A DNA stretch of 57,023 nucleotides, filler included, from Platydemus manokwari (taxonomy: Eukaryota): NCBI GenBank assembly GCA_037951405.1. It is 5 parts of 5 records of this genome, joined end to end, with 100 filler letters (N's around TTAATTAATTAA, not from the genome) between each part and the next. Parts side by side here need not be neighbours in the genome. Positions count along the whole stretch, not along the records: positions 1 to 14,668 come from JBBMOY011419200.1; 4 more parts are not named here. One strand, given 5' to 3'. The notes under the pieces were generated by a model, which was not told the origin of the DNA, did no database searches, and worked only from the letters and a program-made list of their open reading frames with translations. Shown here piece after piece: positions 1 through 57,023 of this stretch (its first letter is position 1; every line of letters starts with the position of its first letter). A program made the position numbers and the translations under genes.

Positions 1-2540
1 AATTATTACCATTCAAAATCTATAACCATTCTACAAAAGAAAGGCTACTCGGCTATCTCTAGCAACTCGTCAAACTCTCATTTCAGAACATCAAATGTAA
101 CTGCAATGTCTGCTTAAACCTTCTCTCGAAAGCATTGGATAGTCCCTTCAACTTAACAACTGACCAAATTGCACTACTGTCATCCGATCTACTATGCAAA
201 TCTCCAATCATCGGGGGCAAGGTCAAAAATAAAATGCGATCTCAGATTTCAGCCGAAAATTCAAGAGAAAGAACACCAACCCCTTCACATATGCACTCTA
301 CTTCTGTGCTCATACACCACTTGCTCCAAAACTGTCAATTCTGAGGTCAAAGAAAGGAAGAACTTCAAAACCTTTTTTTGCAATAAATTCAGTTACCAAA
401 CTTCAACAAAATACGTGCTTCTAATCACTCTCACAAGGCATATCTCAACCAATTAAAAAATTAGCTCAAACTCATCTTCACCCGCCATCAATTACCAATC
501 AATCAAACTCTCCTCCAGTCACAATACTCGTAGACAAAGAACAGCAAACTGATACCATACCATCCTCCATTACAACCAACCTTGAACAAGCACCCAATCA
601 CACTTCCATTTCATATCAAGTTGCTCCCCTGCACGATATGTCATTCATGTCTCTTATCGATGATCGTAATGCCCAGTGTAACTTATGCCAAAAGATCTAT
701 CGCTTTTCATTTACAAACTCATCAATTATCCTTAAGCATTTCCTACAAATTCACGATACCAATTGACCCCCTGAATGTGTTGTCCAATGTTACTGTGGTT
801 TCATCGGAGCACTAACACCCGTTTACCTGCATCTGAACCAGCACGAGACTGAAAACATACAATCAAACCAGTCAATTAAAAGCATTTCTTTAACCTTCGG
901 TCTCAAAGACTATCAAGCCCTTCAATCGAAGCCTATAAAACTGCCCAATTCCACTGACATCATTTTCATCAAATCGCAACTTGCAATCGCCATCATCAAC
1001 CAAGACTTCAAAACATTCTATCACTCTTCATTCGAGAAGTTTTCATCATGAAGAGTTGCGTCCTGGCTTATTCACTGGAATTGAAATCATTGGAACCTCT
1101 ACATCGCAGACTCGCTTAATTAAATTACATTCATTCAGCCACCTTCTTATTGAATGGACAAAAAAACTTTGTGGGCAAAGTTGGACAATCTCTTACAGAA
1201 TCTGCAGGCAGTAAAAGAAACCTTATCATTCCAAAAATTGTTAATAGTCAAAATTCCAAAGCAAATAAATTCAAATGACTGTGGGTTATTTGTCATTCAG
1301 TATGTTCTCGTCCATGCAACTGATTCTAATACATTTCATGCTGCAGTCCATCCACAGCTTCCGAGAAAATCAATCGAACTAATGCCAATATTCAATTCTT
1401 CCTCAAAGCATCAGTGAACCAGCTACAGTGCAAATGACGCATCAATTATTGTTGGAAGCTATCAAACTGCTAGAGATTGATTCTCCAGACCTCACAGAAA
1501 ACTATCTACAGCCAGAACAGCCTTGGCTGTCATCGAACCCTCTACAGTTGCCACGAAGAAACAAGGCAAACCTTCAGTATTACATTTCACCAGCCAAACA
1601 TCTTCATATTTGAAACTTCTCAATGAGCCCAAAAAATAATTAGAAATATTCTTTCGTCCTCAAAACCAACACCTCTGCCAACTTTGGAACGGATCCTAGC
1701 ACACTACATAATTCGAGCTACACCACTAATACTATCAGAATTCTCTTCTACTCTACTTCGGAACGAGGGTAACTCTAACCTCAAAGAAATCACAATGCAG
1801 AGATTGCAAACACATAAAAAATTGTCAAAATCATCAGCAAGTTCTGACGGCATAAAGTACAGAGATTGGAAGACTATAGATGCCGAGCATACTTTTCTGC
1901 TGGCTCTCTTCAACAAGATTCTTCGAACAAAAACAATAACAAATCAATGGGAATAATGCAATGGTAAACTCCTCCTTAAACTAGAAAAACACTCAACCTC
2001 ACACATTGTGTCCTCATAACACCGTAGAACTCTTCTGGACTCGATAGAAGCTGGAAATCTTCTCTGTCCCAATCAAAAGGCAATGTTCGCTTCTGACGAA
2101 TGTGCCGAACACAACGCCGACTTATTTGCCATATCTGAATACAAAATTAAACAGCATCAAAACTTGCACCTGTGCTGGAAAGATTTGAAAGAAGCTTTCC
2201 CAAGTATATCACATGACCTAATCTGGTATATTCTGGAGAAAATGGTATGAAACTTTTACTATGTTCAAATAATAAAAGAAAGAAATCCAGCACAAGAACT
2301 CCACCTATAGAAACCATCTATTCCCACTCACCGTGGTGCCAAACCAAGATGCCTACTACCTATGTACTTATTCTGCCTATCAATCAACTTCCTCATTAGG
2401 TCTTCTGCACAACTACCACATCCATTAACAATCTATCATAAGCAATTTTCCACCATAACATACACAAATGACATTGTCGTCTCTGGAGAAAATTTTGAAC
2501 AGAGATTCAATCGTCTCATCCACAATGCCGCTGACACCTT
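1..2540 (+). mobile_element. Degenerate non-LTR retrotransposon, R2/NeSL (RLE) group: decayed zinc finger, Ulp1-type protease and RT; truncated at the 3' end
   Basis: RT motifs occur in order through stops and frameshifts: SSASSDGIKYRDWK (~1830-1870), QKAMFASDECAEHN (~2075-2115), LCWKDLKEAFPSISHDLIW (~2170-2226), RGAKPRCLLPMYLFCLSIN (~2332-2388; GVKQGCPLSP-like) and TYTNDIVV (~2458-2481; YADD-like). A decayed C2H2-like FCNKFSYQTS...RH lies at ~375-442. The C/A-rich strand bias stops near 2540. Confidence 0.8.
1085..1320 (+). pseudogene. Ulp1/SENP (peptidase C48)-like domain of the retrotransposon ORF
   Basis: NHWNLYIAD (catalytic His, 1088-1090) and IPKQINSNDCGLFV (Gln/Cys motif QxNxxDCG) are in the same frame, separated by two in-frame stops (1121, 1151). 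Confidence 0.8.
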
Positions 2541-3363
2541 GTCATCGATACTTATTTGTGGTCAATTTTGATCGGCGACTTCTTGATTTCTGTAGACTTA
2601 AAAAACGTGAAAAATATCATTCATAGAAAGCAAGTGATTTCATTTTTAATGTTATCACCATTTTTATTGTCTTTAATATATAATACTATCTATATCTGTT
2701 TGGTCATAAAACTAAAGTTTCATTTGTTGCAGTAATAATTTAAAATAAATATTCCATCTTTATTTTTTCGATATGATAGTAATCGAGATTGATCAATTAC
2801 TGTGTTGGTGATAACTAATTAATATGTCATCATTTGGATTAAAATTCAGAATTATCATTAAAATAGTTTGCTTTCCAACTTTCAGACTCACACAGTGTTT
2901 GCTGTCGCGATTCAATGAATAATCATCAAAATGTTCTTTAAATAGAATGTTTACTTAAAACTAAAATAAGTATGTAACCATTTTTATAAAATATTTTGCA
3001 TATTAAAGAGACATACAATGCTTAATAAATTAGTAAAATCTTAAGTCAAAAATAATCTTTTTCAAAAAGTGAAAAATATTATTATGGTGAACAATTTAAA
3101 TATGTATTTATAAATTTAATAAATTATAAAATGAAGATTTATCGATTTAAGGCCGATTAGATAAATCCAATATAAATGTAATTATTAATTTTGTAATATT
3201 TCTATAAGTCGTTTTTTCTTAAAAATATTGTTTTATATATTCCTCAATTATGATTTGATGGATTTTAATCGATGGAGTTGTTTGATTGGATGTTTATCAA
3301 TATTTATAGTTTTTATTATTATCACAATTAATATTACAACTGTTATTATAACTCGATCATTAA

Positions 3364-3603
3364 ATGCATTTCCGAAAAGCCATTTTAATTATTATGCAAT
3401 TGGTTTTAATTTCTCAAATAGATGGATATCTAATGAAAGGACAAACTGATAAATCTAACTTCTTTTATAGATTCTTAAGAAGAATTTTTGGAAACTCTGT
3501 TGAAAGAACATATTTCCAACCTCCAATTTATCCGGAAAAGATTGAAGTTAAACAAATCTTGAAACCAACTGATAGTCCTGGAAATTCCATACGGTATGGA
3601 TAA
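3364..3603 (+). CDS. Secreted neuropeptide prohormone, C-terminal RY-amide (NKY-like candidate), 79 aa, single exon
   Basis: Signal-peptide-like MHFRKAILIIMQLVLISQIDG, a dibasic RR site, then a 38-aa peptide ending SPGNSIRY followed by Gly-stop (amidation donor). AATAAA lies 8 nt after the stop. Confidence 0.75.
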   Translation: MHFRKAILIIMQLVLISQIDGYLMKGQTDKSNFFYRFLRRIFGNSVERTYFQPPIYPEKIEVKQILKPTDSPGNSIRYG

Positions 3604-3611
3604 TGAGGAAC

Positions 3612-3617
3612 AATAAA
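3612..3617 (+). promoter_or_regulatory. Candidate polyadenylation signal of the prohormone gene
   Basis: AATAAA just after the stop, followed by T/G-rich sequence. The hexamer is common in this AT-rich background. Confidence 0.35.
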
Positions 3618-6252
3618 AATTAAACTTGTTGAATTATGTAAATAAAAATGTTTGTTTATTATATTTTTTATCAATATTGTATGTTAATTATATCATTTAT
3701 GTTGTTTTGACTTCTTTCTGTCATTAAATCTAGTATTCAAGTGATTTTCAAATATAAAATCTTTATTCACTTATTAAATCAAAATATTAAAATAAAATAA
3801 AGAAAATATTCAAATTAAAAATATCTTGAAATTTAAATCAAAATGTAACAAAAGTTTTGATGTAAATGAAATATTTAAAAATCATAACATTTCAAAAGTT
3901 ATCATTGTTTGATTATTTTAAAATAGAAAATTACATTGATAACTCAAAAATGAATAATCTGATCAATTGAATTTCAGATATTTTAAAGAATTGCTTATTA
4001 TGTGTTAACCCATTGATAAACAGTAAATTAATGAACAGTAAAATTTAAAATATAACTAAACCTTAAACAGTCATATTCAAACTTTATGAGTTGTGCGATC
4101 TACATCGATATAATATCACGTTCATTAAGATAAATAATGTGATAGATTCTATAAATGAATTCAATCAAAACATAATTCAGTAGTTATAATAAATAACACT
4201 AAATCTTGAATCTTAATGAAATCTTAATTATGAAATACCTTTTGGAAACTTATTCATATCTTAAATGTACAAAATAACGGTTATATAATATTATTGAAAA
4301 TCATCGATTGCGGTATCTTAGAACATGATATTTTTCAGTTCAATTCAATTAAGGTAAAAGACTATTCATCCAAGATACATCAGTGAATAGATTAACTCCC
4401 AAATCGGATAAGGTGAATGTGATCTAAAAAGCTAGATGGGAAAACCCGATTATTTACTTAATTTCCCATGAATTAAAAAAATATGTAAAAGTAATGATTT
4501 ATTTATGGTTGCGTCAGCTAAATATAAACAAAGTCGCTCATGAAGAAATGAAGATCAATCAAAAAATTAACGTATATCAATGATTGGTAACTGGTTCGTC
4601 TGTGCGTGTCATTATTAATTCTAAATAGGCTATCAGTTCTAATCAATTTTTATTGTAAGGAAAATGATGAAGTATAAAAAGTGGACATAGAAAAATAAAA
4701 ATGCGAATTTCACAATATAGAACTCTTGAAATTTGCGATTTTAATCAATAACAATTGTCTCATAAGAAAATCTATAACCAAATGGTGAAGGTAAATAGAA
4801 AAGTTATAAAATTGTAATGGAATAATAATCAATTAATTAGTCATGTATCAAAGAACTACAGCATTTACCATAATCAAATATAACAATAATAGGCCAGTAT
4901 ATAGAATAAATAAATATTTATGTTGGTCATTACAAATTACTATGACAGTCTCACCCATGATTTTTATTTGTGTTCGGATTAAGGAACAATTAGCGTTTCA
5001 TTTTCATTATTAATCGAAATGAATGCTCAATTTTAAATGCATTACAGACGGAAACTGTTTGACAAAAGATATTACGTAAACTGTACACTTGTCACCTTCA
5101 ATTTAGAATGAATTCTTTATTAAAATTTACCAATAAATATTCTATGGTATGATTTTCTCATAAAAAATTGAAAAACAAAGAATAAATTTCAATTCAAATA
5201 ATGAAAATATTATTGAGAACATTCTGACAATCTATTCAGTCGACCAATAGTTATCCGCTTATTGAAATTGGTGATAATTATAAATCAATTCAATTATGAT
5301 TAGATTTTATCGAAGACTGTTCTTTGAATATATTTTTTTAAAATGTTATAGAAGAAAACACTTGAAATTAAAAAAATTATTTTTGAAAGACCGTGTCTGC
5401 CATATCATTAACTTATTTCAAGAATTGTAAAATGACAAGATTTCTTCACGAAAATAAATTCATGAGAATGAAACTGATTGAAAGAAAATATTTAAAAATT
5501 TTCACATCAACTTATAAATTATATATCTAATATAAATTATAATGCAATTATGTGATTTCAAGTGTTCAAGTAATTTTCAGTCTTTAATGGTAAAGCTGGT
5601 GAAAACAATTGAAGAAATTTGATGATCTATCTATTCAATTATAAGGTTGAGATATAGATGAGTTAATTCCACCAATATCTGATTCTTAACAATATCGAAG
5701 CGCAGTTGTGGAAATTAATTTCGAAAAGAGGTTTGAGTAGCAAAAGATTTAGCGTTAATTTTGGATCGACTTATACCTTTTGGTGACGGTTGTCATAGTG
5801 GGAGAAAAAACCAAAGTATTTCAAAAATTCACAGTTAAAAATGAACAGAATATTGTAGGTGAAAAAAAATCCATGACTGTTAGTTTATTTGAGCAACGGA
5901 AGACAATGATTGATGAAAAAGAATAGGCGATATATATATATATATATATGCTAATCGAAAATTAACGTGACAAAGAGAAATTGACTCACAGAACATGGAA
6001 GCGATGTGGCAAACTAAAAGAAGGTTGGAGGAGCTGAAAAAGTAATAATGGGTTGGAGCGGATGAGAAACCACAAATTTTACAGTAGCTGGAAGGCATTG
6101 AGTGTCTATCTAGTTACCTACCAAACCAAAAGTTATTTCAAATCTCAATCAAAATCACGATGTAAAAACCTCAATCCAATCCAAATTGTTAATGATTATT
6201 ATTTTAAACTTTTCATTGAAATTTGATTAGTTTGATTATTGATACTTAGGTA

Positions 6253-6742
6253 TGTTACTATGTATAGTGTCTCTAATTAATAAAATAATAACTGAAGATA
6301 ACAATATTTTACAGAAAACAAAATACTCAATATAACTACGGACGGAAATCGCATTATCAAAAGTCAAATGAATAATCAACGCATGAATAATCAGCTCTGA
6401 AAGTTAAACAACGACCAAGATAACAACCATAAACACTCGTTATTAGAAAATCACGTAAGTGTCACAGAGATACTAAGTTAACGACCAAAAAGAATGACTT
6501 ATGTTCTTTGAGATCCAACTCCTTTTATAGACTTATCATGTGTGTTCACTTGATTTCTAAAGAACTTGCTTTCCGTTCTATAGAGCCGTTTACAGGTCAT
6601 ATTCTCAGTAAATTTTCTATTATCTCTATGATGAATTTCAATGTTTGTTGTTATTGTTGGTATGTCGCAATTGATTTCGCTTGATAATTTAAAAATACAA
6701 AAACGAAAAAATAAATAATATAATTAACGGTACAATGTAACA
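6253..6742. mobile_element. Possible solo LTR
   Basis: Bounded by TGTTAC...GTAACA. The internal part (~6475-6680) is visibly similar to ~35065-35270. No clean target-site duplication. Confidence 0.3.
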
Positions 6743-8604
6743 ATGAAAAGAATTGAATTTTAATAAATCTACATAAATCAACATTCATTACGCATTAAAT
6801 ATGGTTCATATTTTTAACTTAGTTTTTATAATTTTACAATGAATTCATTTAAATTATCTTAAAACCCTTAAATTCATATTTTCCTCTTTATTTTTATAAA
6901 TCGAGAAAGTGCGCCGGTTATTAAGAATCACACTAAGTTTGTTGTTTACTAATCTTGCAGAATAGTTGCTTTAACAATAGCTAGTAATGTTGTTTTATCA
7001 TAGATATATAAAATTGTACACTTAATCAATTTTGTTTTCATTTATATGATTAATTATTATGAAATATTATTCCTATCATATTTTAAAGAGTTTATCGACA
7101 CTAAATTATAAGGTCATTTAGTTATTGCAATAAAATAATTGTTTGGACTTATAAATAGTAATTTAAAAATTATTGGAACTTTTGTCATTAACAGACTTTT
7201 AGTCGTCAAGTTATCCTTGTATTAACCAAACGTATTAAAAAAATCATCTTATTAAATAGAAAACCGAATTATACAGTACTTTAAGATTAAGTTGTCTAAA
7301 TTATGTATCATTAATGAAACTAGGATCAAAAACCAATATATTTAATATTCAAACGTACTATTGAAATAGAAAAATTCATTTACAAATGCTTCCAGATAAA
7401 ATTGATGATCTTCATGATTTAAGTAGAAATAGATAGTTTCATGTATCTTATGTTTAATGTAACAGTGGAATTATTATCATTTCTAGATTTGATAATGGAA
7501 TAATTAATTTTCAAAAATGTCTAATGAGTTTTTTGTATGGTCAACGAATTATTATTATTAATTTAAGAAACATAATTGACTTAAAATTATTTATTCATAA
7601 GACTTAATTATTCAAAAAAGTACAACTCATTTTTCTAAGCAGATTGATTATACACAATTTGTATACCATTGTTAATCTGGTTTACAAATTCGCACTGTTT
7701 TTCATCAAAATAATTTTCAATTAACGAATTTTATATTGGTGATGTTTTTAAGTGTCTGAAAATTTAATTTATTAACGAACATAATGTTGTAATTCGACTG
7801 CAACTGGCATATGATCAGACATAATAAGATTCAAGATATTCCAACAACTACTTGCTGTACAACTATGTCAGAGTTTATTAACTCAGTACCCGGTGCTTTG
7901 TGAAATTTATCAAATTTTACCATGTAAGTAACTCATGAATAATATTTTTCCGTATTTACCAAGTGTGATTCATCTTAACAATGGTTGGCTATTCATAATT
8001 TATGAAAATCTTTAATCAATTATATTTTAATATTTATAACCTTAATCCATATTATAATTTTTATTTGGTCATGTTGTAAAAAGGCTAAATGGATATGTAT
8101 GTATAATGAAATAGGAGAAACCATTACAGTTATTATAATTACTCTTGGTTTTGTCTCCCAATTGAATGGTTATCTTATGGAAAATCAAAATAATAAATTT
8201 AAATATTTTTAAGATTATTAAGAAGCATTTTAAGGAAGTCCCAAACTACTTTGAACTACGAATATATTCTCAAAATATTGACGATCATTATATTTTTAAA
8301 CTTACTCAACATCTGGGAATTCAATCGTATGTGATTGAAAACAAATTAATGATACTGTTTTATAATCATACTAATTTATGTAATCATAGTTTTGTGTAAT
8401 GATATATATGTCAAGTATCATTTATATTTCAAGAAATATAAAAATATTGACCCTTTTATTGTGAAATTAAATATATAGTTCGAAAATAATTTTTGTATAG
8501 CCATGCAGAAAAGACAAATATTTAAAATTCATGATATGTTATTACAAATTTCAAATAAAATTATTTAAATTATTGTTTAATTATTATTAAATAATTCTAT
8601 TAAA

Positions 8605-10730
8605 CTATTAATTACATGGAATCTCCCAACAATACGAGATCAAGAAGATCTATGGAGGCTATTGTGTCAAAAATTCTACAACGTTTCTTGAGGAAAACCC
8701 ACAGTACGTGGTTATTATTTAATACCAGGAAATTGTTTTGTTGTGGTGAGCTTGGACACTGGAAGTTTGAACGCGAAAAATAAATTATATTCATGCAGAT
8801 AATGTCATTTAGCCAGAAAGTCTAGTTATAATAGTTCGAGCAAAATACTGTACATCCAGGACCAAGAAGATGGAACAGATATTCAAACAGAAATTGAAGC
8901 AAGTGATTATGTTAGCTCACTCTCCATGAATTAGAAAAAACTGGCATAAACCTCCTGTGCCTGTCTCGTCAGTAGAATAGAAGTAAAGAAGAAAGACCGC
9001 AAGAGGAAGAAGATCCATTCACAAATGTATCAGAAAGCAAATGGTAGACAGTGGAATAAAATTGAGTACAACACTACACATATTGAAATTTTATGGACTT
9101 CTGACGCATCGATAACAGTAATGAATGAGAACAATTAGAAGCGCGTTGGAGAGCAGCAGATTAAAAATTTTGATGTTTGATTGGCTGGTATATTCTCCAA
9201 TACACACAAATTCTGTCTAAAGAGAATAACGATCCTAGTACTTAGGAACTATAAAATTCTACTAAAGGAGATCATTGCAGTAAGAGAAATTTCATCAGGA
9301 TTTATCGGAGGAGTTGAAACGTTGAAGACTTGTGGAATATTCCTTGCGGAGATAGAATTAATTGATGCTAAGGATGTGGAAAAGTATTGATGATAAGAAT
9401 GATATTTCATTGAATAGGTGTGTAAAAGGTGTATAAATTTGTATTGAGACTCGGTTCGATTTGGGACTAATAGATTTAGTCACGCACGAGTTCCGAACAA
9501 AGTGGGGACCTATTGAGCAAAAAACCCCAGAATGCAACCAATAAATTTAGAAACCAAAATTCAAGAATTGATAGAAAATCTTCTTGAAAGTAATGTCATA
9601 ACGCCTTGCAAAAGCCCTTAGAACTAATCTTTGGTCATGGTTCCTAAGAAAGATGAATCTATCAGGATGTGCCTAGAGTTTAGAAAATTAAACAAACAGA
9701 CTGAGAAGTTTTCTTTTCCGTTTCCTGATATCCAAATGTTATTGGACTTGGTGTATGGATCGCAGGTTTCTCCACGATAGATTTAGGCCAAACATATTAT
9801 CAGGTCGAAATTGTGGAAGATTATAAGTTGATAACGGTGTTCAGAACTAGAACTAGGAAGTTCTATTTTAACAACTAACATTTGGACTATGTACTGCAAC
9901 GTTTGAGAGCCTAATGATTACGATTTTCAATAATTACGATCTTCAATCTTCCTAGGATTATGCAATTATTACAGACGATTTATCAAAGACTGCGCACTAA
10001 TTACGACTTCGTTATATGGAGTGGACTACAGAATGTGAGGAAAGTTTGAGAACCTAAAAGAATAATTATGCACAGCTCTAAGTTTGGCCTTTCTGGTTGA
10101 TTATAGATGATTTTAAACACCAACGCTAGTTTCGAAGCGATTAGCCACGATTTCAGCCAGTTGGTTGATACTAGAAAAGAGATGGTAATAGCTTATACTT
10201 CTAGAAATCTCAACAATGATAAAACAGGTTATTGCGTCACGAGAACGGAGCTTTTGGCAATCCACGAGTTCACTATGCATTTTAATCATTATCTGCAGGG
10301 AAAGAAATTTGTAACTCCCACTGATCACAAGGCCTTGACATATATGAAGAAAACTAACAACCGATTAGCCCTAAATTTCAAAGATGGTTTGTAAGCTTAT
10401 TCGTATTCAATTTCTTAACTTTAATATCGGAAGGGATCAGATAAAGGAAATACGGATGGACTCTTAAGTATAGGTGAAGCATTTTGTTCACAGTGTTTAA
10501 CTCAGCACCAAGGGCCTAAAGAAAACAAGCCAAAAAGGTCTGTTTATTAATGTTGTCGAGTATTCAATTGCAAATAATGACGAACTAAGAAAAATTCAAC
10601 AAGATGTTGTCATTGGTTCCATTCGAAAATTGTTACAGAAAACGGAAACAGAAGTTAATTCAGTCGACAAGAAAAGAAAATATTTTAACAGTTTAGAGAA
10701 ATACGAATTGTTTGACGATATGGCGGTGTA
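8605..10730 (+). mobile_element. Degenerate Ty3/Gypsy internal fragment (gag knuckle, protease, partial RT, RNase H)
   Basis: RKLFCCGELGHWKF knuckle (~8727), LWTSDASITVMN protease (~9091), IRMCLEFRKLNKQTEKFSFP and STIDLGQTYYQV RT motifs (~9660-9810), RNase H VIAYTSRNL...YCVTRTELLAI...TDHKAL (10107-10394). Many stops and frameshifts. Confidence 0.85.
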
Positions 10731-13700
10731 AAATGATTGTTGGGGTTTTGCAAAAATTAACAATTATAACAATATTATGGCAGAATTGACAATTTTGAAT
10801 GTATAAAGTATTACATGTATAATTTTTATAATTAGTTTGTAACTAAATTCATAATGTTTTCAGCAATAAAAATGTAGCGTTTATTGACACCTGATGTCAA
10901 TAAATTATTAATCGAAATGCTGAAAATGTTAAAATAGTTGTCGAGCACGGAGAAACTATTTTTTTATTTTTTTAATACATCGCATTGTAGTGATATGGTT
11001 TAATTTATTTTTCTATTTATGTTTAATATATCGCATTGTAACGATATAGTTTAATGTATCAATTTTATAATCGCATTGAAGAGATAAGTTTGTTACGTTC
11101 AGGAAGATTATAACTCAATATTATATTACGTAATAACATATATTTTAATATCTATCTTTTTTCGGTAAATTTAAAAGAAAATATATTTAATAATTTAAAA
11201 TGATAATAATTTCATGTCAAACAAAAACAATAGGAAATTTTAAATAATTCTTTTAAATAATTAATAAGGGACGTTTTTTCTAAAAATGGGATTTCAGTCC
11301 AAATATTCCATTAGGGATTCAATTTCAAGTTATCAAACAAATCATCCAGTATTCATTCGAGCCTCCGGCAATAATTATTGTTTCTCGTGCAGTACCAATA
11401 TTGTTCAAATGGTAAAAATTAGTTATTGTTTCGAACACTCGATATCATTCTCCGAAAGGAGATTTGTTATCAGTGAACATTAATTCCTCACAAAATCGTA
11501 ACAGAGTTTGTGAGTTTAAAATCACTGTTCCTTTAGTTTTCATACCGCAGTGGGGCGCCACTTAGTTCCCTCCGGCGGTTGTTATTTACTGATAAATCCT
11601 CAGAGCACAACAACTTCCTAACTTTAAAGCATCACACATTTGTTAATATTTACTATAATAAAGTATTGTTATCATATTATTGTTATTTTTATTCATATTA
11701 TTATATAACTCTCTACACACAACCTATTAATCTGTGAAGTCTCAGATATTGGTGGAAACACCAATCTCGAACCCACACCGTCTCACTTAAATACATAGTA
11801 ATTATCGGTTGAAAAATCGTTGATTTACTATTAAATAATCACCAACAAGTTTCCATCAATATTATCAAAAATGAATTGACACCAAAATTTGAAATAATTA
11901 TAATCTATTGATTAATTTGTGAAAATAATAATTTTAATACTTTATAATATAATAAATAATAATGTTTGACTCCATGACATGATTGTAAAAATAAACAAAA
12001 ATACGAATAAATTGGAAAACAAAAATGCAGAAAACAAACGTAGACGTGTAAATCAGGTAAACAAAAATGAAAAATTGAACTGAAATTTCGTGGTTTCATG
12101 TATTTATGAAATGCGGTAGGCCACACATCTAAACAAGAAAATTAATCACGCTACCATATTTTAATAGATTAATCTAATTTACTAAAATTTGACCAAGAAA
12201 CATTTATTGTTGATTTGTCAATATTATCTAAAAATTTAGTCGAAGCCCAAGTAATTGATTTATCATATTTTCTTCTAGTAACCTATTTTTGGAGTACAGC
12301 CCAAATACAAATAGCTCAGTATAAATATAAATCTCGAATTCATTCATAGTCTCCCATCTTCTAATCCCTTATTCAAACCCAGACCCACTATCCCTCAATG
12401 TGCCATGCCGAATCAACAGCGAAATTTAAATTTGACAATTATCAAAATTGTGGTATGATCAATTGAACATTTAACATTTGATTACGAGATCAATTTAATA
12501 TTTGATTTTTTGACATTTAATCACGATTGATTTTTGCAATAGATTTCCTATTATCGAAAAATTATTGTATATTTAATTAGATCATATATTTTTTTATTTA
12601 TGTACAAAAGAGATTGGAATTAATTGAAATGTAATGGCATAAGAAAGAAATAAATTTAAAGAAACAATAAATATAGAAAAATTAAGATATTGCGAAACAA
12701 ATAATACATAATAAGGCTCCAAAAATGCTAAAAATTATAATCAGAAAAAGAAGATTTACATAATTTAAGGCCGACAAATACGGCCACACGCGTAGCCTAT
12801 GCGTTAACAAGAGTATAAATAACTGAACCAAACATCAAAACCTCACACAAGATTTCGGACATAGTTTCTACTTTGAACTATAATTACCAATTTACAAATC
12901 ACAATTTCCGATAGTCGACACTCGACATAATTATTGATTGATAATCAATTCGGAGCAACATACATTGTATCTGCAAAAATTTATTTTTGATCGAGATTTC
13001 GATAATCAATTTGAAAGAACCTATATTTTATTCTCAAAGATGTAATCTTGATTGAGATTCACAAAATTTGAGGACAATTAATTTCTAACATGAGCGTATT
13101 GAAACAGCGAGATTATTAGGTATTTATAATCGTTATTTTATGCATCAATATCCCATAATCATTTATATAAATTTTAATATTACCATTACATTTTAATGAG
13201 AATTAAAATATTCCTATCTTCTCAGTTCGCTTGAACTCCCAATAATTCACTTTTATGAGGCATCGGACATTGAATTTATTGTTGTGTTATCTTTTATTGT
13301 TCGAAATATCCATATTTTCGTTTTCAAAAATAAGAAATTATAAATAGTAATTGCATAGTTATTCAACGATCAAAATATGGCCTAAATAACCATCGAGTTA
13401 TTAATAAAATCTTATTTAGACAAGTTGTAATTGTTCAGATTCAATTCTTGACCATTATATTAAATTTTAAATTAACACATTTAGATAATTGTTGTCTACA
13501 GTGTGGTCTTCTAAGCCCAACAAGAACCAAAACCCTAACATATTCAATACTATTTAAATATACGGTCCTAAATTACAAAAGAAATATAACCAACCACTTA
13601 ATGAAAGACGCGAAAGTCTGGGCAATATTGAAACTACATAATTAATAATTAGAAATAAAAGAAACTGTATAGGTCATTGTGTGCGGTTGAAGTGTCTTCT

Positions 13701-14668
13701 AACAAATGAAATATAATGCCGAAAAATCTTAGCACCCATTCCTTGAATAGTAGCACTAATAGTAGCACTTCATTATAAATAGCATTTCTAAACTCATAAT
13801 CAAAATGTAAATCAAAAACAAAATACACACAAGTTAAAATTGATAAATGAAAAAAACATACGCGTATCCATGAACTTAATCGTAAAATAACCGCACGTCA
13901 AAAATCATAACAACTGAAATTTTGTTAATACACCTTACACATAAATCAATCTCAACAACGGTATAAATACTTGAGTATTTGCGAAAAATTAAGTATCATC
14001 TCAAACAACAAAAGTTTCAGTACATATTCAGCTTAAATTTATTCCGAATAATTTAGCACGTTTCTAGAATATCATCTCAATTTCTTGAATTGTTACAAAT
14101 CTTATTTTTTTAGAAATTTTTATTCAACTTTTGAAAAAAACTTCCTGATATTAACCTATATGATGACATTTTGTTCCCATAATAACAGTAACCAATCCCT
14201 GGCATTCTATTCCATTTAATATTCCCACAGATGTTTCTATACCCATGAATTTATCTTAAGCATACATGTGACGTTATTCTTACCATTGACATAACATCAA
14301 CTATCGAATAAATCCATTATAATGAAACGCATCGGGAGGAAGTTATTTATTTATCGATTTCATCGAAGAAACTGTTTAATAATTTTAATTTATTTTTATT
14401 ATATTAAAAATTTGCCTAATCCAAAATTTTTAGAATTCATGGTAATTTATAAAAATTTGCTCTTATCTCCATTAACCATCTTAAAATAATGATTCCTTTT
14501 CTGATTCAAACGAATAAAATCAAAATGATGAACTATTATTATCAGTGGTAACTACCTCATTTAAATTTTGAGATTCGTTAGAATTATTCACTTAAAAGTT
14601 TTCCGTAATATTTATAATTCAAAATAAATTAAACATTTTTCAACAATTTAAAATATTCCTCAAGAGAG

Positions 14669-14768
14669 NNNNNNNNNNNNNNNNNNNNNNNNNNNNNNNN
14701 NNNNNNNNNNNNTTAATTAATTAANNNNNNNNNNNNNNNNNNNNNNNNNNNNNNNNNNNNNNNNNNNN
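14669..14768. other. Artificial assembly linker/gap
   Basis: N44 + TTAATTAATTAA (stops in all six frames) + N44. Confidence 0.97.
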
Positions 14769-16289
14769 AATAAATTTATGTGTGTTATTCGTGTAAAGAA
14801 ATGTTAGTAAGAAAATATAAAATATACAAATTATAATATCATAATAATGATTTATTTGCTAACAGAATTATAATAAGTAAATTAATAGGCAGGGATATTA
14901 TTTAGTTTAACCCGAGAAAATAATAACCAGAGTGACCTGAATTGAATTAAAAATGCATTAATAGATAAAATAATAAAATTATCTTAATAAATGAATACAG
15001 TGGATATTTTTAATAGAAATTATAAATTTTCGACTTTTATCTGAGATAACCTTCACGTCGTCTGAGAGGAAATTTCGAACTTTGTTACCAGAGTTGTCTT
15101 GTAATTAATTGTATTCTTAATTATATATTTAATTGTAATCTAATAGCCTTGCAAGTAGCGATGGTAAAATGTTCCTTTGATCAATATTAATTATTTAAAC
15201 TAATAAGCCCTCTTGAGTTTATTATGAAAATGATATCTACCAATAAAAAGTATGCATTATGTTGATTTTTATTTAACAATAAAACAATTTAAATCGATAT
15301 TAAGTAAGATATTTGCTTTCATTTCTTTAACATTTTGAATATTTTTTTATAAAAATGAATTTCCTCCACTAAATATAAGTTTATAATTATCGAAAACAAC
15401 AGAGATTCCGCTTTTTAAGTTTACAGAAAATTTAAGCAAATATAATTTTCCTTTTATAAAATGTGAGAATTGTATTTCAATCAATATCAGCGATTAGATA
15501 ATATTTATATTAAATGGTAATTTTTATATTCTTTTAAAATCATTTAGTAAAAATTTATGAGTATTTTAAAAATTATTTTCCATAAAGCATAAAAAAATTT
15601 AATTATTTGAAAAATATGAAAGTTTGTTATTGAAAAATTTATTTGTGAATTAAAGAAATAATGGGCCTAACGGAACAGATCGAGTATGCAGTGAATGATA
15701 AAAAACAAACAATGGCTTTTATAAATAGAGAGATCGTTGTTAAATTATAACTAAAAACCGTCATAGAAAATATTAGTGGTCATCATTTTTTGATATTTAA
15801 ACTTATAAATTTCGGAATAAAAAAATTATATTTAAAAATGAATTTCTTGAATAATAATTTGAGTTTTATTTTGATTTTAATTATTATGGACAAGAAGTTT
15901 TAGATTTATAAATAGAATACCAACAAATATGTAAATGAACATTGATATTTGATCCCAATCCAAAATAATGAATACTCTTTAATAATATATAATTTGAAGT
16001 ACAGAAATTACAAAATAATATTACAATTTAAATAGAGAACATGACTAAAATAATTATAATTCAAATGAAACAATTACTGTGTGTTTTAAAACGTGATTTA
16101 TACAAGATTCTATTGTTACTATGAAAAAAATGGTGATTATCCAATTATTTCGCAGTAAGAGCCCTTCTTGTTGAATAAGTTACCGAAGACTGGGCTATAT
16201 GTGGCAACTATCCCTCTGGTTGAGATACATTCACATTATTAAGCTAGGTTTAAATATTTTTTATTGAGTTATCATTTAAAAAACTTGTT

Positions 16290-17035
16290 TTTGTTAACTC
16301 ATTTTGGAAAAATCAACACAATATTTTTTCTCATTTACATCTATCAATCTGTAGGCTATAGATTTAGTTTAATAAATAGTTCTTTTGAATATTTTGTAGT
16401 TTAACTTTTTTCAAATTTATTTTTGGATTTAAAAATTCTTAGTCAATCTGAAACTTTAAATTTCGGTTTAGCATTTAAATTATTATTAAAATTATTACAT
16501 TCTTCAATTTTTCTTTAATTATTTCAGGGTTTTTGCTTGCTTCAATTAGAGTAACACTAATATCCTAATGAACCTTATTATTATATTTATAAATAAATAA
16601 ATTATTATCCCATTCAAAATTTCCAACAGCTGTAAAATGTTTCCACATTATGTTTTTCAATGTTCTAATAAGTCTTTCAGCAATACAGCTTCTCTTTCAT
16701 TTTCAGTATGATATAAAATAATATTGTTTTCAGCACAAAATTTTTTAAAAGATTTACTCGTAATTCTAAATTTTTTATCAAACCAAATATAAAAATGTAT
16801 TTTAGAATTCTTTTTCCAGTTTAAAAAAACTTTCAAAGATTTCAACTAAAGTTTCTTGTTTTTTATTCTTCAAAAAATACACAAACTACATCTTGCATAT
16901 AAATCAATAACAACTAAAAAATATATAAATCCTTCTGTCGATTTGTTAGGTATTACAAATAAATCTGCACTATGAGTATTGCCCTTAAAAATTTTTTAAC
17001 ATTTAAAATTTTCTTAGATTTTTTAATGTTCATGA
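16290..17035 (-). mobile_element. Polinton/Maverick retroviral-like integrase pseudogene
   Basis: Minus strand reads HSADLF...YFLVVIDLYAR...LKNKK, IWFDK...FKKFCAENNIILYHTENE, AERLIRTLKNIMWKHFTAVG..W, YNNKVH, KPKFKVSD*LRIFKSKNKFEKS*TTKYSKELF. This gives the D-D-E core plus the typical Maverick integrase C-terminus. Confidence 0.85.
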
Positions 17036-17061
17036 TATAGACAAAATTTACATGAAAAAAT

Positions 17062-17325
17062 TTTGAAAAACTTTCAGAAACCACTACTATATAATTTCAA
17101 GATAAACTAGATTAGAAAGCCTTTTCAGAATATCAAAAATTATCTGAAGATTTTAAGCGAAAATTTCAAGATGAAGTGAATTGAAAATTTATTTCACAAG
17201 GTCAATAATTATCTGAAAATTTTATCCGTGAATTTCAAGAAAAAGTTTATTGAAAGCTATTTCAGAATATCAAAAATTATTTCAAAATTTTTTCCGATAA
17301 TTTCAAAGTTAAAATAGATTGTTAA
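17062..17325 (+). pseudogene. Decayed 23-aa 'tryptophan repeat' gene (LSExFIREFQDKVxW-type), about 4 units
   Basis: 69-bp periodicity: FQDKLD*KAFSEYQKLSEDFKRK / FQDEVN*KFISQGQ*LSENFIRE / FQEKVY*. The Trp positions fall at 17113, 17182, 17251 and 17320. Confidence 0.7.
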
Positions 17326-17403
17326 ATGAGTTTCATGCTATAAAAATATTTTTATTTTTCAATTTTTATATCTAAAAATTACCATTGTTTTGAGAAATAG
17401 TAA

Positions 17404-17884
17404 TGTTGAGTGAGATAAAATTCTGCAAAAAGAAAAATGAAATTAGACCTTGGAACCATTGTTTTGGCAAATTTGAACATTTACATGTCTGCACGACCAT
17501 ACAGGTATGCCAATCAGCCAATTTCAACAAAACTAGCTAGCAAATTACAATCGGGAATAAGGGACATAACTACACAGAACACACATCTAGGGATTGACAA
17601 ATCCCATTCATGTAAAACCTAAATACCCAGTAAGAACACAGAAAGGCAAACACTAAATCACGTTGTAGTATATGATGACACAGAAAGATGCAATAAAAAG
17701 CAAGGTAAAGATAGACAACTGCCAATTGGAAGCCAAATTTGGTGGAATTATTGAGCACACATCGATTGTCGAGATTTTTGTTTGAGTTTTGTATATTGAT
17801 TTGTCGAATTTTGTCAGTGTGTTTTGTATATTGATTAATATACCTTCGAGGAGTTAGAGTTTGATATTGGTTAATACCCCAACA
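17404..17884 (+). mobile_element. Probable solo LTR inserted in the Polinton remnant
   Basis: 481 bp bounded by TGTTG...CAACA. Flanks GTAA/ATAA (imperfect 4-bp TSD). Higher GC than its flanks, with an internal AATAAA and a T/G-rich 3' part. Confidence 0.5.
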
Positions 17885-17889
17885 ATAAC

Positions 17890-19140
17890 AAAATTTAATA
17901 ATCGTCCCATTATTCCTTCATCTTTAAGGATGTAAATTATTGTATGTCCAGGATGTGATAAAACTCAATTACTTTTTCAAATGTTATTAACAGCAGGATT
18001 TTTAGATTATGATAATTTAATAATATTCGTAAAAGCTGTTTATCAAGCAGAATATCAAGTTTTAAATCATGCATTTATCAGAATTAATTATAATAAAAAT
18101 AATTGAAGAACACGATTGATTTCATAAAGATTTAACTATTGTAAATTTAAACATGAATTTAAAAGGTTTATATATCATTAATCCATCAGCTATAACAGTA
18201 ACTAATTTAAATCAATCCAAATATGTTATTTTTGAATTCTAACAAGTCTGAAATCCAAGAGAGTTTGTAATAGTTTCTTAAGATATGAAATTGAAATTGA
18301 ATTAAAAAGGAATAAAAATGCTGCCTCGCAGAATAAAATCATTATATATCTTTAGAAAATATTTTCTTCCTACTTTATTTTACTCCATGAGATTAACAAT
18401 GGAAACTTATGAAATTGAAAATATTACAAATATTGGGGAAATATCTTGCATGTTAAATTTTATATTATAAGATAAATCTAATGAAAAAACTGTTGGAATA
18501 ACATCATGAATTCTAAAATCATATATAAAGCCATTGTGAAAATAAGATAGAAATATATTCTTCACGTGCAGCTCCTCTATAATTATTTTCTTTAAGATCA
18601 TGATCTCTAACTTTTATATCTGGTTCCATGATTAGACGCGCATAATGCCAGCTAATAAATGAAAGATTTATTTCTTCGATTAATATATTTTTACAATAAA
18701 TACAATTAATTGAATTACTGAAATCATTTTCATGTTCTTCAGTCATATTAACTCCAAATTTTGTTTTTAGTTTTAATTTAAATCTACTTTCATTATTTAT
18801 TATCTATTGAACAAATTCTTTCACACAATTTTCTCCTTAAAATAATTTGCTTTTATTTTCAATTAGATCTGGATATCTTAAAATTAATTTTAAATACAGG
18901 AAGGGTTTTGATTACATAAAACCTTTGTTGCTTTACATTTTAATTTATTGTTTTCTATATTAACATATTTTGGTATTTAATGTTTATAGTTTTTAAATTT
19001 TAAAATATTATTTTGTTTACTTAGCACTACTATTCCTGTTATATCCTTACCATCTTTATCACATACTTGTTGATGATTAATAAAACTATTTTCTTTAACA
19101 AAATATGAATAACATTCATCGCAAATATTCAATTTTTCTT
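17890..19140 (-). mobile_element. Polinton/Maverick protein-primed PolB N-terminal region pseudogene
   Basis: Minus strand reads ICDECYSYF...HQQVC...ILKFKNY (~19130-18985), MTEEHENDF..SINCIYCK...KVRDHDLKENNYRGAA (18746-18567) and FHNGFIYD (ExoII-like, ~18540). This matches the motif order of Polinton pPolB N-termini. Confidence 0.75.
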
Positions 19141-19500
19141 CACGACAGTGGATCCATCAATGCCGAGGGATATCTAAAATTCCGGCAGAATATGATTTTA
19201 TACTTTCTAAAAAGACTATCTGCTTGGGAAATGATAATGCAGCATGACAATCCCAGATCTCATGCAGCACAGTTAATTTGACTTTGGCTTGAAGAACATC
19301 GCGTGACTCTATTAAAGCAGCCGGCCTACTCATCTGATACAAACCTCATGGATCGCCTTAGCTTCAGAAACTACAAGTGCTACTTTACTACTAGTGAAAC
19401 TTTACTAATTCAGTAGAGATGAGCAACGATTTTCGATAATATTTGGAGTCAACATGTGAGGCCAAGCTTACAAGCGAGTTTCAAATTTTTACAAGTCAAC
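19141..19500 (+). mobile_element. Tc1/mariner transposase fragment
   Basis: SINAEGYLKF...MQHDNPRSHAAQLI*LWLEEHRVTLLKQPAYSSDTNLMD (HDNARPH and YSPDL motifs). Confidence 0.8.
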
Positions 19501-19789
19501 TTCAAAATGTCATTTAATCTGGTAGAGACTCTGTTTAGAACCTGTTATGCTTTGCTAACACTTTCACAAACTAATTTCACATGGGATTTTATCAAGTAAA
19601 TGTGTTAATTTGTATTTTTGTAAATTTTGATAAGATTTCATTGATGAAGAAAAACAAAATATTTTTTGCCGGTAAAGTTTTAGAAATCATTAAATTCTTC
19701 TTCACTCTAAAACATATCTTCTGTTTCCAAGTGCTGATTAAACAGCTTTGTAGAATATTATTCAAATTCATTATCTTTGTCTGAGGAAT

Positions 19790-19980
19790 CAATTTGGGTG
19801 AAAATAACAACATCCTCAGAACCGTTCAAGACATTACTAATACTTGTTTACTTAAATGATTTGATAATAACATCTTTCTTGTTGGTATTCTATGAAGTTT
19901 TCACCAATTGGCAGAGTTGTGAGATTGTAGACTTCTTGTAGACAACAGGCCTAATTGAATTAAGTTTGAATCCTAAATAA
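19790..19980 (-). mobile_element. pogo-like transposase C-terminal fragment
   Basis: Minus strand KKSTISQLCQLVKTS*...IIKSFK*TSISNVLNGSED resembles the pogo C-terminus IxKSFKKxGIS..DGSED. Confidence 0.5.
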
Positions 19981-22900
19981 AACCAAATAATCGTCAAGTA
20001 ATCTTTGGTGTATTACAAAAATCAATAGAAAATAACGTAAGGCATACGTCAATATCAAAATTTATTTCATTTTTTCAAAATCAGCAACGAGTTCAGACCC
20101 TAGTACCAAAGCGATCATTAATAACTAGTTAATTAACTTTTTTTGAGAAATTTAAATTTTAATAATATACTACAGTGTTGTATTTTTAATGATTTTGACA
20201 TTTGAGTGTTTATATTTATGATAGTTATATGGCAACATTTATCAGATGGCGAAATACTGCAATCATTATGACTAAAAGAACTATAAATTATTTTATCTAT
20301 TAGAAATTACTTCATGGTTGTTCTTTAAATTTCCCTCTAATAATTTCGATATTGTGCGAGTAATGAAAAGATGTAAGTAGAACCACAGTCTTTCTGATTT
20401 TAAAGTTTTATCCTTTATTCTCTAATATCTAGAAAAGTCCTTCTTCATAATATTTCTTTCACTGTTTCTTCACTATATTTGGTCAAATGAATTTATATAT
20501 TTTCCTATCATTTAAATTCTGGTAACTAAATCTCAAATTTTGACATGATAGATATCACTGGACTTTACCTATTTTATTTAGTTATTATTTGTATTCAACA
20601 AACCCAAACAGTCTTGAATAAAAAATTAAATTCAAATCTTTATACTTATATTTAGTTTTTTTTCGACGAAATTTTATATATAAGAAAATGCTAGTACGAC
20701 TAAAAAATCTTTATACAAGTGACTTAACCAGCAAAAATGGAGTTAATTTGTTGATCACGGACAAAATTTGCAAAAAACTTGGAACCTTTAATTGAGCAAT
20801 TCAGATATTTACCAATAAATCTCAAGTATAAATACAAATGTTAAGATATAATTTTCGAGGTGTTTTGTAGAGCTGCTTGTAACTTACTGATCAGTACGTG
20901 TTATCGACATTACAGATTGCAAACATCGATTTTTTAAATCCCGTAATTTCCATAATACCAATACAATTGCCAGTTTCAATTGTGTTGTGGAAGGAATTTT
21001 ATTGTTACACTTATTTGCAACAAATTATTATAATTTATTCTATTATTTCTGATTTCAAACATCTGCAACATGTCTCCACATTATTATTTACTATATTCTT
21101 TCTATTTATTTTCAAAGCGATATAAAATATTATTTTTATAGTATATGCGCATCTTAAAACATCTGCCTGAAATGAAATGAGCTTTTTTATAAATGATCTA
21201 CTTGACCGGTTTCAAAATAATCTTCGAAATCTTCAACCAAACTTTTCCGTTTTATCTTCCGCAGGAATAAATAAAAATTATTTTTATCAAATTTATCAGA
21301 TTTTAACTGCAATTAAATTTATTAATATTTTTACCTTTTAAAATTTCTGAATTATACTATCATAATATAAATAACCAAGTAGATCTTCTTACTTATGATG
21401 TACTTTTATAAATATTATATTTGTTTTACTTTCATTAGAATTTCAAAATATTTCCTTTATTGCTAATTTTTTAGATTTGGAGTTGTATTAAAAACTACAT
21501 GCAAATAAATTCAGGAAACTATCAAAAGCATTCTGCAGTATTATTTTAATAAAATGAATTTACAAATAATTATATAATAATTGATACAATTGAAAAATAA
21601 TTATTTAATGCTTTCCGTAACATTCTCACTCTACTACATTCTTTCCATTTGGAAATGAATGATGAACATAACTGTGTCACGTATTGAGACTGATTTATAA
21701 GTGCAATCGAAAATATATTATAAAGTACAATATTTATGATAATACTTAATCGATCGTTAATTACTCGATTGGTTACGGTTAAAATAGTCCCATGTGTTAC
21801 TTTTCCAATTATTATTATTAAAATCACAATAATTTATATGAATAAGATTGCTTTTAGTGCTTGTAATTAAATTTATAAGTTTTATTTATTATATAAATAC
21901 ATTTTTATTCAAGCTCGTTTAATTTACATCCAAGATTTTAGGAATATAAATGCATCAAATTATTAAGCAGTCTCAATAATCTATATACAAACCCAAATAA
22001 AAATCTCTTCGATTTACAGTACACCTATTCAACGTGATTATCATCACAGTAACGATATTTCCGATAATATAATCCAGCTAAATTATAACAAGTGATTTAT
22101 ATTTTTATTCTTTAGAAGAAATTAGCAACCCAGCCTTTTTATGAAATAATTAATTCACAACCATTTACAAGTTTTATTAATTGAGGAAGTTTAAAGCGTT
22201 TGAATACTTATGTCACAGATGCCTTAAAAACTTAATTTTGACCCAGGGATTTTAGTAAAGGTATTATTAATTATAGATGACATTATGTCGTATCTTTCTT
22301 TTTCATATATATGTTTTATTTACAACAATATCTTATGTGCTCAAGATTTTAAGATTGATTATCTTGAGATTCGATTTAGTTCAATCCCTTAAGAAATTCA
22401 ATGCATTTGTTGATTGTTTGTTTTCGTATTATATTAAAGATAGCGATAATATCATGTATAAATATGTTTATACATAAATGATTGTATGGTTATCACTGTA
22501 AGCGTCTGTTATTTTATAAAACTTGCATTGAAAACGATTATGAAAGTCATAAAATTTGAATTATGTGTTTAAATTTATAAATACATTTAAGATTCCTACA
22601 ATCATTCTGACTGGATAATAATACTAATATAATTACATTACTTTATGTGATGACTTTTATGTGATTACTTTATTCGTTTGTGAAATAATAATGAGTCCCC
22701 ATTATCCAACAAAATAAGGATATTTAGAAATTCCTAATTTTCTTCCCTTCACTCTTTCTATTAGATCATATCAATGGTACTCATTTTAGTTTTATAACAG
22801 TATATCTTTTGTATATTATAACAATAAATTAATTATTATTAAAAATGTATCATCAATGAAGTCGCTTTAAAAATATTAAATGAACCAAGTATATTAATTT

Positions 22901-23180
22901 ACTGTTTCGAGTATACTTAAAATTTATTAATGCAAATATTTTTGAAGTAAATTTAAATTAGCTTGTAATTTCTTAATGAACAGTATTCATAGATCCTTTA
23001 AAATTTCATTCATTACTTGAGATAATTAAAGAAAATCATTTAATGTTACCAAACAATTTTGTTGAATAAAGCACAATTACAAACAACATGATGATCGAAT
23101 AACAAACCACAGAAACTAAGCTATTTAAATAAATGAATCGATTTATTTAAAAACCCTTTGCATTCACGAATAATACAATT

Positions 23181-24056
23181 CTAAATACACGTTACTGGTT
23201 CAATTGAATTATTTCGCTTGAAAATCTTTCGTTTCAAAAATCTGTTATTAATAATAAAAATGACTCCGTTTGATAAAACATTGATGGTGCATAAGAATCG
23301 ATAAACCATTGGAAAATATGACCATGGATTTATCAAATTACAGAAATGAGGTATAAATGTTGAAGTATACAAAACGCTTGTCAAGAATGATGTGAGACTA
23401 ACTTTCATCACCATTTTTATATTTCGTGTCACATTGCTAATTGGTGATTTGTAAATTTTAAAGATGAAAATACAAATCAACACAATATAAGCCAATAGAT
23501 TTGTTATCATCAACATGTAGAGTGTCGATAAATAATAGATGTGAAAAATATTGAATAAATTCATTCGAATAATATTTGACAATAATGCAGGAAATATGAT
23601 AAAAATTTTGTGACCCACTTCCATTGGTAATATTATACCAAAAACTAATGAAATATAAATTTTAATAACGAGAGATTTATTCCACCTTGTCGTCAAAGGT
23701 TTCAATAGAGCCACGAGTCTATCAATCGCTAATAAATTATATATTACAAATTCGGAGAGAAGTAAGCAATTATTTATTCCAGATAATATTATTTGAATTA
23801 CTTCACGGTTAAATATAATGAAAATTAACCGCATCCACAAAAACACGCAAGCCATGAAATCCGCAGCTGTCAATATTTTTATTATTATTTCATACGTAAC
23901 TCTTTTTCCTAATACATGAACAGGATATCTATGATATAGCAAAAGCAAATATCCGTTTAAGAATAATCCAATTACATAGATTGGATAATAAACTAATAAA
24001 AAAATAAGTTTTTCTGATTGATTATCGATAGTTTTGGATGTATCTGTTTGATTCAT
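23181..24056 (-). CDS. Intronless orphan rhodopsin-like (class A) GPCR, 291 aa
   Basis: Uninterrupted ORF from ATG 24056. N-terminal sequons NQT and NQS, seven hydrophobic segments, TM1 GLFLN, TM2 LTAAD, TM3 LAIDRLVALLKPL, TM6 FIP, TM7 N..SNGVIF, basic helix 8. Confidence 0.85.
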   Translation of the reverse strand: MNQTDTSKTIDNQSEKLIFLLVYYPIYVIGLFLNGYLLLLYHRYPVHVLGKRVTYEIIIKILTAADFMACVFLWMRLIFIIFNREVIQIILSGINNCLLLSEFVIYNLLAIDRLVALLKPLTTRWNKSLVIKIYISLVFGIILPMEVGHKIFIIFPALLSNIIRMNLFNIFHIYYLSTLYMLMITNLLAYIVLICIFIFKIYKSPISNVTRNIKMVMKVSLTSFLTSVLYTSTFIPHFCNLINPWSYFPMVYRFLCTINVLSNGVIFIINNRFLKRKIFKRNNSIEPVTCI

Positions 24057-24499
24057 TTCAATCAATTTAGACAACAGGTTTTCTTTTTATATCGATGAAT
24101 TTATAATATCAAAAGACTTTTTTATCCAATAAGATAAGCACACAAATTGAAGAGAAGAAAAATCTATATTTTTCAATTGTTGTTATAAAACTGAGTCGAA
24201 ACTCACTATCGGTATTTTGTCAATTTTTAATTATATAAATACAAATCGTAAAATGTTCTTGAATTTATTTGTAAAAAACTTTTATGCAGCAGAATATCGT
24301 AGTTTAAAGACTATTTATAATAACATGTTGTAGATTAGTCATCGACTATTGTTTAAATAATTAAATATAATTAACTCAAACAGAATCTTTCATTACATAA
24401 CAATTGTAATGTATGTTTAAAAAAAACACATTTTTTGCATCAAAATTTATTGTTTCAAAAGTTCCTTTAAATCATTTGCTTTAAAAAAAAATTAATTTT

Positions 24500-26725
24500 T
24501 TAAAATATTTGCTTTTCTCAACTGCTAAATTGACTTCTGATTCAGTTTTCTGTAAATATTTTCGAATGGAACCAACGACAGTATCTCTTGTTGAATCTTC
24601 GTTATTTGCAATTAAATTCATTCTCGACAACATTAATAAACCAACATTAATAAACTTTTTGGCTTGCTTTCTTTAGCCCATTGGTGGTGAGTTAAGCACT
24701 GTGAACAAAATGCTTCGCCTATTCTAGAGAGTCCATTCGCATTCCCATGATCCAATCCCTTCCTATATTGAAATGCGAAAATGAATACGAATAAGTTTGC
24801 AAATTATGTTTGAAACTGAGAGCTAATCAGTTTGTTAGTTTTCTCCATATATGTTAATTCTTTGTGATCAGTGGCGAGTCACAAATTTCTTTCGGGTAGA
24901 TAATGCTTAAAATGCATAGTGAAATCGTGGATTGACAAAAAGTACTTCCTCGTGACGAAATAACCTTTTTTCATGATTGTTAAGAGTTCTAGAACTAGAT
25001 GCCATTGCTCTCTCCTTTACAGTGTCATCAAACTTTCTTAGAACACCGTAAATCACTCCGAAACTAGGGTCGGTATCTAAAATCATTTCTTTGTTTGGAT
25101 CCGGATGTACGTATTTGTTTCTTAATGTTTTCAAAACTTTCCTCACGCTGTGTGGCTCACTCCAATTTCTTGTCAGTTCCAATCATCATTGCATATAACG
25201 GAGCCTTAATTAATGTGTATACTTTGATAAATTGTCTGTAATAATTGCATAACTTTAAGAACGACATTGACTGAGTTATGCAACCGGGCTTTATTACTTC
25301 CTTAATCTTCTTAATTTTGTAGTTATTAGTTTTTATGCCAGCTGCACAAACAGCGTGACCCAGGAAATTCGATTGTCTAATACCAAAAGCACATATCTCG
25401 GGACCCACGACCAATAGAAGAGTTCCACGGGTTTTGGCAAGGCCTTATTGCATTACTTTCGAGAAGATTTTCTATCAATTCTTGGATTTTGGTTTCTAAA
25501 CTTATTGGCTACCTTCGGGAGTTTTACGCAATAGGTTTCCCATTTTTCGGATCCCTAAAAGAAGCCTATTTCTTTAATACGTTTATTCAATAAAATATCA
25601 TTATTATCAGCAATACTCTTCTGTGCCATTTCGATTCTGTCTTGATCAATGTATTTTTTTCCCATATCTTTTCCATCAATTGATTTTATCCCTCCAAGAA
25701 ATATTTCAAAAGTCTTCATCATATCATCTCCTCTGATAAATCCTGGTGAAATTTATTTACTAGATTTGTCTCCTTTACTAGAATTTTGTTGTTCCAAACT
25801 ATTGGGATCCTTATTTCCCTAGACACCATTTATGTGTATTGGAGAATACACCAGCCAATCGAACATCAGTATTTTTAATCTAAAGCTCTCTAATGCGCCT
25901 CCAATTGTTATCATTCAATACTGTTATCGATGCACCAGAATCCCATAACATTTCAATATGTACCGTTGCACTCAATTTTACTCTACTGTTTACCATCTGC
26001 TTTTTGATACGTTGCTCAGTGCCTTCTCTTCACCTATTCGTCTTCCTTCTTTATTTCTATTCTATCTCAAGTTGATATGTGTTCTATTGACCCAATCCCA
26101 CTTACGAGATAGGCATCAACTATTGATACCAGTTATTTTTCTCCTCCATTAAGAGTGAGATAAAACAATCAATTACTTCATTTTTGGCTTGAATATCGAC
26201 TTCATCTTCGACAGCAAAAACAAGCTCCTGGTTTTTAATAATCTCGACCAGTGTGAGATTTCCTCACCAATATTTGTAGAATTTTGAAGCAATAGCCTTC
26301 ATTGATCTTGTCGGTCTAGTATTGTTTAGAGACTCCATGTAATTAACTGGTCCACAATGATATTTCTTTACAACAAAATCTCTTTTCAGCACGATTGGAC
26401 TTTATTTTTTGAATGAAGTCTCCTTTTTAAAGGTCTTTCTTGGGTCATTTTGAAATACCGACTGAACATATGTTTTCGTGATGGCGTTTATCGGCTTCGT
26501 CAGAGTTAATTTTATCAAACTGACCGCCAGCTCTCTTCTTCTATTGTCGAACATTACAGAGTCGAGAATAAAAGAATTTTTCGATTTCTACCCATTTAGA
26601 CCTTGGAGAAAAAATAGACTTGAAATTTTTTCAAGAGTATTTTTCTTGTCAATCAACCTCGTCACTAGCTTCTGAACTCGAAGTTTAGAACTGCGGTACT
26701 TTTCATGTGGTCTTTGCTGCATTAC
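24500..26725 (-). mobile_element. Degenerate Ty3/Gypsy internal fragment, same family as 8605-10730
   Basis: Gag (~26720-26300), intact protease motif EMLWDSGASITVLND (~25955-25912), RT C-terminus FLGH...FLKLCNYYRQFIK..APL (25157-25414), RNase H ILDTDPSF...SSRTL..HEK (24907-25182). The reverse complement aligns by eye with 8609-8672 and 10440-10690. Confidence 0.85.
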
Positions 26726-27569
26726 ATATTCACTATTACATTTTCTAAAAAAAGATTATTAGAAAGCAAATAAAAATATTAACACCCTTTGACAACCAGA
26801 AATGAAATTTTCACGGTGAGAGCCCGCATCATTAAATTGAAGAACTGAAAAATCTAAAATAAATAATTAACCAATTAAAAATGCAAACTAGGACATAAAT
26901 TGATTGTCAATAGAATAGATAAAGTGAAATATTTATTTAGGAAGAATTAAACCGAATAGGAGAATTTTAATAATCAGTCAGATTCTCCGATATTATATCA
27001 TTCACGCAGCACGTCTCATGAAAATGTAAACATGCATCAAAGTTCGTTTTATTTGGATCAATAAATATTATGTGCTGTGTTTTTAAATATACAAGTTCTT
27101 TTCCTTACTTAAATCAGTCTTCTATAAATTTTTTGACTCACTTGCATTGTTAAATTTTGTTTCAACTCGATCCCGTCATACTTATTTTGTTTAAATATTC
27201 AACTATTATTTGATGAAAACTCGAAATTTACACATTTCAGATATAATTATTGATATTCTGTAAAATAAATAAATGAATTTAAAATTCAATAAATAAAATA
27301 AATAAATCTAATTAATAAAATAGATTTATTTAATAAATTCAATAAAAAATTTATATATTTGATAATTTTTAAATAAATAAATTCGATAAATTTAGTACAT
27401 CTCAGATACATAAAATAAATAAATTAATTAATTAATTTGATGATTATATGATACATTGTGCGATTCATAACTCTCAGTCTCTAAAACTAAAATTAAACAA
27501 CAATAAGAACAAACTAAATGTATTGAAATACTTTAACACCCAACAAAACACAATAACAGTTTGTAAAGT

Positions 27570-27860
27570 CATGCACACTCGTGCAGTTTCGTGTTGATTT
27601 GTGTCATTATTTTCTTTTACAAAATTCACCACCTTTTCCTTCATTATTTCATCAGACGGTGTTCCTGATCGCAACATAGTGGATAAGTTTCCAAACTTCT
27701 GTTTTCCAGTATTTCACTGTTTTTTCAGTTAGTGGTGCACGATCAAAATGTTGTTTAAATTTTTGGCAAGCTTTGGCACTACTTTGGTACGCTTATGTAT
27801 GGCTAATTATAGACACTATTCGAAAGCAAAAATTTTACATGAACAGCTACTTTTGCCATA
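27570..27860 (-). mobile_element. Tc1/mariner N-terminal HTH fragment
   Basis: Minus strand with frameshifts reads YQSSAKACQKFKQHFDRAPLTE..VKYW..KFGNLST.LRSGTP, resembling mariner HTH regions ending in RSGRP. Confidence 0.45.
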
Positions 27861-27932
27861 TTTTAATAATGCATTCAATTAATAAGAAATAAAGTACATT
27901 AATCAATGAATAATAATTGATATCAATGAGTA

Positions 27933-28032
27933 NNNNNNNNNNNNNNNNNNNNNNNNNNNNNNNNNNNNNNNNNNNNTTAATTAATTAANNNNNNNNNNNN
28001 NNNNNNNNNNNNNNNNNNNNNNNNNNNNNNNN
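27933..28032. other. Artificial assembly linker/gap (hides most of exon 1 of the + strand CRAL-TRIO gene)
   Basis: N44 + TTAATTAATTAA + N44. Confidence 0.97.
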
Positions 28033-29355
28033 TGTCCAACAGGTGTGATATTGATTGTTATTATTATAGATTTATTATCATTGAGATTGGTAGATTCCAA
28101 ATTCTTGTTACAATTTTTACGAGCAACTAAATTTGATGAGAAAAAAGCACGACAACGATTGGATAATTTTTGCACAATGAGAAGCTCACCGAGAGGTGCA
28201 CCACATTTGTTCAACATTAATGCTATCACCGATGAAATGTTTGAAGAATTTTTGAACTCTCCGTAAACAAATCATTCACAGATATTAAATGATATTGATT
28301 GTGTTTTAGAATTATAACGCCACTTGGAAGAAATGAAAATGGAGTATCGATTATTTTATTTACAACGAGTAATGCTTGATACATGATTTATGAAGTCTAA
28401 TTCTATTGATAAATGGCCTTGAAAATATATTGATTTTTTGATGATAATATTGGTTATAAATAATAAATATCGATTGAATAAAAAAATAAAATAAATCATT
28501 TAAATGAGATTTATTGACTAGTGCTTTTTTATCGATTACAGAAAATTGGGATCCTGAGAGAATATCTTTTCATCAGTTCGTTACATTTGCGTTCATGATA
28601 CTTGACATTATTTTGTGTGAAGAGGAGACACAAATTCATGGAATAAAGTTATATATTGATATGACAGACATGCCCAGCAAAGTACTTGATGCATTTAACA
28701 ATGCCCGAGATTTAATGAAAATAATGCAGTGCATTCAGGTGATTTTTTATAAGAATAACTAATAATATTTCGTGTTTTTATCTGCAGGATGCGTATCCTT
28801 GGAGAATTCCTAGTATCATTTACTTTAATGATGACGAACTGTTCGACGATGTTTTCACAATTTTTTCTTTCAATTTCAATGATGAGATGAGTAAATGTGT
28901 ATGGCTATCATTATTATCATTATATAATAATTATTATTGTTGTAAATATTATCATTACAATTATAATAATTATTTCTAATATCAATTATTCGTTCTAGGT
29001 TGTGAGAACTCAAAAAGATTTCTCGAAGGTGCTTGATAACATTCCTGGATTACTAGATATTTTGCCAACCGAATATGGTGGTTCGGCTGGTCCAGTGAAA
29101 TTATGTACAGGTATTTTATAATTTTATATATTCTCAATAATTATTTATTATATAATTAATAATATTATTCTAGAACGATTCAAACATCAATTTCAAACAT
29201 TTTATGAGAATGGTCATCCATGGTCCACAATCTGTGTCAATGAATCGATTCGTTGTCAAGAAACATCAAAATTTCTAATTGAATATCCTCTATATAAAGG
29301 TTTAGATAATAATTCGGAATACATTGATCGAAATAAGAATGTCACATCATATTGA
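28033..29355 (+). CDS. CRAL-TRIO lipid-binding protein (alpha-TTP/clavesin/CRALBP-like), paralogue A, 5'-partial
   Basis: Exons <28033-28042, 28094-28262, 28310-28368, 28542-28738, 28788-28898, 28999-29110, 29174-29355; all introns GT-AG and phase-consistent. Motifs: DSKFLLQFLRATKFD, EETQIHGIKLYIDM, QDAYPWRI, ILPTEYGG. Confidence 0.9.
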
Positions 29356-29558
29356 ACATAAAACCTTCTCTATTAACTGGTGTCAGTTATTCACTGTTTG
29401 AATTACCCTGTTGGACTGATGATTTGAATATAAATATATTCGGTATTCTGTTTGGTTTCTCGTACAAAATGGTTTGAACATTTTTCATGACTCTCCAAAC
29501 TTCGATAAAAATGATTATTAACACCAAATTTCACATTTTACACATTATTGATCTTTAT

Positions 29559-29615
29559 ATTTACTTAAATAATTGTCATTTACTTAAATAATTGTCATTT
29601 ACTTAAATAATTGTC
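29559..29615. repeat. Perfect 19-bp tandem repeat x3
   Basis: (ATTTACTTAAATAATTGTC)3. Confidence 0.9.
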
Positions 29616-30270
29616 AACATGTTTATCAAACAACTTAATTTTGAATTATTAGTTACAATAATCTATTTACTTGACTAAATCAAAAGGGTCTGTTTTCTTT
29701 AAATTATTTCTTCAAAAATAAATTTAAACACACCGTTATAAATTCATTTTTAACTGAAATTTTAAAATATATAAATTAATTTATTAAATATTTGTTTGAA
29801 TTTCTTTCTAACAAAGATAGAAGAAAAAATCCAGAGGTTGCTATACATTGAAATGTGTTTCTTATTGATATTTTTTTAATAATATAATTAATTATAATCT
29901 AATTATTATTGATGGTAATAACACATAATAATAATGGAAATAATAGTATTAACAAGAACAATAAAAATAATAATAATTTCTTTATATTTAAATATCTAGT
30001 AGTATATACCATGTAATTTTAAATTTTGATTTCGAACAAATTGTTACATATACCATTTATTTTACCTCTGTTATATAGATGAACTAACTAATATAGATGA
30101 ACTAATTAATACAAGTGAGAACAATATCATTAATATTCTCTAAAACATTACCAATGAAAATCGAGTTATTCCAAATTCATTCTTTAGCAATGCACCATTT
30201 TAATAAAATTTATAAAAAGAAGTCAAAAATGTCATTTTATCCAATGGACTTTCCCATGCAATTGTAAAAT

Positions 30271-31534
30271 TTACTCTTGATTTATCGGATATTCAGTTAG
30301 ATAATGTAATGTTTCTTCTGGGCGTTTCGATTCATCTACCCAGATCTCTCTCCATGGATAACCATTCTTGTAATATGCTTTGAATTCTTCTTTCCATTTG
30401 TCTAAGAATATATCATTGGCAACAAATCCAATTATAAATCAAAACCTATAATTGATTTCAGTGGTCCACCATTGCCTCCGTATTCAGTTGGCAACAGATC
30501 CATCAATCCCGTAATACGATTAGCTACTTCTTGTAGATCACCTTTACTGTGCCATGACTTCAAAAAATATAATTAAAAGAGATTATTAAATATTACTTTT
30601 TCAGAGGTTATATATAATATTTAAGGTCAATAATAAGAATTACTAACTCGTGTTGCATATTTCATATTCATTAAAGCCATCCATTTTTCGAAAAACAAAT
30701 CAAACATACCATTTTTCTCAAGATAAACCAGATTTTTTAGCCTCCACGGGTTGGCTTCCTGCATGGGGAATAGAAACGAACAAAAGGCTTTTAATTTATT
30801 GTTAATATATTATTACTTGAAAGAATCTAGCACATTCCATTAAAAATTTTTCATCTTGAAAAATCTCCCAAACTTTAGTTGGTGCATCATTCATATCGAA
30901 TATCAAGTTGACGCCATGAATTTGAGTTTCTTCGTCAGTTAATTTAATATCGTTACCCATGAACATCAATGTCGCCCATTTATCTTTGGGAAATCTATCT
31001 GGATCCCAATGTTCTTTGAAGGTTATTAACATGATAATCAAGACGATATAATTATAATTATTACTTAATATTATCAGTACAATTAATTCTCCTTTGTCAT
31101 TTCTTCCCAGAGTCGTTCCTATTCTGAACGTAAGATATATTTCTAACTATATTCATACGAATTAATGATTAACTGTGAGTTCAGAACTTCTTCTATTAAT
31201 CTTTCATCAACAATGCTGTAATTAAAATATTCAGGACATCCTCTTGGTGAACTTCGTATCGTACAAAAATTGTCTAATTTTTGTTGAGCTCGTTTCAAAT
31301 CAAATTTAGTGACTCGTAAGAATTGCAGCAAAAATTTAGAATCTATTTATTTTAATAATCTTATAATACTATAATTCCCGTACCTGTTGGACAACGAAGA
31401 TGTGGCATTGATTTCACCCATTTCCTCAAATCATCGATGAGCTCATTGACTTGTTGTGGATTTTCTTTCAACTCGTCCATCGCACATTGTTTCGATGTCT
31501 CATTTATTTTCGTATATTTATAAACATCGGCCAT
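30271..31534 (-). CDS. CRAL-TRIO lipid-binding protein, paralogue B, complete, 309 aa
   Basis: Exons 31534-31384, 31342-31174, 31123-31065, 31013-30817, 30758-30648, 30557-30446, 30401-30271 (930 nt). Internal exon lengths (169/59/197/111/112) are identical to paralogue A. Motifs: AMDELKE...LRKWVKSMPHL, FLLQFLRVTKFD, EETQIHG, LLPTEYGG. Confidence 0.92.
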
Positions 31535-32346
31535 TTCAAATTGATTAGCAATTTTCTAATATAATTTTTCTATTTCACGACTGATGTATTTATATAAGGA
31601 GTCAATCTATAGTAACAAAAAGTCCTCATGAAATCAGACAACTATCTACATATAATCATGTGGCACAAATAATCTATTATTAAACTTGTCAAGCAACGAC
31701 ATTAAAATCGAACGAATAATTTTCGATATAAATAAACACAAATAAATATTATCTGTCAATAATAAGTCAGTGGATATCAAAATATTATCTTGAAATCAGG
31801 TACCGGTAAAATAACCTGGAAAATAATAATAAAAATTTCAATCTTTTGTGAGCCAGGGAATGTCTGGATATAATTTATTTGTATTTTTCCATCATTGGTG
31901 TCGAATATCACCAATGTCTTGATTGAAATAACCAATTTACACTTGTACGTTTTCTTGATGATGCAAGAGTATATCTGATCTATTTATTTATGAATAAATT
32001 GCTATTGTTGAAGCATCTCTTATAGGGGAAATTTAAATCCCAAAGAATCTATTCGAAAATAGTATTTAATGAAAAATTTGAGACATTTAATTACATCCTC
32101 GTTGTTCGTTTCTGTTTTTGATGATTCAGATTTTTTGTTTTCTTATCTTTTTTATCGACATATTTTATTCATTAGCCAAAGTTAATGATTATTTTATTAT
32201 TATTCTGAACATCGTATCGAATCCCATATTATAAGAAAACTGCCAACAGACTTTAGCAACATAGGAATGATTAATTAAATCAAATAATTTTTCGAACAGT
32301 ATAAAATATAAATAAAAGTCAATCAAATACAAGATATATATTATTA

Positions 32347-32487
32347 TTTGTAATATCTGCTATAAATTATTAAAGAGCTACACAAACAAGTGTTGACTGT
32401 CACTTCATCTGATTGATTTGAAACAATATTAGTAAATGACAACCATGTCACATAAACTATTGTTATGGCGCTTGGTTGATTTATAAT
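32347..32487. repeat. Left arm of inverted duplication (upstream region of CRAL-TRIO B)
   Basis: Reverse complement matches 36528-36678, e.g. GGTTGTCATTTACTAATATT and ATGAAGTGACAGTCAACACTT. Confidence 0.85.
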
Positions 32488-32699
32488 GTATTATTAATAA
32501 TAACATAGAAACTTATTTTATGCATATTATGATATTGGATAATAAGGGTTACACTAAAATGAGTATATGAGAATCAAAGTGAAGACGTGAACATAAAAAA
32601 TTAATGAATACAAAAATATATTTTCCCGGATTGAGTGACTTGGCACAATGAATGCCATAAAGAACTAAAACTGGAAATGAAAAAGGTTGAATTTAGAAA

Positions 32700-33480
32700 T
32701 AGCGATTGCCGTTAATCCAATAACAAAACCCCCATACATTTTGCGATCTAATTTCTTTGGAATCCTAATTATCAAACATAGAGAGAAAAATAGGTTTCTA
32801 ATGATTGCACGAAGTTACATTTTGTAAATGTTAATAATATTGATTTATCTTAGTCATTTATACAACTATAAGTACGAAATAGGTTTTTCTGTCAAAACCT
32901 TGCATCATTAATCCCATATAAATTATTGTGTGCATTGTTTTTGATTCAATTTCATTGTCTCCAAACTACTACCGTCAATCCAATAAAGCCTACTTATCTT
33001 TCTTCTTGCTATCTTTTAGTTAATTATGCCAGTGATATCTTTCTCTGAGAATTGTCAGGGTATTTTTCTTTCTTGAGTATACACGTTTCTTTTTAATATT
33101 TCATTATACTTTCATCACATTTATGTTCTACAATTATGCGTTGTAGTTTAGTTTAATACACTTTGGAATATATCTTTTTTATTGTAGTTAGAGCACAGAA
33201 TTACTCTATTATCAAGTTAAGTCTTTACTGTAAATGCATTGTTTTTCAAAACGGTTTCGTCAATGTCTATTAGATTGTTCTCGTGAGTGCTTTTTCTAGG
33301 TCATCCAGCTTTTCTCGACATTTTTAATTTCGTTTTCCCAGTTCCCAATCAAAATAAGATTCTCAACAAAGCGTCCGCTACTGTTTCTGCTTTTTTTGGT
33401 TCTTTATTCCGAATTTTTCTAGCCACTTTGTCAAATAATCGATAAATACTACAATAGAGAAGCTCGACCAAATTAGGTTC
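32700..33480 (-). mobile_element. Highly decayed Gypsy-like integrase remnant
   Basis: Minus strand IVVFIDYLTKWLEKFGIKNQK..AETVADALLRIL (~33455-33355) and KKLDRKMYGGFV (GPF-like, ~32760-32725). Confidence 0.45.
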
Positions 33481-34920
33481 AATTCAGACTAAAATCTTTC
33501 CATTTAATTGTCTATGGTCTTATTTCGTCAGGCATTTAATAACCATCACAATAATTAAAAGTAGTATGCTCTCTTACTCTATTTATTTCAACACATTCCA
33601 TATTTTTATGTGAGTAGAATGCAATTTAAAGTTATAAAGTTAAATAGGCATTCATATTTAAAAATAAAAATATAAAGACATCATCATATAACAGAGCATA
33701 CTCACACCTATTTTTCTCGAACCATAGTAACTCTGCATAGTGTTGATAAAACATCATCAAGCAAAATAAGCTTCGATTTCACCCTGATAGATTCATGACA
33801 AATACGCAATTAGGATCGTTATCAGTACCTATTTAGCTATAAACAGAATATATGACAATATTTTTCTATCTGTTTTTTCATTCAACTTAAATTCTCTAAA
33901 ATTATTTTCAATGCTTTTCTCACAATATAATTTCATCAAATTTTTTACCATTCTCAACTTCCTCATTAGTAATAAAAATATCAGAGGACTAAGTCAGCGT
34001 AACCTGATTTTCATTTACTTTAATAATATATAAATTTTCGTTCAAAAATAAAAACCTATCCGCTAAATTCCTTTATATTCTTTCAAACTTTTCTGATTTT
34101 ATGATAAATATTTTGATAACTGATAAAAATCTTTACGTTAAAATACGTTTTCAAAGGTTAAATCTTTTATGAATTTTTTCAAAATTCTTTTTAGGACAAG
34201 GAATATAAATCGGTTCCATATTCACAAGCCGATTCATGAGACTTTTGCATTTTACAATGAAAGTTTGAGCGAAATGTGCAGTCTACTTTATCTATATGCA
34301 GAGAGAATATTTTTGAAATTATCCGAAACAATTATTGTTTTTGCTTTCAATTTGATAAACTGCTAACATAGTTCTTGATCTACTGTTCTGCTCAATATGA
34401 CCTCTTTAAAGTAATGCATTTTGTCTCTAATTAAGTGAGGATTAAGTTTTTTGAGAATTATCGAAAACTCTCTGGTTTTTGAAAGTATTTACACAGTGAA
34501 CGTTTTGCTGTTTTCATTTAAAAGATGTGACTGGTTGCTGTTTTCATGATAAAATTTCAGTCGATAAAATGTGACTGTCTTAGTATATCCTTGGTTGGGA
34601 GATTTTGGAGGATCACTTGTTTAAGATGAACTGAGTGCAATCTATCGATTTTTGGAAAAATTAAGGATTTCTGTTTTTAATGTAAAATATGCAGGGGTTT
34701 GTACATTCTAGTAAAGTGCCTTTCAACTCTCATTGCTTATGAAATCAGTTAAAATAAGGACTACATCAATGTTAATTTGATTTCTACGACTTTTTTGTTT
34801 GTGCTGGCTAGTCTGTCTTAGGGCTAGAAGCTTTGTATGTTAAAGTTGACGAATGTAAAGCGAATTCTTCAACTGTTTCGTTTAATTCAAATTTTATTGA
34901 TCTTCTTTCATACTGGAATC

Positions 34921-35340
34921 TGTTATTTTATTTTTCCACTCACAAATATAGATCATAAATAACCGACAATAGATACAAACTGAAGTATGATCAGAACTCG
35001 AAAGTTTAATACAGAACATACGAAGAATGGTTTTGAGAAAAACCAAGTAAGATTCACACAAAATAAGAGTCAACGACCAAAGAGACTACTATCCAACTAT
35101 TTTTATTGACTTTTCATGTGCATGTACTTGTTGTTTTACAACTTCGCTTTTCATTCAATTCACTAGTCTACATGTAAATCCATTAAATGAGTTCGCTTGC
35201 ATGCCTTCTGCCATCGATGAATTCCGATTTTTGTTCTCATTTTTTGGCATGTTATATGGAATTGATATATGGGAAGAATTTGATTAGCTATTGAAACGTG
35301 TGCTCATTGAATCCTTGTGAACCAACCTTTTGAGAGTTAC
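34921..35340. mobile_element. Possible LTR, related to 6253-6742
   Basis: Starts TGTTA. Shares AACGACCAAA...ATCCAACT.TTTTAT.GACTT.TCATGTG...GATGAATT with the 6.5-kb segment and lies beside the decayed minus-strand Gypsy-like region. Confidence 0.3.
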
Positions 35341-35652
35341 TTTAATGGTGTCTGTTATGATTTGTAGTCGTTTTATGATATACTCAACATATCCATCTAT
35401 CTGTCTATCTCTCTCTCGTTGACAGGTGGTTAGTACTTCATAATTTAAAAGAAAAAAATTTTCTTATTCTCTTTAAAATCCAAAACATTCAAAAGCACAT
35501 TGGTTATTAATTTTTACATAATATTCGTTATTTAATAACATGGTACGCGATGTAGGACTGCATATCCATCAGAAAGAGATGACACTAAGTTATTCAAATG
35601 AATATGGAAATTGGTGAGGAATCTTCGCACATGTACAAATTCAGTAAACTTC

Positions 35653-36257
35653 TTTGTCCAACACAGTTTAGAAATTTCATGACTTATTATTGATTTCCAA
35701 TAATATACAAAATCACTTTTTGTCGATATAACGTTTAGATCATGAAATATTTAAAGTTTTGTAAAGGATAACCGGATTCTCTTGAATTCTTCATGATATT
35801 TGAAAATCGATGAACATTTTTCAGAGGTGATTTGCTAATTTTTATCATGAATTTTGAAATTTTATTTTTCCTTATTCAAGATATGAAATTTAAAATTGTT
35901 TTTAAATTTTTTGTTTTATTTTATATTCGAAATGTGAACATTTTTCATTCATTTTTAGGTCATTTATAATTTATTTAGACGATATATTTCATGTTTTTTG
36001 GGAGTTCACGGAACTTTCATGAACTTATCTAAACTTATACAAAAATAGAGACAATTTCGAGAAGTATTATTTTGTATTGTTTATAGTGATTTTTAAACTA
36101 TTGGAACTTATTTGTCCAACACAGTTTAGAAATTTCAAGACTTATTATTGATTTTTAATAATATACAAAATCACTTTTTGTCGATTTAACGTTACGTTGG
36201 TGAAATATTTAAAGTTTTATAATGGATAACCAAATTCTCTTGAATTCTTCATGATAT
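35653..36257. repeat. Direct duplication of ~147 bp (35653-35799 and 36111-36257)
   Basis: Both copies run from TTTGTCCAACACAGTTTAGAAATTTCA to TTCTCTTGAATTCTTCATGATAT with scattered mismatches. Confidence 0.85.
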
Positions 36258-36527
36258 CTGTATATCAGAAAGGACAAATTCGGCTACAATTAGGTAAAAG
36301 CATCAAATGTCACAACTGAGAGGTTCTGAAAATTCACAAGACCCGAAATTATATTTCAGATACCAACAGACCTCTAATATGCTTATCTGTAAACACCGTT
36401 TCAATTTATCTGAATCTAACATTCCTATTTCATTGCATCCCTAATTATCGAACATCATAATATTCAAAAAATAAGTTTCTAATAATCTTTGTGAAACATA
36501 TTTCCTAAATATTATTATTATTAATGA

Positions 36528-36678
36528 ATTATAAATCAACAAGGCGTCATAACAACAGGTTTGATTTATTTAAGTGTTGTGGTTGTCATTTACTAATATT
36601 ACTTCAAATCAATCAAATGAAGTGACAGTCAACACTTAGTTGTGTAACTCTTTAAAAATCCATACCAGATATTATAAA
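36528..36678. repeat. Right arm of inverted duplication
   Basis: Inverted copy of 32347-32487. Confidence 0.85.
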
Positions 36679-36823
36679 CAAAAATTTCAGTATATAATGG
36701 AGCGATAATACAAAATATAATTATCAATATAAATTAAATATTTAATAAATAAATAATCGAAAAATAATAAAAAAATAAACTTATCAATATAACAAAATAA
36801 ATAATTCATGGAAACCATGGAAG

Positions 36824-36920
36824 ATGAATGCGGTGAAAGACAATTCACGATAAGTTACTGACTTCATCATTGAATTGAAGAACTTGGTGAAATCAATGTT
36901 ACATCTTCATTCTCTATACG
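36824..36920 (+). pseudogene. Degenerate copy of CRAL-TRIO exon 1 (paralogue C relic)
   Basis: MNAVKDNSR*VTDFIIELKNLVKSMLHLHSLY aligns without gaps to paralogue B MDELKENPQQVNELIDDLRKWVKSMPHLRCPT. It has an in-frame stop and has lost the GT donor. Confidence 0.75.
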
Positions 36921-37297
36921 CTGTTTTGCCATGGACTCACGTATAGCTTATCACACCGAACAGTTTTGGCAATATTGCGCCCAACTGTTCCTCATCTTTG
37001 AAGGTTGGTCTACCAAATTCTATTGCGCCAATAAGTCCATTTGAAGTTATATGATTGAATTTCATGAATGCTGTTTTCATTACGCAATTTTATTTATTCT
37101 TTTGAATCATTTCATTCATCCACTAATTATTATTTCAAATTATTATTACAATTTCAAAACGATTACATGCATTAGGAATGATTCAAAAATCAGGTTGTTG
37201 GTTACCGCATGAATTAACATGAAGACAGATGGAAAAACGTAAAACCATCTGTGAAAATCTTCTTCAAAGACAAAAAAGAAAAGGATTTTTACATCGA

Positions 37298-37397
37298 NNN
37301 NNNNNNNNNNNNNNNNNNNNNNNNNNNNNNNNNNNNNNNNNTTAATTAATTAANNNNNNNNNNNNNNNNNNNNNNNNNNNNNNNNNNNNNNNNNNNN
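37298..37397. other. Artificial assembly linker/gap
   Basis: N44 + TTAATTAATTAA + N44. Confidence 0.97.
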
Positions 37398-39172
37398 ATT
37401 AAATTTATTCATTGAAATACAAATTTTAACTCATTTTTGTAAAAGCCGGAATCATACTAATACACCTAATATATAAAATAATAATAATAAATAATATTTC
37501 CATTCATTTTATAATTAAATATCAATCTCCTTTATAATAAATGATCCCTTCTCGATTATTATATTTTCCATAACGATTTCTCATCTCATCCAGTTTAATT
37601 GTTATTCACGAACAAATCTTCTTTTCCTGGACATAATTTTGAAGCCAAATTTCAAATTAATTTTCTTTCAATACTTCATAATATAAACCATTTGTGAAAA
37701 ATGGGTATGTTTTGTGAGAAATATTATTGCACTTTTCGGGCTGATGGTCACATGTGTCAATGTCATTGATAAAGAACGAATAAAATCTGTGGAGTTGTTG
37801 AATCAGAAACGGTTCGAAAATGTGAAGAAAAATTCACGAAAAGAATTGATTTTTGTTGTTTTAATTTTGCAATATAATTTTATTTTATATTTTATTCTTT
37901 TTTTTTATTATATTTTTTCCTACTTCTTGTTTTAATGACTGTTAAAAACCAACAATAATAACAATATGGGATTGATTTAAAATTTTATGGAATTTCAGAT
38001 TCACAGAACGAAAAACCCAAAGAAATTTTATTGCAAGCGCAACATTTGAAAACACTTAACAGGAAGTCCAAAACTCTTTCAAATTTTCTCACACGCTAAA
38101 GAAATAAAAATGATTTTTTTATTGATTGTTGCAGTTTGATGTACGAATTTTTATTCAACAACTATTTCATTCGATTATATTTTTATTTCAACAATATTTA
38201 AAATTCTCAATTATTTTTTTATTTTTATCCCCAGTAAAGCACCTTTCCGAGAAACAATCGAGTTTCAGTGAAATTTTGTTTTATATTTTTTAATTATTTT
38301 ACCAAAAAGTTCTGAATTTTCACATGGGACTTCAAGCACTGTTGATGCCTTAAACAATAGCTTCTCTATCATGTTTATCTTCTAGTTGCATCATATATGG
38401 CTGGAGAGATAGATCATAATCAAAGCAAATGCCTAAATTTGAAAAGAATTCTCAGCACGAACACACAATTTTTTTTTACCAAATCGACCATTTCAACACA
38501 TAAAAATGTGAGAAAATTTTTCAAAATTAATCTCATTATGTCATACAAGCTGAAAGGGAGCCAAAGCTAATTGAGAAAAAATGATCTCCAAGAGTTTTGT
38601 TCTGACTTTGTAATGTTTTTAATAATGACGTTTCTGATCGATTACAAGTGGTATTTCAACATCGAATCATGAAGATACAATTTAAAATATCCAGGAAATT
38701 CAATCCAAATGAATATCGATTAACATCGTAATTTCAATATTCGTATTTCTTCTCTGGTAATTTAATGTGCTTAATATCACTATTTATTGAACTGAGGAGT
38801 TTATAAGAGTCAATTTTTGGGTCAATATATTTGATAAAATAAGTTGGAATCATTTGTGGTAGCTGTTATTACTGTTTAAAATAAGATTTGAAAACGAATC
38901 CAAGAATTTCAAATCACAAAAGTATATTTTATTAAAATATTCAAACTAATAAAATCGATTATTTATAGTAATTTTATAATATCAATATATTTTCTACTTG
39001 AAATATTCATTTAAATTTTTATTGATTTTTAAATTGTTGCAAGCATAATATTAGTAATATTAAAGAAAATAATAATAGTATTTATTCGGTACTACTGTTT
39101 TATAAAATATGAATGGAATACGAATCGAAGAACGTTAACATTAAAATATTTAAACCAATCATAGATCATTTG

Positions 39173-39893
39173 TATAGGATTGGAACAAAGGTCTTGCCCG
39201 ATAGAAAATAATATTTATTTAACCAATCAAGACAATGTTTAAATTGGAAATACAAATAAAACATCAATCGTCTGTAAATCTAAAATTTTTTAATGTTTTA
39301 TGAAGAGATGTTTCGCTTAAATGCATTCTGAAATCCTTTTTAAATGTTTAATTTCGATCTTATAATTGAATAATTGTTTCAGAAAGCTATCATTTAAAAA
39401 ATATTATTTTGTGGCATATGATGGGTTTTAAGCTAAGCGATTTGAAATATCTGATGTATTTTTTGTGGAAAGATGGAATGAATGAGTCAGTAATTGAGAA
39501 GAAGATTAACTCCGTGCTTAGCACCGGTACCGTGTGTGCTACAAACTGCCAGAAAATAATTGTAAAATAAATTGTTGGTAAGAGAAGAGATAAGTGGGCT
39601 ACCGTTGGTTAAAGATGATATAGTAATCGAAGAGTTTCTGACATACGACAAATACTCCATATCTCACAATATGCTAGAAGAGCTGTCGTTGTCTCACATA
39701 GCAGTATAAAAACTGCATAAAAAATTCCAGGGCGTTGGCAAAAGTGTGTGGACCTTAAAGGTGACCATTTTCAACATTTTAGATTTACAGACAAATGATG
39801 TTTTGTTTATATTTCTCAATTTACATATTTCCTTTATTGATTAAATAAATATTATTTTCTATCGGACAAGACTTTCGTTCCAATCCTCAAATA
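39173..39893 (+). mobile_element. Internally deleted mariner-type element with ~60-bp TIRs
   Basis: Left AGGATTGGAACAAAGGTCTTGCCCGATAGAAAATAATATTTATTTAA is inverted at ~39841-39887, with TA at both ends. Transposase C-terminus KIPGRWQKCVDLKGDHFQH lies at ~39720-39778. Confidence 0.85.
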
Positions 39894-41189
39894 TGCTAAC
39901 TCTATAATTTTATGCCAAATTAAATTGTTCTGGGATATTCATGAGCAACAATCTACAGATAATTCCATTATATGATATTTATTATTATTAACAGTACTAA
40001 ATACCGGTGAATGATCTTTAAAGATAAATTTAAAATTATAATTTCGGATTACGAATATTTTGATTTACGCCTTCTTCAATTATCGATCTAAAAAGGCTTA
40101 ATGTTTTAAAATCACACCTAAAATTCTATTGATTTTCAAGATAAATTGCAGAAAATCAATAAAAAATTTCATGATCGATTTCAAAATATCTAATCACTGT
40201 GATTAACTCAGTAAAATGGCCTAAGACAGTGCATTTGTTAATCTCAAATAATAATTCGAATCTTCGTCTTCAAATTCAGTCCAACATTGATATGACAAAC
40301 CTGAGGAATGTGCGGATATGAAATGAAAATATAATTGTAGCAATTGTCCACCGGTCAGTTTGAAATGATAATGAAGGAATGACGGGGATGCGAATTAAAT
40401 GTCCTACCCGATAATTCTGAATAGATAGAATAACGAAACATATTGATTTCCGATTATTTATTGAATTTTCTAATAATTTAATTATCAAATCCCAATAACA
40501 TTTACAACAATCAATGTCACCATAATTGATCTTTTTCAAGTCTTACCAGTGTCGATCACATTAATAAAGTTCCGATCTTTTTAATCAATAAACGACATTT
40601 TCAAGATTTTTCGATTAAATTTATATTTCCGAATATATTAGACAAATTATCAGCTTAAAACCTCAAAATCCAAGATCCTTACTCCTTGTAATCACTGCTC
40701 TTCTTTCTTCATGTTTACTAAAGGACTGCAGAGTATTTTCATAATTTAACCACATCCTATCAACATATAATATACATCCTTATATGAACTTATAGTATCT
40801 AATTAAAGGAACAAGCATATTCACAATTTGTAACGTTAATAAGGTTTCTATAAAGTAGATTCAATTCATTTTAACATTTGAAAACTTTGATACGATTGTT
40901 TGAGCGATAAACATGCAACTTTAATATCAGAATGCAAGTTATTTGGTTCAATGGGTATTGACCAACATGTTTCTGCATAATCTTAGTCACTTTATCTACT
41001 GCTTACAGATTTTTATATCGAGCTCATCTGTTATATATTCTTATATAAAAAACTCACCTGTCGAGGAAAATAGCTACAGGTCTCCGATTATTAAAACTTT
41101 CTCTTTAATTAGAGATGGATTTTTAGAATTATCATTGTGAGATATTTGATATTAAATGAATTTCAATTTGATTCGAAACAATTTCAATT

Positions 41190-41360
41190 TACATTTATTC
41201 AAATTTTAATCAGATTTAATTTAATTTTATAAAAAATTAAATTAAGGTAAAATTGAAAATATTTATTTAAATATTTGGATTTAAAATAGAATTGATTGTG
41301 TCTTGAGTTTCTTGGTTTGATTTTAGTTTGTGGTTTTTAAAATAGTAGTAGCGGCTCACA
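41190..41360. repeat. Dispersed repeat; inverted homologue of 47450-47610
   Basis: Reverse complement CGCTACTACT..TTTAAAAACCACA...TCAAGACAC...AAATATTT matches 47456-47535. Confidence 0.6.
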
Positions 41361-42156
41361 ATCATATTAAGATTTTGTCAGAAATTTGGGGAACATCTTT
41401 TAAATAAGTACTGCGACCAATGGCAGTTGAAATCTGCATATTCGATCTCTTAAATTGTCCAGCATGATATTTGTTCTTTCTGATAACGAGATGTTGTAGC
41501 TGGTTATGTGATTAAAAACAATTTCGAAAACTCCAACTCATCAGTGAGCTCATGATCAATTTATAATGTACTTATCAGGGGAAACCCACTCTCTGTTTTT
41601 TTGCTTTCATCAAAAACTCATAAAATTCTCAAAGGCCATCGTCTGCACCTCGAACTTTGGGAATTTATCACTAGAGCTAGGAATAATCTTCTAAAATTAA
41701 ACTTGCAACCATATTGTGCTCAAAGGCATTTATCAATTGCTTGTGAAAGATGTGATGCCCCAGACGAATCGTTCCAATAACCGAGATAAATATACACAAC
41801 TCGCTGTTGATATCTGCCGGCGGAATCAACACGACCTTTACCTTTTTGTCATAAATCTTGGTATTCTTGGTTCTTGGACCTTCAAAACGATAAGGCTTTC
41901 AATCTTTTAGGCTTCGCTAAAAACACTAAATAAACTTTCAAATTTATTAATCACACAAGTAATCCGGTCTGCCCACAATACCTGTTTGAGTCACATTTGC
42001 AGTGATAACAAAACAAAGCAAATAACAACCACATCTTTTCCTCTCCGTCCTAAACTATCAGCAACCCAACTATTTAATCAATAATAATCACATAATAGTG
42101 GAGCTCATCTTGTCATCCATTATTCTCACTGTCATAATCGTTATCACTAACAATCG

Positions 42157-42705
42157 GCAGCATTGAATCAGCACTTTCTGTTTTACCATAGGGGTTGAAA
42201 GGGGTGATGATTTGAGAAATTATTATTCCCTTTATTGTCATAGACTCGGAGAAGATAGAGTAGCACATTTTCGTTCACAATTCCAACAAAGAGTTCATCA
42301 ACCACAACCTGCAGTTTTTAATCAAGGTATGATGAACTTTTATTAGCTAGTACAATTCTTCGGCATTGAATCACTTCCACCTGCTTTACCCAAAGCCTCG
42401 AAAGCAGAGACGATTTTAGAAAATATCAACTCAAGCAGTGCTATTGGGTCGGAGATTAGAAAATCAAATTCTTCAGGAATTCTGGTAGCCAATCTCTGTT
42501 TTACCATAGGCCTCGAGATCGACATTTCCCACAAATTGATTGAGCAATAAGGTTGAGATTGGATTGAATTGAATCAGGTCTCTCCAAATTTTGAAGTATT
42601 CCTAGACTGACAAGATTTGATGGCTTCGAATTGATACTAGACTAATAAAAATTAATCAGTATTGAATCATCACTTTCTGTTTTGCCTTAGATCTAAGACG
42701 TGGTG
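42157..42705 (-). repeat. Four degenerate ~40-bp units of unknown origin
   Basis: (C/T)ATTGAATCA...CTG(T/C)TTT(A/G)CC at ~42162, ~42364 and ~42660, with a partial unit at ~42495. Minus-strand readings: YGKTESADSML, LGKAGGSDSMP, *GKTESDDSIL. Confidence 0.45.
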
Positions 42706-44919
42706 TTCATTAGAGTAATTATTATTATCTTTAATATATAATTTCATATACATTAAGATGTTTGATTTATTCATATAATTCAGTTAATATCTAAAATTTT
42801 AGGATGTCGAAAACGGACAAGACATGATTTAAAAACCAAGTCCCAATTCTAATCATAACACTTCTTTTCGATGATTTCAATTTTTAAATTCAAATTAATT
42901 TAATTATAAGTGAACTTAGGAAACTCATGACATGTTTAATGGTCTAGTATTACTTGTTTATATCAAATAATTGTAGAAATTTAATGTATACCTCAACTTG
43001 CTTCTATTTTTATAAAGAGGTTCTCTCTAATTTTCAATGAATTCTATCTATTTTAATCCGTTTTTCAAATAATCAAATTTTAGGAAATTTTAAAGCTCCA
43101 GTGCATTTAATATTTGTTTTCAAACAACTTAAATTCTTTTTAAGTGCTTAAATAAAAAAATCGAAATATTTTTAAAGAATATAATTAAATAAACTATATA
43201 GATTTTTGCAATACACTCAACAAATTTAAAATATGATTTTTGACCCAATTTTTTAACTTGAATCGAAATTTTTTTTTCCAATAAATTTCAATTTCGTTCA
43301 TTCTAAAAACAGATTACTATTTTGAGCAGACAAATTAATCAGTTGTCCAGATTTAGCAGTCACTCCGAATGTATTTATCCTTCCATTTCATTCTTGAACT
43401 ATTAAAGACAACTGTGCTCAATAAAAAATCGGTTTATGAGTTTAATAAATTCTCTTTAGATTGTCATAGATACGTACAAGATTTTAATAAAGTAAGGAGA
43501 TTTATTAAGTCTCTGGAATGGTTTGCTTTACTGGATACGACATCAATTGATTGTCTCCTTAGAATGCAGTCAAGCAGTCAACATATATGATAGCTGTTAA
43601 ACATCAAAGTCAACACGATATACCGAATGAAGAATACATTCTTGAATGGCCATTGGTTCATCGATAATGACAAGATATTCAGAGACTAATTAATTTATTT
43701 AAAATTATTATATAGTAACTCTAATCTTTGTAACAGATAAATCAATAATACAATCAGCACAATATCAGATAAAAAATAGTTCAGGTGGTTCAAAATATTT
43801 TTGGATAAGTAAACCAATCACGATCACAATATTCTCTCTATTTATTCTGATATTTAATTAACTTCAAAAATGAGTACGAAAATCCCCGTTCGTTTTTGTG
43901 AGGGAATAAATGTATCTAAAAGTAAAAATCTGCCGTTCAAAATTTCATGGAAATGTCTACAATAAACCGAGGGCAGTAATACTGTTTTAGACATTTAATG
44001 TTGTAAAAATATAACTGAAATAATTTGAGATTTCGGTTTGTCTTTATGTTTGCTAAAAACAAACGAATAAATATCCACAAGAATAAACGAAAATTTTTGC
44101 TCGTTAATTAACTTTGATGTTTTTAATTTTTTTTAATTTTATGTTTCGATTTTTATTTAATATCGCTTTATTTAAACAAGCTGTATAAATAGAGAAACTC
44201 ACTCAGCAAATCAAGCAAACAAGAACGTCTAGATAAGTCGGTTGAGAAGGTTTAAAATTTTGAAATAAATGAATGAGAATCTTTCGCACACACACACTAT
44301 ATATAATTACTAACTTTGGAGTTTTTAGTATCTTTTAGAGATTAATTCAAATCTAGGTTTAGATTTTAATATAGGAAATCTCATTTAAAAATGTAGAAAT
44401 ATTATGTTCTTAGTGTATTTTACAACACGAACATCTCTGAGGTAAAATCACATAACGTCCAGGCAGTATATTTGGACTCTACCTCCGTTAATAACACTTA
44501 TTAAAGTAACCCGAAAAAAACTTTCAGCATGCTCTTCAATCATAGCGTCTGGTTTTGTGGAAAGAAACCAAGAAGTGTATGAAAAAATAAATTTTCCCAT
44601 AATCTCAAAGATCCTTTGCGAATCATTTTCTGGATCCATGTAGTTTTCCGTTTCCATGTTTCACCAGAATATTTTACAAATAAATTTTAAAGTCCACTAT
44701 GTTGTTTATTAGGTGCTGCACAATGTTGTAACGAAATTTTTCCAATTCGTGCTAGATAATAATATTGTTACAGTACACATTTGTACACAAATGAGTCATG
44801 CCAGATGTGATTGGAATGCCACAATTCATACTCTTTATATCAAATAGGGGGTTTTTACCCTGTTATTTGTTTATCGTTGAATTAATAAAGCATAAAATAA
44901 TTCACTTTTATCTTATATC

Positions 44920-45230
44920 TATGCCAGTAGTTTGTGTCAATGCCATTCAATGGTTTATTTTCTGTAACCATTCCCCAAAAATTTCACCTGATATGCACAC
45001 TTTTCATCACACCGATATTCAACAGGAATTTGCTTCATATTCTTAACTTTCCCAATTAAAAGTAATGATAGGCTGTCAGAACCTGAATTATTTGATGTTA
45101 CTAGTACGTCATTCGCGTTTTATTGCTGTACCTTTAGGACTTTGATTATAATAAATCCGAGAGACTTCTCGGGAAGCACTTGCAAAAGGACCTGTTTAAT
45201 TGGCATTGCGGATATCCGCGGAATCATAAT
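44920..45230 (-). mobile_element. Tigger/pogo (CENP-B-like DDE_1) transposase fragment
   Basis: Minus strand with frameshifts reads YDSADIRNAN*TGPF (NxDETGLF-like), LPEKSL, RMTY/VLVTSNNSGS, LLIGKVK, IPVEY, EIFGEWLQKIN. Confidence 0.65.
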
Positions 45231-46146
45231 TTTATATAATTTTAACTCAATCACACTAATTATATCCGACAAAGTATTCTGGTTTAGAAATCAACTTTCT
45301 AAAAGTTTTTTGTAAGACACTTGAAAATTATTTTTTACATTTCCTCTTCATCGTTTTTTGTCAAACATTTATATAGATGTTTTCAGCCAATAAAACGAAA
45401 CTCTGCATTATAATTGGAAAACTTAATATAATCGCTGACTGATATACACATATATGTATCATCGTTTCGTCATTACATTCAAACCCTTATTTTTACTATT
45501 ACTGTTATCGTCATTGTTGCCTCATAGCTAGATTTGAAGAGACATGATTATAAATATTGTTCCCAAAACGTTAAAAATACATCTCTAAAGAGAAAGAATG
45601 ACATACATGCACAAATATACACACATAAATATCAGCCAATCAGAAACAAAGAGATTACATATGTTTATAATAACACAATCAAAATTATAAAACACATTTT
45701 AAAACTCTGTTGAATTCATTTTCAAAAAAAAACATTAGACTCTTTGCCCATTGATTTAATGTGAATCCCGGTTACCAGATTTGTTGTTGCTGTAAATTTA
45801 GGGAAATAAAGATAATTTTCTAGCTTTGACAGTTGAAGATGCCAAATATCATTATGTTAATGTATATATTATTATTAATAATAACAACAATAATAAAATT
45901 ATTTATAATAATTCCAACAATAATAATAATGATAATAATAATGATAGTATTAAAGTAATAATAATAACTGTAAGGTTTAAAATTTAAAAAAGATTAAGAT
46001 TAATAAATAAACAAATATTTTTAAATGATTATATTATTATTTATATTTAAAAAATGGTCTTGCTCAAAACATACTGTAATCTCTCAATTTGTTAAAAAAT
46101 ATATAAAATTAGTAAAAATAATTTTATATAAAATTTATTTTAAAGG

Positions 46147-46222
46147 TATTAGGTTGTCCCATATGAAATGTCCGATTTTTATATATTGAACTTTAAATCA
46201 AAATTTTTTAAAAACTACTTAA
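46147..46222 (+). mobile_element. Mariner-like terminal inverted repeat running into the gap
   Basis: TATTAGGTTGTCCCATATGAAATGTCCG resembles mariner termini (TA + TTAGGTTG...). No partner end is visible. Confidence 0.4.
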
Positions 46223-46322
46223 NNNNNNNNNNNNNNNNNNNNNNNNNNNNNNNNNNNNNNNNNNNNTTAATTAATTAANNNNNNNNNNNNNNNNNNNNNN
46301 NNNNNNNNNNNNNNNNNNNNNN
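46223..46322. other. Artificial assembly linker/gap
   Basis: N44 + TTAATTAATTAA + N44. Confidence 0.97.
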
Positions 46323-46591
46323 GAAATAAGAAGCCAGCAAGATATATGAATTACCTAGACGCAGGCTTTTCCGAAGACGGACGGATGTAATATATGTATT
46401 GTTTAAATACTATATATTTGTATAATTTTTGAATTAATAAATATTAATATTTACTAATCTTTATCACAATTATTATTAAAAATATTAATAAATGAACAAA
46501 AGGTCTCATGCTTGATTTAAATAAAGTTATTCAATAAAATAAAATAAATAAATTTCGAAAAATTAATTAATATATTACGAGTTTCACTTAC

Positions 46592-49500
46592 AGTCCAATT
46601 ATGCATCGATTTCATTATAACTGCACTCACTGTGAATAGCATGATAATTAGTATAACACTAGAAAAAATAGCCAATCCCATTTCTTGATATAGTAAAATC
46701 ATTGCTAAAAAGATTTGAAATGGACAAGAAATCATAAACCATGACAATTCTAATAGAATAAATATAATGATACTATCAATTTATTAAGAGAACTTACCAA
46801 CCCACTCCATAATCTTTTCAACGTCGACATTGACCAAATTTATAATATCACCTGAAGTAAGTCTTTTGTTCACTTCGTTATTCATTCTGAGACTCTAAAA
46901 ATAAACATATAAATGGAGTAATTTATATGAAACTAGTGGAAATTTGATAAAATAAATTATATTTAAATTATAATTAGATTTAAGAGACTTTGAACCAGTG
47001 TACAAGCAAGTTTATCTAAATGTTTAATCCAGATATTGACCACAGAACAGATTCTAGACGAATGGCTGCTAATACAAGTCTATGTAAAGTGCCCACAACT
47101 TAAGATGGAATCTTAGAAAAATATGCGTCTTTATATGCACTCAAATCTATATTGTATTAAACTAAGGTAAGCTTTTATAAAATTTTGGTTACGGCATTTT
47201 ATTTTTTAAATTTTATTTGTCACGACGTTCTAGCTTATCCACTAAGTTTTATTTAATTTTTTTCTATTAAATAATCAAATTTGCTTGTGAGTTATTAACA
47301 CTAGATTATTAGTTTCAAGTGTGCATTTATCGCGATAAATAAGTTGGAAGAGTTTTCCAAATCATTAAACTAGCATTAAAATGAATCTGATTTTTAATAA
47401 ATTGAATACAATTTTATAACAAAATAAAAATACATTGAATATTAGAACTGTTAGTCGCTACTACTTTAAAAACCACACATTAAAAACGAACTGAAAAGTC
47501 AAGACACTAAAAAATATATTTAAATACAAATATTTACCCAAATAAATTTAATTTTATACAAATATGATTTTATATAAAATTAGAATTAAATTTGAATAAA
47601 ATTAAAAAATTAATTCATTTAAAATATCTCACAAGAACCAACTTTAATTCAAATGAATAAAAAACGATCACCTTTCGATAAATCAACCCTATAATCACTG
47701 CTCGAATTCTGATGCTTAAATAGGATGTTATGAAGTAACAATAGTTCTCGCTCAAACTACCAATAACTCCAGTAAAGAGGAATGCCAAAGACAGAGCGTA
47801 ACCGAACCAACCAATTGAGATGTTTTTCATTCCAATAAAATTTATTACATTTCTAAAATATGAATGTTAGAAATATGATTAAAAAACATGCTATTTACTT
47901 TAATAGAAAAGGCATGGAAAATAAGCAGATATCATTGAATATTTTCAATCCCCAAGAGATTATGAAATCACACATAAATAATTTCATTAGACTTAAAAAC
48001 AAAATCCACTTTGGATTTTTTATATCATATTCAATATCGTTTTTAATGACGTTAGAATTACTAGAGTGGTGTTTCATAGACAGAAACCTTTCCCTTCTAA
48101 AATTAAATCATAATGATATCACAATCATAATTTTAATTTGATGAGAATTTGAACTTTAAAGCAGCATGTATAATTGATTTTTGAATTCATTAATAATGAA
48201 AGTAAATTTTTATAAAATACAAATGCCACTAATATGTGTACTATAATAAATATATAATTTCAGCACTTTTTTTACCGAAACAAATTGCATGTTGAAGGCT
48301 GTCATATTGGAAATCTTTTTTCTGTTGTCACATGCAAACAGATATCTATTTCTAATTATGATTATTGTTTTTTTATATTTTTAGATTGGATTGAAATCGA
48401 ATAGTTATCTATTTGATGGGTTGCAAGACCGCAAGGTAGCTCCTTAACGAGATTGAAATGGGTCAATGAAAAAAGATATATTTCATATCAAGATAAAGTA
48501 CTGAACCCAGACCATTAAATTGTGAGAAAGAATGAAAGTAAAAAAGGACTATTAGAAGTTAGTTTGGATTGTTGAGAAATGTTTTGGTAGAAGTCTTAGT
48601 GAATTTTTATTATTTTATGTAGTGCTCAAGGGCGTGAAACTGATATTGCATTATGTTTTGTCAAGAACTTTAGTAAAAATGATAGAGAAATGAGAGTATT
48701 GTAAAATATTTGACTATATCAATTTGTTTTCAAAAAAAATGTTTGAAAAATAACTCAAAGGATACATAGCTTAATGAGCACTTCAATTTTTGCCTGTGTT
48801 TCGAAAGATGGTGAGAAAAGCATACTACCGCATATTTTGCTCTAGGGCTCGGAGACAGTATTGTTTTCAGCAAAGAAGTTCCGACCATGGCTGGTAAGTT
48901 TGACTTCGGCTGTCTGCATTGCATGGGGCTCTAACTTGTATGTCTGACTCATCTGATACTTAAAAAAGTACTCCAGTTTCATGTCCGGGGGGTTGTGACA
49001 TTGATAATTGCTTTACAAGAAAATTGTCATTCTTTCCCTGATTCCAAAAACTCTAAGAACGCTGAGTGCCAATATGTTGGAACTAGTACTGGCAGTGAAT
49101 ATCCATTAGGGTAGATACAGTTATACGATCGATTTTGTAAGTAGACGAAGTAATATTCTCTTTAAACGAGATTTTTCTATTTGTATGAATTAGACCATTT
49201 TTAACTTTATTACGATTTTTATTGCAGAACCCATCATATAAGGACTTCAATGAGAACAGTATATACAAGCATAAGTAAATAATTTGGATGACTCGATCAC
49301 GGATTATGATGGTGACGCATACAAGAAAAAGCACCACATGAATTTCCCTAATGATTGAAAAATGTCATCCAGCTTTTAACTGAGAGAGTTAGCAACGAGG
49401 TTATTAATTGAAATGGTTTGTACTGGATTGTTATAAACGTCACTGACCTGGAACCTCATATTTTCAAGTTTTTCATGGCAAATCAAGTGATTTGAATCAA

Positions 49501-52500
49501 AATAAGTATTTAGGAAGTTGTGAATTATTAGAGATTTGTCTTTAGATTCTTTGTTCCTAAGAAGACCTTTGGTTGAGTCCATCAATAGTGAATAAAATTT
49601 TATCGCATGAGCAAATTGAATCTCCACTTGTCTGTCTGACTTGAATCCAGTAATTCGATAGGGGTCTTCGTACTGGTATCCATTCTTCTTCCTCTTATGA
49701 GGATCTACGCGAACTAGCACCTTCTCTCCGACCTGAAAAGGTCGATGTGTTCTTTTTCCCCTGTCTCGGTTTGGCATTATGTCGGCTGTCACTTTAAAGT
49801 TTTATCTAGCTACCTCTGCAATATCATCTCGAGTTTGGTTCTTGTGACTCACATCTGAATGAACATTGATCTTCCGCCCGTAAATTATCTCGAAAGGCGA
49901 AAACCTCGTTATTGATTGATGTGCTGCATTGATGCAGAATTCTATTCTTAGTAACAATTCAGCCCAATTTTTCTCATGGCTGTCACCCTTTTAAGTAGCT
50001 GTTAACATATCTCGTACTGTCCTGATGAATTTTTCCTCTAGCCCGTTCGACTGATGCTGGTATGGTGAGGTGAATTCTTGTTTGATATCCAGCTTTAAAC
50101 ACGCTTCCCTCATAAATTTGCCTCCAAATTGTTTCCGATTACCAGATAGAATGCTTATTGGCTTTCCAAAATGATAAATCCACCAGTTTAAAATGATCTG
50201 GAAGATTGTCTTTTCGTCTTGCTTAGAAGTAGCAGTGAGGCTCACTAGCTTGCTAAATCTGTCGATAATGACTACTAGGTACTTCTTGTTACTATGCATC
50301 GTGTCAATTTGGGCAATGTCCACCACGATTTACTCTTGAAACTCAGACTCTAACTGAGGGAGCAGAAACTCATTATTTATAGATTTATCAATCTTTCTCT
50401 TTGCAAATATAATACATTCTTTCAATATCTCTTTGATGATATTGAACATGTTGGACCATTAAAAACTGTCGAACAAATATGCGAATATTTTCTTTGATCC
50501 TAAGTGACAAATTGAGCGGCAAAATCTTTCGGTGTTATCGCAACCAAACCTTTCTCTTTCTCCAACATCAGGGTATTGTCGATCACCTTCAGTTTATCTT
50601 TAATTCTGGAAAGTGAATTTTTATTCTAGAATTCCGCGATAATTAGTGTTGTTTCACCATTTAGAAATCTGAATGTCTGCAGTATTTCTGCATCTTTATG
50701 CTGTTCTTGCTGTATTTTCTGCATTATCTCCAATTTTTTTGTGTTTGGGCTAAATATTTGGTATTCAGCTTTTCCGTCTTTGCTCTATCATGTTTCGTCT
50801 TGCAGTGAGAAGATATTGTCTCGATCCTAGACAATCCATCTGCGTTGCTATAATTCTCTCCTTTTCTCTATCTTGAATCGAAATCGTATTCTGTCAGCGA
50901 CGCCATCTATGTTTGAAATTGAGGGCTGTTCGGTTTTTCTGTCTAGTTCAAGAATATAAGAGCTTTGTGATCGGTCCTCGCAATGAATTTCTTCTCGTAC
51001 AAGTATTCTCTAGAGTAAATAACATACCCAGTTCCTTCCTGGTAACACAGTACCCTTTCTCGTGATCAGCAAGCAATCGAAAACCATAGGCTATAACTAC
51101 TTCTGTTCTTTCTTCAGTAACTTGGCTTAAAATAGTCAAGATTGCACCAAACCTCGTGTCCGTATCGAGAACAAATATCCTATTTTCCCTTGGGTAATCC
51201 AAAATAGGTCTGACACGATTCTGACCATTGCAATCCCTTATCTCCACCTGCAGTTGCAGCGTATAGTGGAGGCGCTATTAAAGCATAATCTTTGATGAAT
51301 CGCCTGTAATAGTATGTCAGCCCTAAAAATGATCGCAGTTTGCTGGTACACTGTGGTACCGGGGCATCTCATATCTGTTCGATTTTGTCGTAATTAGTCT
51401 GTATGCCATTAGCACTGAGTGTGTGGCCTAAAATCCTTACTTCATCTTTGATAAGCGTACATTTCTCCGGATTTACTTTCAGACCCGACTCTTGAATTAG
51501 TCGAAATACGGCTTCCAGTAGATCCTCATGCTCTTGCTGAGTTTTTCCGTATATTAACACATCATCCAAATATACCACAACGCCTTTAAAGATCAACTTG
51601 TGCATTTGAAATGTTGCTGGTGCTGTAGATAGTCCAAAAACAGTATTGGGAGGTTTCTGTGCTAAAAGCTGTGCAATATTGGAATCTCGTACTTAGTTCG
51701 ACTTGATAATATACCTGTCCCAAATCTATCAAGGAGAAATATTTAGCATTCGCCAAACAGTCTAGAAGTTGGTGGATATCAATCATGGGGAAACTTAATT
51801 TTTCTATCACTTCATTGAGTTTTCGATAATCCACACACATCCGGATAGATCCGTCCTTTTTCCTACGATGATCAGTGGTGAATTCCAAGCACTCTTGCAT
51901 GGTTTCATTACTCCTATTCCGAACAAGTTTTTTTATCACATCTTCAAGTTTTGCTTCTAAGTGCATGGGCTGTCTTCTGGGATTCCGTGAAATAGGATTT
52001 CCGGTAATTATTATATCGTAAACAACTAAGTTGGTTCTGCCTAGATCTAATTTCGAAACCATGAATGTTTCTTCGTATTCCTTTGATGAGTTTTCCAATT
52101 CTGCATATGTTCCCAGTTTTGATTGTTTCCATTGCGTGTTTCGATCTTTCCTTTCTTAAACATCTCTTCACGTCTGGTTTCATTTCGAATTTTTTTGTTG
52201 TCTATTGGTTCAACCCACGGACGAAATATATGCGACGGAGTTAATGTGGTTTTTTGATCTTCTACCTCGTGCATTACTGGGTCTTCAATTGGATAAAATT
52301 GCTCCTCGATCTCGTCCTGAATACATAAAATTCTACCTTCTACTCTGTGTCTTGCACCTAGTATTAAATGGCATAATCTGAAATGACGGCCTCCTTGTCT
52401 GCATATTAAACATTTGAGCCTTAGGGGGCACTGGCTTCAGTAGTGTCTGCTTTCTCCACAGCAGAAGCAACTGTCTCCGCGCAATCGTTCTTTCTTTGGA

Positions 52501-55325
52501 TCTGGCATGCCTGGACACTTATCGTAAAATTTCTTGGCCATGTATTTCATCGGATACACTGATTTCTCTCTACCTGAAGCTATTGGCTAGGGGTTCCCTG
52601 TTCTGATAGAATGGAATTGTTCATAATTACTGGATTCGTTGCTTTCTTTTTTGTACTGGCTATTCAACCGGTTGCTTCTTCCGGTTTTTAGCGCCAGAGG
52701 ATGGCTGTCTCTACGTATTGTATTGACTGCCTAGAAATCTCGTTGTATACTTTGTTCTCGATTCTCGAACACTTTTGCAGCACCCCTAACTTCCATGATA
52801 TCTATGTCTAGTTTCAGGGCAAGAGAGACTTTTAACCCATTCAATCGTGTTCTCTTGCTGATGATATCTTTCACTATAAAATCGTGTTTCAATCCAGAAT
52901 TCATCACCTCCTTAACCAATCTATGAACTCTTATCTCGAAAGTGGCAAACCGTTTGCTCTCCAATTGATGAACATTTGCAAATTTGACAATCATATCCAT
53001 TATAGATTTTTTGATTGTAAATGTATCTTCAAATCACGATTTAGCTGAATCTTCTGTGGTATCTTCCGATTTGAAGTTTTTCCACAAAATGCCTACCTCG
53101 TTGGAAAGCAGTAAATCAGGCTGAGACTATTAATTAATAGCCACTCCTCCGTATCTTGCATCCACTTGCCGCTTCATTTGAATTTCGTCCCTCGAATTTT
53201 CGAATATTGAAATTGAGCGCTTCTTGTGCATGTTTCGGCAAACTCTCTAATAGCTACTTCTTCTGCTGATTCCTTGTGATTGCATTGATTTGTATGGCGT
53301 GGTCACCAGTTACGTTATTAACACTTTCAGGCATAATATTTACTCAAAAAACTACACTAATCAATTATTTGTACAAATACAACGTGTTTCTTTATTTAAT
53401 CACGTTACTGTAGCCAAATTTTCTTAGAAAGAAAGCGATACCACAAGATGGATTTTTGAAACAGGAAGCTGGTTTTGGCTGTGATAAGATGGGGCATTGG
53501 AAGTTTGATCACCCACTTCGAGATAAATTTTATACAGTAAAGTAGAAAGTTTGTCCATACAATGGATCATGTAGAGTTCGTTGGATATATGATGAAGTAC
53601 ATAGCCAAAATGACAACGAAATACAAATTTTGAATGATTTATCACTTTAAGACAAGAAAAATAACACATTCAATCCTCAGTATCCATTTCACCAATAAGG
53701 TTCAGTAAATAGGATATATAGAGTCAAGAGATCAAATGGAAGTAAAAGAGTCGTGAAAATGATGAAAAGTTGTTTGCAGATGTATTAGGAGGCTGATGGT
53801 AGATATAAAGCTTATTGAAATGCAATAAATAAAGCTAGAATTCGTGTAAATCAATGAACATAATGTGTAAAGGTAACCAGGAAAGTATTGGCAAATGCCA
53901 CATCATGTGTCTGAAGTAAAATTAGTCTGCATTTTTTCAGATAAGTTCGAATCTTTGTCTGAGAAAGATAAAAATTCCAATTGTTTGGAATATAAAAATC
54001 TTATAGGCATTATTGTGATGAAGGAAATTTTTAACAGCATTTATTGATGAAATTGATAAAATGAAGAAATTCGAATATTTAGCAGAAATCGAAAAAATTT
54101 ACGCAACGGATGTAAACAGGAAACACTGAATAGAGAATTGAAATAACTATAAAGAATATTGCTGTTGGCAATGACATTTCATTGCGAAAATGTATCCAAG
54201 AAAATTGTTCGATTTTTATGGCATCTGATTTAGGACTAACAAACTTGATCAAGCACAATATTCGAACGAAAGTTAAATCCATTGCACAAAATTTCAAATA
54301 ACAGTCGATAAATCTGGAGAATGAAATTCAATACCTAATGAGAACTCTTTAAACGGCTCAGAAAGTAGAATTTATCATCAATTCTATATTCGACTTTGAA
54401 GATTTTGTTTGGAAGATGACTTTATATGCATGTGTTACGGTTAAATGAACCCAGTCATCATCAAGAAATAAAACCCAGTTCAAATGAATGACTATAGGCT
54501 TAACAAGATTTTATTCGGAATGAGAAGTAGTCAAATTTTTGAGGTTAAGGAGGAAGATTAACTGAAGAAGGAATCAAATAAGTTAATGAAAAAAGGATAT
54601 CGTAACGAAGGTCCGCATAGAATTATGAAATTTTTAAATTCGCATCAAGTGCTTCTTGATTACTCAAGCCTAAAAGTATTGATTGGTTGAGGAAAGCCTC
54701 AGATAAAAAAGGAAGAAGGAAACTCGATAATAAACATAGATATTTATAAAATATATAAAAATAGAAAAACAAATACTTTATTTTCTTATTTTGTTCCAAT
54801 TTTTCGAAAAATATCTTCTCTGTGATATTTATTAGATTTTCGGATTTATCTTTATATCTTAAGTTAAAAATTGTATCTTCAGTCATTTCATATTTGTACC
54901 ACTTGCAAATATATTTATCTAACCATGAATAAGTTAATTTTGATATAATTGATGCATATTCTTCAGGACATGGGTTCTGATAATTCAATATTATTTAACA
55001 AATTACTTATTTCATGTTACTTCTCCAGTGTGAACAAATCTGTCTGGAGAGGATCGAGGAAAACACTCAATCAAGAGATTTATTATAAAAATAGATAATA
55101 TTATTCCTGAAAGGCATAATAATCCGATTTTTCTATTCTTAGGTCCACTCTGAAAAATTCAAATATAAAGGCTAATTAAATTAAATTAACTACATCTGTA
55201 TTAATAATATTGGAATAGAAACGAATTGCATATGCTAGAGAGCAGGTTAACCAGAACATAAAAAGAATTGGGCAAACAGGCTGCATTGTTCGACGTCTAA
55301 TTTCAGTTTGTAATATGACAAAAAT
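46592..55325 (-). CDS. ABCC/MRP (multidrug resistance-associated protein, long form with TMD0), partial: end of TMD0, L0 linker and first part of TMD1
   Basis: Phase-consistent GT-AG exons 55325-55194, 55149-55021, 54976-54777, 48096-47899, 47852-47672, 46894-46798, 46749-46592. Motifs: EIRRR...[84 protein letters not shown]. Confidence 0.9.
47450..47610. repeat. Dispersed repeat inside a 777-nt ABCC intron; homologue of 41190-41360
   Basis: Inverted match to 41190-41360. Weaker similarity may extend to ~47000 and ~41700. Confidence 0.55.
49590..53410 (-). mobile_element. Near full-length degenerate Ty3/Gypsy element (gag-RT-RNaseH-IN) in an ABCC intron
   Basis: Gag 53000-52731, double knuckle [13 protein letters not shown] / [14 protein letters not shown] (~52470-52371), [28 protein letters not shown] and [10 protein letters not shown], RNase H LDTD...[13 protein letters not shown], integrase HLG...W...C (~50510-50410), [24 protein letters not shown], and GPY/F-like EDPYRI. 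Confidence 0.92.
53296..53308 (-). promoter_or_regulatory. Primer-binding site of the Gypsy element, tRNA-Trp-like
   Basis: Minus strand ...AACGTAAC-TGGTGACCACGCC just 5' of gag. The complement of the eukaryotic tRNA-Trp 3' end begins TGGTGACCCCG. Confidence 0.5.
53440..54360 (+). mobile_element. Decayed Gypsy fragment in the opposite orientation
   Basis: Knuckle remnant [12 protein letters not shown] (~53475) and RT leader [31 protein letters not shown] (~54215-54320). Confidence 0.6.
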
Positions 55326-55509
55326 CTGATTAAAAATATTATGAAAAACAATAATTTTAAATCGGTTATATGATATTTAAAACATTAATTCATATTTAGA
55401 GTTACTAATTAATCCAATTAATAATTCAATGCATGATAAATTGCTAACAGATATATATATGAATAATTTTATTTATGAAATTATCAAATAATATTATGAT
55501 AAGTCTTGG

Positions 55510-56320
55510 ATGTCACCATAGCCTCATTTATAATCTTAAGGTTAGTTACATATTTTAATCACTCTATCCGCCTGGTTTTTTAGCATGATGGAATTGTATA
55601 TCCACTGATTAGTGTGACTTGAATCCGAAAATTAGGTAGGAGTCATCGTACTGTGAGTATTTATTTCTCTTATGGGCATATACACAAACTAGCACCTTTT
55701 CTCCCACCCGAAAAATTCAATGTGTTCGTTTTCACTTTTTGTTGGCCTCTACTTCAGAATTTTATCTGCGTGATGCAATATCTTCTCCAGCCTGGTTCTT
55801 TTGATTCCTGTTCGTATGGGCTTTGCTCGTCTGCCCACAGATAATTTCGAAGGGTGATAAATTTTTATTAATTGATGAGTTGCAGTGATGCAGAACTCTA
55901 TTCTAGGCAGCCGTTCAGCCCAATCTTTCTCAGGCATTTTACCCTATAATGAAATTGTTATCACATCTCGCACTGTCCTGATAATTCAGCTGGCTCGTTT
56001 GATTGATGCTAGTATGGAGAACTGAATTCTTGTTTAATTCTCAGTGTTGAGACCCTTGCCTCATAAATTTATCTTAGAATTGTTTGACACTATCACATAG
56101 GGCTTTTAAGCTTTCCAAAATGATAGATCCACGAGCTTTTTTGTCTTGATTAAATCTATCAATGAGGCTCACCCAAATAGGCCATTCTCATCGAAGTTTC
56201 CGAATCCCCATAACATCTTTACTTGAGATTCGTTGATCATCATCTTACCTCATCGTCATCCTTCTTAAACATCTCTTCACCACATATTCCATTTCGAATT
56301 TTTTTGTAATCTATCGATTC
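55510..56320 (-). mobile_element. Internally deleted sister copy of the 49.6-53.4 kb Gypsy
   Basis: EKDWAERLPRIEFCITATHQ matches 49920-49980. TTCTTAAACATCTCTTCAC...ATTTCGAATTTTTTTGT occurs at both ~56263 and ~52153. Confidence 0.8.
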
Positions 56321-56499
56321 AATAGAATATACATATAAAAATTATGTTTAAAACAAAATCATATCTACTCTATCTGGATAATATTATAAATTGCTTATCC
56401 AATTATAAAGAGAGATGTCAACTGTTTATTGACATGCACAGTATTTTAAAAGTTTAGTTTAATTCGGGGTTATAAATTTCATGACTATTTGGCTATCTG

Positions 56500-56900
56500 T
56501 CAGTTCAAAGAGAGGCATTGGATTTCGCCATTTATAAGCTTGATTCAAACTGATAGCCGTCGCTTTATTAACAAGTTTTTCATTTGCTATTAATGGAATC
56601 TGAATCATTGAATTTTTAGATAAATGGTATCTAATCTACAAATTATAGATTATTCAGTTTGTAACTGGATAATTAAACTGGATCATAATTCCTTTGAATT
56701 TCAGATAATTGTTAAAAAATCTCAACCCATCTTTCTTTCTTATAACTATTGTACTGATTATTTTCATGTAGGTCAGATAACTTATTAGTCAATGAATTCT
56801 TAACTGTCATTCATGAGATCTGTTATTTTGTAATATTCAAGCGTGATAGTTATTATCCCCCTTATATCCAAATGTCTTAATACATGTCTTGATATTATTT
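56500..56900 (-). mobile_element. Old Gypsy RT remnant
   Basis: Minus strand STIVIRKKDGLRFFNNYLKFKGIMIQFNYPV (~56755-56660). Confidence 0.5.
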
Positions 56901-57023
56901 TATTGGGGCTTATATCTATCATTCGTGAAGAACTGCAACCACATTTTAAAATTTCTTAGCGAGTTTAACTGAAAATGAAATTCTGGAAGTGTATAAGCGA
57001 TTAGGCTCAAATTTTGGTATGCC

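What the first reader, a model, noticed from the sequence alone, without database searches (positions are those of the whole stretch)
3364..3603. Small single-exon prohormone with a 38-aa RY-amide peptide: NKY-like neuropeptide candidate
Seen: signal peptide, RR site, then IFGNSVERTYFQPPIYPEKIEVKQILKPTDSPGNSIRY-G-stop, plus a polyA signal. It is the only clean host-like ORF in about 20 kb of decayed transposon DNA. Known: a terminal Gly is the PAM amidation donor. Lophotrochozoan NKY peptides are long (~40 aa), carry an N-terminal aromatic-x-P motif and end in hydrophobic-RY-amide, whereas NPY/NPF end RxRF/Y-amide, which this peptide lacks. Inferred (from recalled annelid NKY sequences): YFQP and PGNSIRYa fit NKY. 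An alternative monobasic cut (VER|TYF) would give a 30-aa peptide. A 79-codon gene like this is easily missed by annotation pipelines.
Basis: partly seen in the sequence, partly recalled or inferred. Interest (0 to 1): 0.75.

Follow-up and report, generated by a model that had tools for sequence, protein, structure and literature searches.

The report
Probable small RY-amide prohormone gene
A 79-codon reading frame in very AT-rich, transposon-littered DNA has the layout and base composition of a real gene for a secreted, amidated signalling peptide, but no transcript or relative could be found, and its link to the NKY peptide family is only suggestive.

Summary
The ORF is exactly as described: 3364-3603 (+), 79 aa. 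It has a hydrophobic N-terminus, an RR site, then a 38-aa peptide ending IRY-Gly-stop.

Its length alone means nothing: 27-72% of dinucleotide shuffles give an equally long open frame. Other features are not chance-like:
- It is a sharp GC island (0.30 against 0.18 in the flanks, falling to 0.12 just after the stop).
- GC1/GC2/GC3 is 36/31/21%.
- G/A/R/P residues are twice the null level.
- In 40 Mb of simulated local-composition DNA, no ORF combined a signal-peptide-like start, a dibasic site and an R[FY]G end.
- A precursor ending RYG-stop is documented by mass spectrometry in a planarian (Smed NPP-4).

Against it:
- No homologue among 1.84 billion representative proteins, and no Pfam hit.
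- The only public run that holds the DNA is genomic, so expression is untested.

NKY membership is weak. The position, length and hydrophobic-RY-amide end fit. A YFQ...P..IEVK stretch lines up with the NKY-1 FWQ...PL.VETK stretch. However, the published core motif, the conserved Trp, the Gly run, the N-terminal Lys and the long spacer are all absent. NPY/NPF membership fails.

Verdict: probably a real small prohormone gene (about 0.5). NKY orthology about 0.2.

The parts
3364..3603 (+). Complete 79-codon ORF including the TAA stop; candidate prepropeptide in a single coding exon
   Evidence: GC 0.30 against 0.18 in the flanks; GC1/2/3 = 36/31/21%.
3364..3426 (+). Predicted signal peptide (residues 1-17 or 1-21): MHFRK, a hydrophobic run, then cleavage after S17 or G21
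   Evidence: Crude n/h/c-region and (-3,-1) test passed; only 2.4% of null ORFs pass it. AF2 helix at residues 2-23, pLDDT about 80. SignalP was not available.
3427..3477 (+). Short N-terminal spacer peptide (residues 22-38)
   Evidence: Read directly from the sequence. AF2 models a short helix at residues 33-42.
3478..3483 (+). Dibasic RR, the putative prohormone-convertase site (residues 39-40)
   Evidence: AGA AGA read. That it is cleaved is inferred, not shown.
3484..3597 (+). Predicted 38-aa mature peptide ending S-I-R-Y
   Evidence: AF2 models it as coil with low confidence.
3511..3552 (+). YFQPPIYPEKIEVK stretch (residues 50-63), loosely parallel to the NKY-1 stretch FWQ..GGPL.VETK
   Evidence: Compared by eye with NKY precursors from Thiel et al. 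2021. A relaxed residue-class motif occurs in 4e-4 of shuffles of the peptide and in 0 of 2810 null ORFs. The motif was defined post hoc. The strict published core is not met.
3598..3603 (+). Gly79 (putative amidation donor) followed directly by the TAA stop
   Evidence: GGA TAA read. Planarian NPP-4 ends QSVFRYG-stop and its amidated peptide was seen by MS.
3612..3646 (+). Two AATAAA hexamers (3612-3617 and 3641-3646), possible poly(A) signals
   Evidence: 8 AATAAA in 2019 nt on this strand, so one near the stop has roughly a 15% chance. Weak support only.

Best explanation
The ORF is most likely a real small gene, with a single coding exon, for a 79-aa secretory prepropeptide. The inferred steps are as follows. 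The N-terminal signal peptide is removed after S17 or G21. A prohormone convertase cuts after R39-R40 and carboxypeptidase trims the basic residues. Peptidylglycine alpha-amidating monooxygenase uses Gly79 to amidate Tyr78. The product is a 38-aa peptide ending Ser-Ile-Arg-Tyr-amide. Shorter forms are possible if R48 or K63 are used as monobasic sites; the K63 cut would give a 15-aa peptide starting with Gln. By analogy with other hydrophobic-RY/RF-amides (sNPF and NKY types), it would signal through an sNPF/NKY-type rhodopsin-family GPCR. What is shown: the ORF, its layout, its coding-like composition and the rarity of the combination. What is inferred: expression, processing, amidation and the receptor.
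For: (1) All features are present at the stated coordinates. (2) The ORF is a compositional island that coincides with its own boundaries: GC 0.30 against 0.18, falling to 0.12 in the first 60-nt window after the stop, and AT runs of 6 or more cover 23% of the ORF against about 50% of the flanks. (3) It has the largest GC contrast of all 55 open frames of 55 or more codons in the piece, and GC12-GC3 is +0.127. (4) Under Markov nulls, P(contrast) is 0.001-0.002, P(GC12-GC3) is 0.006-0.011 and the joint probability is at most 5e-4. (5) G/A/R/P residues are 21.5% against a null of 9.6 +/- 3.6% (P = 0.004). (6) In 40 Mb of null sequence there were 9163 ATG-ORFs of 60-150 aa. Of these 2.4% were signal-peptide-like, 2.2% ended in Gly and one ended in R[FY]G. 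Three combined a signal-peptide-like start, a dibasic site and a Gly end, and none of these ended in R[FY]G. Multiplying the separate rates gives about 0.5 such ORFs per Gb. (7) Only one other R[FYW]G+basic/stop occurs in all six frames of the piece, and it has just 24 open codons upstream. (8) Precursors ending RYG-stop or RFG-stop, with the amidated product seen by MS, are documented in Schmidtea mediterranea NPP-4 and NPP-3. One nemertean NKY-2 also ends LMRYG-stop.
Against: No homologue was found by any search: word-indexed search, phmmer against 1.84 billion representatives with 0 hits at E<=1e-3, metagenome loci and Pfam at E<=10. There is no expression evidence. The only public run holding the DNA has uniform depth of about 15 across ORF and transposon remnants alike, so it is genomic DNA. 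ORF length is not significant. AT-rich DNA readily encodes Ile/Leu/Phe-rich starts and Lys/Arg pairs. The Markov null is homogeneous, so real genomes with decayed genes and transposons will yield more false candidates. Four upstream ATGs lie within 115 nt of the start, and position -3 is T. The candidate is absent from the published S. mediterranea prohormone tables. The scan read very many windows, so rare chance events are expected somewhere.
Confidence: 0.5

Rival explanations
1. It is a chance or non-functional ORF: an open frame in AT-rich intergenic DNA that happens to resemble a prohormone and was picked out because the scan looked at very many windows.
For: Open frames of 79 or more codons are common in shuffles (27.5% for 2 kb, 72% for 6.4 kb). 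No homologue was found and no RNA evidence exists. A second, clearly chance-like 86-codon open frame overlaps the start. Upstream ATGs and a weak start context are present. AATAAA is frequent here.
Against: The GC island coincides with the ORF and has a sharp 3' edge at the stop. The joint compositional P is at most 5e-4 under the null. GARP enrichment has P = 0.004. The feature combination is expected only about 0.5 times per Gb. An extra NKY-like internal stretch, not used to select the ORF, is also present.
Confidence: 0.3
2. It is a relic: the last exon or a retro-copied fragment of a once-functional gene (host or transposon-borne) that keeps a coding-like composition but is no longer expressed.
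For: Coding-like composition persists for a long time after inactivation. The neighbourhood is decayed mobile-element DNA: a Ulp1/C48 piece at 1154-1414 and an RT_RNaseH piece at 10107-10391. A lack of introns would suit a retro-copy. Depth cannot separate unique genes from old transposon copies, since both lie at about 15.
Against: The frame is intact from ATG to stop with every processing element in place. The known transposon remnants in the piece have 33-41% GC and no GC12>GC3 bias. No Pfam or transposon-protein similarity was found.
Confidence: 0.1
3. It is a real secreted small protein or peptide but not a neuropeptide, for example a gland, mucus or defence product. In that case the RR and Gly-stop are not used for convertase cleavage and amidation.
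For: Only the signal peptide and coding-like composition are supported by statistics. Processing is inferred. AF2 predicts no fold beyond two helices.
Against: An R[FY]G end is very rare by chance (1 of 9163 null ORFs) and is the hallmark of RF/RY-amide precursors. The peptide has no Cys and no repeats.
Confidence: 0.1

Closest known systems
Lophotrochozoan neuropeptide KY (NKY-1), e.g. phoronid and nemertean precursors in Thiel et al. 2021 (PMC8557429, Suppl. 1); consensus in De Oliveira et al. 2019 (PMC6425005)
   Same: There is one long peptide (35-43 aa; 38 here, and 38 in oysters, PMC4200219) at the extreme C-terminus of the precursor after a dibasic site. It ends hydrophobic-R-Y-Gly. An aromatic-aromatic-Gln start is followed, at the same spacing as in Phoronopsis, by P-x-x-[IV]-E-x-[KR].
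   Different: The conserved Trp is absent (Phe in its place). The Gly run, the Leu after Pro and the FGS segment are absent. The published core FW[RQ]P[LM]G[YG] matches at only 3 of 7 positions. There is no N-terminal Lys. Eight extra residues lie between RR and the motif. The spacer is 17 aa instead of about 60-110. There is no basic residue after Gly. No similarity is detectable by phmmer.
Planarian sNPF-like precursors Smed-NPP-3 and NPP-4 (Collins et al. 2010, PMC2953531, Tables S3 and S5)
   Same: These are small precursors whose last peptide ends RYG-stop or RFG-stop. The amidated QSVFRY-amide and AILLTRY-amide were confirmed by MS. A hydrophobic residue precedes RY.
   Different: Their peptides are 6-7 aa and flanked by KR sites. 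The candidate has no dibasic site near its C-terminus and would yield a 38-aa peptide, or 15 aa after a monobasic cut. No wider sequence similarity exists, and the candidate's strings are absent from those tables.
NPY/NPF family (flatworm npy genes, Collins et al. 2010)
   Same: The peptide is about 36-39 aa, has a Pro-rich N-terminal part and a C-terminal aromatic amide.
   Different: There is no RxR[FY] (it is S-I-R-Y). There is no intron in the Arg codon (CGG TAT GGA is contiguous, whereas describes that intron in ten of the S. mediterranea npy genes). No long amphipathic helix is predicted. No Tyr is present at positions -10 and -17 from the C-terminus; that criterion is from my own recollection of the flatworm NPF literature.

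Membership tests
Amidated neuropeptide prohormone (generic) | N-terminal signal peptide | tested here: met
   The crude n/h/c-region and (-3,-1) test is passed; 2.4% of null ORFs pass it. AF2 models a helix at residues 2-23. SignalP itself was not available.
Amidated neuropeptide prohormone (generic) | Basic cleavage site plus C-terminal Gly as amidation donor | tested here: met
   RR at residues 39-40 and Gly79-stop. The combination with a signal-peptide-like start occurs 3 times in 40 Mb of null sequence, and never with an R[FY]G end.
Amidated neuropeptide prohormone (generic) | Expression in peptidergic cells and a processed product | not testable with these tools
   Only one public run holds the DNA, and it is genomic.
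NKY | Single long peptide at the C-terminal end of the precursor, ending hydrophobic-RY-Gly | tested here: met
   A 38-aa peptide ending S-I-R-Y-G-stop. NKY ends include PFRYGRK, PMRYGK, VIRWGRR and LMRYG-stop.
NKY | Published core motif FW[RQ]P[LM]G[YG] (NKY-1) or G[YF]WIWMPAQG (NKY-2) | tested here: not met
   The regex test is false. The candidate has YFQPPIY, which matches 3 of 7 exactly, with no Trp and no Gly (for the consensus).
NKY | Diagnostic N-terminal Lys of the peptide | tested here: not met
   The peptide starts with Ile after RR, or with Thr after R48. The feature is described.
NKY | G(G)PL-x-[VI]-E-T-[KR] segment after the aromatic motif | tested here: inconclusive
   The candidate has P-E-K-I-E-V-K at the same spacing as Phoronopsis but lacks Gly and Leu. 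The relaxed combined motif occurs in 4e-4 of shuffles and 0 of 2810 null ORFs. It was defined after seeing the candidate.
NKY | Long N-terminal spacer (precursor about 110-170 aa) | tested here: not met
   The precursor is 79 aa with a 17-aa spacer, compared with the precursors.
NKY | Detectable sequence homology to family members | tested here: not met
   phmmer against 1.84 billion representatives gave 0 hits at E<=1e-3.
NPY/NPF | C-terminal RxR[FY]-amide | tested here: not met
   The C-terminus is N-S-I-R-Y-Gly.
NPY/NPF | Intron within the codon of the penultimate Arg | tested here: not met
   ATA CGG TAT GGA TAA is contiguous in the genome. The feature is described.
sNPF-type (flatworm NPP-3/4-like) | Short (about 6-12 aa) peptides ending [LFMT]-R-[FY]-amide, flanked by dibasic sites | tested here: inconclusive
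   The C-terminal I-R-Y-Gly-stop matches the end and the Gly-stop architecture of NPP-4 and NPP-3. The nearest dibasic site is 38 residues upstream; only the monobasic K63 and K67 lie nearer.

The most novel reading that the evidence does not exclude
The ORF is the strongly shortened and diverged orthologue of lophotrochozoan NKY in an AT-rich genome. It would keep only the aromatic-aromatic-Gln start, the P..IE.K stretch and the hydrophobic-RY-amide end. It could be a missing ligand for orphan sNPF/NKY-type receptors, such as the planarian NPYR7-10 group that assigns to the sNPF type.
Probability: 0.2. Interest if true: 0.6.

Novelty: new member of a known kind. Interest (0 to 1): 0.45.

Why it matters
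If real, this is an unannotated gene for an RY-amide signalling peptide. It lies in repeat-rich DNA and is too short and too diverged for homology-based annotation. It would add a candidate ligand for the sNPF/NKY receptor group, whose natural ligands in lophotrochozoans are still debated. It would also show that composition contrast plus processing-site grammar can recover such genes from raw sequence. If the host is a flatworm and the NKY link holds, NKY would extend beyond polyclads within that phylum. If it is not expressed, it is a useful example of how closely AT-rich DNA can imitate a prohormone.

Tried and rejected
- **Homology searches with the 79-aa protein:** all blank.
- **Identifying the organism:** a word search with the RT_RNaseH piece and an exact look-up were both blank. 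Rfam found nothing in the piece.
- **RNA evidence:** no RNA run holds the stretch, and the single holder is genomic.
- **Literature string searches for the peptide:** blank. One search for IRY-amide returned only irrelevant word matches. A search for the parasitic-flatworm neuropeptide survey did not find it. The polyclad NKY1 sequence is not in the held supplement.
- **ORF length as evidence:** rejected after shuffling.
- **Single-copy depth as evidence:** rejected, because the transposon remnants have the same depth.
- **AATAAA as evidence:** judged weak.
- **NPY/NPF reading:** rejected.
- **Internal repeats or paralogues in the piece:** none.
- scoring the candidate against an HMM or profile of NKY peptides. 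Only short published or PROSITE-style motifs were used.

Full report
**Observation.** It runs from ATG at 3364 to TAA at 3601-3603 on the + strand and has 79 codons.
- An in-frame TAA sits directly upstream (3361-3363), so the ATG is the first codon of the open frame.
- The product begins MHFRK, followed by an uncharged hydrophobic run and small residues at S17 and G21.
- RR is at residues 39-40 (3478-3483).
- A 38-aa stretch follows (window:3484-3597:+), ending S-I-R-Y. Then comes Gly79 and the stop.
- AATAAA occurs at 3612 and 3641.

**Is it more than chance?** ORF length is not evidence. Dinucleotide-preserving shuffles of the 2-kb block 2776-4794 give an open frame of at least 79 codons in 27.5% of cases, and shuffles of 2601-9000 do so in 72%. 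A second, T-rich 86-codon open frame (3189-3449) overlaps the start and looks like chance.

Composition is different.
- The ORF has GC 0.30 against 0.18-0.19 on both sides. GC falls from 0.37 to 0.12 in the first 60-nt window after the stop. Runs of six or more A/T cover 23% of the ORF against about 50% of the flanks.
- GC at codon positions 1, 2 and 3 is 36, 31 and 21%. Third positions therefore sit at the background level while positions 1 and 2 are raised. This is the pattern expected of coding sequence in an AT-rich genome.
- Among all 55 open frames of 55 or more codons in the piece, this one has the largest GC contrast with its flanks, and it is among the highest for GC12-GC3.
- In third-order Markov simulations, open frames of 70 or more codons reach this contrast with P = 0.001-0.002 and this positional asymmetry with P = 0.006-0.011. 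The joint probability is at most 5e-4.
- Gly/Ala/Arg/Pro residues make up 21.5% against 9.6 +/- 3.6% in null ORFs (P = 0.004).

**Feature grammar.** I simulated 40 Mb of sequence with the local composition and found 9163 ATG-ORFs of 60-150 aa.
- 2.4% passed the same crude signal-peptide test that the candidate passes.
- 2.2% ended in Gly, optionally followed by basic residues.
- One ended in R[FY]G.
- Three combined a signal-peptide-like start, a dibasic site and a Gly end. None of these ended in R[FY]G.

Multiplying the separate rates gives roughly 0.5 such ORFs per Gb. In the real piece the only other R[FYW]G followed by a basic residue or stop has 24 open codons upstream and lies in a transposon remnant. 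The null is homogeneous, so true false-positive rates will be somewhat higher. The scan also read many windows. Even so, the combination is rarer than plausible numbers of real RF/RY-amide genes.

**What could not be obtained.**
- No relative was found: the word-indexed search, phmmer against 1.84 billion cluster representatives (0 hits at E<=1e-3), back-translated pattern scans of metagenome contigs and Pfam at E<=10 were all blank. The exact protein is not on record. The window's own transposon pieces also found nothing, so this organism and its kin are probably poorly covered by those collections. The blanks therefore weigh little.
- Expression is untested. Only one public run holds the DNA. 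Its contigs cover ORF and transposon remnants alike at a depth of about 15, so it is a genomic library.
- The organism is unknown to me.

**Context.**
- The piece is repeat-derived around the ORF. There is a Ulp1/Peptidase_C48 fragment at 1154-1414 with a weak zf-BED at 425-763, in a 38-39% GC block with a strong C-over-G skew. There is an RT_RNaseH fragment at 10107-10391.
- No Rfam families, LTR pairs or internal repeats were found.
- Upstream of the ATG there is a TATATA at 3234. Four upstream ATGs lie at 3250-3290, and position -3 is T. A real mRNA would need a transcription start or trans-splice acceptor downstream of about 3292. This is unresolved.

**Mechanism (inferred).**
1. The signal peptide is removed.
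2. A convertase cuts at RR and carboxypeptidase trims the basic residues.
3. Tyr78 is amidated from Gly79, giving a 38-aa S-I-R-Y-amide peptide.
4. Monobasic cuts at R48 or K63 could give shorter forms.

AlphaFold2, run on the single sequence, shows only helices at 2-23 and 33-42, with low-confidence coil over the mature peptide. This fits a flexible peptide hormone and gives no hint of a PP-fold.

The Gly-stop architecture has precedent. In Schmidtea mediterranea, NPP-4 ends QSVFRYG-stop and NPP-3 ends AIVLTRFG-stop. Amidated QSVFRY-amide (NPP-4) and AILLTRY-amide (NPP-3) were detected by mass spectrometry (PMC2953531). One nemertean NKY-2 ends LMRYG-stop.

**Comparison with NKY.** The published definition is an N-terminal Lys, a C-terminal Tyr, and a core of FW[RQ]P[LM]G[YG] (NKY-1) or G[YF]WIWMPAQG (NKY-2). 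Peptides are up to 43 aa, and 38 aa in oysters. Real precursors (PMC8557429 Suppl. 1) read as follows: signal peptide, a spacer of 60-110 aa, KK, x-FW[QP]..G(G)PL.[VI]ET[KR]..FGS.., then [FML]RYG[KR]-stop.

What the candidate shares:
- the C-terminal position of one long peptide;
- the length of that peptide;
- the hydrophobic-RY-Gly end;
- the stretch Y-F-Q-P-P-I-Y-P-E-K-I-E-V-K, which lines up with Phoronopsis F-W-Q-S-I-G-G-P-L-S-V-E-T-K at identical spacing (aromatic pair, Q, P, [IV]E, K).

A residue-class motif that captures this stretch occurs in 4e-4 of shuffles of the peptide and in 0 of 2810 null ORFs. I wrote that motif after seeing both sequences, so the figures overstate the support.

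What the candidate lacks:
- the strict core motifs, which fail;
- the near-invariant Trp, the Gly run, the Leu after Pro and the FGS segment;
- the N-terminal Lys;
- a long spacer: the candidate's spacer is 17 aa, and eight extra residues separate RR from the motif;
- any hit by phmmer.

NKY orthology is therefore possible but weak, at about 0.2.

**Other families.**
- NPY/NPF is rejected. There is no RxR[FY]. The codons CGG TAT GGA are contiguous, whereas NPY genes carry an intron in the Arg codon. No long helix is predicted.
- An sNPF-type reading (as for NPP-3 and NPP-4) fits the C-terminus and the Gly-stop, but not the absence of a nearby dibasic site.
- The candidate's strings are absent from the S. 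mediterranea prohormone tables.

**Verdict.** I give about 0.5 to a real small RY-amide prohormone gene and about 0.3 to a chance or non-functional ORF. The remaining 0.2 is split between a relic exon and a secreted non-neuronal peptide. The NKY label is a lead, not a classification. The candidate is worth a transcript check, which would settle most of the question.

Noticed in passing
window 1-2600: A block of 38-39% GC with a strong C-over-G skew on the + strand (GC skew -0.24 to -0.42) and many 76-113-codon open frames. It contains a Ulp1/Peptidase_C48 fragment (1154-1414, E = 1.9e-5) and a weak zf-BED match (425-763). It looks like a decayed DNA-transposon-like element.
   Followed up: partly
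window 10107-10391: An RT_RNaseH domain fragment (E = 1.3e-19), the remnant of an LTR-retrotransposon pol gene. No LTR pair is present within the piece.
   Followed up: partly
window 3115-3171 and 5486-5828: In the one public run, a contig joins 5828 back to 3115 with CACT between them. Several contigs end with loose ends at 3132, 3171, 5486 and 5807. This suggests edges of a short dispersed repeat about 200-250 nt upstream of the ORF.
   Followed up: no
window 3189-3449: A T-rich 86-codon open frame (73 aa from a TTG start at 3228) overlaps the start of the candidate in another frame. Its GC is 0.225, it shows no contrast with its flanks and it has no Pfam hit, so it is probably chance.
   Followed up: partly
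window 10957-11059 and 12940-13059: Two short tandem duplications: 51 bp x 2.1 and 61 bp x 2.0.
   Followed up: no
window 2128-2136 (- strand): The only other R[FY]G-basic string in six frames (FRYGK-stop). It has just 24 open codons upstream and lies inside the transposon-like block, so it is judged to be chance.
   Followed up: yes
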